Source: Vitrella brassicaformis CCMP3155
Taxonomy: Eukaryota > Protista > Chromerida
Reading direction: 5' to 3'
Length of the DNA stretch: 64,000 nt
NCBI GenBank assembly: GCA_001179505.1
Contig: CDMY01000688.1
Coordinates: 62,001-126,000, forward strand
Shown here: one piece after another, positions 1 to 64,000 of the stretch
Layout of the letters: each line of letters begins with the position of its first letter
Numbering within the stretch: position 1 is the first letter of the stretch
Notes under the pieces: generated by a model
The model's database searches: none
Told to the model about the DNA's origin: nothing
The model's input: the letters and a program-made list of their open reading frames with translations, nothing else
Position numbers and translations under genes: made by a program

Positions 1-1583
1 GGGGTGTGGGTCCCTGGCGTACCTGGAACTGGTGGTAATTGCCGCACTCCCCGGGGAGGCCCCACACGGGATCGCTCGTCGGCCCCAGCTCCAGACGCTG
101 CTTCGACTGGTCACTCTAAAGACACACAGAGAGATCAACAGCAGCGCCATTTCCCCCACCGCCCGCAATACCTCGTCATCACACTCACCGTGTATGTCAC
201 GAACTTCTCCGAGAGTGTCTGAAGGATGACGGCCAGCACCCAGCTGCGGTTGATGGCTATGTCGTCGGGGGATGACCCGGTGAGCATCGTGGGCGGCTCT
301 CCGGCAGGCAGCCGGCTGATGAGTGCACTGAACGTCACCGTGTCGATCTCGCCCGACCGCAGGCAATCGAGCAGGACGTCCGACGCCTGCACACAGACAG
401 ACAGACACCACACAGATAAGGCCACACGTACTGCGGAGTGGATGAGGTGGTGGCGTTGATACCTCTTGTATGGAGGCCGCTCGTGTGATGACCTCCGCGG
501 CCGTGCCGAGCAGCAGCTCCTTCCACTCGCGCAGCTTGACCTTCAGACGCGCAGACACACCCCGCACCCTGCACAAGTAACAGCAGTTGGGTGCATTGCA
601 TGCTGCGCGGAGCGCTGCGTGAGTGAGTGGCGTGTTTACTGGTTCAGCTCTCGCTCCACGGCCCGCAGGATCTTCACCCACGACAACAACTGATTCGTCA
701 GACTCTACACGGCACGGCAAGAAGGAAAGGGGCACCACACACACAGAGGGCCTTCCACGCCACGTGGTGTCGAGATGACCATGCGTCAGTCACAGAAGTA
801 CCTTAGAACTGAGATGCGTCTTCATCTCATCGATGGCCCCCTGGTCCAGCTTCCGCATCTCACCGCCAGATGTCGCCGCGATCCCCAGCGTGCGGTACAT
901 GACCTTCTGCACCATAGCGTCCTCCTCCCTCGCACGATCGGCCTCATCCGTCGACGCCGTCGAGCTCGACCGCAACTCCCGCGACGGCTGCTGCTGCTGC
1001 TGCTGCTGGCTGGTGTCTTGTTCACGCTTGGTGTCGGCTCGGTCCTGCTCGAGTGCCGCCAAGCGGCGGTCTCGCACCTCCTCGTGCGACGGCGGGCGAG
1101 CTTTGGGAGTCGCCTTGGGGCGAGCGGCACTGGCGGCGCTGCTAGGCTGCTCCTTGGCCGGTGCTGGTGTGGCCTCCTGCTGCTGGGCGGCGGCCTGTTT
1201 GCTGCGGCTTTCGAGACTGTCGAGGCGTCGCTGGCGGATCTCCTGGGCGGAGAGACCGCTCTGAGTGGGCTGGGGTGCCTGACGGGAGGCGTGGGGCTGG
1301 GCTGGTTGGTCAGTCGCCTCCCGGTCTTGGGTGGGCTGCGGTGCCGTGCCACCATGATGTGGGTCGAGTAGCCGCAGTCGCTTGGCACGCACCTCCTCGG
1401 GATCTGCACAGACGCACACACGGTACGGTCCATAGCAGACAGACAGACGGACAGACAGACCCGCACACCGTGACACAACAGTGTGGCGGATGGTGCACCT
1501 TCCCGTGTGGTGGCATGCTGACCTGGTTGTTGGCTCTTCTTGGCGGCATCTTCGCCGCGGTTGCCAAACAGCCAACTCCACAT
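1..1583 (-). CDS. Multi-exon gene running off the left edge; N-terminus resembles U-box E4 ubiquitin ligase UFD2/UBE4B (identity tentative)
   Basis: ATG at 1583: MWSWLFGNRGEDAAKKSQQP|DPEEVRAKRLRLLD with a GT-AG intron in matching phase. Three EE(V/I)RxRRLxxL-type repeats recall the EIRRRRLARL N-terminus of UBE4B. Further exons include SLTNQLLSWVKILRAVERELN and ASDVLLDCLRSGEIDTVTF. The U-box is not visible in the window. Confidence 0.5.
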
Positions 1584-2083
1584 CAAAAATGCGACACAAA
1601 CGGCAACAAGGACTGAGCGGATGAATCGAGCACACACCAAGCACAGAACCGCACGACGCTGCAGTGCTTTCCATGATGCGTGTGTCTGGTTCGTTGCTTA
1701 CACAGCACAGGGAGGTATGCGAACGACGAGAACGCTCCTGGGAACGCGCCTTCCTCCCCTACAGGCGACTCGCTGTGGCTGTCAACGCTGAGATTTGATT
1801 TCCAATACTCATCCACAATAGCTTCCTGACCCATAATCGTGGGGTGTTGGCTTATGCGTTTGGGCTTCTCTCCCGCCCTCCAGCGGTTTCACGGAACCTT
1901 TAATTTGCGATCTTGAACGTGTGAAACAGAGATCTCCAGCCCTCCACGCCACCACTAGAGTGCCTGTGGGACCGGGATTCTTTGCTGTTGTCGTTGATCT
2001 TCGCCGCCAAAGTGACGGCCACGCGAGAGAAGTGAGCATCTGAGGGCGTTGTTCCCTCTCTCCCTGGGCACAAGTTCGTCACC

Positions 2084-3611
2084 ATGGGGCAGTCGAAGTT
2101 CAGAGTGCTCAACCTCATCAAGCCCATTATGTGTGTCCTTCCTGAAGTGACCACACCGGAACGAAAGGTGGGTGAGCTGGAGGACAAGGAGAGTGTGCAG
2201 AGGGGCGGGAGGATATGGCTGGTGGTGTGTTCGCTCTGCTTGCTGTCTGTGTGTGTTTGGGGTGTGTCAGGTGCCTTTGAAGGAGAAGGTGTTGTGGACG
2301 GGCATATCGCTGCTGATCTTCCTGGTGTCCTGCCAGATCCCCCTCTACGGCATCACCTCACACAAGAGCGCCGACCCCTTCTACTGGGCGCGGGTCATCC
2401 TCGCCAGCAACAGGGGCACCCTGATGGAGCTCGGCATCAGCCCCATCGTCACCAGCGGCATGGTCATGCAGCTGCTCGTCGGCAGCAAGATCATCGAGGT
2501 GGACCACTCGCTCAAGGAGGACAGGGCACTGTTCAGCGGCGCCGAGAAGCTGCTGGGGATGCTGATCACCATTGGCGAGGCCGTGGCGTACGTCGTGAGC
2601 GGCATGTACGGCGACATCAAGGACCTCGGTGCGGGCAACGCCATCCTGATCATCATCCAGCTCTTCATCGCTGGCGTCATCGTGCTGGTTTTGGACGAGC
2701 TGCTGCAGAAGGGCTACGGCCTGTGCAGCGGCATCTCGCTCTTCATCGCGACCAACATCTGTGAGGTCATTATATGGAAGGCCTTCAGCCCCACCACCAT
2801 CAACACGGGCAAGGGGCAGGAGTTCGAGGGCGCCGTCATCGCGCTGTTCCACCTCCTGGCCACCAAGGACAACAAAGTGGCGGCGGTGCGGGAGGCCTTC
2901 TACCGCAGCAACCTGCCCAACATCACCAACCTCCTGGCCACCGTGCTGGTCTTCCTGGTCGTCATCTACTTCCAGGGCTTCCGCGTGGACCTGGCGATCA
3001 AGCACCAGAGGGAGCGGGGGTCCTATCGCCCGTACCCCATCAAGCTCTTCTACACGTCCAACACGCCCATCATCCTGCAGACCTCCCTGGTGTCGAACCT
3101 CTACTTCTTCTCGCAGCTCCTCTACAAGCGGTTCAAGTCCAACCTGCTCGTCAACCTCCTGGGACAGTGGCAGGACATGGAGAACGTGGGGCAGTCGATC
3201 CCCGTGGGCGGGCTCGTCTACTACATCTCGCCGCCGGAGAGCCTCAACAAGGTCATCGACGACCCCGTCCACGCCTTCATATACATCGCCTTCATCCTCT
3301 TCACCTGCGCCCTTTTCTCAAAGATGTGGGTCGAGGTCAGCGGCTCCTCCAGCCGCGACGTGGCCAAGCAGCTCAAGGAGCAGCAGATGGTCATGAAGGG
3401 CTACCGCGACTCGTCGCTGGTGCACGTGCTCGACCGCTACATCCCCACTGCTGCGGCGTTCGGCGGCATGTGCATCGGGATGCTATCGGTGCTGGCGGAC
3501 TTCCTCGGCGCCATCGGGTCGGGCACGGGCATCCTCCTGGCCGTGACCATCATCTACCAGCTCTACGAGATCATTTACAAGGAACAAGAGCAAGGAGCTG
3601 CCATCTTCTAG
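2084..3611 (+). CDS. SEC61A: Protein transport protein Sec61 subunit alpha (474 aa, 2 exons: 2084-2167, 2271-3611)
   Basis: [22 protein letters not shown]...ERK|[62 protein letters not shown]; phase-0 GT..AG intron 2168-2270; TAG stop. Confidence 0.98.
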
Positions 3612-4432
3612 TGACTGACCAACACAACACAGAGAGGGAGGGGAGGGGGGAGGGGATTGGGAGGCGGAGAGCATATTTCTTCAATTACAGCCGGGGTGCA
3701 GGGTTGCGTGTTGTGAATGGCTGTGTGGATGTGGCTGCGGTGCGTGTGACTGCCTGGTTGATCGCTTTGGCGTGTTGACTGCGTGTATGCGGTTTCTTGC
3801 CCCGTTGGTTGAGTGCGCGATCGCAGAGATCCGATCCGTGGGTGCGTGCGTGACGAGACGACACACACGTGGCCTGCTCAGACAGAGGCATGCTTGATCT
3901 TCAGAGACAAGCTGCCTGCCTGCCTGCCTGCATGTCTTCACTCATGTGTGTAATTAGCGGCGCGTCGTCTGGTATGCTATATGGCGTGATGCGATGCGAT
4001 GCGACGTGATGCGATGCCCCTCTCTATGTGGCTGGCGTCAAATGGACTGGACAGACGGACGGTGAATGGACGTCTTTTAATTGCATGCGGGACTGGCGTA
4101 ATTAATGACTTTTCAATGCATGGATGGATGGATGGATGACAGACGCACCACTCAATGTCCCCCCCTGATACACGCGCACATCCCTCCACCTCCCCGCCTC
4201 ATCTGTGTCGTCTACACGCCGCCGCCACCCTCTGACACACACGCATACACACACACCCCACAATGGGCTGCATTTATCCATCTGTGTGTGCGATCGATCG
4301 ACACATTCTTTTGTCCACACATGCTCACCGGTGGCATTGTCTGCTTTGTCTGTTGTGTCTGTCTCGCTCGGGCTGCTGCCGGGAGATTTGCTGCCGTGGT
4401 CAGGTGGGAGGGGGGGGGGGGGGGGGGGGGGG

Positions 4433-4732
4433 NNNNNNNNNNNNNNNNNNNNNNNNNNNNNNNNNNNNNNNNNNNNNNNNNNNNNNNNNNNNNNNNNNNN
4501 NNNNNNNNNNNNNNNNNNNNNNNNNNNNNNNNNNNNNNNNNNNNNNNNNNNNNNNNNNNNNNNNNNNNNNNNNNNNNNNNNNNNNNNNNNNNNNNNNNNN
4601 NNNNNNNNNNNNNNNNNNNNNNNNNNNNNNNNNNNNNNNNNNNNNNNNNNNNNNNNNNNNNNNNNNNNNNNNNNNNNNNNNNNNNNNNNNNNNNNNNNNN
4701 NNNNNNNNNNNNNNNNNNNNNNNNNNNNNNNN
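4433..4732. other. Assembly gap (300 N) preceded by a ~23-nt poly-G run
   Basis: N run seen directly; G run at 4410-4432. Confidence 0.99.
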
Positions 4733-4794
4733 GGGGGTCACAAAGGCAACACGTGGATCATGTCTTGTGTGTGCACTTGTGTGCAGCGGAGTCT

Positions 4795-5890
4795 CGGCGA
4801 CGTGATTTTGGCGGCATCGGCGCCTCCCCAATACCCATCGGGCGAATGGACACTCAGAGGTACAGTGGCCCCCAGCACCCCGCTTGTCGATACCGACACT
4901 CACTACTCATGTGTCGTCGCCTTTGTGTGCAGGTGTGCACCGTCGTGGTGTCCCCTCCCACCCCCCCTCCGCACTGCCCGGGGTCATGCGCATGGCCATG
5001 GCGTCCGTCGCCCTCTCGGCTGACATCGCCGACCAGGACTGTCTTGTCAAGGACGCCACTTCCGTCATGTGTGCCCCATGGCCGCAGAGCCCCTCCGTCT
5101 TGCCCTCGTCTCCACCATCCACACCATCGCAGCCGAGGCGAGTCGGCAGACAGGAGCCCCTCGGCAGCCGCACGAGGAGCCTTTCGTCGACGAAGCACAT
5201 TGTCAAGCGATGGACGAGGTAGAGACAGAGATGCCGATAGACCAGCAGGAGGGGGGCGACCAAGAGCAAAGACAAGAACGAGATCAGGAAGAGGAGGATG
5301 AGGAAGAAGTGGAGGACTTCCTGGAGCAGATGCTCGAGGGCGACGACCAGCCGGCCCCACCACCAGCCGCGGCACCGGCACCAAACCGGCAGCAGACGTC
5401 TGTGCGGCCGCCAGCACCAACATCGAAGCCCGTCAAGCTATCGGCGGCCAGCAGGGAGGCCGTCACCAACCGAGCGGCCACCTTCCTTGCCGCATACACG
5501 ACCGCCACGAAGCTGCGGGGGTCCCAGGCACCTGATGTGGTCTCTCTCAACCGGCGCGTCAGCAAAAGGCAACGGACGCACACACCCGCCGAGGCGTTCC
5601 ACCAGCAGCAGCAGGCCATACCTGACGACCATATTGTGAGTGTCAATCGTGCGCGTGCGGCCCCTGAGCAGCAGCAGCAGCAGCAGCAGCAAGAGGGAGG
5701 GGGCAACCCGATGGTGGACCAAGTGCATGGCGCAGATGAGGAGATGGCTGGGAGGCGTCATGCCGATGGTGGTGGTGGCGGTACCGAGATGCGGGCGGCA
5801 GCAGGGAGTGGTGGTTTCGATGGTTGGTGTGTGTGTGAGTGGTGTGAAGAGTGCGAGGATCTGCTGAGCCTGGCGACTTTGCGCATGTGA
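4795..5890 (+). CDS. Hypothetical low-complexity acidic/Gln-rich protein, partial; 5' part obscured by the gap
   Basis: Exon-like segments after TG-rich acceptors (RSLGDVILAASAPPQYPSGEWTLR) and a 273-codon ORF at 5069-5890 with EEEDEEEVEDFLEQML and polyQ. No recognisable domain, and exon phases could not be fully reconciled. Confidence 0.35.
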
Positions 5891-6884
5891 TAGATAAATA
5901 GATAGATAGATAGATAGAGGATGGATGGATGGATGGGCCACGAGACAAACACATGTGGTGGATGATGTGTCCAATCATCTTGTGTTGAGGATATCGATCG
6001 GTGTTGACCATTGGAGCAGCCGCATTGGGCGAAGTGAAAGATGGACCGAGTCGCAAGGCGTCGGCCAGATCTGGTCCTTTGGTCGGTGCTCCACCATCCA
6101 CAGGCACTTGAGCAGCTGGATGAAGGCCACGTCTCTGAGACGTGCATACTGTTATTATGTCCGTGCACTCTCGCTAGCGTAGCGGCTACATTGGGGGAAT
6201 GGCCGAATGAGTGGATGAGACGAGTGGATGAGGCGGGCCATACCTAGGGGGGCTGTAGCGGGCCAAATGTGTTTAGAAATGACGTGTTCGTGTCTGTCTG
6301 TCTGCCACAGACATGAATGTGTGTGTTTGCCAGTAAGCGAATGATCCGAATCGCATCAACGTCTTGTGTGGTCCATGGGTGGTTCAATTAAGTGCGCACA
6401 TGCGTGTGTGTGTCTGTGTCCACTCATCCCATCAACCATCGAGCCACACAAATCACACCCCACCAGCGGCAGCAGCACACTCCACACCCCGCACACACAC
6501 ACTGGCTATGCAACGGCCCGACATGTGTTCTGTTCTTCAGAAAGTGCCCCTTCCCTCCGCCCCTTATCGACAGACACATGTCGGTCGGTCCCCCTCTTAA
6601 AACGCGGCTAGCAGTAGTGTGTTCTGTCTGGTCGTTCTTCGTGTTTGTATGTGTGTGCGTGTGTGGTGGCTACAGTCGTGGGAATGGGCAGACAGACAGA
6701 CAGACAGACAGACAGAGAGAGAGAGGTTTGCAGATCAGTCGACGACGAGACGGCCATCCATCCCACGGGCAGCCAGACGGCCAAACAGGCAGACAGCCAT
6801 TTCGAGCAGCCAGCCACTCAAGTAGTGTGTGTGTTCTAAGTGAGGTGCGCTATCAGTCAGTGCCACATAGATGGAATGGGTTTC

Positions 6885-7775
6885 TCAACGGTAATACGGC
6901 TTTGACTGCCAACCACCAAACAGACAGACATCAGGCAACACGCAGCCAATCAACGTCGTGCAGAGAGTCAGAGACGACGAGTGCGTTGTGAATGTGTGTG
7001 TGGAGAGTGTGGCGTACGTACCTGGCACTTGCCGTTCAGGCAGTAGCAGACAATGAGCTCCCCGTCAGTATTCTGGACATGAGCGCACACAGTTCCGTCA
7101 ACCTTGTCCTTGCAGTAGTCATTCTTGGCCTCGGTGCCACAAGGAGAACCTTACTCACACCGCGCACGACAGACAGACATATGTATGCGTATTGCCCGCC
7201 CCCGCGCATCGCTTACCCGGCTGCGTGTTGCCTCCCTACCCCTTGGTGAAGGCCTTCATCTGCTGCTCGGCGGTGTGGATGGCGTCAAGGGCGCTCGCGG
7301 CCATCTGTTTGGCCGCCTGGCTCATCTTGTTGGCCGCCATCATCATGGTCTTGGCCTGCTGCACCTGCTGCTGCACAAACGCCGCCGCCCCAGAGCCCTC
7401 CGACAACGCACCTGCACACACAGCACAGCACCGCCACACACACACGCGATGCACCACAGATGCAACCATCCATCGCATCTTCCCATCCATCCCATCCCGG
7501 CCGCACCTGCGTTGCCCGCAGCCATGCCGGAGATCTCGCCCGTGCGGTCCACAAACGACCCACCTGCACACAGCAGCAGGTAGGACAGCCACATATGAGC
7601 CAGGAGTGATGGGTGTGCCGTAGATCTACCTCCCTCTCAGAGCCAACCATTACCTACCGTCGGCAGGGCAGTCGTATCCCTCCTCACAGTCGCCGCGCGT
7701 GGCCGTCGCCATGGCCACTGCCGATATGGCCGCCAGCGCGATGAGGAGCAAATACTTGGTCGCCATGCCCATCAT
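6885..7775 (-). CDS. Small secreted protein: signal peptide, Ala/Gln/Met-rich helix, in-frame TAG at 7236-7238, then a Cys-rich C-terminal module
   Basis: MMGMATKYLLLIALAAISAVAMATATRGDCEEGYDCPAD|GGSFVDRTGEISGMAAGNA|GALSEG...KAFTKG*GGNTQP|GSPCGTEAKNDYCKDKVDGTVCAHVQNTDGELIVCYCLNGKCQ|SKPYYR*. All junctions are GT-AG and phase-consistent. Confidence 0.7.
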
Positions 7776-7885
7776 CGCTGCCAACAAAGGCTCTTTTAAC
7801 CGAGAGATCTATCCCTGGAACGTAAATTCATCTGGACTGAGGTCCCGGCCATCTCCCTATATTCCCTCCTCCTTCCCCTTTGACA

Positions 7886-9558
7886 ATGCATTCGTCGGCG
7901 TTCCTCGTGTTTTTGTTGTTCATCCTACCCAGCCTCCCCTCACCCGCATCCGCATCCATCCTCACCTCATCCAATGACACCTCCACCGCCCTCCGTGGCC
8001 CACGGGGCCGTGGCGGTGGCCATGACCGCCACCGCCACAAGGGCCCTCAGTTCAAGTGCAATGACATCGACTTCGGTGCCAAGCGCAAGAAGACCTTACA
8101 TGGACCGCACACTTACATGAACAACGTAAGCGGGGTGGGAGATCTTCCATGGATGTGGTGGCGGGGATGGTGCTCTCTGGTGGGGTGTGGGTGCTGGCGG
8201 TGCAGGAATACTGCAGGGAGATCCCTGAGGGCTTCACGTGCGATTCCATCGGCGAGGAAATGTACGTATGGCAGGGGATCTGATGTGGCTGGTGTGTACT
8301 TGTGTGGGTGGATCTTTGGTTGGTTGGTTTGTGCAGGCAGATCCCTTACCCCTCCATCACCAGGAAGCCCTACTTAAAAGGCCAGCACTACTCACAGGGG
8401 AACAGCCACTTCCCTCTCACTTAGTAAGGGGGCGGGGCAGGCAAGGGCGCAGCGCATGAATCAACAGCGCCATGACCCATCCATCCATCCACACACGCGT
8501 TCTCTGTGTTGCCCTGCAGCCACCATCTGGTGCCCAAACACTTGCTGGTGGACTGGTACGTCACATACACACCACACAAGCTGCTCTGTCGCCACACACA
8601 TGCATTTGTTTTGGTTGCGCCTGTTTGTGTGTCATGCCTGTCTCTCAGGTGGAACTTCGCCGTATGCAGCGAGGCCGGCCGCCGCGAGCTGCTGCCCCTG
8701 ATATCAAGCATCGCCGACCACGCTCACACCTACAGCCACCAGCGGTCCGTCTACGTTGACAGTAAGCCAAGCCGCCCACACCACACCACACCACAACCAT
8801 TCCCCTGCACACACACACACACATAAATGCGATTCTCCTTCCCCTGCAGCAACTGACGAGTGGAAGAAGTGGGTGGAGAACTTCCCGTCTTCCGGGCCAC
8901 TGCCAGATTTCGAGGCCTTCTGGTATCCTTTCGCCTGGATGCCGGGAGATCTTGTTCGCGGCCCGCCCCCTGACCGGCGCACAGCCGACCCCGGATCATT
9001 CTTCGATCCCGAGGTGGCATGGTAGGCAAACAAACAGGGGCGTCATGGGCGTGGCGTGTGATGTGTGTGTGTATGTGTGTGTGAAGGTATCGTGGCTGCA
9101 TTGACGGGGAGGCCGTGTTCACCTACTTGACGGCAGCGTATGACGGCATCCAGGCATTCTGCGACACCAAGGACGCCCCACTCCTCGCCAAGACAGCGCA
9201 GAACATGGCCAAGGTGGCCACCATCAGCGGAGATGCCGCGCCATTCAGACCTGGTACACACACACACAGACACACACACTTGCTGTACGCGGTGTGTGTG
9301 GTTACGTTTGTGTGTGTCCGAGCAGCTGTGTGGGATCAGACCAATGCCAAGTGCTGGACCGCCCTCGGGGTAAGTAAGATCCTTTGTGTCGATCGACATG
9401 TCTCGTCGGCAGTGTCTCGGACTGTTGTGTGCCTCCATGCATTTCAGGGCAGCAAGGCCCGGGACCTGTACAAGCGTGACAGAGCGGCCTACTGCGAGTT
9501 CTATGGCTCAGTTCATGACACTACGCCTTACTTTCGCAAGGGCGGCCAGCCGCAATGA
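7886..9558 (+). CDS. Secreted hypothetical protein (signal peptide, 9 exons)
   Basis: MHSSAFLVFLLFILPSLPSPASA signal peptide. Exons splice in phase through EYCREIPEGFTCDSIG, YHHLVPKHLLVDWWNFAVC, FAWMPGDLVRGPPPDRRTADPGSFFD and YCEFYGSVHDTTPYFRKGGQPQ*. Confidence 0.8.
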
Positions 9559-9591
9559 ACAGCCATCCAATTTGTTCACCTTCCGTCATTG

Positions 9592-9734
9592 ATTTCGTTT
9601 GATTTCTCGCCTGTGTGTGAAAGACACCATGTTTTCTTTTGCGTGAGTGAGAGGCACTGAGGGACAAACGACTCTTCAAAGCTTCAAGCCGCTGTGTCTG
9701 GTGATAGCATTTACAAAGGCCATTCATTTCATCA
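9592..9734 (+). repeat. Diverged dispersed repeat, copy 1 (copy 2 at 12729-12859)
   Basis: Shared blocks atttcgtttgatttc, gtgtga(a/g)agacaccat(g/c)ttttcttttg, agtgagaggcactgagg and an identical aggccattcatttcatca. Confidence 0.8.
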
Positions 9735-10028
9735 GGAACGATATCCGCAAAGACACATCCAGCCATCCAGTACAAACGCACACAAACAAAGAGCTTCCAC
9801 GAAAGACTGTCTCCCCGAGCACACCCAAACAGCCATGCAGCCCACGCAGACGCACCGGCACACGCCTCCACACATAGGGACCAATAGACGATCGGCCACA
9901 CACACAGGGCCCCACAGAGAGGCGTCGATCCCACCCCTTATCCATCTATCCATCCACCCACCCACCCGCTCTTCTCCCCCAACACACATGCACACACTCA
10001 CATACACATACACATTCACAGACACACA

Positions 10029-10063
<35 letters not shown>

Positions 10064-10470
10064 GTAGGTGAGACAGTATTACTATCATTTCTATATGTGC
10101 TGGCACCGAAGTGCCTCATTTTTTGCATTCGTTGTGTAATAATATTGGTTATGTAATAGTAAGAATATTGATACACACATACACATAGACACACACAGAG
10201 AAAGAGCGTCGCTATCTATATCCCTCTCTCTCTCCCCGAGCGTGTGTGGGTGCATGCATGTCTATCTGTGCATCTGAGTCGTGTGTGCGCTGGACAGGGA
10301 GACCAGTTCAGTTGTCCCAGCCATCCATCATACACACGACACACATTGTCTTAATCCATTACTTCATGGTCTACTAGACCGCCTACCTGTTCTTTTCTCA
10401 TTCTTTCACCGACCTAGCGGGACAGAGAGAGACGGAGAGAGAGAGAGAGAGAAGGTAAGAAAGGATCGAC

Positions 10471-12558
10471 CTACAATGTGGCCAAGAAAATGTCCACTCC
10501 ACAAGCATCGAAATCACTCTCCCCGCCCAACACTGCATAACCATCGCTATTCCATTGACCCATGTAACCGACAGGTACAATCTTTTCATCGGTCTGCTGA
10601 TGGCAGCAGAGAATATTGTCAACTGGGCGGGCACCGTTGCAGCCCAAGTACAGCGACCCACCCACATTCACATTCGCACCCACCCCATCCGGCTCCACAT
10701 ACTGCGCACACGGAATGCTCTTCGGCTCGGAAAAGTGGCCGAGAACTGAGAAAATCCGCACAGAATTGCTGCGTGTGGTCGGCTGGTCGGGCTGAAGGCC
10801 GCCATTGATGTATGCGCCGAAAATGGATCGTGGTGTGTAGATGATGATGAGCAGGCCCTCGGTATTGCCAACACCCCTGCGCATTTCGGTGACCGATTTG
10901 TCGTGCTCCCTCGACCTGTGAGGCAAGGGCATACATGGATGCACACGATGGCGGACGTGTGGCCACTTACGAGTAGAGCAATCCTAGTTGGAAATTGTTC
11001 GTGTGCAGAAGGTTATTATCTGACAATACAATCTGCACGACACCACCCACACCACGAGAGGGGAGATGCTCATATGTGGTGCTGCTCTCTCGTGCGCCTC
11101 TCGCGAGTACCTTAAGCCATCCCTCTAAGTGAGGCGACTTGTCCAGGTCGACAATAGTGACCCCTTCCATTCTTCTATAATCATTGCTGCACACACACAC
11201 ACACACACACGGACATAGCACACACAGAGATGGCACATAGGGTACGTGTGTTTGCGAACCTCATATTGGGCCAGAATCCTGCCATAATGACCCGCAGGCA
11301 ATGCTGGACGGGACGGGTCAGCTCCAAAGAGCCCGTTGTAATCTTGAGGACGGCCTCCCCGCAATCCCCGTCACCATTAAGCCTAGTGGATACGCAGCAG
11401 TCAGAACACACACAAGCATACAACGGGTCTCTCTCTCTCTGTGTGTGCGTCTGTGTGTGTGTGTGTGTGCGCGCGCGCGCGCTTACACAACTGCGGTATC
11501 GTTAACAAATGCACTGAATCTTCCTCTTTGCATCTCATTGTCATAGTCTGAAACCGAAGCAGAAGACGCACCCATTGCAGGTGCTGCCATGTTGTCATAT
11601 TGTGTGTGTCTGGCGGTGTACCGACGGCAATCGTCGCTAGTTTTAATACTATGCCGCAGTCCACCCCCTTCTGGTCGCCATTGATTTTGTAGTCGTAGTA
11701 CCTCCCTCTCACATTGGGCTGACTGTCGAAATACTCGTGGAGCTCGGCTGTCCGCTGTGACAGGGAGGGAGGGAGAGGGAGGGGGGGCGTGAGAGAGGGC
11801 ACAGCTCTTTGCGTCTGCATGCGTGGGTGTGTGCTGTGTGCTCACCTTGTCCCACGGACGGGCCCTTCCGTGGAATATTTCAATGATTATCTGGTGTTGA
11901 GGGATTCGTAGTATATCAGTTGCAATATATTTGCTCCATGCCACAATGAGGTGCCCCTCTGGGTGCGGACCGAAGAGCTCTTTGAAGGATTTCTGAACAC
12001 CCACATGCACACCAAGATCTGCCCTGTTTGTCGCGCTCTGTCTGTCTGTCTGTCTGTCTGTCGGTGTCTTTCTGACCGCCAAGTTCGCCACGTCGTTGAG
12101 AAAGGGCACAGGGGGAGGGGGGGTGGGCACCAGTATGTGAAATAAGGCCTCCAGGGGTCTCGGATCTGGGGTCTTGGAGCAAAGCGGATGTTCTTCGGAC
12201 CCCTACAGGTGTCAAAATAGGGGTCCCGCCTCTCTCCGTGGCGCCAATCCTGGGGTCTCAGTTTTCTCGTTTGTCGGGCGTTTTGGCCACTGCAGAGGGT
12301 AATTGGAGGTCAGGCGATGATAGCTGGTGCTTATCCAAGCTGCTCTTGACCGCCCCGAGCGCCCAGGAGCCTCCAGACGGGTGAGGATAGCCAGGGAATC
12401 CGCTTCCAGCTCGCAAAGCTCGCAACGCAGGGGTCCTGAGCGGCCAACACTACGATTTAGCAGGGGTCTCGCCGACGTCCTCGGCTGACAACAGGGGTCT
12501 TTTTGGGGGTCTTTTTTAGGGGTCTATTTCACACATTGGTGGGCACAGCCTCACCCAT
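10471..12558 (-). pseudogene. TLDc-domain protein gene with exon 1 interrupted by a hAT-type element
   Basis: The C-terminal exon LLY|RSREHDKSVTEMRRGVGNTEGLLIIIYTPRSIFGAYING...LGGESDFDACGVDIF fits the TLDc pattern (LYRxS, IFGAY, terminal F-x-x-x-x-V-D/E-I-F). Removing 12131-12538 plus one TSD copy restores ATG GGT GAG GCT GTG CCC ACC CCC = MGEAVPTPPPPVPF. Confidence 0.7.
12131..12538. mobile_element. Non-autonomous hAT-like DNA transposon (MITE), 408 bp
   Basis: 8-bp direct repeat GTGGGCAC at 12123-12130 and 12539-12546. Imperfect 14-bp TIRs: CAGTATGTGAAATA versus the reverse complement of the right end, CAATGTGTGAAATA. About ten GGGGTC motifs cluster in both subterminal regions; no transposase-like ORF. 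Confidence 0.9.
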
Positions 12559-12728
12559 GTTGGCCCGCCCTTCTGCGTTTCACCGAAACCCCAACACGCC
12601 ACGGGCATGCGCACACACTTTGTGCACGACACACAGACACCACACGGACACACACCTCACTAACGACGCGTTCCTTTTATCGCATGAGGTCCTGTTCCAT
12701 CAGAATTCATCTGCATGTTCCTTTGTTA

Positions 12729-12859
12729 ATTTCGTTTGATTTCGTGTGAGAGACACCATCTTTTCTTTTGTATAACTAAGTGAGAGGCACTGAGGAACAC
12801 ACATGGGTGGGTATGTTCCAACTTGCGTCCACATCCATGAGAGGCCATTCATTTCATCA
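12729..12859 (+). repeat. Diverged dispersed repeat, copy 2
   Basis: Aligns block-wise to 9592-9734. Confidence 0.8.
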
Positions 12860-13430
12860 TCCGCGCACACACCGCACACACCGCACACACCGCACACACA
12901 CACAGACACACACGGCAGACGCGGCAGGCCATGCCAGCACACGGGCGCACACGCATGGCCATGCGTACATTGACAAAACCCCAGCCACGGCCGCATACAT
13001 GCGAATTCCCCTTAGAACATTTAATGAATGCTCCAAGGGAAGCGCAGGCGCCAAAAGGTCCCACTTGCATCCCATCCATCTCCCCGATCACAACATGCAG
13101 TACAGACGCAACACAGACAGACAGACGGAGGAGGAGGAGGAGGAGGAGGAAAAAAACCGACAAGACAGCAAAACGTCGTTGTCCCTCCGCCTGTCTGTCT
13201 GCCTGTCTGTTAATTGGCACGCGAGCTGGCCAGACATACGGCACACACCCATCCCCCAACAAAACAATGGTGTCGCACGGTACAGTGCAGCTCACATAAA
13301 ACATGGATGGCACCAACACAGATAAATATGCATGTCGACAGCCAGCTGAAAAAGAGAGGCTGGGCTGCAGTCTCCAGCCAGCCACAGAGTGACCTAAATT
13401 GCACCCACCCGCCCCAGTTGACCCACTGAA

Positions 13431-15306
13431 TTAAACCCTCTCCTCCCCCCTCGCACAACCACCACAGCCACCGGACGCCTCTCTCAGTGCAGGTGCGGCA
13501 ATGTCGTCGAGCTGCTCTGCACCACCGCACGACGTCTTCACCCACACAAGAAGGAACGTCGCTGACCCGACCGCCCCCAGCACTGCCAGCAGGCCAAATG
13601 CGACAGGATAACTGAGCTTGTCGGCGATGAGGCCGGCCACCGGCCCGCAAACAAGCCCGGCCACACCGATGATCATGTGAAGGAAGCCAAGGGCGACTGG
13701 CAGGCGCTTTGTGCCGAACAGCTGGGCGACAACGCAGGGAGTCAGACAGAAGCGGGCGCCCGAAGCGATGCCGAACACACAGGCGAAGAGGACCAGCTGC
13801 CAGAGGCCGCGGGCGACGGTGAGAAGGGCCACGTCGACGGCCATCACGACTGTGCAGCAGAAGAAAGTGCCGATCCGGCCGACCAGGTCAGCAACCTTGC
13901 CCAGAATGATCCGGCTGGCGGTCGATGACGCTCCGAATGCCGTTACCGTTAGCGCGGCTAGGTCAGACGAGAGGCCGTTCTCTGTGCCCCTGAACACATG
14001 AATGGAAAGAGCGCACACAATGTCGGCAAGAAGTAAATGACGGGTTGATGTATGTATGTGTGTGTGTGTGTGTGTGTGCGTGTGGGCTGACCAGTTGGGC
14101 CAGTGGGGAAGGGTCCCGAGGTACGCGCACGCCCAACAGAAATGGGCGACGGCCAGCAACATGAGCCGAGAGTCGCGGAAGAGCGACCAATCGAAGACAG
14201 ACAGGGCCATCCGACACGCCGGTTCCCGCTCTTTCGGCGTCGCAGCTGTTGTGCGTTGGCCATGGCTTCCTGTCGACCCTTTACTGCCATCGTCCTCAGA
14301 GGCCACACCCACCACCAGGTGGTCATTCGTCTGCTCGTGCCGTGCGTCGCCTCCTTGTAACTGAGAGGACACCGGTCGATCATCGCCTCCTGGACGGCAG
14401 GGCTCTTTGGTTCGGCTCTCTTGCGACGGCCGCTCGAAGAAGACAGAGGCGAAGAGAATCATGCCAGAACAGAGCGCCGCTTGCACCCTAAATGTATTCC
14501 GCCACCCCAGGGTCACGAGGAGGGCATCGAAGACAGGGGCTAGGGAGAGAGTGCCAATGCCACTCCCTGACACCGCCAGACCTGGAAATGGGTGCGGACA
14601 GCCACACAAGGGACAAGTGTACGTGCGCTTCCTCGCGTGCGCGGTTTGGACTCACCGGTGGCAAAGGCTCGGTTCTTGTCAAAGTGGAGGGCCAATATGG
14701 TGATGGCCGACATGAATGACAGGCCAAAGCCGAGGCCACCAATGACGCCATACGTCAGAGAGAGCTGCCATAGGTCAGTCATGAAGGAGCTGGAAACCAG
14801 CCCAACGAGCACAATCACTGCCCCAGCCTGAGCCATCCTGCATGCGCCATCGCACCACATCAGACACAGAAATCGTCTGTGCCTCACTGGTCGGAATGGA
14901 CGGGTTCTCCTTAATTACCTACCTTCTTTGGCCGTATTTTCGAACCAATGCGCCATTAATGAAGCCAAAGAGCATCATGCACGACCCGGCTGAGAACACG
15001 ACGCTCGTGAGGGCCCTGCTCGTGCCGAAATGGGCCAGCAGGTGAGGAAAGAACACACCCTGGAGGGAACACACAACAAACAAAGGGGCTGTCCAGGCTG
15101 GCTGGCGTCGACAAGAATTGGAGCGTGTTGTGTTTGTGCCTCACGAAGGTGTTGCGTGTTCCCTGCGCACCATAGGCAGGTAGAAAAGGCAAACGAGTGA
15201 GGGATGCTTCCCGTTTTCACTCCCACGGCCAGCTTACGAATGTGCTGAAGTGTACGAGCCAGGAGGCGACCACCACCATCGTTGCGAGGCTCCTGTCTTT
15301 GGCCAT
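13431..15306 (-). CDS. Major facilitator superfamily transporter, monocarboxylate transporter (SLC16/MCT-like) family
   Basis: MAKDRSLATMVVVASWLVHFSTF|GTRNTF|GVFFPHLLAHFGTSRA...; YGVIGGLGFGLSFMSAITILALHFDKNRAFATGLAVSGSGIG; GKVADLVGRI; FGTKRLPVALG; multiple hydrophobic helices. Confidence 0.92.
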
Positions 15307-15525
15307 TGTTGCGGAACGGGAACGCCGTTTTCCACTAGCTAGCTCGTCTCGTCAGTCACAGCAGCAGCGGTTTCATGGAGCACCCTAAGATCTGGCTCAA
15401 CAAAAGAGGGAATGCTGCGATTTTGCCCTCATTCAATAAGTGAAGGATAGGGGAAAGCACGACAGATTGAAATGTACTGTCCCTCCAACCCATTCTGGAG
15501 TACGCAATTCGCACAAACACACACA

Positions 15526-15760
15526 CTAACACAACAGCACCGCCCAAAAATGAATGGGTTTCTTGCATTGCGGGCATCCCTTGTCAAAGCTCATGGGGTC
15601 CTTCTTGCGCAGCCACCCCACCAGACACCCCTCGCAGTACTCGAACCGACACGACGGACACACCACCCGCACGCCATCCATCCGCAGTGCGGAAGGCCCG
15701 GCCCAAAAGGCTGCCGCCACAGCCAAATCGCAGCCTACGCATTCAGCACATCCTTGACCA
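15526..15760 (-). other. RING-like Cys-rich ORF overlapping the stop of the upstream F-box-like gene in another frame
   Basis: AECVGC...VVCPSCRFEYCEGCLVGWLRKKDPMSFDKGCPQCKKPI: four CxxC pairs plus the RING-typical CLxxW. Confidence 0.5.
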
Positions 15761-16150
15761 CACCACGCACGAGTGCCACTGTGCGTGGGTAAAGCGCTGC
15801 GCCCCTCCTGCCGCGAGCTGGGGGCTCCGTTGTGAAGACAAAGAAGCAGATGTTGCCGAATACCGTCATGTAGATAGCAAACTCGTCGATGGACTTGTCC
15901 CCAGACAGAATCACAACCGTCTCCTTTAATCCCTGAGGGTTCTCTTCACCGATGTCAGCCGCCTTGCGATAGCCCCGCCAGGTGCGGCCTGGCTGGGCGC
16001 CCACCTGAGCCGCCAGCTGCTGCTCGGCATGTATGGTCGCAAAGACTCCGCCACCCAGACGTCGGATGATGACGCGTCCGTCGTACCGGTCACGGGAAGC
16101 TGAGTGGACTATAAGGTCGGTGAACGATGAGAAGGCTCTGTTTCCACCTG

Positions 16151-16183
<33 letters not shown>

Positions 16184-17190
16184 CAGAGAGCAACGAGTTG
16201 AAGCACAGGGTAAGCATCGCCTTGATGTGGTGACTTACACTTGGTCGGTGGGTCGAATGCGTCAGAAGGCAACACACCGGGCGTGTGGTATGTCACCGGC
16301 TGTGAGCTCGACTCCAGGCAGTCTTGATTGTCAAAACGGCCGACCCGTAGGGTGGAACCTAATCGACGGCTGAAGAGTGAGTACTGCCGCACCGCTCCCG
16401 GCCGCGCGTCAAAGACGGCCCTGCTGCCTACCGCCTTCAAGTCATCCGCAGTGACGACAATGGGCAGTGAGGGCATCATGCCGCAGTTCTTCATGAAGTG
16501 GATGAGCGGCACGATGGGCTCCCAGCAGCCTCCCTCCTCGATGACGTACAGCAGCCGCATAACGTACTCGATTTGGCTCATCCGCTTGTCGATCCCGATT
16601 GCCAGCCGCAGGCCACCCCACGCGAGGCGAGCACCCCATACGAACACGTCCCAAGACCACATCATCAGCTTCGTCATCTTGTCTACATCTCGCCGTGCCC
16701 ACTCCGCCTTGCGCGCCGTGTTAATGAGCATATTAAGGATTCTGCTCCCAGAAAGAGCCACGACAAACAACGTAAGATACCACTCGGACGTGGCGAGCCA
16801 ATGATCCGCTAAGAAGATGGCAAGAATCTTTCGTATCAGCCACTGCGTCGGCAACAGAACGACAGCAAGCAGGATGGGGAAGCTGAACAAGACAATGATC
16901 ATCGCAGCGAGGCCGCCGAGAAGGCCGATGGCAGTTGAAAGGGCGCTGTAGGCGGCCTTGAGGAAGTCCTGGGCCGTCTTGTGTCGCTTGAGATAAGACA
17001 GCACGGGATTCAGTCCATTTGAGTGGATGGCGGCGTCGAGGCGGTCCGTGAGGAAGTCCTCATTGATGAGATGAAAGCCAACGCTCCTGGACGTGGCGCG
17101 GAGGGCGCCGCAGCTGTCGGCTTTGAGATACCTCAGCAAGTGGAGGGAAATATCGTCAGGAAGGCCAAGCAGATAGCTCCGGTCGCCCAT
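15735..17190 (-). CDS. Lineage-specific F-box-like protein with an internal hydrophobic (TM-like) segment
   Basis: MGDRSYLLGLPDDISLHLLRYLKADSCGALRATSRS is F-box-like. One phase-1 intron containing (CCTG)n joins ...PPTK|CGNRAFSSFTDLIV; ends YPRTVALVRGVVKDVLNA*. Confidence 0.7.
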
Positions 17191-17459
17191 TGCTCGACAG
17201 GAAACACCGACTAAATCCACTTTCCATCTTTCTCTAAACCCGCCGGCCAGCCTGAGCGGGTGGTCCCGTCCTGTGTGCGCTGCCCCACTAAGGGCACGCG
17301 GAGACCGTCCTCTTTACCGTCGACCACACCCTGCGTCTCCTGTGCTCCTTCCGACCGGCCCTGGTCTTCAGAGGATGGAAGTCGAAACGCGGGATTCCAC
17401 GGGAAGAAGAAACGCAGCACACGCCCGCCAATGCTCCTGCACCAACATCACACTCTCTC

Positions 17460-17812
17460 TCAAACCGCCGAAGTAGACGACTCATGCGATTCCTCGTGCA
17501 GGACGCACCTGAGAAATCGGTCATGCTCTTCTTGTGCTGCCTTGTTGGCATCCTCGAGCTTCTTGGCGTGCGCCTACAGCATCGCCAGAAACAAGCACAA
17601 CAATTGACCCCACCCAGTGGAGGTGATGGACGAGATCGGAGAGAGAAGAATATTCGTCCACATACAGCGAGCCCTTTGCATTGCGCGTCGATCTGTCTCG
17701 AGATGTCCGCGACCTCGAACTGTGACCACGCTCTCGACCCCAACGGGTAAGGGTCTGAGTGAGCCACGCCGCACACAACAAGAGGCGGATACGTACGGCG
17801 GCCTGTGTCATA

Positions 17813-17843
<31 letters not shown>

Positions 17844-18163
17844 CGTCTGTGTCTGTGTCTGTGTCTGTGACTGTGAGAGAGCTTCCCTTACGGCCTCTTA
17901 CTTACTCTCTTTGCGATAGCACTCCCTCACCTCCTCCGGCTCCTGAAACAAACACATGAGACAATGCAGGCAGGCACCGCACCGTGCTGTGTGGGTGTTC
18001 CCTACCTCAGCGACATCCGCTCTCTGTCTTGCTGCAGCACGAGGAGGGTCATACTCACAAATCTGCCCTGCACACAAGGACGCACAACACCATTTCGCTG
18101 CCGACTCAATCCTCTTTCCTCCGTACCATTCGCATCTAGGCGAGGCCACCGAGCATTCCCCAT
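17460..18163 (-). CDS. Small hypothetical coiled-coil protein with an N-terminal MG (possible myristoylation)
   Basis: Five short phase-consistent exons: MGNARWPRLDAN|GQICEYDPPRAAARQRADVAE|EPEEVRECYRKE|NPYPLGSRAWSQFEVADISRQIDAQCKGLA|AHAKKLEDANKAAQEEHDRFLRCV. The 3' end is uncertain. Confidence 0.6.
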
Positions 18164-18292
18164 TCTTTCTTCCGGCAGCAGCGGTTTCAGGAAGCACCCT
18201 AGGCGGCCTATCGGATCGGCCAACTTTGAAGTCCTATCGCACGCCCCATCCCCTCTGCGGCGCATCCCAACTCATCAGTCAGTGCGTCCGTC

Positions 18293-21005
18293 ATGATTCA
18301 CACAGGTCGGCATCCGCACACACACTCACACTGACACTCACCCATCATATATGTGTATCTGAGCGTCGAAGTGGATGCGTGGGCGTGCAGATCTGGAGAC
18401 CTACATCGCCAGCTATGGCGACCACGGCAAGCTGCACCGACTGCAATTCATCGCCCACCGCGGCTCTCCCCGCATCAAGAGCGAGGCGCTGCACCACCTC
18501 CTCACCGTCGCCAAGCGCCTCGACAACGTCAAGATGTACCAGGAGGCGCACAGCGCACTCAAGGGGCTGCTCGACGAGAACGTGGACCCGATGCTGGGCA
18601 GCCTGCCGCACATGGAAACCGACTGGGTGAATGCCACCACCCGCAACAATGCACAGCAGCAGCAGGTCTTCGAACAGGTGGGGCGAGCAGGAGGATGCCA
18701 CGGTGGCTGGTGGGTGTGGGTGAGCAGGATGGGGGAGTGATCTGCCTTGTGTGGTGTGGTGTGTGGTTTGGTGCGCAGGACCTTCATCAGGCGAAAGTGA
18801 CGCAGATCAAGGACAGCATCCGGGTGGGTAGTGGGCATGACACACACACACATCACACATCACACATCACACATCACACATCACACATCACACACATCAC
18901 TCATCCATCGCACGCACACACACACTGTCTGGCTGACCGATCGCCCTCGTTTACGGCTGTCTGGCTGTCTGGCGCCCGATACGCAAACAAGAGGGCGAAG
19001 ACCACACTTGCACTCACAGACAGAGAGAGGGAGATGTCCATACGCCCAGTCTCACTCACATGACATGTGGATGCAACATGCTCGTCACACGACCACACAC
19101 GCGATGAATGACTCCCACGTCGTCTGCACGCGCGTGTGTGTGTGGTCAGCTGGCGTTGATGGCCTCGGCGACCTTCTACTTCCGCCGTGGCAACTATGAG
19201 GTGGGTCGGTGGGTGGGGAGAGGGGGGGAGGGGAGGAGGAGAGGGAGTGTCGCCATGTAATGTGTGTGTGGTTTGTGTGTGTTTAGGAGGCGCTGAAGCA
19301 TTACTCCAAGAGTCGCGAGTACACTGTCGAGGCGCCCAACGTGCTAGAGGTAGATACCACATCCGCCGCAGTGAGATGGACAACGATCGTTGTGTGTCGT
19401 GTCATGCAGATGTGTTTTGCGTCCATCGAGACGGTGGTGATGCTGAGCAGATACACAGACATCATATCCTACGCAGCCAAGGTACACACACACGCAGGGT
19501 AAGACGGTGTGCACATGTTGTGTGTGGCCAATCCATTGACAGGCTCAGCACACGCCGTACAAGACTCCGAAGGACAATGCGCGCGTGACGGCTGCACACG
19601 GACTCTACTACCTCAAGCTGCGCAAATACAAAGACGCTGGTACGTCTGCTGGTGCGTGCGTGGCACGCACACAAGAGCAGCCACCTCATAACCGGGCAAT
19701 GGTGTGTGTTTGTGCCTGTTTGCAGCTGAGTCGTTCCTCGGACTCAAGCCCAACGAGCTCGGCGAATCGTTCAAAAACGTGAGCACCCCACACCACAGCC
19801 ACTGCACCACCCTGCCGAGTGAAAGGGAGACCTGCACACATCCATCTGTTCGTTGGGTCTGCAATGGTATCTGTGTGTGCAGGTGTTGACTGTGCAAGAC
19901 GTCGCCCTGTATGGCTCGCTGTGCGCCCTGGCCTCCTACACACGGACGGAGCTCAACGAGAAGGTCCGCTCGTCGATCGCAAGATGCATACGAGGCGATC
20001 CCGCGTATGTGGGTGATCTGTGTGTGTGTGCAGATCGGGGAGAAGTCTGTGTTCCGCGAGACGCTCGACTTCGTCCCCATCATCCGGTGAGTCGATACCA
20101 CCACGCGCCTCACACCAACACACACTGGCTGGGCGCCTCATGGTGTGTGTGTGTGCGTGTGTGCGCGTCATTCGTTCAGAGATCTGACGTTGGATTTCTG
20201 TCAGTGTCACTACAAGAGATGCCTCGAAGCGCTCTACAAGATCAAGGTCCGTCGGTGCTGGTGGGTGGGCGGCATGTAGCAAGCAACACATGAGTCCGTG
20301 TGGTGTGGTGTGTTGTGTGTTGTGTGTTGATGCAGCCGAGTGCCGATTTGGATGTCTATTTGTCTGCTCACTGGACGGAGCTCATTCGCAACATCCGAGA
20401 CAAAGCCATCGTGCAGGTACCAAGGAGAGGTAGCAAGGAGGAACCTGTGGGTGGATTCACCGTGTGTGTCCATCTGTCAGTATTTCTCGCCATTTCTGTC
20501 GGTGTCGCTGGCTAACCTCGCGGCCGAACTCAACACTGATGTAGAAGGTCAGGCAGGCCATTGGCAGAGAGACGTGGGTATCGTCATGCATGGCTCCTTT
20601 CTATGCGCCCGTGCGTGTGGTTTGTAGGCATCGAGACAGAGGCGGCCAACCTGATCGCAGAGAAGAAGATCTCAGCCAAAATCGACTCACACAAGAAGGT
20701 ATCCCTCCCTCTCTCCACCCACCCACCCACCCACCCACACGGACAGATCCCATTCCACACCTCACCGCCCTCTCTCTCCCTCTGTCTGTCTGTCTGTCTG
20801 TGTGCAGGTGTTGCTGCAGCGTGACACGGACCTGCGCCGGTCGACTTACAAAGACGCCATGCGGCTGGGGCAGGAGTTCTTCGAGTCCACTCAGCAGCTG
20901 CTGCTCAGGCAAGGACTCACTTTCTGTCGGTGCCATGCGTGTAGGAGCCATGGGTGGATCGATTGACGGGGGCCTGGCCCTTCTCTCTCTCTCTCGTCTC
21001 TCTCT

Positions 21006-21037
<32 letters not shown>

Positions 21038-21094
21038 GTCTGCAGAATGAATCTGGTCAAGTACGACATGGCCGTCAAGCCCTCGCGCAAGTGA
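18293..21094 (+). CDS. CSN1: COP9 signalosome subunit 1 (PCI domain, RPN7/CSN1 family)
   Basis: MIHT|DLETYIASYGDHGKLHRLQFIA; KDSIR; YYLKLRKYKDAAESFL; QDVALYGSLCALASYTRTEL; DVYLSAHWTELIRNIRDKAIVQYFSPFLSVSLANLAAELN; ISAKIDSHKKVL. Many GT-AG introns. Confidence 0.93.
18838..18900 (+). repeat. (CACACAT)n heptamer microsatellite in a CSN1 intron
   Basis: catcacacatcacacatcacacatcacacatcacacatc seen directly. Confidence 0.9.
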
Positions 21095-21475
21095 ATCAAC
21101 GACGACCATGGACTGGATGGACACGTGTTAGCGTGCTACAGCGAAAGAGGGCGAAAGAAACGACGGCGGACGGCGGATGGCTGGATGCCATCATGTGTGT
21201 ATTTGTAGCTCTCTCGGTCTGCATGGCCATGCAGGTGTCGTTGATGGAGTGCGCGTGTGTGTCTCTCAACTGACAGCGATGCCATCCATACCACGGCTTT
21301 CGCATCCACACCATAAACACACAGCGCGAACAAACGACAAACCGTAATGCTTGCAGCCCATCGATAGTAGAGCAATCGATGAAGAAGCAAGCAGAGGCTA
21401 AACGACAGACAGCTCAGGCTTCACTACGGCGCACGGCTGGCTGCTCGTTTGGCCATCACATCACTGCCGTCTGTC

Positions 21476-23069
21476 TCATGAATCTCGGCAGCATGCCATG
21501 GGGGTCAGCAACACGGCGATGCGCCTGTGCGTGTGGCAGACGAGAAGCTTCGTCACTGACGAAATCTGCACCGACCACCTCCCACACACGCTGCATGACA
21601 TGACATTAATGACATGACCCAACACACACATACAAACACATACACACCGCCGACCTGACTGACCTGCAGCGACATGCCGGCATCGAGGAAGGTCGCCCCC
21701 ACAAACACCTCATACAAGTCCGCCAGCTGCTTGACGCGCTCACGTGACAGGCCCTTGGGCAAGCCGCCATGAGGGGGGTACTGAAACACACACTCGGGGG
21801 GCTCGGCCATCCGCAGCACCTGCTCCACGGCGAGGCCGTGCTTTGTCAGTCTCCGCCACATGTGCAATGCCAGAGCCTCGTTGCTGACAGCGTCGTTGCA
21901 GCGGGACATGTCGACGGCCGACAGGCTGCTACTGCGTGTGACGCCTGATTGTGTGGCTAAGTGGATGGACAGCAGGTCCAGTACGCTGTCACCGAGAAAC
22001 TCCACTGCATCGTTGTCGGGCTGGTGGAGGGTTCGCTTAGGGTGTGGTCTCCTTCGGGCTGTCTCCAGCCATGACTTGTCCGCAAAGACGTGACCCCACA
22101 TCAGCTCAACAGGATCATCGGTGGTCGCCGTGAGTGTGGCAGCTCCATCCCTAAGCCGTTCTCCCGTAGGCAGCCAGCCACACCGCCCACCAATGTCACT
22201 GTCCCTCCTCAGTATTCGGTCGATGAGCACGATAGCAGCCGAGAGGCCACGATGGAGGTCGAGCTGTCGAGGGGACTCTCTTGCCCCAACTAAACCACCA
22301 CCTTTAATGTCCCATACGTTTGACCAATACGCGGCTCCCAGCAGCGCCTTCATCTGCCGCTGCCCCTGTGTCGAACTGCCATCATCACTGGTATGAGGAG
22401 GAGGCACCTGATCGGTCGCTGCGGGCTGCATCAGTAATAGCGGCCCCACGCCCATTGCCGCCCTTCCGTGGAGCACCTTCCTGAGCTCCCAACACTGATT
22501 GGTCAGCTTGGCCGCTGTCTCCTTTTTGCCATGATCAGAGCTCTTAGTGAAGGTGTCCACTGCAGAGACGAGCTTGATGAGCATTGCACCGATGGACGAG
22601 AGAGTGGTGGCGGCACCAGTCGAGTGCCGTGACTGAGGGGCATGGCCATCGATGGCTGCACAAACAAGACGGCGGTCGAGCAGAACGGGCGGTGCGCTGC
22701 TGTCCGTGGCTGCAAGGCGCTCCAAGAGGGCGCTGTGGACGTCGCGGCTTCTGATGGTTGGCCGACGCATTGCAGCAGTCTCCCCTCCGTCACCTCCTTG
22801 GTCCAGACCCACCTGATTGATGGATTCAATAACCACAAACCAACCACACACGCATCAAGGAGCATCCATCATTCCTTCATCCGTACCTTAGAATCCGATG
22901 TGAAGGTCCTCGACTTGGTCAAGTACAGCGGCCCAGGCGAGGGCAAGACGCCTGCATTCATCGCTGCGGCCATCGTTGGTGTGTAGCACAACCGCGCGAT
23001 GAGTCCAGGTGCAAACGAAATCTCCAATCGAGCTGCGCAACCCAAGATCTTGCCTCCGCTGCGCGTCAT
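21476..23069 (-). CDS. Ribonuclease III family protein with a degenerate first and an intact second RNase III domain
   Basis: Second domain: DNDAVEFLGDSVLDL and LADLYEVFVGATFLDAG. First domain remnant: TTLSSIGAMLIKLVSAV...LTNQ...QMKALLGAAYW. Three exons; last exon RVWEVVGADF...CCRDS*. Confidence 0.85.
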
Positions 23070-23262
23070 ACGGCGCGTGTCGGCTCATCTCGGAGGATCT
23101 CAAAGCATCGCCGATCGGCAGATTGCGAGCTTAGCTCAGGGAAAGCCCTGCTGGAAGCTTGAGAGTATCTCTGACACAAAAGGTGGTAAAGATTGTTTGC
23201 TGATGAATACACACACACTTTGCTGATGAATCTGAAGGTGACGAGATCAGCCGCGCGAGGCG

Positions 23263-23276
23263 CAGTCACGTGACTG
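23263..23276. promoter_or_regulatory. 14-bp perfect palindrome CAGTCACGTGACTG in the ~260-bp divergent RNase III/SZT2 intergenic region
   Basis: Self-complementary with a CACGTG core, 54 bp upstream of the SZT2 ATG. Function not shown. Confidence 0.35.
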
Positions 23277-23329
23277 ACGTCGAGATCTGTCAAGGAGGCG
23301 CTGATCTATCTTATCTATTATGTGAGGAG

Positions 23330-24453
23330 ATGGAGAGCATCAGGGAGGATCCATCGCCGGTGTTCATGGCGGTCGGCATGGCTGACGAGACGGCGGAGCT
23401 CCGGCCGCGGACTGAGTCGCATGTGACGGACAGCGGCACCCATGCTCCGCTGCCGAGTGATGACACGGATGAGCTGGCGGAGGTGGGATTCTTCGTGTCT
23501 GACGAGGAGCGGCTTTCTTGCTTCGACTTCAGCTTGGCTGACCGGTGCTTGCATCACCTCTTTCTGCTGCACTCGCCATGCACCGTCGACTACAGCGGCC
23601 GGTCGGTGCTGCTGCCGTGGACACGACAGGTGTCGTACCTGCGGCCCATCTACGCGATTCCCCTGGTGGCTGATGAAGACCATTCAACTGGGATTGAGGA
23701 GTACCTTCTGACGCAGCGGTGTCGGTTTTCGTATCTGTACCCCTCGTACAGCCTGGTGCTGGTGCTCGACCTCTCGCCCAGCCTCAATGTGGTCGACACG
23801 TCCTTCAGCAAGGAGAACAAGTACAGCGGTAACTACCTGCTCGACTCGCTGGGCCCGTGCCTTCTCAACACGCTCAAGGCGCTGGTGCAGCCCATGTACG
23901 TCTACAGCGATGCGGCCAAACGCACAATCGCCTTCGTCCCCAACGTGACGGTGTCGATATTGGCGCAGGGGGTGCCGACCTTTCCGGTCGTCACGCTGGT
24001 GCACGGCCTGAGACTGACCTATGAACGGGTATACGGCAAGCCACCGCCCAAGTGGCAGTGTGATGAGGACGGCTACGGTGATGGTGGTGGGTGTGAGGAC
24101 TCTTCTTCTTGCGACGTGAGCTGGCTTCACGCGCTGCATGACCAGCTGGACCACGTGATCGCCGAGACCTGCAGATGGGCACAGCAGTACAGAAATGAAG
24201 AACAGGTGAGAACGAGTGAGTGGCAGGCAGGCCTACTCTATCGAATCGATCGCTGTGTACACCTCTGTGCGCGTGTGTGTCTATGCACTCATTGATCCAT
24301 TCAGGCTGGCGTGGCGGACGGATGCAGCCGCGACTTCCACCCGTGTCGTTCGGAGCTGTGTCACGCCACCGCACTCGACACCTTCATCAAAAACGCATTC
24401 CACGTAAGCAGCCAGCCAGCCCTAGCTACTGTGTCGACCAATCGGTTGTCAGC

Positions 24454-24485
<32 letters not shown>

Positions 24486-27400
24486 GCGTGTGTGGTGTGG
24501 TGTGGTGTGGTGTGGTGTGACTGAAGGCGCTGAGCCTGCTGGTGGAGGAGGGCGGCGGCTCGTGTGCGCGTGGCGTGGTGCTGCTGACGGACGGTGTGGT
24601 GAGCATCCCGCGGCAGATGCACTACGACAACATACTGATGCACTGCAACAACGCTGACATACAACTCAACATCGTACAGGTCAGTCAGTCATCACAAACA
24701 CACCAAATCACAACACACCGGTCCATCGCTCATCCCACTGCTCGTCTTTCCTTCCTCTGTGTTTTGCAGGTTGGCGGCGGCTTCTCGCCATACAGTCCGA
24801 TGGGCAACGTCAGCGACCGGGACGCACTCCAGTTCATCGCCAATGCTGCCGGACAGGGCCAGCTCATACAAGTGAGTTGATTGCATCTGTTGATGTGTCT
24901 TAAGACGAGTCTCTTCTCTCCTACTGTCTGTGTGTCAGGACTCTGATATAGCCCAGATGGTAGAAGAGGCGGAGAAGTCACCGATGCAGCCCTCCGTCAT
25001 CCGCCGGCCACAGTCATCGCCAGCACTCGACGCCACCCCGCTCCTGCACAGCGCATCAGTCGTGCTCGCGCACCCCTTCGCCACCGCCCCGACCCACCTC
25101 TCGCCCTCAACCACCTTCGACGGCGGCCCCATGCAGGGCGTCAGTGTGAATCTGCTGCAACGAGCCGTCTTCTGGCGCTACTCGGCTCTCACCGCGCCAC
25201 AGATGGACGATGAACAGTCTCCCCCACTGCCCGCCCTTGTGAGTCTTCCCAGCGATCCCTTGAAGCCCGGCAAGCCACCGCCATCCCCGGCGCTCCGCCC
25301 ATCGCCCAAGGCCCAAGGACGCTTTGGCTACCGGCATCATCTGAAGCGGCTTGGCTGTAAGGTTGAGGCCTTTCAGCCCATCCGGGGCCTCCCCCTTCGC
25401 CCTTTGTCCAGGCATTCGACATACATCGAGTCACTTCCCTTTGGCGAGGGGCCCGACTTCACCCGACGGCCCGTCAGCATGTCCAGTGTTGCGGTTGACA
25501 CCTTCCCGCTGATCACTGGTACGCCAACAGCAGCCGGGGTGGAGACAGCTGACGAGCGCGATGCGAGATTGGCTGCCATCTCTTGGATGAGGGCGCCCCA
25601 CGGACATCAGCATCAGAGGCGGCGTGCGGCCATGTCGGTGCGTGGCGAGTGGAGTCGGCTGAAGGACGGTGCCAGGATGGAGGACGACGGCCCCGCCACG
25701 GCTGACGAGGAGGAGAAGTACGTCTACAGCGAGTACAAGCTGACCGGCGTCTCACTGGTGCACATCATCAGCTGCCGCGTGCGTGAGGGCTTCCATCTCG
25801 AGAGTGCCCAGGTCCGCACCAACGACGGGCGGGGCGGCGTCGCCGCCCTCCACACCACCCCGCACTCCACCTCCCTCCACCCGATCCGCGAGACCTCCAG
25901 CCACTCTGACTCCCTCCTCTCCGTCGGATACCAGTCGTGGCTGCACATCAAGTTCTGTCTGGCCTGGCGGCCCATGTTCTACATCTACTACACTGTGGTG
26001 GTGCGGCTGACCGGCGGTGGGAGCGAGGGGGGCGAGCTGCAGGTGACGCTGGCCCTCAAGATGCCGTCCAAGGAGTACGTCAAGCAGATGAAGCAGAGGC
26101 ACCTCCTCTCGCAGAGTGGGGCGGGCGGCAGCAGGGGGTACTTTGCCTTTGGGGGGTGGGGACACGGTGAGCGCAGAAAGCATCGCATCCACGAGAAACG
26201 ATGCAGGATGCATAGATGGCGTGCGTGTATGTCGCTTCCATTGCATTTGTCAGGCCGCGACAGGGTGTCGGGTGGTGGGCTGAATCCTCCTCACTACTCG
26301 TCGTACAAGCAACAAGACCAGTTCACTTTGCAGATCGAGAATGTGCTCCAAGGCATCTACTTCGTCGACGACCAGCTGACCAGAATCCAGCTGGCACTAC
26401 AGAGAGGGAGAGAACTGCCAGGGGAGCTGGCGGACCTGCTTGCCCTCCCTGCTGCTCACTGGCACCACCATTTCCACATCAGGTCATTCACACTGCTCTG
26501 CAACAACCACAGCCACAGCCACATGCAGCAGACCAAGGCCAGCTGCTCGCAGCCCATCCCCCTGCCCCTCCCCCTGCCCACGCCGACCTTGATGACGCGG
26601 GAAGGTGTTGTGAAGGTGGTGCAAGAGTGGGCGCCGATCCAGCTGCAGAAGGACTTTCGATACGCCAGGCTGCTGCCGTCCACTGCCAGTGAGAGTCTTC
26701 TCTCCGACCACTTTGTGGATTTCCTTCTCGCCTGCCCCAACGCGACGTTCTTCCAAGAGCCGCATACACACGGCTATGGGCCGGCAATGGCGCAGTCCAT
26801 CTGCATGGTGGAGGTAGAGGACGACAGCATGGCCTCGCTGTGGGTCATGGTGGGCTTCCTCGGCGCGTCACCGGTGACGGCATCATCCGCCATCCGAGAG
26901 CTGCAGCGGCGGCTGAATGCGCAGCCAGTGATACCGGGATCGCCATCGACAGCCCTATCCATGGATTGTGTGAATGGTGTTGGGCTGGTTGTCGGCCCCT
27001 CTGTCGGGCAGCTCTTCCCTCTCGATCACCACTACCCGCCCCGCTTGCCATATGTCCCGCGCATTCACGGCTTCCCTTTCCCTCCAACACGAGGGCCACC
27101 CACATCGTCTCACTCCCACCACCACCGGCGACACCAGCCTGGAGCGTCGCTGCTGCATCGGGCTGTGTCCGCCCAGCTCACGGCCGAGGACCTTTCGCGA
27201 TTTGGGCGGCTCCTGCTTCCCATTGCTCTAGGTCTGGACGCCCAGGCGGTCGAGACAGAGAGGAAGAAGAACCAAATGGCGCGGGCCTTTGGGAAGGACC
27301 GTGCCCGGCACTTGTCGGCGGTGGGAGTAGTGTCGCCGGCCGACAGTGGGAGTGAGATGTCATCAGCGTCTGGAGAGGGGCGCAGAGAGAGAGAGAGGGT

Positions 27401-30400
27401 TGTGTCGAGGCATAGGAGCTTCCACACGTACCAGCCGTCAGACGCCATGCTCGCGGTGAGGAGACAACACACACGGAAGAGTGACTTGACAGACCCACTC
27501 TCATCCACCTGTGCGTGACCTTCAGCACTACTACTTGCGGTCATCTTGGAGCTGGACGGTGCCCTACGGCCCAGGCCGCCTCAGCGACGTGCTGTCAGAC
27601 GTCTGCCACAACATCATTGGACAGCGGTCGAGCGAGGGGTGGCTGCTCGTTGCCGCCTCGCACCAGCCGGGCGGCCACTCCATCCTCCTCATGTGGACGA
27701 AGCGGTTCCCCACCGCACAAACCAGACAGCGGGCCATGAGAATACCCAGACAGACCGATGCGTCAACTCTCACCACTGAGGCAGCGGAGGACTCGCCATT
27801 GACTGTGGACACGACAGGCTTCGATGAGGTCACTGTGAGCATCGACGACGGGCCGGTCGCCCCACGGCCGCCAACACTGACGATCGAGGGCACACAGCCA
27901 GATGAGGCGGGCATCTGTGGAACGACGAGCGTCTTCTTCCAGGTGCTCATCAACATCCCCCCGGCAGACAGCACCAGCCCCACGACCGACCCCGCCGGTG
28001 GCCACCGGCAGTCCTCGCCGGTCCCCGTGTCACCTCACATGTACCACCACCACCAGTACGTGCAGCACGATGCTGCAGCTGCAGCTAGCACGGCGAGGGA
28101 GGGTGGTCAGCTGCACCTGCTGACCTCCCTGTTTGTGGAGCCTCATGCGGGAGGTGTCCGGGATGACAGGGGCGGCATCTGCGCGGCGCCGCTGGTGTTC
28201 TTCGAGGCTATCGGTCAGATGGTGCGGTCGATGGATGCGCTGCTGCTGCGGTGCGTCTCCACAGTAGCCGTCACGGAGCTGTGTGCCGGCATCAAGCGGG
28301 AGGGAGGCGAGAGCTGCCCCCCGGTGTGTCAGAGCCTGCCCCGTGCACCGACGGAGCCGCCGGCCAGTGGTGCGTGCTCGGATCCCTCCATCGAGGCCAT
28401 GCCACCGGCTTCCATTGCCCGCAGCATATCCCCCGCCAGCTCTCCCCGGCCGGCTGACGTCGGACACAACGCCATCATGGAGGTGACCGAGTGGACGTAC
28501 GTGGGCGCGCACACGGCCACACACCTCACGCAAGCTGCGGAAGAGCAGCCGAAGATGGTCCACCGCGCCGACCGGCGGCCTCCCCTGCCCCCCATCATCC
28601 CAATCAGGACCGGCCCCCATGCGCATCCGATGAGCCCCACATCGCCGCTCTCTCGCGTCAACAGCACCGCCAGCATCACGTCTGTGGGAAGCTTCTGCAC
28701 ACCCAAAGGCCTTCAGTCGCCTGCAGCAGCAGTGGCAGCCCGGCCGCTGACTCAGGTGACATCACTGCCTCAACTGATGGAGGTGGGCGAGGCGGCGGCC
28801 GTGATGAGGAGGGAGACCAGCATGATGGCGCTGAGGGTGCAGCAGCAGCAGGAGGCGGTGGGGGAGAGGACGGGTGAGCGTGGTGAGACTGAGATGGTCA
28901 CGTACCGGCATGAGCAGCAGCTGGGCAGCCGCTGGTGCGAGCTCAGCGGCTACCTCCTCTCTCTCAGCCCCGATGAAGACGGTGGGCACACGAAAGCACG
29001 GGATGGACGCACTAGCACTCGTATGTTCGTGTGTCTGTGTGTGTGGTGTGCGTTATGTCTGTGTCAGATTTGGCTTCCCTGCTCCATGCCCGCATCGGTG
29101 GCAGCAAGGTGTACCAGCTGCCCTCATTCCTCCTCTCCCAGGTCGTCCAGCTGCTCACCTCGCGAACCGGGGACAACTCACCCAAACGAAGGAAGAGCCA
29201 GCCAATCAGGAGAGGGGCACCACAGCAGCAGCAGCAGGGGCAAACGGCCAAGCCCGGTGAGCAACATGTCCGGCCCCGCACCTCTGATGACGGCGAGTGG
29301 GTAGGAGTGCAAGACGACGACACACACGAGGGTGACAGCAGCAGCGGTAGCAGCAGCATCGGCCGGATGATGTGCTGGGTGGGCTTCCACTATCTTCGCG
29401 GTTGCGCCTTGTTCCTGCTGGAGGAGTTGCTCGACGAGTTCCTGCTCGAGATGGAGATGCTCGGCACGTGGTCGCTCCGTATCGACCCAGACCAGCAGGT
29501 GCGCGAGGCACAACGGCAGCGACAGAAACGGAAGACCAAGAAGGAGAAGGGATCGCTCGGTGCGAGGAGCGATGCCCACCCATCGCTGACGGTGCATATC
29601 CCTCGGAGGGAGGGCAAGGAGTCGGAAGTGGAGAGTCTGGGTGCCTCCACTCCGGCATCGCTCGCCCCTCCCGCCTCGGCCAAGGACGGTGACTCGCCTG
29701 TGGAGTCCACACCCACACCGCTCTCGTCCACCGACACCATCAAGCCTGCTTCTGGTGCTGGTGCTGGTGGCGACCATGGCCATGGCCATCATCACACGCA
29801 GCCGTGCCACCCCGGTCGCTACTTCATCAAGCTGCTGGAGGGAGGGGGCAAGAAGCAGGAGAGAGACCATGACCACCACCACCGCCGGCACGCGGTGGTG
29901 GTGTACATCCGGTCGCGGCGCAAGTCGATGCGAGACCTTCTCGAGGTGCTCTGCAGCCAGCCAGTGGCCAAGAATGGGGGGCCGCACCACAGCAGCACAC
30001 TGCTGATGCCATGGGGCACGGCAGAGGGTGACAGGGAGCAGAGCAAGGAGGGGGAGCTGTCGCCGAGCAGCTCCGGCTCGTCTGCAAGCACCGAGTCTCA
30101 CCCCTCCGGCACCCCTCACCACCACCATTTCGTCACCAGTGAGGGCGACGCTGCTACGGGAGCGGCGATGACCGTCCAGATCCACATCTGCGACACCAGA
30201 CACATCACCCTGCATCGCGACAAGGCCACGGACAGCGGATTCGGCAGCTACTTCCGCCGCGGACGAGGTGACACCACAGCCGCGTCGAAAGGAGTGGACG
30301 ACACGAGTGAGCGATTCAGAGGCCCGATCGACCACGTCCTGGACAGTCTGATGAAGGTGTATGACTACTTCTACGCCAAGTCCGTCTACTGCCACTCCCT

Positions 30401-33400
30401 GCTGAGCCTCCCGGTAACCGCGGCGGAGCGCGATGCTGCCTTGCGGCTGTGCCACATGAGCAAGGCTGCCGTCCCTCTCCACTCCATTGCGAGCACCATG
30501 GCCGACATCAGCTTGGGGTGCAACGAAGCCGTGGGTGGTGGCATCAGGAGGATCCTGCAGTGTGCCGATCAGCGGCTGCTCACCGTCCTGGCCGACCATG
30601 GCTTCCACCCCTTCCCCGTGTCAAAGGCCAGCTGGCGCCCTCGCCCCTCAGCTGCCAGCCCGCCTCTGACCACCGCCTCCGTCAGAGACGACGCTGTCAC
30701 AGCCAGAGAGCCAGCGAAGGACGGTTCCATGACCACACCAGCAATGGCGGTGGGAATGGGCGTCAGCCGCGAGCACTCCCGCCGCCGGTGGGTGGAGAAG
30801 CGGCAGCGGTCTTTTGCGTGTCTCGACAGAGTGGAGGCTGGGGCGTCGCTCTCGGAGATCTACTTGGCCTTCGACCCTCGCCACGAGACGCGAGCACAGC
30901 GAGGGGTGGGCACCACCCAAGTGTACGAGCGCTTCGACAAGGAGGATGCGCGTGCACTGCTGAAGCAGCCGGTGGTCTTCTTGCGGCTGGACGTCGTGCG
31001 CACCCCCACCCCTTCCCCGCATGCACAGCAGAGTCCGGCCGGGGCCGGGGCCGCTTCCTCGTCGCCGGTGCAGCCGCTCACCTTCGACAGGGGGCTGTCC
31101 ACTGACGTCGCCGAGATGGTGCTCTTCGAGAGCATTCTGCGCGACGAGAGATGCGCGTCATGCAGCGTGCGAGTGACGATGTACTACCTCCATTCCCACC
31201 CTTTCCACCCACACCACTCGACCCCTCACAGGAAGCAGAGCTCTCAGGACACACCGTCGCCCTCTCAGGTCAGGTGGGAGAGAGAGGACATGGTGGATGG
31301 AGGTGGGATGGCGGTGTGTGTGTGTATCAGGGTGGCGTGTCTTCCATGCTGCGGTCGATTACCGACGAGATGTCTGTGGTCCTGAAGGAGGCCCAGCTGG
31401 ACCTCCTCAGGTACACCCTGCCGATGGTGGTCACGGCCACCCAGCAGCCCACCCCGACAGCCCAGGCAGTTCAGATCCGGCCGCCCGTCCCTCCATCAAC
31501 ACTGCTACTACGGCCCCCTTCATCGACTTTCGCCCTGCTGCTGTGGAGACTTCTCTCGTCAACCATGGCCCAGCGGAGGCACATTCCGGCGATTGAGGAC
31601 GTCACCGCGACGAAAGGCTTTGATGAGGAGAGTTCCCATGCCCATTCACCCGGTGCACCCGTCGACACCCCTGTGGCCACGCCGGTGGCTGACAGGGAGA
31701 AAGACCAAAACCATGGACGGCAAACGGACAGGCCACCGTTACCGATAGAGCCCCCTGCACCACGACCTCTGTCATTGCTGCGGCAGTACGGCATCTCACT
31801 GTCGTCTCTGGTGGACAGCCACGGCCAGCGGAAGAAGCACAGCGGTGTGTGGGTGTCGTATCAGCACCCGCTGCCGATATTGCGGGACCTGGTGGGCCAG
31901 GAGGGTTTTGAGAACGTCGTCGGTCTCGGGGGTGTGATGGCGTTGCCACTTATCGACTACGGATGTGAGACCCTTATCCACCTCATGAGACACACCAAGT
32001 GAGCCAGTGACGTGACAGCGGGAGAGACACGCGATCGCAAAGCGCATCGCATCTCGTGTGTCTGTGTGTGCAGCTGTGTGGTGCTGCCTCACGGAAATGT
32101 CCGTCCCCGGATGGCCATCGGGCGCCTCCCAGTGCAGGGAATCGGCGGCGAGATGCTGGTGTGGCTCCCCCAGCCCCCTTCCGTCCGGCGTGAGGCAGAC
32201 TGGCTCACGCACATGCTCGACGGCGTCCTGCTGGAAGGCCTAACCCCTCCCAGCATCAAGGACTCAACACAGAGCCCTGCACAAGAGGAGCCCATCGCAG
32301 ACACACACGCCCCGCTCCCCGCAGACACACAAGGAGCCGAGTACGTCACGGAGTGGGTGGTATTCCAGCTGCCGCAGCGGTGGCAGCTGCTCGACGATGG
32401 CACAAGCAGCCACAAGGCCCGCGGCATGTCCAAAGCGATGCCACGTGCGCCATCCCTGGCTTCCAGCAGCAAGAGCAAGGTCATGACGGCCAGGCCGATG
32501 ATGCGACACGTCGTGAGAGGCGGTGGGAGGGATAGAGAGGCAGCAGACAGTGATAACGCCTTCGCGCCGCCAGTGACGTCACGGAGGGCCCAGATGCAGA
32601 GCAGGTCAAGGTCAAGGTCGCGACAGCACACAGCCACACATGAGGGGGGAGGGGCCGAGACCGAGGAGCCACCAGTCGAGGATGCGACGGTCCACGAGGC
32701 GGCGTCTGTCAAAGCCCTGACCAACCGGCGGCTGCAGCAGCATCCATCGAGGGCCGAGGGCGAGGGAGGCCGCTTGATGCACATCGGCATTGAGGTCTAC
32801 TTTCCCGCCACTGCCGCTGCGTTGAGCAGCAGAGGCGATTTCGAAAGGTCGGTCGTACGGCTGCTGGAGGACTGCTGTGGCTACCTGCAGTGCATGTGGC
32901 GGGCGGTGCTCAAGAGTGCCCTCATGCGCAAGGCCAAGGAGACCGGCCACCTCTCGCCACACATCTACAGGCCTCTCGAGGAGCTCACCGAGGGCGACAC
33001 CCCTCACCGCACCATGACGCCATCCGAGTTCCTCATGCGAGCAATGCAGATGCAGACGGAGGCCATAAGACTCCTTCCGCCGATGCTGCCGCCCTCGGCG
33101 CCACACCCCCTGGCCATCCCGCTGGTCTCGTCGGTCTCTGTGAGGATACCCCGTGTTCTCTATGACGTCAAGATGATTCAGTGGATAACTGGCGAGTCCG
33201 CAGCCGGCAGCCAGGCGGCGCAGGCCCTGGCGCTGCGACACACATCGGCCATGCGCAAGCAGCAGCAGATGGCCGCTAGTGTGGTCCGACATCAACAGCA
33301 GCAGCAGTCGCCGACGGAGATGCCCAAGTCCGCTCTCAGCTCGCTGGCCTTCTACTCGCCCAGTTATCTGGCCTTACACTCGCGACAGAAGCACTTTTTC

Positions 33401-36400
33401 TTCCTGAGGCCGCGATACACCAAGTCACAGGTCAAGCCGGTCAGCATCGATGTCGGCAGTGGGAGGGGTGGTGAGGAGGTGGTGGTGCACCTGTCTTTGG
33501 ACATCCACGGCCTGGCGCCGATCGATGCCGAGGACGTCGGTGAGGTGGAGCGGCAGCTGCAGCGGGACGTCGAGAACCTCGCACTGCACACCATCACCAG
33601 GTCAGTCAGTGAGGCTTGTATGTTGGGTGAATGGGACACAGACGACACGTGCAGTGCACTCGTGTGGTGGTGTGGTCATGCGTGATGCGATGAAGGTATG
33701 GTAAGACCCCCGGGTCGTCTGTCGGTGAGTCAGAGGATGGCGGCCCCTCGTCGATTCCCATCAGCCTGGCGATCGACTTCATCAAGGCCCACGACCCTGC
33801 CCCGGTTGCACAGCTCGCCCTCGCCCTTCCGACGGCCCACCTCTGCCCCCTACTGCTGCAGAACTCCTGTCAGTGTGGTGGTGCGCCACTGAGCCTGACA
33901 CCTGTCCGGTTCTTTGACCACTTCCAAAGGTGTGTGAGCAGCCTGTATGTGATCCTCAACACCAAGCAGCAGGGCCCCCAGCCCCCACAGCCGCAGCCAC
34001 CGCCCGCAGACGTTCCTCCATCGCGAGAGCGTACCCCGCCATCAGCAGACACACACACCGCCACGCCAGCCCCAGCCAGCCGTGACCCGAGCTGCGAGTG
34101 GGACACAGCGACAGACACCGACGGCCAATCAGATGAGGGGCCGTGCATGGTGCTGCTGTACAGAGGACAGCACTTGCGCGACGCCGCAGCGTCCGCCCCT
34201 TCCCTCGCCGCTCTGGGTGCCGACCAGCTGCGGACGGTGGTGGACCGGTGCGGCGAGGGCATCGCCATCATCCAAGTCAAATTCAGCCAACAGGAAGGCC
34301 AGAGGCAGGGGACAGCAGCGCCGCCATCGCGAAGAACACTAGACAGGATGGAAGCATTGTCACGGCTGCAAGAGGGGCTGCGTGTCCACAGGGAGGGCGA
34401 TGAAGCAGTGGTGGAGGTGGAGCCGACATCCGATGGCATGGTTCGTCGCGGCCGCCTGTCGATTGAGGTTTGGGGCAAGCAGGTCCAGAGCTACGAGCTA
34501 CTGGCCACGCTGGAGGCACTGGCATACAGGGCATACCACGAAGCGCTCGCAGAGGTACGGTGACAGACAACCAACGCACCGCCACATCTGTGATTGTGCA
34601 TGTCTGTCTGCAGATGTGGCCGTCGGCCCTGGTGCTCGCCGCCAGCCGACAAGGATGCCCCATGCCGCCCGCCACACTCTCACAAATCGAGCGCTTCATC
34701 TCCAACCACATCGAGGCCGCCCACGGCATCACTCCCGCCTCGACAGGCGATATGCTGACCACAGGGTGGGCATGGCAGACCTTCCACTCCCTCCCACCGG
34801 GTGTCCACTACGCACACACGACGCTCAAGGTGCCACGGCAGCTTCCCATGTGGGCAACGCCCCACATCGTGACGGAACTGGCGAGCATCAACGACCAGCT
34901 CACCATGACGGGCTACCTGACGTGCTGCCAGCGGGTGGTGGAGGAGGCCTCTGAGAGTGAGGGTGTGCAGCGGGGCCCGCTGGTCCGCAGCAGCACTGTG
35001 GACACGCCCCATCAGGGAGGGGGAGACCGGCCAGACACTCGAGACCGCAGCAGAAGCGAAGATGCCACTCCGCAGCAGTGCGAGGAGAAGAAAGATCCAG
35101 GTGGTGAACCCCCCAACATGGCCATGCAGCCGCTGTGCACGGCTGCTGTGGTCCCCGTCTCAGCGGCGTTCTCTCACTGCTTCACGCAGCCAGCAGCTAA
35201 CGACCACCGGCAAGGCGGTGTGTTGGCCATCCCGCCCCCTGATGCTGAACCAGTGCGGCAACTCATGGACAGCCTTGCTACCAGCCACCGGGATTCACTG
35301 TGGACGCTTCTCATCGTCCCTGCAGACAGCTCTGAGCGGCCTCCGGTAGTTTTCGCCACGTTGGGTGCCGACTACGTGTCTGTGCACGCCTTCAACATGC
35401 CCCTGCAGTGGGCGGAAGGGACGGGGAATCGGCTGAAGGAGTCCATCAGCTGGATGTTGCTGCGGTCGGTCTTCTTTGACCAGCTGACCATGTGTGCAGT
35501 GCCGATGATGCCGCACCAGGAGCCGATGAAGGGGCTGAGTGCGTGTGTGACGGAGCTCTTCCCCTGGGTCAAGGGTGCTCAGCACGAGGACGGCGCAGAA
35601 GCGGCGACAGATGACCGCATGCACTCGGTGGGGGGGGATGAAAGGCGTCTGCTCTTCCACCATCGGCTGCTCGACAGATGCTCCGGACTCGCAGACACCC
35701 TCCGACACCCCAAATTCACTCTATTCCAGCTGCCCTTCCCCGTCGCCAGAGCGCTGATCGACTCGCCCACACCCCCTCCCAGACCACCAACAGCCCCCCC
35801 TGCTGACCAGCCGACCTATGAGCAAGCCACACTCGCCCCCAAGTTGCCGGAGCAGATCGAGATGGCCCCTGCAGCGTTGCCTCTCAGCAAAGGTTTCTAC
35901 ACGCCATCTCCTGTCCGGGCGTCGGTGTTCCCTGGGATGAGGCGGCGAGGCCGCGGGCACTTCGCATTTGGGGGCGGAGGGGGCAGGAAGGAGCGGCTGA
36001 CCCCTGAGAGACCTGTGGAGAGTGACACGGTGTCTGTCGCGAGTGAGGGCGACATGGGCAAGGAGGGGAGGCCCATGGTGACCTTTGAGGATATGGTCAT
36101 CGAGCTGGATGACGGTGATATTGAGACCGAGACTGCAGTGGTGGGGGAGGAGGCAGAGACCACTGAGGAAGTGTGGGAGCTGGGCGTTGAGGGCCGGCTG
36201 GAGCACTGGGTGGATCTCACGCCCCTCTACGGCCAAGACGACACTGCTGCTGTCGCCGTCGGCCCTTTCGCAGACCCACGGGAGTCTGCTGCTCCCACAC
36301 CACGTGGGCTGGCATCACTCGAGGCCATGTGCCGGCACCGCGCCCGGCAGACCGCCCTTAGGAGCCTCCTCGCAGCCACACTTGCCAGACACCGACAGTG

Positions 36401-39400
36401 TGCATCGTCATCCCTCCTGGCCAGGCTGCTCGACAGTGTGCTTAGGGTGGGTGGCGGTGCGGACGGTGAGCTCGACCATTACCTTGTCGGGCAGGCGGCG
36501 TTGATGACGCTCACGAACGGGTGGCTTCTTCCCTCTGCGTCGGCCGATTTGCAGCACGAGATGCTGGTGGCATGCTGGTTGGTCAACAGGGGATGGGTGG
36601 TGGGCTCGCCGGTGCTGCACCCGCTGTACTACCATGCGGGGGACATCCCTTCATCTGCAGAGCCTTTGGAAGCCATCAAGTCGCCGTCAGTGACATCGCT
36701 GGCCTCACTGGTACCATCAGTCCAGCCCGTGAAGCTGGATTCTAGCCTGTCAGTCATGCCTTTGTTCTGTTCTGTCTGTATTAGGTGTCGCCGGGCATGT
36801 TGCTGCAGCGGTCGGCCAGCGACGCCGCCCTCACGTCAGAGAGGCGCAAGGATGATGACGACGGGCCTCACCCCACCGACAGCGCTGTGCGAGTGGTGAT
36901 GCCGCCCGCCTTCTTCCCTCTTTACCTCTACCACCACCAGCCGCCCGCCGCGCCACCCACAGGTGTCAGCGAGCCGTCGGTGCTGAGGGCGGAGAGAGAG
37001 ACCTTCGTCACGAGAGTGGTGGGCCACATCCAGGCCTCCCTCTTGGCCAGGGGCTTCGTCATGCTGACCTCCTTCGCCGGGCTGCTGCCGTACTCGCCCA
37101 ATCCTCACATCAATGCTGCCGTTGAAGGGTTAGTCGGCGAATACCTAATGGAGACGAACACACCCCAACACACATCACACTATCTGTTGGATTGGCGTGT
37201 GGCCGTGTAGGGACGTCCGAGAGGCCCAGAGCTTCGTGTTCGCTCTCACGTGTGAGGACGACAGCGGGCCGGGCGTCCTCAGGGGCACGCTGATTGTGCC
37301 GGTGACAGTGGCCATCTCGCCCGGCAGCAGCAGCAGCAGTGGTGCCCCAACCATGACGATTCACGCGCTGTGGATGCCCCCAGCCACACTGCACGGCCCG
37401 TCCGCCGACGACGTACCAGCAGAGAAGCAGCTGGCGTGGCTGCGGCAGCTGGCGGTTGAAGAGATCCATCAGTGTCTTCGGCGCCTCCATGCTGTTCAGG
37501 CCCAGCTGGTGATCCAGCAGCAGATTCGGCCATCACCGCTCCAAATGGGCGTCGACGTCTGGCGGTGGCTCGGTCTGGTGATGCAGCACTACTTCCAGGA
37601 GGCCTCATCTGGGAATGACGATGCGACTCTGCCTCTCCCGCCCCCGGCGCTCGGCACCTCGGTCTTCTCTCGAGGCGCCACACTCTTCGCCCAAGCCGTG
37701 TCGGCGGTCTCTGAGAGAATCCGGGGCAGCCGCACCGTCATGGTGGCGGGCAGCCTGTCGGCCTCTGTAAGGCGCGAGCAGAGTGCAGACGGGGAGGAGC
37801 AGGCCGTCGCGAGCGCATCGGAGGGGGAGGATGGGACTAGGGACACGCACGAGTTTAGTGGCACGGCGGATGCCGATGCGTTGCTGCGGTTCTTCCGTCT
37901 TGACGGCTGGCGGTTCGGCATGGCGGCGGTCAAGGAGCGGTCACCATCGAACAGACCCACACCTGACACCGAGATGGTGGTCCATGTGCACCCTCCACCG
38001 GCCGACGATGGTGAGGCCTCCGTGGCCATGACGGCTGTGGCTGTGGGTGTGGCTGAAGACCCCTTGCGCAGAAAGGATGAGGCGCCCCACCTGCTGCTGA
38101 TGCCGACCAGGGACCTCACTGGCCTGGCACACTCATTCAGGTGGGTGACCAAACGGAACAGTCAGATGCCACACCACACAGACAGCGGAATAATGAGCCA
38201 GGGGGGATCACGCTGCTGCCAGCATAGCATTCTTGGCCCTGGTTGTCAGGTCGCGGGCGACATCTGATTTCCTGATCCCCCCTGGCTCGTCAGCGCCCCT
38301 GCAAGGTGTGCGAGAAAGAAGAAGCCTTCCCAGGCTCAATCAATATTACTCATTGCCTGGCCTGCATGCAGTGGTCGGAGCCCTTCAAGACTGCCACCAC
38401 CACCACCTCCTCTCATCTACTGCTGGTACCAGCTGGTACGGCATTGTCTTGCGGCCCTCCATGGTAATGATGCACAAGGCCTCTCGACCTGCAGCACCGC
38501 TGCCACCCGACAGAAGGTGGCACATGAGCCGGCGGGAGCGTGTGAGCCTCGCTGCGCGTCGTCTGGCCCACGCTCGGGCCCTCCTGCCTGCCACCCGACG
38601 GACCCCTCAGCTGACGCTGACCCCCTCCCTGTCTCCCGCACCCCCTCCCACACTAGCGGAGGCACACACCCCGCCCCTCTCCCTCAGTGCCGGTGGTGGC
38701 TGGCGCCAGTCGCCCCTCGGCCTGACACCCGGCAGCAATGGGCATGACGAGACGCCATCGCCGGCCACGCCTCAAGCGCGGCTGGCCAAGGACAGTGGTG
38801 TTGGTGATGTGAGGCGGAGGCAGCAACTGCGGCTGGATTACCGTGTTGTGGGGATCGGCTGTCCCGTCAGAGGGCGTCAACAGAATGGTAACGTGTCGGC
38901 GGCGGTGTGCAAGATGGCAGCGGACCGGTATGCCGTTCAGCACTTCCGAGGCCTCCTCTACAGCCCCGATGCCACCACACTTCTCGAGCTTCCCGAGTGT
39001 GCTGCCAGTGGTGGTAATAATGACGAGCAGCTCAGCCCCACCAGACGGACACAGGAGGCGCGCAAGAGCGCTGCAGAGGACAGGGCGACGGTCCGGTCGA
39101 GCATCGACGAGGGACTCCGTGAGGTGATAGGACTGGCCCGCACAGCGATCAGGGCTAGCAGCCAGTGGGAAACACTGCGCACACTCACGTCTAAGGGGCT
39201 TCTTCGGCTGCCCGGCTCCTTTCCGTCGCCCCACACCAGCAGCACCAAGACAGAGCAGATGATGACCATACAGTGGCGGGCCATCGAGCGACTGGCCTTC
39301 TACCAAGCGCCTATCATCCGCTGTGCGGCACAGATGGACATCGGCCGGACGGAGAGCGAGCCGGCAGTGTCATCTGTGAGGGGCGAGGATGGGGGGGCTG

Positions 39401-41406
39401 CCGTGGTAGGAAGCCTGTTGTCAGCCAATGTGGAGAGGCTGCTGGCGGGCGCGACGGTTGTGCAGTGGTCAGAGTGCTGGTCGAGCTTCCTGCAGGAGGT
39501 GGTGACCGCCCGGCGCAGCATCGCCCACTTCCTCAACACGACCAACCTGAGCGGATTCACTCTCGCATCGGCACTGGCCGATACCGGCGTGGCCTTCGTC
39601 TACAAGGGCAACCTTAACACCCCCCTGCACGCAGCAGCGACGGCGGCCAATCCGCTGGCCCTGCCGGACCTGTCAGGCCTTTACACTGGGTATGCATCGT
39701 TCACCTGCCCCCCGCCCGCCGTCAAGTCGCCCGTCATCGCCGCGCTGCCATCCCCGCTGTCGCCCCCTCTGCTGCCCTCACCACCTCCCTCTTTCATGCC
39801 GACTCATGATGACAGCACCGACCAGCCCACAGAGGAAGGGACATTCCTTCACGCCTGGTTCGCCCCCGTGCAGAGCCGACGGAGGCGGCGAGAGATGGAG
39901 GTGACGAATCAGCTCTTCTACTGGGACTCCAACCTGTCGCTGCTGCTGAGGGTCATGCGGGCACGGCAGAGGGAGAACCAACATGCCGGGAACAGAGAGG
40001 CGACGGGCAGGGGTGACTCGGCAGGATCGCCGGCATCGTCGGTGCCGGCCCTGCAGCGGCAGAACGTGCTCATCACAGTGGAACTGCAGCCCTCGCTGCC
40101 CCGCATCGCCTCCCTCTCCTCACTGTGGGGCGCCACATCGGCATCATCGGCATCGCCATCACCGTCTCGGAACAACCCCCTCTCACTCTCACGAAGGACC
40201 ACTGTCGACGGCAAGTGGACATTTGTCGACCACCGAAGCCTTCCCCCGATCCCCACTGCAGCCACCCTACCCCCCTTTACCTCCACCGCCCCGATGCAGA
40301 GCCCCGCCCACGCACACGTGCCGCCGCCTCCGCACAGCGGCTCCATGCAGTCTGTCGGCAGCCGGCCTGAGAGCCCTCATGGCGCCCTGGGCGTGGAAGC
40401 GGTCGAGCCGGGCATCAAGGGGGTGAGGATTTTGTCCAACGTGCCGATCGACTTCGCCTTTTGTTTCGAGCGGCCACCAGTGACATTGGCGGATGACAGA
40501 CATGGCCAGCATCCGCCAAATGAAGAGGGCGAGAGCTTCTTGACGGTCACCCCCCGGATGCGAGCCAGTGTGGGAGGCATCGAGAGCAGCGGTCTGTCCT
40601 CGACTGACGAGCACCTTCATGCGACCACTGACGATGAAGGTGGAGCGATGCACGCCGCTGAATCGTTCCTGGACTACACAGACGCGGGGCAGCAACACGA
40701 CGAGTGCACCTTCTTCGTCTACGGTGACTCAGCGATGACGGAAGAGCGGCTCGAGGGCGATGTTTGTGGTCTGGCGATGCGGCCGTCCTCCCAGGCAGAC
40801 GTGGAGTCGGCCTGTCACCTCAGCCAGGCGTCGCCGTCTTTCCGCCCCATTGCTGAGTCGGAGATGCTGCCCATGGGCGACACATCCGACGCCTCTCTGC
40901 TACCCCTCCCGTCACCCGACACCACCAGCAGCAGCAGCAGAGGCGTCCTTGGCTCTCTGGAAGCCCATCTGCAGGTGCTTAAGGACAGTCAGGCTCTCGA
41001 GAATGTGGACCTGAGCAGCCTCGGTGTGTGTCATGGTGGCGACGAAGACACCGTGCCGGCGCTCCCCGACTCCGAGACGAGCGGGTCGAGCCGCTCTCTG
41101 CTCGGTGACTACATGCGGCAGAGACACAGGGCGTCTGTGGCAGCTGCTGCGCCCGTTGTTGATAGCGCTACTGATGCTGATGCTGTCGATGGGGACACGT
41201 GTAGTGGTAGAGATGGGGGTCATGATGATGATGATGATGGTGGTCACGGTGGTGTCGATAGGGATCATTATGATGGGGGTGGGAGGTGTGCTACAACTGT
41301 AGAGGTGTCTGCGTCGAGGGATTTTCTGTCGGCTGCTGTGGGCTATGTCATGGCCTGGGTCTTCAGGAACGATTTATTGGGCTTCCCTGACGCACCATTC
41401 CGGTGA
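23330..41406 (+). CDS. SZT2: SZT2 (KICSTOR scaffold) homologue; very large multi-exon gene, roughly 5000 aa by estimate
   Basis: FSYLYPSYSLVLVLDLSPSLNVVD, LKALVQPMYV...FVPNVTVSILA, GVVLLTDGVVSIP, IVQVGGGFSPYSPMGNVSDRDALQFIANA and LVHIISCRVREGF match motifs I recall from the SZT2 N-terminus (ELDLSPSTGIVD, IVITDGV, VQVGG, SLRLREGY). Long same-strand ORFs continue via GT-AG introns to the TGA at 41406. A split into two genes in the distal half cannot be excluded. Confidence 0.8.
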
Positions 41407-41913
41407 CACAAACATACATGTTTGTCTGCATGGCACGGTGGTGTGCAGTGTGCAGTGCAGTACCAGTGCGTGATGTACGTCCCGGCCGTGTGTCTCACCA
41501 ATCCCTCCATGTCTCGCGTCACTTATCGCCCTCTCACGCCCATCCCTCTGGGATTTAGCCAGCCGACATCGCAGCCGCCGTATGATGTTAGTCGGGGGCG
41601 AAGCCGACACGAAATCGGAATTTGAGTCGGAAATTCGCCCGCATTCCCTTCATCACGCCGATCTGAGAAGGGAGGGGAAAGTGAGCACCACGTCAATCTG
41701 TCGATGGATGTCTGTCTGTGCGTCGTAGTGTGTCATTCCGCCGCGACAGGCAAAGACTACATGTATGTGTCGTCTGCGTGTTGTTGTCCAATATGGGCGG
41801 CACGGCACATTCGTGTTTATGTGAGACATGAAGCCCACTGGCTGTAGAGTTTCATACAGTGACATGCACAGCAATCAAGGAGTGACAGTGGAGGAAGACA
41901 AGATGGTCCTCAG

Positions 41914-44900
41914 TCAGTCATCATCGAAATCCATCACCTGGTCCTCTGTCACAGCGGCACGCTGGGCAGGGGCAGGACGCACCTCACGCACACCCCCACC
42001 GAAACCCCCTTCACCCACAACATGTTCTTCCAGATGCCTGAGCGTACTCTCGAACTCCTGCTGCTCATCATCCCCCCCTCCAAACCGAGGCGGCTCTCTC
42101 TCCCTCGCCAGATTGGCGCTCGCCGGCCGCCGCACCGGGATGGCTGGCGGGGGCAGGGGCGTCGGCGGTGCGCGTGAGACTGAGAGCATGGCGGGGGGCG
42201 GGGGGCGGGAGAGCCGTGTGTCGATGAGATCTTCGAGGATCTGGGCCTTCATGCGCTGCTTGGTCGGCCGGTCCACCAGACGGCCGCCCTGTGTGCCCTC
42301 GATCCACCTGCGATACGATCACACAAACAGAATAGAGAGCCATGGTGACTATGGATGGATGGATGGAGGCATACCTACCGTGTGGCCCAGTCTGTGAGTG
42401 TCTCCTCCCCCTGCAGAGGGGCGAGGGGCAGGCCGATCGGAGGCACATGCGGACGGGCCATCATCATCCGCGGAGACACCGATAGCCGCACCCTGAGTGA
42501 GTGCAGGAGACACACACATCAATCACACCATTCCATTCTGAGTGTGTGTGTTTGGAGGCCATGTCCTGCCCTGTCCTGTCCTGCATGCACTCCACTCCTA
42601 CCCAGCTGTGGCAACCGGCTGCTCCCCTTCTCTCGGCGTCACCCCATAGAAGACCAATATCGGGGCGTCCCCCGCCGCCCTCCCATAAGCCGCACACGCC
42701 AGAATATGATGAGTGGGCGACCACGCCACAGCCATCACCGGTGCAGGCGCCCGCACCCTTGGCTGGTCGCTCTTCATCTGACCCGATGCCACCTCCCACA
42801 GCACCAGGCGGCCCGACTCGCAGCCAGACGCCACCAAGCGGCCATCTGGTGAGAGGACGCTGCGAATGGGGTGTGTGGTGCACTGGGAGCCGGCAAGGAT
42901 TTGATCGATGTGTAGCGACGCGTGGTGGAGCCTGGCCATGCGGACGAGGTTGTCCTTGGTGTTGAGCAGCACGCACTGGTCGAGCGACGCTGCAGCTGGG
43001 GGCGATCTGGGTGTGGGCGAGAGGGGTGCTGATGATGACATCTGGGGCGGGGGGGTGGGTGCCAGCTGGAAGTGGTGCAGGGGGGTGCCGACCAGGTCGA
43101 GATGGAGGAAGGAGCGGATCAACGTCAGCTGCAGGGGCTCACCTGCACATGCAACGAACGGCACACACACATCCCTGCTGTCTGTCTGTCTGGGTGTGTC
43201 TGTCGCTCCCTCCCTCCCTCCCTCCCTGACCTTGATAGAAGTGCAGTGCCCACATGCACAAGGTCCCATTGGACAGCGAGGCATACAAATGGTGCGGGCG
43301 GGTGGGGGCAAACCGCACACACAGCACCTGCGGGATCCCTCCATTCCCCTCATCCCTCCCTCCCCGTGTGGGCGTCGGCGGCCGCACCCTCGTCCGCCCC
43401 GCTCCCATATCCCTCTCGTCCCACGCAGAGCCGATGTCGGGCAGCGGCACTGACAGCAGCAACTCGCAGTGCCACCGCTCTTGCTGCATGCGGCCGTGTG
43501 GATGTTGTCCATTTGGTGTAAAGTGGTATGGCGAGTCGGGCGGGGGCGGGGGGGATACTGGGGAAGAGATGAGGGGACGGGTGGTGGGGGGTGCTGGTGC
43601 TGGTGACGTAAAGAGCGACGGCTGCTGGGGCTGGTCGGCCGCAGAGGACTTCCACACACGCCACAACTGACACATAAGGAACATAAGGACAAAGGGCATC
43701 GCATCACGTCTCCCCTCCCCTCCCTCTCCTCCCTCTGTGTCTCACTAACTTTGATCCCGAAATCATAGCCCCCCACAGCCACGGTGAGTGTGGGGAAGGT
43801 CACGTGCCTCCGGCCTTCTGGCGGGGTGGCTATGGCGTGTGCAGAATACACATAGCTGGGGTGGTACAGCACCACATCCGGCTCGACCATCGCCGAAGTG
43901 GCGGCGGTGTCAAGCAGTGACGACGTGCTGGGTGGCGGCCACTCGAAGACGTTGACGGTGCCGTCGCCCCCTGCACTGATAAGCATCGCCGCGTTCTTGG
44001 ACAGAGCGGGAGGAGAGACGTCATCCGATGCCGCCTGTGGCTGCTGAGCACCTGCACAAGTGACCAATCCATGTCAACATGTCTCTCTCCCTCTCTCTCC
44101 CTCTCTCCCTCTCTCCCTCTCCCTCTCACCGTGTCTATACGATTCGGGCGGCTGGCCTCTGAACGATCGCAGGAAGTTTTTGAGCAACCCTACAGTGGCG
44201 CCCTCAGATCTCCCCGATCTCCCTGTGGTCGCGTCAAACTGGCCGGGGGGTATCATGGGCTCATCAGGGGGCGGCTGCACCTCACGCATCGACGGGGCGG
44301 CAGATGAGGGAAGGGGACACCAGATTAGGTCATACACCAAAGCTTGATGGCCTGACAGAAAGACAGAGGAGCAAGAAGGTGCATATTCAGGCGGAGGCGG
44401 GTGGTGTTCATTCACCTTTCAGAACAGCGGTGAGGACGCCGTCACGCACACGGAACACGCGAAGGTCAAACCTGAGACAAATGACGAGGAGGCGGCATCC
44501 ATATATCCCAGCTGACATTCTACGTCTCTCCCTCCCTCCCTCCCTCCCTCCCTCACCTGTTCCTCCTGGCCACGGCGGCAGCAAGGAACTCCCCCTGGGG
44601 ATGGAAGGCTAGCCGCGAGCACCCGCTCTCCGCCGTCGGCAACTCGTAAGCAAGTCTCTCGGGCACCACGCACAATGTCCCAGCCTCCCGCCTGGCCTCG
44701 TCCATTGGTATCAGCTCCTCCACCCCCGCTCTCTCCTCCCTCCCCTCCCTCACGGCCCTGGCCGTCGGCAAAGGCAGCTTCCTCGGCTCCTCCCTGCTCT
44801 CCATCACATACCGCATTGTGTCTGAGGTGATGTCGAGGGCTTCCATCGCCAGCTGAGTGGGGATGAGGTCGACGGTGAGGGTGAGAGTGAAGGGGGCCGG

Positions 44901-46475
44901 CTTCTTGCGCGGCCACACGTACTCAAAGTAGGCGACGGGGGCTGCGGGACCGGCGAGAGCGCCTGGTGAGGACGTGTCGGAGAGGGCGGCTGGGTGGGAG
45001 ATGAGGTGGGGGGCGTTCTCGGAGGGAGGGGTGTAGGCATATCGATAAAGGGTCAGCCTGACACACCACAACACACCGCCCAGCACACCACATTCATTAT
45101 CGGGTGTTTTGTTTCTCCTTCTGTCTGTCTCGTGTGGCACGCACCTGAGCTTTCTCCTGAGCGTCCTGAGTGCAGGCTTCCCATCGTCCTTCTCCCCTCC
45201 CCGATCCCCCCTCACGAGTGTCCCCCCTTGCGCCCTCCTCTGTCCCCTCAGCTCAGCGTCAGCCTGCAGTGCGGCGTGCAGGTGCGGCAGAGACAGGAAC
45301 CCCCAGGCAAGCCGGACCACCGACGCACCGCCACTGGCCTTCTTGTCCATCTGGTAGCCGTGCTTGCAGGGGGCGAGCATCTCCACCAGAAGCAGGCACT
45401 GGCGCTGCATCAGATAAGCCAACGGCTCCATCAGCACCAGAGACGCACCTACAGACAGACAGGGGAGGCACATACATACAGGGGGAGTGTGACAGGGCGG
45501 GCGGGCTGCGTTGCGTACGTGGGGGCCTCTGTGGTGCGGAGGTGTAAGGCAGTATGTGCGGGGTGAGCATCTGCTTCTGCACGCCGCTCGCACTGAAGGA
45601 CGACAGGGGGCGGTCATACACTGCGATCTTCGACGCCTCGCTCTTCACCATATACCTGCAGGCACCACACACCAATCAGCATCGACATGCACCATTACCA
45701 CCCATTATTCCCCCTCTCACCGGCCATTGGGTGTCGTGCGGTCGATGAAGTGCAGCCGATAGAAGGGCGCGCCCGTGATGGGCAGATTGGGCAGGTGGAA
45801 TGGCGGGGCGTAGCTGAGGCTGCTGCTGGCATTCCGGGGGTCAGTGTCCATCAGATGCACACCCAACACATGCTCCCTCAGGTCAAGGGGCGGGGGAACG
45901 GGTGGGGGAGGAGGCGGCGGCACCACACGAACCGGCAGCTCACACTCCTGCAGACGCCTGCAGCGGACCGGACCAACAAGCAGCACAGCATTCAATGCTC
46001 AGGATACAAACATGTCTGTCTCTGCTCCTTCCATCCCCCCAGCTCAGCTCACTCTTTGGCGCGCATTCTGTCAAAAAACGGATAGCCCGCCAATCTAGCG
46101 CCAAGTGCTTCCAATCCACCAGGCGGCAACACCGGTGGGGGCGGCTGAACAGCGGGCTGGCCCGCCACCCCAGCAGCTGACGACAGCAGGGGAGGGGGAG
46201 ACGACAGGGGCGGCTGTGGCTGTGGCTGTGGCTGGGGCGCTGTGACATCTCCTTTCGGTGCCAGTGTTGGTCTTGGATGGCTGGGCAGGGGAGGTGGGGA
46301 GGGGGCGAGAGGGGGGGAGGGGTAGCTGACGGCAGGGCTGCACGCCGCACACACACACACGGACAGGAGGAAAAGGGGGCGTCTCAAGTGACGTCTGGGC
46401 GTGAGGTGCTGTGTGTTTATCTCTTTTCTGCCGCCATTGGGCTACCTGGGTGCCTGTTGGGGCTCCATTACTCAT
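41914..46475 (-). CDS. AHI1: Jouberin / AHI1 (ciliary transition zone; C2-like region plus WD40 propeller)
   Basis: HILPYTS, LLLVEML...RLAWGFLSL, ESGCSRLAFHPQGEFLAAAV, GHQALVYDLIW, YHPSYVYSA, VGGYDFGIK, LLNTKDNLVRM, IRSVLSPDGRLVASGCESG and VAWSPTHHILACAAYG follow AHI1 motif order. Start codon tentative. Confidence 0.82.
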
Positions 46476-46616
46476 CCACAGAGCGAATAAGCTCGGCCGA
46501 CCTCCTACGCCGCTTGTCGTGGGGCCTTCAGAACAGGGACCGTGTCGATGCAGAATTCATCCGGCTCTCGTCCACCGGGCACCACGCTATTAAGTGTTTC
46601 TGCGCTGCCGTGTCAG

Positions 46617-47054
46617 CAGATTTCGTTAGAATCTTCACTCTGCGAGCTGAAGCTCGCGACTTCCCAAACCCCGTGCAGGGTTTGACCAGGCAGGGTTTTC
46701 CGTGGTAAACATCCACTTCTCGGGCCTGGGAAGGCAGATCTTCCGCTCCCTTCAGCCGTCTATCCACTCAGCGCCATCTCCTGCCTGCCTGCCTGCCTGT
46801 CTGCCTGTCCGGCAGATAAAGGTGCTTTTCCTGTACGATGCCTTCAATAGCATGAGTCAGAGCGCATACCTGCACGTCACCGCCATGGGCCACAAAGTAC
46901 GCACGCGCCGCATGCAGTGCAGTCTGAGAGCAAGGCAGTCACTTGGTCGCTTATGTGTTGACTGGTCATGCATCGCATTGCCTTGCCAGGTCGTCAGGAC
47001 CGAGTACGTCTCGCTGGAGCACACGCTGGATCTGCTGGCCACCGAGCAGAAGAC
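46617..47054 (+). pseudogene. Truncated direct duplicate of the HypX upstream region, exon 1, intron 1 and exon 2
   Basis: Near-identical to 48217-48670 (ctgtacgatgccttcaatagcatgagtcagagcgcatacctgcacgtcaccgccat). The ATG AAG GTG of the gene reads ATA AAG GTG here; the copy breaks at a (CAGG)n tract. Confidence 0.9.
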
Positions 47055-47230
47055 AGGCAGGCGGGCAGGCAGGCGCATTGCAGACGATAAATGCATTCCT
47101 TGAGATGCAAAGGAGGGAGGAGGAAAGGTATGATCTTGCTCACGTCCACGGGGCGACCCGTCTTCTCCTCGGTGGCCAGCAGATCCAGCGTGTGCTCCAG
47201 CGAGACGTACTCGGTCCTGACGACCTGGCA
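46984..47230. repeat. Inverted repeat: 71-bp arms (46984-47054 and 47160-47230), one mismatch, ~105-nt spacer
   Basis: tgccaggtcgtcaggacc...gccaccgagcagaagac versus the reverse complement ...gccaccgaggagaagac. Confidence 0.93.
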
Positions 47231-47269
47231 ATGCGACGCGAGACCAGTCAATAATATCATCGTGGACGA

Positions 47270-47849
47270 ATGAATTCCCGTGGACGTAGGGAAGCTTTAT
47301 CATCCCCTGCACGTTGGCCTGATGCGCCAGCAATGCCTCCACAGCCGTCAGGTTGCCCGCACGGATCGCCGTCTTGATGGGCCTCTCCACCATATGCATA
47401 TAATCGATGTCCGCCCCGCCGTCAATGAGTGCATTGATGACGTCACGCTGTAGCTCACGGGAGGACCACTGCGGCAGGACAACGCGCACTGTGGCAGGAA
47501 AAGGCCAGTCCGCTCGAAGGTATGGCGTGTTTGATGGGCTGTCGATGGCGAAAGACAGGCAGCTGTATGGCGAGAACAGGGAGCCGCAACCATTCTTGGT
47601 GCCGCGGACACGAAGGCGGCCCCTCGTTTTCGGGTCGGCTCCTTCTTGGATCAGCCGTGTGACTTGCGATCCATCGGTGAAGGTGCGGCGAATGCAGCCC
47701 TCCAGCAACCGTCGGCTAAGAGGACTAATGCCCGCATCATCATCACTATGATGGATGCCACTGACGATATCGACGTCGTCCAGCCCCTTGCAGCCGTGTG
47801 GCGGCACAGCAAGAGGTGCTTGCGATGCGGCAGACGACGATTGGGCCAT
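47270..47849 (-). pseudogene. Truncated ankyrin-repeat family gene fused to the inverted HypX fragment
   Basis: LIQEGADPK, SCLSFAID, DVINALIDGGADID and RPIKTAIRAGNLTAVEALLAHQANVQ are ankyrin-like. The ORF runs directly into HypX-derived sequence and stays open to 46857. Confidence 0.75.
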
Positions 47850-48444
47850 CACATCGAGTCACACACCTGCATGGGTGCACAGACACACACCGTAATCCGT
47901 GACATCATCCTTCAACCACTGCTGGCGCACCTGGTCACGACATTATCATCTGCTTGAGGTGAGGCGGATAAACCTCAGCTTGGTCTTCCCCCCCGCGATC
48001 AGCCAGCACCAGCAGCACCAGCGTTCACCGTCTGCACAGCAGTTTGCACCTGTCTCCATTGTTTTGGAGTCGCAGCAGTCCCCTGGACTCCCTTTGCCAT
48101 ACCTCTTGTAAGCCAGCACGTAAGCCAGCAGCAGCAGACTCCCCGGTCGCCAACTTCAACAACTTCCGATTGGCGGTGGATGAGCGGCAGTATGATCAGC
48201 GGCGTGTATTCAACAGATTTCGTTTAGAATCTTCGAAGAAGGGGTTCAGAAGAAGGGGTTCCGTCTCGCCTGGCGTCAGGGGTTCGGTCTGCGAGCTGAA
48301 GCTCGCGACTTCTTCGCAGGGTTTGACCTGGGAGGGTTTTCCATGGTAAATATCTACTGATCTTTGGATCTTCTTGCCTATCCGGTCAGCGCCAGCTCCT
48401 GTGTGCCTGTCGGCTGTCGGCCAGCCACGAGCAAAAAAGCCAAG

Positions 48445-51131
48445 ATGAAGGTGTTTTTCCTGTACGATGCCTTCAATAGCATGAGTCAGAGCGCATACCT
48501 GCACGTCACCGCCATAGGCCACAAGGTACGCACGCGCGGCATGCAGTGCAGTCTGAGAACAAGGCAGTCACTTGGTTGGTTCCCTGGTCTCGCATCGCAT
48601 TGCCTTGCCAGGTCGTCAGGACCGAGTACGTCTCGCTGAGGCACACGCTGGATCTGCTGGCCGCCGAGCAGAAGACGGGTCGCCCCGTGGACGTAAGCAA
48701 GATCATATCATACCTTTCCTACCTCCCTTCCTCTCACACCCGGCCCACTCTCTCAAGAGATGCATTCATTCATATAGTCTGCAATGCTCCTGCCTGCCTG
48801 CCTTCCAAAATATGTTTATTAGGTGATGCTGTGCCCCTTCCTGACCAAGATCGTTCCCGAGGAGCTCTACAACCACCCCCACATCCCCTGCCTCATCGTA
48901 CACCCAGGTGGGTAGGCACGGCCGCTCACTGCATCCGCCCACACCACACCATCGACGTGTGTGCAGGTGTGGTGGGCGACAGAGGGGCCAGTAGCATCGA
49001 CTGGGCACTCATGCGCGGCGAGCTCGAGTGGGGCGTGACTGTCATGCAGGTGTGCGGGTGCGTGCAGGCTGCACCAGACAGACAGACAGACACACAGACT
49101 GACTGACACAAACGGTCCTTGCTTGATGGGGTGTGCTCTGCGGGTGCAGGCCGCCGAGGAGGTCGACGTTGGTGATGTGTACGCCACGACCACGGTGTCC
49201 CTGCGCCGCCCTCACGCCTTTAGCCCGCCCCTGACCAAGAGCAGCGTGTATCGGCGCGAGGTCAATCAGGCGGCCATGGCAGCCATCACCGAGGCCCTCA
49301 CCATGGTGGAGAACGGGGTCGCGCCGATGCCGCTCGAGTGCCTGGCCCACAAGGGGACGTTCCTGCCATGCATGAGGCAGAAAGAGCGCAAGATTGACTG
49401 GTCCATGGAGGCGGCCGAGGTGGTGCGGCGCTGCAACGCCTCGGAGACGCAGCCTGGCGTCCTCGAAGTCTTCAACGGTCAGTTAGCCAGGGAGAGGAAA
49501 CCGATTGACACGTGTGTGTGTGAGTGAGAGTGTGTGTGTGCAGGCGAGAGTTACCTGTTGTATGGCTTCTCGACTGAGTGCCTGATGGACCTGTCGCAGT
49601 GCGCCCTCCCTCCCAAGTCGCTCATCGGCCACCGGGAGGGTGCGGTGCTCGTCAAATGTGGTGGCAACACGGCCATGTGGGTGTCGCAGGCCAAGCGGCT
49701 CAACACCAAGGAAAGCAGGTTCTTCAAGGCGCCCCCCGTGAATGTGCTCAGCAAACACATCACCGGGTCCCTGCCCGAGCTGACGCTCGACTCGCCGCCC
49801 TCTGGCTGCCGGTGGGCAGCCTGCCCAAGACAAAGCAGGACATCTGGGCCTGGAAACATCGGGTGGGTAAAGACAAGACCGCCGGAGCGACGCGCGAGCA
49901 ATGGTGCGTATGTGTGTGTGTGCAGGGGGTGTGTCATCTTTGGTTCGACTTCTACAACGGTGCCATGAGCACTGACCAGGGACGGCGTCTTGCGGAGGTG
50001 CTGCAGCGCGTCAAGACAGAGAGCGACGTTCGGGTGCTGGTGCTCATGGGCGGACTCAACTTCTTCTGGTACACACACATCGACAGACACAACACATCTG
50101 GCTGCGCTGCCCTTGTCGTGGCTGCAGCAACGGGATCCACCTAAATGTCATTGAGGCAGCCGGAGGGATGCAGGAGCAGGCCGACGAGTCATGGTGAGTG
50201 ACTGAGGGTGTGCACCTTCCTGCACACACACACACACACACACACCACAGCTGTAGCAGAGTGTGTGTGTGTGTGTTAGGGCCAACATCAACGCGATAGA
50301 CGATGTGGTGCGCGAGGTGCTGCTGTGCCACGACAAACTCACCATCTCGGCCATGAGTGGCAACGCGGGAGCTGGTGCGCCAACCAACACACACTGATTG
50401 ATTGATGCACTAACTGTCACAGACAGACGACAATGACAATGGCCGGCCTGGTGTGCCTGCAGGTGGCGTGATGGCAGCACTGGCAGCCGACTACGTGTGG
50501 ACACACCCACGGGTCGTGCTCAACCCTTCCTACAAGGTAGGTAGGAGGGTGCGTGGCAGCCACCTTGTGTGTGCCTTGCCCATGAGGTGTCTGTGTGTGT
50601 CTGGGTGTGTGCGTGTGTGTGCTGTGAAGGCGTTGGACCTCTACGGCAGCGAATACTGGACCTACTCGCTGCCGAAGCGCGTGGGCCACCACCAGGCGCT
50701 GGCCATCACCGAAGGCAGCGAGCCGATGTCGGCCAAGCAGGCCCTCGGCCTCGGGATGGTCGATAGGGTCTTCGGCACGGATCCTGACAGCTTCGTGGCG
50801 GCCGTCATCCGCGAGGCAGAGGCGCTGGTGGATGACCAGGCCAGTCTCGACGCACTCCTGGACACCAAGAGGGAAATGGTGGACGCCGATTCGTTCCGAA
50901 GCCTCCTGGCCGACCACCGCCGAAGGGAGCTGGAGAGGATGAAGGCCTGCTTCCAGATGCCGTCGTACCACACCAAGTCAGTGCGGTTGACACAGACAGA
51001 CAGACAGACCGACATTGGCCAGACACAAGAGTTGGTGTGTGGCATGTGGTGTGCCTGCCAGGCGAAGGGCCTTCGTCTACAAGTCCAAGGCTGACAACCC
51101 CATCAAGGCCAAGTGGTCGTGCCTCGCGTGA
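48445..51131 (+). CDS. hypX: HypX/HoxX homologue: N10-formyl-THF formyltransferase-like domain fused to an enoyl-CoA hydratase/crotonase-like domain; 12 exons
   Basis: MKVFFLYDAFNSMSQ; LCPFLTKIVPEEL; LIVHPGVVGDRGASSIDWALMRGELEWGVTVMQAAEEVDVGDVY; KSSVYRREV; RKIDWS; ASETQPG; FDFYNGAMSTDQ; FFCNGIHLNVIE; DESWANINAIDDVV; GNAGAGG; VLNPSYK; LYGSEYWTYSLPKRVG; SYHTKRRAFV. Colinear with bacterial HypX as I recall it. Apparent 1-nt frameshift near 49795-49802. Confidence 0.93.
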
Positions 51132-51298
51132 ACGACGCCCCGACCGACCCACACTGGCTTGTAATGTGCATGTCTGTCTGCATGTCCTTCATGGTGTGAG
51201 CGCACGGACGAAACGTCTGGGTGCTCTGACCTACCTGACCTGGTTTGCTCGATTTTTGCATTCCAGTCGGTCAGTGCTATGCTATCGTGCATTCCTGC

Positions 51299-51329
<31 letters not shown>

Positions 51330-52318
51330 TGGGTTCGTCTGTACCTCCCGGCCTCTGGGGGGGAGAATATGTGAGTGGATGTATGTGCGTCTATTCTATG
51401 GATGCTGAACGGCGCCTCGGGGGCGGGCGGTGGGGAAGATCGATGAGATCGATGCATCCATCCATCCATCCAGCCCATCCCCTGCATACCATCCAGTACA
51501 GTACCATTCATTCGTACAGTGAGTGCACTCGAGGCACTATTGATGAGGCAGGCCTGCGCATGCCTATGTCTGTGAGAATGTGACTGATTTCTGTCCGTCT
51601 ATGTCCGTCTGTCTGTCTGTCTGTCTGTCCACTGACTGCACTGTGAGAGAAAGCGATGCCGATGCGATGCGCTAGTCTGACTGTGTGTGCGATGGATGAC
51701 CGTTCACGAGAGGGCAAACTGAGTGCTCTCTCGATGTGACACACACACATGGCGTGTGGCAGGCGTTGCTGTACTCACTGGTCGTGTACAATGAAGGGAC
51801 GTGCTTCATGCAATGTTTGAATCAAGTGCGTGGGTGCGTGTGCTGTCTTTGCTGTGCTGTGCTGTGCTGTGGTATGGTACCACAGACCGAGGCTTTTTTA
51901 CCTTGGTCTTGGGCTTTCATGGCCACGTGTGTGTACTGCAAACATGATGGGCTAATCTTTCCGTGCACTGCCCGCATCCATCCATTGCTGGGGAGAGAGA
52001 GAGAGAAAGAGAGAGAGGACATCGATGCTATGGCCGTGATTTGGATGTGATTTGGCCGCCCCGCTGCTGTCTTGCTGCTGTTGTGGTGGTCAGTACGTCA
52101 GAGGTAGACCAGTCTATCAGCTTTCCATCACGGGATTTGCCCTCCATGGATGCGACAATGAGTACGTTGGGACATTTGCTCTGAGGATTGGAAGCTTGAG
52201 ATCATGTAGTGCACTGCAATGTAATGTAGTGCAATGGCGTGTCTCTCAGAGTGTGTCCCGTCTGTCGGAGGCGGGCACTTCAAAAAGAGTCCGGCTTTCC
52301 CCCTTCCCCCCCCCCCCC

Positions 52319-52618
52319 NNNNNNNNNNNNNNNNNNNNNNNNNNNNNNNNNNNNNNNNNNNNNNNNNNNNNNNNNNNNNNNNNNNNNNNNNNNNNNNNNN
52401 NNNNNNNNNNNNNNNNNNNNNNNNNNNNNNNNNNNNNNNNNNNNNNNNNNNNNNNNNNNNNNNNNNNNNNNNNNNNNNNNNNNNNNNNNNNNNNNNNNNN
52501 NNNNNNNNNNNNNNNNNNNNNNNNNNNNNNNNNNNNNNNNNNNNNNNNNNNNNNNNNNNNNNNNNNNNNNNNNNNNNNNNNNNNNNNNNNNNNNNNNNNN
52601 NNNNNNNNNNNNNNNNNN
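52319..52618. other. Assembly gap (300 N) preceded by a poly-C run
   Basis: N run seen directly. Confidence 0.99.
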
Positions 52619-52644
52619 CTGCCTCCCCTTAACAGCTCCCTGCC

Positions 52645-55600
52645 TCACTCACTCCACTCACCCCCGTCCCCGCCCACTGTGAACACCTCAATCTCATCAG
52701 CAGAAAACACATCAAGATTGTATCCCGGAACCGGTGGCATGGTGGGGTACAGCGGCTGCAACATCGTTGGCTCCCATTTCACCCGCACCCCTACCCCTTG
52801 CGCCCATCCCAAAGGCAGAGGCGCCCAGAGCCCCAGCCACTCGGGTCCGAGAGGCTGGGTGACGCTCAGCTTGGCTAGCTGCACCCGTTGCTCGTTGTCT
52901 GCTCGCGAGACAGTGATGCGGCGAGGCATCACCGACGGCGACTGGAAGGTGGGCGGGGAGGTCCCGGATGCCTTGAAGACGAGGGCGTTGGCCGTGTAGT
53001 AGTTGAAAGCTCCTGGGCCGTGGGGGGCATCCATGGGCGAGGGCGGCCGGATGCTCTCGTCAATGAAGCAGCCATGCATGTCCTCGTCTGAGCGGATGAG
53101 GAACAGCAGGCCACTTGCATCCCCCACACGACCGAGCATGTCGGTGTACTCGTGCCCGTGCTCAGTCGCCCTGCAGCAACGACAAGGGAAAGAGCAAACA
53201 CCACAAAAGAGGTGGTCGATGGCTCATTCTTACTTGTAGAGTGGCTCGATGTCTGTGATGCGTTTGCCCGTCTTCCGCAGTATGGCGATCAGCTGAGCGG
53301 CGGAGGCGATCACAGAGGGGCTGGGGAGGCACCGCGCATCGCCATGCAGCAGCATCATTGGCTCCATCGCCAGGCCGTGTCTCTCCATCGCCGCCATGAG
53401 AGGTGCCTTGAGCCGTCGAGGCGCATATGGGGGGTCGACCACAGCTATGGGTGTGGCAGCGCGGATGCGGCCGGCAAAGTCGGTGGCGAGGGAATGGGCT
53501 GCTGTATCGGGTGGGAGGGAGGGGAGGTAGCGTGACAGCTGGCGCAGGGTGGCCTCCAGATTCATGACCATCAGCAGCCTCTGCTGCTGGCCTTCTGTCT
53601 GCATCAGCGCCTCGAGCCGGTCGGCAGTCGACGAGTAGGCAAACGCCGCCTTACGCAACTGATTTACAGAGGAACAATGAAGGAAAGCAGATAGTGCGCC
53701 ACAGCCAGCATCATTGCTGTCCTCATGCGCATCTGCCCAGATTTGTGGCCTTACTTACCGCTGCGATGTGATGTGAGGCCATGAGGAGCTCCACTCGTTC
53801 GTCGTCTACTACACTATAGCTGAACATCTGATGCGCACCAGCCGTCAAGACGTAACGCGCTCCTGCGTCCATGGCGTGGATGGCTATCCGCAGGGGCGCA
53901 AAACGACGCTGCATCGCTGCCTTGAGGGCATCCAGGTGGGGGCGCTGGGGCAGGACCACAGTCAGTTGAGAGATGGACTCGATCTCGAGGGCCGACCAGA
54001 TGCTCGACAGAACGAAGGTGCCCAGATGGACCACAGCGGCAGACGGCACTGCAACAACCGAGACACGGAGACACAGAGACGCTCGAGGGGAGGTGTATGA
54101 GCGCATTCTTCTCCATCTCTTTGCCACTTACCGTCTAGGTGCATGACTAGCTTCTTGATGCTAGGCAGGTCGTCCTTGTAATCCCCCAGTGTGATGCCCT
54201 CCCTCTCGTCCTCAGCCTTGATGAGCTCACGGCCACCCTCGGACACAAAACCCAACGACACGCGATCGATCTCACCACAGCCTCTGCTAGTGAGGACCTG
54301 GCGCGCAGCTGTCTCACTGCCGGACATGGCGAGCTCGTCCAGCGAGGTCATGTGTGGTCTCATGAGTGCCGCCAGGCGGATGGCGATGTCCCCTTTGGCA
54401 GTGAGTGTCTGCACCCTCCCCAGCCGTCCGTCGAAGGGCAGCACAGGCAGCTGCCGCCCTGGGCCATCTCCTGCCGTCAGGGAGGCGAGCTGCACCCGGC
54501 TCGGCATCTGCGATGCCCGAATGCCGTTGAGCAGGTCCAGGACGTCTGCCGGCGCCATGTCCATCAGCTGCAGGTTGCCGAGATGCGCCCCCTTGCTCAG
54601 CAGCATCTTGGCCACGCCCAGGCCGATGCGGCTCTTGACGGTCAGACTTCTCACTGGGAAGAGGCCGTGGGCTTTGACTGCGTCGAGCTCGGGGGGCTCA
54701 GGCGGGACGGAATCGGGTGGCGGGGCCGATCCGTCCGCACACTCGATGGAAATGCTGCAGCATCCAGGCGGGCACCACGATGGGACCCACAGCTGATCCG
54801 CCAGGCTGTGAGCGATAGGGCCGTTCTGTGGGAGGACGACCTGGTCCTGCGTGACCATCCAGACGTAGCGGCATCGGGAGAGGCTCGAGCCACGCGCCTC
54901 GATTCTCGGGCAGAGGAGATTGCTGTCCGAGCTGCCACGCCGTACACCGTATGTCTGGAGCAGCGCACAGACGAGTGGGGAGCCGCAGGGGGGCAGCTGG
55001 CTGAAATCGAACCGGGTGTAGGCCAGCAGGTGGCGGAGGGGGACCTCTCGCACCTCCTCGCCGTCGGCAAGGGGCAGAATGAAGATGCAGACCTTGCCCG
55101 AGGGTGAGCAGATCGCGTCGATGAATGTGGCGAGGGCCTTGAATGTGGCATAGTCGTTGAGGATCAGCGAATGACAGTCGTTGCGATGCACCACCACACT
55201 CAGGAGATCCAGAGACTTCGAGCAGCCTCGATCCACTAAACACCTCTGAAAGCAGAAAGAACACAATAAACCGAGCCAAGAAGGCGTCAATGCCGTGGCT
55301 GGCCCTCGTCAGCTTTCTGTGTGTCCCCTGCTGTCTTTCTTTCTGTGTCACCCACCTGGAGGTCCCGAAGGCCGTCTATAAGATCAGCCGATTCGATATC
55401 GAAGAGCTTGATGAAGCTGATCGTCCGCAGCTTCGCCAGAGGCCCCTGGCTGCCCCGCTGCCCCACTGGAATAGACCCGATCAGCTCCGCCAGCCGTGAT
55501 GCCCCGGCAGGCCCCCGTTCAGGTACACCAGGGACCTCGCCGTGGCAACGAACGGCCTGATGGGCGCTATCTCGCCGGACACGTATAATGCAGACACGTA

Positions 55601-56601
55601 CTTGACAGCCGGTGTCGCCCATCCCCGCCCATCGATGACCGAGTTGGCGGTGTGGACCCCGCTGGCCTCGGTGAGTGCCGGCAGGTTGATGGTTTGGGAT
55701 GGGGCGGCAGCTGGGGGATCGGCATTGGTGTTGTCCAGCTGGTTGATCTCGTCTCGTCCGGTGTTGGGGTACACCACCGCCTCGAAGCTCAGAGACTTGA
55801 GCGAGCCCTCGGGCATGCCGGTGGCTGGCCCCTCCTTATCGCGCGCCGCCTGTCGTCCCGCCGCATGGCCCTCCACCAGCGCGATGACGATCCCGCGGCA
55901 CCACCCAAATGCACTGACAAAGTGGCCAGCAGGGACCCCATCTGCCCCATCAGGTGTCCGCGGAATCCGATGGACGAGACACTTGAGGTTGACCATCTGT
56001 TGGCCGAGCTCATAGGCCGTCTGCGGCGCCATGCTGCTCCAGAATCTCCGCTGCCGAGTGTTGCTGGAGTCGATGACGAGCTCGGTGTGGTGCTGCAGGA
56101 CGACGCCGCTGAGTGGGGAGGGCAGGGGCGGCTTCAGACACCATACGGGATTCACCAACGCATAGACGCCGATGTGCAGCTCCCGAGGCTGCACACATAT
56201 AGACGGCAGACACAAAGGAATGAAGGCATCTGCCACCTCCGCTTGAGCCATCTGTTTGTGGTTGCATTCCTACGTACCACAGAGATGCCCGACCAGCCCT
56301 GCATCCGAATGGCCTGTCGTTCAGCAGCACCCACACGAACCAAAGACGGACGACTGTACACACCCATTGGATCATGCTGCTTGTGATCATGTACCTTGAA
56401 AACGGCAGCGGCAGCCTCACTGTCCTCCGCACCGCCATCAGCGGCATCATCGCCATCAGCAGACGACGAAGCGGCTTCAGCGCGGCCACCACTACCTGCA
56501 GGAAATGAGATGCATCGACAGCAGCAGAAGAATGCACCATCAATGGCCTTCCTACCTTGCTGCCGGGCGACTGGCCGCCAGATCTGCCGCTTGCGAGCCA
56601 T
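52645..56601 (-). CDS. Lineage-specific LRR-like family protein with a C-terminal TLDc domain
   Basis: Phase-consistent junctions in the 3' half (MHLD|VPSAAVV, SHHIAA|LRKAAF, EPLYK|ATEHGHEYTDML). TLDc-type LYxA...GLLFLIRS...HGCFID...FSADEIEVF. The N-terminal half is paralogous to 56949-59204. Confidence 0.72.
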
Positions 56602-56948
56602 GCCTAAGCGTCAATAGCGATAGCTACCACGACGTCTACAAAGCATCGTCAGGGAAAAAACGGCGAGGAAAACGGCCAGGGCCGATCTGTGCGAGCTCTC
56701 GGCCAGGAAAACGAGAAACAGAGAAGGCAAACGAGAAGCAAGGCGGGCCTCTCGAAGCAGAGCAGCGGCAACCTTCTGCTTTTCGCGTATCTGCTCGAAT
56801 CTTCGGGTCATCGCTCTCCAGGTGAGGCAACGAGCAGCAAACGAGAGGGTGATCTGCACAGGAGAAGAAGCAGCAGCACGAGAGCAGCCAGTATGTAACA
56901 ATCAACTCATCCGTTGCTTTGTGTGTTGTCTTGTGTTGTGTTTGTCAG

Positions 56949-59204
56949 ATGAAGCGTGGCTTCCTCCTGCCGAAGGCGGAGCAGAGCGCTGCAGCCGCCG
57001 CATCGACTGCCGAGGAGTCAGTCATTCCTCAGCGGAAACGAAAGGTACAACACACAATGACGTTCCTGAAATGCCCACAACTGACCAAGTGCTCTGTCTG
57101 TGTTCATTCAGGCGAGGCCTCCTCCTCGTGTGTCTGCGGACATCAAACGGCAGTATCCGCACCTCGAGCACGCCTGTGGCCGGCCACTCCTTCTGCTGCA
57201 AGCATCACTCGGCCCCTCACTCTTCCTCACGCCCTCCCCTGCCAAGGCCCGGTGTCTGGTCATCGACTGCGCCCACAGAAACACCCGCCGTATGTGGGAA
57301 GCGGTCTCGCTCGAGGTCGCATATCAGTGGGGCATGGCTGCCAGGACCCTCGAGAAGCTGGTGGTCCGCTATCCAAAGCCAGCGGTGTCGCGGCGGAAGC
57401 GCAGCAAGGCACCGGTTTGGTCTATGGGCGTGTGGATGGCGATATTGGAGGGGCATGCACACGGGCGGCAGCGGGCCGTTGCCGTGAAGAACAAGACAGA
57501 CAAGAAGGGCAAGGGCGAGATGGAGGCGATCGGCAGCGGCAGCAGCTCTCAAGCGGCGTCAGTGGCAGCTTCCGATGGGTCGCTGCGGGTGCTGGAGTTC
57601 GAGGCGGTGGACACTGAAGGGCCGCAGGAGTGGGAGAGAGGAGACGGTGGTGTGGCCGCCCCCTCTTCGACACCCCTCCTTCCCAAGACTGACGGTGGTC
57701 TCCCTCCCCGCATCCTTCCCGTCCACCTGCCGGCCCTCACAGAGGTCCGCAACATGCCCGTCGACGTCGCTGCTTGGCGCATGTACCGCTCGTGGTGCGA
57801 TCGATCAACACACGCCCACGAGAGTGAGGGATTAGGCGTCCCTGGTGTGTGTGTGTGTGTGTCTGCAGGCATTCCCCTGGCATTCGAGTCCTCACCTTCA
57901 CCACACATCCCAGGTCATCTTGTCTGAAGGAGTACATCGGCGCTGAGTGGGTGCGGGGCTGCACGGGCCTGGAGGCGCTGGTGTGCGACGACCGCGTGAA
58001 CGGCGACGGTGGGCTGATACTGGCCATGCTGGCTGAGCTGCCTGCAGACGGCAAGTCGTTGGAAGGTCTGCGAGAGCTCGGCAACATTCACCTGTATGGG
58101 GTCGAAGGGGACGAGATTCAGCAACTGCAGCATGCTCTCACCTTGCGGGGCTGCAAAAAGAAGCTGGCCAAGCTACGCATCGACACGGGCACGATACTGC
58201 GCATGGAAAGCGACGTCGACAGCCTGACAATGCTCGACCATCTGGTGTAAGCAAGCAGGACAGAGGAGGCAACAAAAGGGCTGCACGATTGTCTGTGTGT
58301 CTCGTATCCCATCAGGACGGCTGTCGTTGACCCAGAGGCGCTGCTGACCGGCGGTGTCGAGTGGGCTGAGCTTCGTGAAGACGATCTGGATGCGGAGCTG
58401 TCGGTCGAGCTGCTCTCGTGGGCGCGGGCTAAGTCCCCGTTCCTGAAGCGCCACGTGGAGGAGCTCGCCCGCATCGTCCCCCGCGTCACCTATCATGGCC
58501 TACCCGAACCGCACCACCCGGCCGCTACCGCCATGACACCATCGACCTTCCCCCGAGCCGACTGCTTTCACCTGGCTGCCGAGTCGCTGACGCGCTACAC
58601 GATGCAACGCGTCGTGTCTGTCGCGAAGGCAATCGGCAAGACCTACATCCGCGTGTCTGGGGAGGAAGGGGAAGATGCGGCTCCCGTGGGATTGGCTGTC
58701 GAGTTCCTCAAGGCACTGCAGACAGCCCGGCTCAACGAGGGCAGCGAGGCCCCACTGGACGTCTTGCATTTTGTGTCGCTGGGCGGCGAGGACGTGGGAT
58801 CCTTATGGGAGACGCACGCCGCCGAAGTGTCCCCAATCAGATGCCTGGAGCTGTGGATTACCGGTAGGTACAGATACGTGGCTATGGAGAGGGTCTTGTG
58901 CATGTGTGTGGATGTGCGCCGCTCAGATACGATTCCACCGGGCGCCTCAGACAACGAGCGTCGGGCCTTCATCGAGACCGTCAGCAAGGACCTCCTGGCG
59001 ATGCTCAAGGCGTCCACCCGCCTCGGTGGCCATCGAGAGACGGACGTCCGCTTCTTCAGCCTCCATGGAGATGTACGTGAGTACTTTGCGCGGCACCACC
59101 TGTCAGACGACTTCGACGAGACGCCTTACACATTCACCTTCGATGGCACGTCACTGAGCCTGCGCAGGCGCAGGTGGGGAAGCGAAGGCCGGAGGGAAGG
59201 ATGA
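56949..59204 (+). CDS. Lineage-specific LRR-like family protein, paralogue of the divergent neighbour; no TLDc domain
   Basis: Shared motifs: RRMWEAVSLEVAYQWG vs RRFWSSMAPQTAYELG; GSLRVLEFEAV vs GSLKSLSFEAV; HLPALTEV vs NLPALTEA; QQLQHALTLRGCKKKL vs RDLQRCLVDRGCSKSL. Confidence 0.72.
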
Positions 59205-59362
59205 TTCATTGTCTTAATTGCCTCCTTCTGTTCAGGAGAGGCGTCTGATGGAGAGCCATTGTTTGGTGCGTGCATGCCCTATGCTCGAGCCATGAATGTT
59301 CGTGTCGAGTCGACATACTGACTGCTGCAGACAAGACAGTCTGCATCCATTCTATTAGCTAT

Positions 59363-61281
59363 CTATTGAGCACGTGCCACCCACTCACTGGCCCGGCCCC
59401 CACCACCACACAGCCCAACAATCACCTTTGCCGCCTCGCTGGCCCCGTCCTCCAGCCGCACTTGCATCCCTACCGACTCGATGGCTGCACGCCTCTCGGG
59501 CGGCACCACACACACGCTCCCATCATGGGATCGACCCAACAGCTGGCCCAGCAGCCCACTTAGGCACGCTGCGGCCTCGACAACGGAGGTCCCCTCCAGC
59601 AGTGAGAGGAAGACAGAGCCATCAACCTGAGTGACACGGACAGACATGACCCCACACCTCGCTTGCCGCATCTCTCTCTGTGCGTGTGTCTTGTCTTTGT
59701 GGTTTGGCACCTACCGCGACATTGAGATCCACAAGCCGCTTGCACCACACCTGACACACACACACACACACACACGACTCATGCGGGGCTTTCGTTGACG
59801 TATTCTGTTCTGTTGACCTGCTGATCGAACATGAAAGGGCAGACTATCTGGGGGATGCCGGCACGACAGACAGCGGCCACCGTGCCCCCGCCACCGTGCG
59901 TGACGGCCGCCACACATGAGGGATGGCCGAGAAGACGCGACAGGTCCACCACACCAGAGAGGCGGCTGACGCCCTCGAACACCGACAGTGTGGTAGCGGC
60001 GTCGTCTGGTGAGCCGTCGGCATCCAGACTCGCAACCGGCACATGGTACACAAACCTTCACACACACACACACACACACACAGAGATGCCAGGCCACAAT
60101 GAGTCCGAGTGAGTCCCTCTCCCCTTCTGTTGTCCCATCCATCGCCTCTCACAAGCCCACCCCACCTGAGTGCAGTGGTGCGATGGACAGCCTCCAGCAC
60201 CTGCCCCACACACCGCCACGAGAAGTGGCATGCGCCGATGGCGGGCATGCTGCCGAAACACACCCACACAAACGGCTTCTCGGGCAAGCTGAGGGGCGGC
60301 ACGATGGTGCTCGATGCATCAGGCAGGGTGGCGTCGGCAGCTGCGGAGCCGACTACACGGACAGAGGGGGGCCAGTCGGCAGGGACAGCGAACAATGCGG
60401 GGCTGCAGCAAATGGGAGAGCGGGGCCCTTTGTGTGTGTGTGTGTGTGTAGGCGGGAAGGGTCGCCATGCCATGTGTTTACCTAAGTAGGTAGAGAACAG
60501 TTGCTGCATGCGGCAGCGCATCATCACCATCACCGTCATCACCAAATATGCTCTCGGGCATCCCCAGGACCTCCAGCCTCAGCTTGCCGTGGTCGTCCAT
60601 ACAAAGACGCCACATCCAGTGCCTCAACGAACGAACGAACGAATCAACACACACACAATCCACTCCACACACACACACGCAGCTGCTGACCCATGGTCTG
60701 TCTCATTTGCTCTGCTCAAACCTGAGGTCTGCCAGAGTCATCAAAGTCATATTGCCGCCCTCGGCTCGTTCCAGCCGCTCATAGATCTCCCTCCCATACT
60801 CGTCCCTGAAGGCAGCCGTGAAGCCCTCCGGCATCTCGCGAGGCGCCAAACACGGCGACAGCACCACAGCCGCACACCGATTCCCTCGCCGGTTCTCCCG
60901 CTGCACTGCGTGCCAACAGAAGAGGGCGAAATAGTTGAAGCCCACCACCCTCCTGCCCTCGCACAGCCTCGCCAGTACGGCCGCCTCCTCAGCTGAACAG
61001 AACAAAGCGTCAGCCGTTGGCCGGAGAGGGGAGCTGTCGATGCCCTCGAGAGTTAGCAGCAGCCGACTGGTCCGCTTATCATCATGTGACTCATCCGTGT
61101 GGGCTGCCGATCTCTCTGTTGGCTGCAGGTGCCTTAGAAGGGATGAGTGCGTCACGAAGAGGACAGGCAGTGAGCGGCTGACGGCCCGCGCCACGGAATA
61201 CAGCGGGAGGACATCTCCGAAAGTGCCGAGGGCTGCAACCAGCACTGGTGGTGGACGCTCCGCATTGTTAGATGCCTCCAT
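59363..61281 (-). CDS. Family 1 glycosyltransferase (UDP-glycosyltransferase / sterol glucosyltransferase-like)
   Basis: VLVAALGTFGDVLPL (GT-B N-terminal motif), PFVWVCFGSMP, AAVTHGGGGTVAAVCRAGIPQIVCPFMFDQQ|VWCKRLVDLNVA (PSPG-like box). Confidence 0.9.
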
Positions 61282-61558
61282 CAGAAAAGAGGGGAGATCT
61301 GCAGCACAAAGCTCGCGCCGTGTTTCCCAGAGCTCGCGTGGTGAACGGCGATTTTGCCATCTCACGCCGCCTGTCCGCCGTGTCCCTTGTCTGCGAGTGA
61401 GCGTCTGTGGCGGCCCTGCCTGTCCGCCGCTCCCGTGTCGGGTTTTCTATAGCGTAGAGCAGCGAGCGTAGCGTAGCTCAGTGGCGTTTGTGTGGACTGA
61501 CTGTCCAGCGGCGTGTTGGTTGGTTGTCTCATTCGTGTGAGCCGAGCCGGCGGCAGCC

Positions 61559-61961
61559 ATGACGTGGGGATTCTCCAACGGCGAACTCAAGGTGTACCAG
61601 CCGGTGGGCAAACAGAGCTGGGGCGCCGAGTGAGGGAGGGGAAGCAGACAGACAGACAGACAGACAGACAGGCGAGAGGGAGGGAGGGAGAGAGGGAGAG
61701 GAAGGCAGATAAGATCAGATCTGACCTCGGGCTGCCTGGCCCTGCCCACGAAGCATGTGTCCATTGTGCTGTCTGTCGGTTGGGTATGTGTGATGTGATC
61801 TCATATATCAGCACCAGCCGACGCACTGTGTGGCGAAGCGGGTGTTCATGGGAGCGGACACGCCCCAGCACGCGCCGCGGTACGCCGAGCCCGGCGAGAA
61901 ATTCTACAAACTCAGGGCCGAAACCCAGTGGTACTACTGGGGTAAGCAGCCACACACATGG

Positions 61962-61992
<31 letters not shown>

Positions 61993-63042
61993 AATGCGGC
62001 AAAACACGAAGGCACCCACGCAATTGTCCAATTTTGCCTGTCTGTGTGTGGTTGTGTTGTGTTGTGTCTCACACAACTCTCAGTTGAGGATTACACTGGT
62101 GTGTCGTTCACCATCCGCAAGGAGGAGCAGCAGGAGGAGGGCAGTGGTTCGGTGGCCGAGCTGCTGACCCCCCTGGCGGCCTCCCAGACCAAGTGGGACA
62201 TCTCCCCGCCCGTCACCGAGCCCCCTCCCCCCGCTCCCAGGGAACAAGAAGACGACAACAACCAGCCTGACACTGAGGCACCGCAACTCACCACAGAGAC
62301 CAACAACACCACCAAGGACGACGGCACCGACAAGAAGGAGTCGGCACCCACACCCGCACCGGCCCCTGCGCCGTCCACAGAGCAGCATGCGTCCGAGAGG
62401 CACCACCATAAGGGCGAGACGGACAGCACTGCGGCGGTGCTGCAAGACGACGGACCCGACGATGACGAGCAGGACGACAACCATCACCACCACCACCAGC
62501 AGCAGCAGCAGGGGGAGGTCATCGCACCGAAGGACACCTGCCCCAGCCCCAGCCCCCCCACCACCACCAAGCCAGAGGAGCCGACCACCACCATCACACA
62601 GGGCGGCAACCAGCACACAACCAAGGCCGACACCGCCACACCATCACCCTCCCCATCCCCACCGGCACCAGTGGTGACGGCCAACGCCGCCGCCCCGATC
62701 GTCAAGGCCGAGTGTGCGGCGGGCGGCTGCGGTGAGCAGGGGCAGGACAACAAGGCGGGGGAGGGGGAGGGCAAGGGGGCTGGGGAGGGGCAGGTCGTCG
62801 GCGCCGTCAAGGAGGTCACGCCATCGGCCTCCCCTTCGTCGGCAGCCAAGGCGGCCAAGGCCACCCAGGGCCCTGTGGGCGGTAGCGAGAGGAGTGCGGA
62901 CGCGTCGACGACTGACGTTGAGGAGCACGAAGCCATGCTGGCACACAAGCAGGCTGCCGCCGTGGCCACGGCGGCGGCAGGGGAGGGAGAGGGGGGTGAG
63001 GAGGAAAAGGAGGACGTCAGCGGCACCGAGGCCGCCGCGTAG
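61559..63042 (+). CDS. Hypothetical protein: short aromatic-rich N-terminal region followed by a long low-complexity acidic/Pro/Ala tail
   Basis: MTWGFSNGELKVYQP|HQPTHCVAKRVFMGADTPQHAPRYAEPGEKFYKLRAETQWYYW|VEDYTGVSFTIRK...; two phase-consistent introns; TAG at 63042. Confidence 0.7.
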
Positions 63043-64000
63043 ATATAGATAGACCACACACACCACACATACTCACTCCCTCACTGGGGCGAGGCGAGAG
63101 AGGGAGAGAGAAACAGATAGAGAGAGAGAGAGCGTGTGTAGATGGATGTCTGGATGTCACACCTGTGTTGTGTTGTGAGTGTGCAAAGCACGCGCGCCGG
63201 CCGCGCAGGCAGGCAGGCAGGCACACGACGGACGCTGGTGTGTGCCCTTCGGTGCGGCGCCTGGCGTGCTGGTATATCGCTATATAGATATGCCATATGT
63301 CTGTTGGCTGCTGCTGGTGCTGCTGCTTGATGAGAGAGAGGCTGTGTATACAATTGATGAGAGTGTTCCATAGAGGGAGGGAGGGAGGGAGGGAGAGGGA
63401 CAGGAGGGACAGGAGGGCGGGGCGTCTGGTGCACGCGCACGAGTGCATCTGTGTATGGGTGCATGTGTGTGCACAGGGTATGTAACTAACATACCCTCCC
63501 TGGCCGACTGACTGACTGAGTGAGTGATAGTTGCCTGCCTGCCTGCCGAGTGTGAGAGGGGAGTGGAGGTGCGGTGATGTCAATAATATTGAGAGGAGGA
63601 AGGCGATAGATAGATAGCCAGGCAGAGAGGAGGGAGGGACGAATGACGGAGGAGGAAGGGAAGGAGGACGAATGGGCGTTTTCTACAGACAGACAGCCAC
63701 GGGGCCGCCCGTCACAAAGGAAAGGACTCCAGGGGCGGCTCGGGCTGGACGACTGACTCGCCTTCTCGCCTTCTGTATCTAAACCTATGCATATGGCCTG
63801 TAGGTATTTGTAGGTCTTGTCGATGGAATCGAATGCGCCCGCCTGACTGGTTGTTGTCCGAGAGTGATGGTGCTATCTGGTGGTGTTGCCGTGTGTTGCC
63901 TTGTGCTGTCTGTCTTGTCTTGTGCTGTCTGTCTTTGACGAGCTATGCCATTCTCTCATCCTCCTTTATAGGACCTCCATGGCATCCATCCTTTCCGCTG

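Follow-up and report, generated by a model that had tools for sequence, protein, structure and literature searches.

Background

The bacterial protein HypX, also called HoxX, converts N10-formyl-THF via formyl-CoA to CO (PMC6802093; reviewed in PMC12134894). The catalytic residues of the HypX proteins of Aquifex aeolicus and Cupriavidus necator are, in Aquifex numbering, His74, Asp80, Asp109, Tyr416 and Glu426, and the last two correspond to Tyr439 and Glu449 of C. necator, which are needed for function (PMC6802093). In Aquifex HypX, an interdomain loop (residues 269-287) separates the two domains; the C-terminal one anchors the adenosine of CoA, and the cavity reaches across both (PMC6802093).

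Here we describe a HypX-like gene of the chromerid Vitrella brassicaformis CCMP3155. Positions refer to the window, i.e., the whole stretch of 64,000 nucleotides that was analysed (contig CDMY01000688.1, positions 62,001 to 126,000). We found that the gene belongs to a widespread family of eukaryotic HypX-like genes, and that its transcribed reading frame is broken between the regions encoding the two domains.

Results and discussion

Gene structure, transcription and splicing

The HypX-like gene has 12 exons (48445-51131, + strand). Three RNA sequencing runs, each from a different study, yielded one contig of roughly 2 kb each (2055 nt in run X1, 1926 nt in X5 and 1925 nt in X6), in which the introns are spliced out at GT..AG. 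A DNA-like run, X2, carries the same sequence unspliced. Of the sampled words of a 3-kb stretch, about 57-59% occur in X1, X5 and X6, and all occur in X2. The spliced contigs and the unspliced one together establish that the gene is nuclear, transcribed and spliced. This transcript evidence consists of assembled contigs, which drop rare isoforms.

The transcribed span is 48357-51300 (+ strand), with the contig end about 26 nt past 51300. It starts with a 5′ UTR (48357-48444), which is followed by the start codon ATG at 48445; the stop codon TGA is at 51129-51131. On the same strand, the RNA contigs place the coding part of exon 1, counted from the first ATG, at 48445-48525 and exon 2 at 48612-48692 (in the alignment, this joint appears as 48523>48610, with 86 nt skipped). 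Exons 3, 4, 5 and 6 occupy 48823-48907, 48967-49049, 49150-49477 and 49544-49862, respectively, and exons 7-12 occupy 49926-50068, 50128-50193, 50280-50374, 50463-50536, 50630-50976 and 51062-51131. The junctions listed in the RNA contigs are 48525/48612, 48692/48823, 48907/48967, 49049/49150, 49862/49926, 50068/50128, 50374/50463 and 50976/51062, and the other three were deduced from contiguous record coordinates. All 11 introns have GT..AG ends and are rich in microsatellites of the types (CAGA)n and (GT)n, and 10 of the 11 have a G at position +5 of the donor.

A first-pass annotation, made from the letters alone, had proposed 12 exons with microsatellite-rich introns, and the contigs of the three runs bear this out: each of X1, X5 and X6 contains a transcript from which all 11 introns have been removed. 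Given the 11 spliceosomal introns and the transcription, its view that the gene is a genuine eukaryotic homologue and not bacterial contamination also holds.

There is no in-frame ATG between the start of the RNA contig (48357) and 48445. Since the Vitrella protein starts in alignment with residue 1 of bacterial HypX, it has no N-terminal targeting extension. A partial duplicate of the 5′ end of the gene, about 80% identical to it, lies at 46675-47247. It consists of two matching segments, one direct (gene positions 48316-48679 match 46675-47057) and one inverted (48584-48806 match 47247-47056).

Protein domains and conserved residues

When translated conceptually, the Vitrella gene encodes a formyltransferase N-domain followed by a crotonase-fold C-domain, collinear end to end with C. 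necator HoxX/HypX and 40.6% identical to it. In the PDB, the exons match Aquifex aeolicus HypX best (6J0P, entitled “Hydrogenase regulation HoxX”), with E-values of 1e-07 for exon 5, 2e-05 for exon 7 and 7e-14 for exon 11. In the same searches, the scores of 10-formyl-THF dehydrogenase and of generic enoyl-CoA hydratases are far below that of 6J0P. Pfam matches of the exons to Formyl_trans_N, Formyl_trans_C and ECH_1 (PF00551, PF02911 and PF00378) are weak. NCBIfam did not serve for assignment to the family, because it contains no HypX-specific model; C. necator HoxX itself matches only generic formyltransferase and crotonase models. Looking up exon 11 in the ESM Atlas returned generic bacterial crotonase clusters only.

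The first-pass annotation had singled out four motifs (HPGxxGDRG, EExDxGD, NPxYK and YGSExWTY), and all four are present and, judging from the translation, intact. HPGVVGDRG (48901-48986, + strand) spans an intron. Exon 3 ends within its HPG part, in which His81 corresponds to Aquifex His74, and exon 4 supplies VVGDRG, in which Asp87 corresponds to Asp80. Exon 5 encodes EEVDVGD (49156-49176, + strand; Asp116 is equivalent to Aquifex Asp109), a YRREV sequence with an Arg that matches Arg131, and a TQPG sequence that aligns with Ser194/Gln195. NPSYK (50522-50536, + strand) contains Tyr452, the counterpart of Aquifex Tyr416, and YGSEYWTY (50642-50665, + strand) contains Glu461, the counterpart of Glu426. 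These two motifs, like the FYNGAMS and NAGAGG motifs that are also encoded in exons 7-12, are read in a frame that we call frame B and that differs from the frame of the start codon (frame A), as discussed below. Thus, all five catalytic residues are kept, Tyr452 and Glu461 only in frame B.

Conservation was counted in an alignment of 83 family members, in which the two Vitrella frames were joined with an X at the break. At a conservation threshold of 90% per column, the joined translation keeps 31 of 34 columns in its N-terminal half and 53 of 56 in its C-terminal half, and the N-domain triad of His81, Asp87 and Asp116 falls in columns that reach this threshold. We also inspected residues that tether CoA in Aquifex HypX (Arg9, Gln15, Arg131, Ser194, Gln195, Asn306 and Arg542) or form the neck (Ala392 and Ile419). 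Vitrella has identical residues at Gln15, Arg131, Gln195, Asn306 and Ala392, and conservative replacements at Ser194 (Thr), Arg542 (Lys) and Ile419 (Leu). Arg9 is replaced by Ala, and this residue is also not kept in C. necator.

A frame break in exon 6

The first-pass annotation described a full-length two-domain protein over 12 exons, and this description fails. The coding parts of the 12 exons sum to 1772 nt, which is not a multiple of 3, and the frame supported by homology shifts by -1 near position 49800, within exon 6. The alignment locates the break to 49786-49806 (+ strand; nominally 49800), where it fits the loss of one base in ...CCGCCC|TCTGG.... Around the break, frame A reads ..SLPELTLDSPP and frame B reads LWLPVGSLPKTKQDIWAWKHR. 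When frame A (..TGSLPELTLDSPP) is continued into frame B (LWLPVGSLPKTKQDIWAWKHRG), the result aligns without gaps to the protein of the tardigrade Hypsibius (ASVPEIPLPPQSLQVPFRTTPKTFQEIFTWEHRG), and likewise to L003 (..VDELPLHSTTTMKLPLRSLPETFQEIFFWE), the closest relative that we found, and to P0127. Because the joined frames align gap-free with the homologues, the ancestral reading frame crossed this site unbroken, and one base has since been lost. The homologues are uninterrupted at the site, while the Vitrella mRNA lacks a continuous reading frame across both domains.

Single-base indels are a common artefact of assembly, and an error at this position would mean that the gene is in fact intact. 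However, the RNA contigs of X1, X5 and X6 and the DNA-like contig of X2, which were assembled independently, cover 49547-49861 with 0 differences and 0 gaps, and the RNA contigs come from three studies. An error of sequencing or assembly is therefore very unlikely.

Exon 6 is uninterrupted in the RNA. Given that the break is contained in the RNA contigs and is not spliced out, the 12-exon mRNA would be translated into a TGA at 49966-49968 (+ strand) after 339 codons. The resulting reading frame, ORF1, comprises 305 residues that correspond to the N-terminal domain and half of the linker, and then 34 aberrant residues. Five exon junctions lie downstream of its stop codon. Beyond the break, frame B contains 0 stops in 286 codons. 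Hence, the homology and the motifs that the first-pass annotation saw stand, but the intact transcribed reading frame that it assumed does not, as ORF1 ends at 49966-49968.

The break coincides with the interdomain loop of Aquifex HypX, i.e., it lies between the two domains. ORF1 and frame B therefore each hold one complete domain, and frame B has an ATG near 49654, as might be expected if the N-domain acted alone as a formyl-THF-dependent formyltransferase or if the domains were made as separate polypeptides. We consider either arrangement improbable. In Aquifex, the C-domain anchors the CoA adenosine and the cavity extends across both domains (PMC6802093), one would not expect a eukaryotic ribosome to initiate at an internal, out-of-frame AUG behind many upstream AUGs, and no separate transcript was seen among the RNA contigs.

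Could the frame be restored in the mRNA? A 53-nt segment of exon 6 with GT..AG ends (49767-49819, + strand; GTCCCT..GGGCAG) is a cryptic intron candidate. Its removal would restore the frame, since 53 is 2 modulo 3 and compensates the break exactly, and a minor mRNA spliced in this way would encode a functional enzyme of 572 amino acids whose linker is 18 residues shorter. This protein aligns with HypX over its full length, and the splice would account for the intact C-domain. However, the segment is unspliced in the RNA contigs of the three runs, and all relatives have homologous coding sequence in its place, so that the model with the splice shows about 19 gap columns where every homologue has residues. 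Its donor also lacks the +5 G found in 10 of the 11 real introns, and the splice would remove nearly the whole interdomain loop. Moreover, the compatibility of this candidate with the frame counts for little, as exon 6 contains 25 different GT-AG pairs whose removal would have the same effect. An initial 13-exon model that included the 53-nt intron was rejected, because the RNA contigs retain the segment and the homologues code for protein there. Rescue by this splice thus strikes us as unlikely, although a rare product could escape the contigs.

Joining of the frames during translation or by transcript editing is most improbable. The shift that would be needed is -1, and both frames are open over the site, which is compatible with programmed -1 ribosomal frameshifting. 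However, inspection of the sequence reveals no slippery heptamer of the form X XXY YYZ around CCG CCC TCT, and Pro-tRNAs that slipped there would be mispaired at position 1 of the codon. RNA and DNA have identical sequences, and no homologue is broken at this site.

A probable recent null allele

We think it probable that the Vitrella gene became a pseudogene or null allele very recently, so that it yields an N-domain fragment at most, although its transcription and correct splicing persist. Because no residue implicated in either step of the family chemistry has been lost from its coding sequence, a recent ancestor of the gene very probably carried out these steps. As in the bacterial enzyme, the N-terminal formyltransferase domain would have transferred the formyl group from N10-formyl-THF to the tightly bound CoA, and the C-terminal crotonase-fold domain would then have decarbonylated formyl-CoA to CO. 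In the sequenced strain, one base was apparently lost from the linker region in exon 6, and the resulting -1 shift is present in the mRNA. Ordinary translation would then produce only the 339-amino-acid protein with its aberrant tail of 34 residues, from a reading frame whose stop codon is upstream of five exon junctions.

The domain downstream of the break exhibits no decay (53 of 56 conserved columns, 0 stops in frame B), which argues that a lesion would be very young. The perfect downstream conservation, transcription and splicing at 11 introns would fit a bypassed break as well as a null allele, and a minor rescued mRNA may exist, since contigs drop rare isoforms. The lesion is evolutionarily very recent, strain-specific or bypassed below the level that contigs detect. 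The runs probably all go back to a single cultured strain, and the lesion may thus be an allele specific to the culture rather than the state of the species. A metagenome scan around the break found no intact or variant allele.

A eukaryotic HoxX-like family

The gene is not peculiar to Vitrella; on the available sequences, it is a member of a widespread eukaryotic family. In a library-wide phmmer search with exon 11, no match exceeded 48% identity, and the best named full-length matches were proteins of Hypsibius exemplaris and Trichoplax, each of which bears the name “Hydrogenase maturation factor HoxX”. Further homologues were listed by searches with the tardigrade protein (P0123) and P0127 as queries. 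Proteins named “HoxX-like” by NCBI occur in the fly Bradysia, Nematostella, the corals Oculina and Montipora, and amphioxus (Branchiostoma). Full-length homologues that are unnamed or have generic names occur in Ceratodon (a moss), Calypogeia (a liverwort), Chara and Plasmodiophora. In the brown alga Ascophyllum nodosum, the rotifer Rotaria socialis and several EukProt transcripts, the homologue is fused to FolD (PF00763/PF02882). The first-pass annotation anticipated that other eukaryotic homologues may exist, and some of them are in fact already labelled HoxX or HoxX-like in public databases. With homologues in animals, streptophytes and a brown alga, and also in Rhizaria and a rotifer, a special acquisition by Vitrella is not supported.

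No fungi are among the 120 best matches of either the tardigrade or the P0127 search, and a full-length Vitrella protein is not among the matches to P0123 or P0127. With C. necator HoxX as the query, the match list was dominated by bacterial HypX. P0128, a top match at the exon level, was set aside: its noisy long-read contig carries a hypB-F operon, of which it is the ordinary bacterial hypX.

We inferred a quick maximum-likelihood tree of bacterial and eukaryotic homologues (83 rows; LG+C20 PMSF, SH-aLRT support). All named bacteria fall in one clade of 32 rows, with a support of 100, and all named eukaryotes are placed outside it. Vitrella groups with P0127 (99) within a clade of 20 rows (95), whose named members are all eukaryotes, and thus falls among eukaryotes, outside the bacterial clade, in the phylogeny that had been proposed as a check. 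One member of the clade, P0292, is on a compact eukaryotic contig, where it adjoins Sybindin, Utp11 and Nicastrin. These relationships indicate that a recent bacterial transfer into Vitrella is not the origin of the gene. We claim no more than that, because the tree is unrooted, its bacterial sampling is limited and many of its rows are unnamed.

Hydrogenase context and function

Using tblastn, we searched the 64-kb window for HypC, HypD, HypE, HypF, NikR and regulatory hydrogenase subunits, and found no match. The expectation that hyp and [NiFe]-hydrogenase partners are missing is therefore correct for the window, which is the scope of this search. To our knowledge, the eukaryotic lineages with HypX-like proteins have no [NiFe]-hydrogenase, the only HypX client that we know of.

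Full-text literature searches found no paper on the function of eukaryotic HypX/HoxX-like members, in agreement with the first-pass annotation, which knew of no characterised function. One apparent hit, “hypX” in a paper on the tyrosine cluster of Penicillium marneffei, is a typographical error for hmgX. The eukaryotic family is thus visible in database annotation, and its function appears to be uncharacterised.

Full-length HypX homologues whose catalytic residues seem intact occur in many eukaryotic lineages that lack the known client, which raises a question at the level of the family. It is plausible that eukaryotic members perform CO or formyl-CoA chemistry that is unrelated to hydrogenases. 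FolD makes N10-formyl-THF, and the recurrent fusion to it strengthens the case for retained chemistry in the family. A more far-reaching proposal is that eukaryotes such as corals, amphioxus, mosses and chromerids keep a complete enzyme leading from formyl-THF via formyl-CoA to CO without [NiFe]-hydrogenase, i.e., an unrecognised haem-independent route to CO or formyl-CoA, and that Vitrella bypasses its break, for example by a rare 53-nt splice. We regard this combined proposal as unlikely. The Vitrella locus is one more member of the family and adds little; since its mRNA cannot encode the two-domain enzyme, it is a poor test case for the CO hypothesis.

Comparison with known systems

The Vitrella gene resembles bacterial HypX/HoxX in domain order, length, catalytic residues, the NAGAGG and FYNGAMS motifs and most CoA contacts. 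Unlike its bacterial counterparts, it is nuclear, has 11 spliceosomal introns and a split reading frame, and is placed outside the bacterial clade. In bacteria, hypX is part of hyp operons, whereas no hyp or [NiFe]-hydrogenase genes are near the Vitrella gene.

The 10-formyl-THF dehydrogenase hydrolase domain and Met-tRNA formyltransferase share the fold of the N-domain and its His/Asp catalytic motif. However, they match exon 5 much more weakly (E 0.008, compared to 1e-07 for Aquifex HypX) and have no crotonase-fold C-domain.

HypX-FolD fusions, which occur in Ascophyllum, Rotaria and EukProt transcripts and in bacteria (P0421 and P0176), have the same HypX core, but Vitrella does not have the FolD module. 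A bacterial fusion of this kind lies away from hyp genes. The fusion to a methylene-THF dehydrogenase/cyclohydrolase supports N10-formyl-THF as the likely substrate of the family.

The nearest full-length relatives are the eukaryotic HypX-like proteins, such as that of Hypsibius (OQV17577.1), which are 46-48% identical to the Vitrella protein and have the same domains and residues and a place in the same clade. The streptophyte members have N-terminal extensions of about 90-100 amino acids, which Vitrella lacks. These relatives are encoded by continuous reading frames, whereas the Vitrella copy is frame-broken.

A close relative with its own lesion

The closest relative that we found of the Vitrella HypX-like gene lies at positions 5089-6957 of L003 (ENA ERZ25070293, ctg2676l), a locus on an 807-kb, eukaryote-like contig. 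The two genes share 53% amino acid identity and the position of Vitrella intron 5. The L003 copy retains 88 of the 90 conserved columns, and carries a TAG at a conserved position where all other family members have Trp. Because of this replacement, it was called as two genes. The TAG is a second single lesion, independent of the one in Vitrella, in an otherwise intact copy.

Genomic surroundings in Vitrella

Near the Vitrella gene, a long minus-strand ORF (42601-44067) has Pfam matches to WD40 repeats toward its C-terminal end; the remaining long ORFs surrounding the gene have no Pfam match. A partial copy of the 5′ end of the HypX-like gene, roughly 80% identical, occurs at 46675-47247. Its direct arm (46675-47057) pairs with 48316-48679 of the gene and its inverted arm (47247-47056) with 48584-48806, so that together they make a fold-back. 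The introns contain (CAGA)n and (GT)n microsatellites (49070-49114, 49508-49546, 50213-50285 and 50985-51015). Such repeats recur throughout the 64-kb window and give rise to spurious joints in DNA contigs.

Fusions and N-terminal extensions

Among eukaryotes, a brown alga and a rotifer have HypX-like proteins fused to FolD, the methylene-THF dehydrogenase/cyclohydrolase, and EukProt transcripts encode such fusions too (P0331, P0385, P0302, P0335, P0339). Bacteria also have a HypX-FolD fusion (P0421, L009:6001-8628), and no hyp genes are near it at this one locus examined.

The streptophyte homologues P0275 (Ceratodon), P0297 (Chara), P0283 and P0288 start about 90-100 residues ahead of the conserved N-terminus, and these extensions may serve in organelle targeting. 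By contrast, the first residues of the Vitrella protein are already the conserved motif M-x-(I/V)-x-(L/F)-L.
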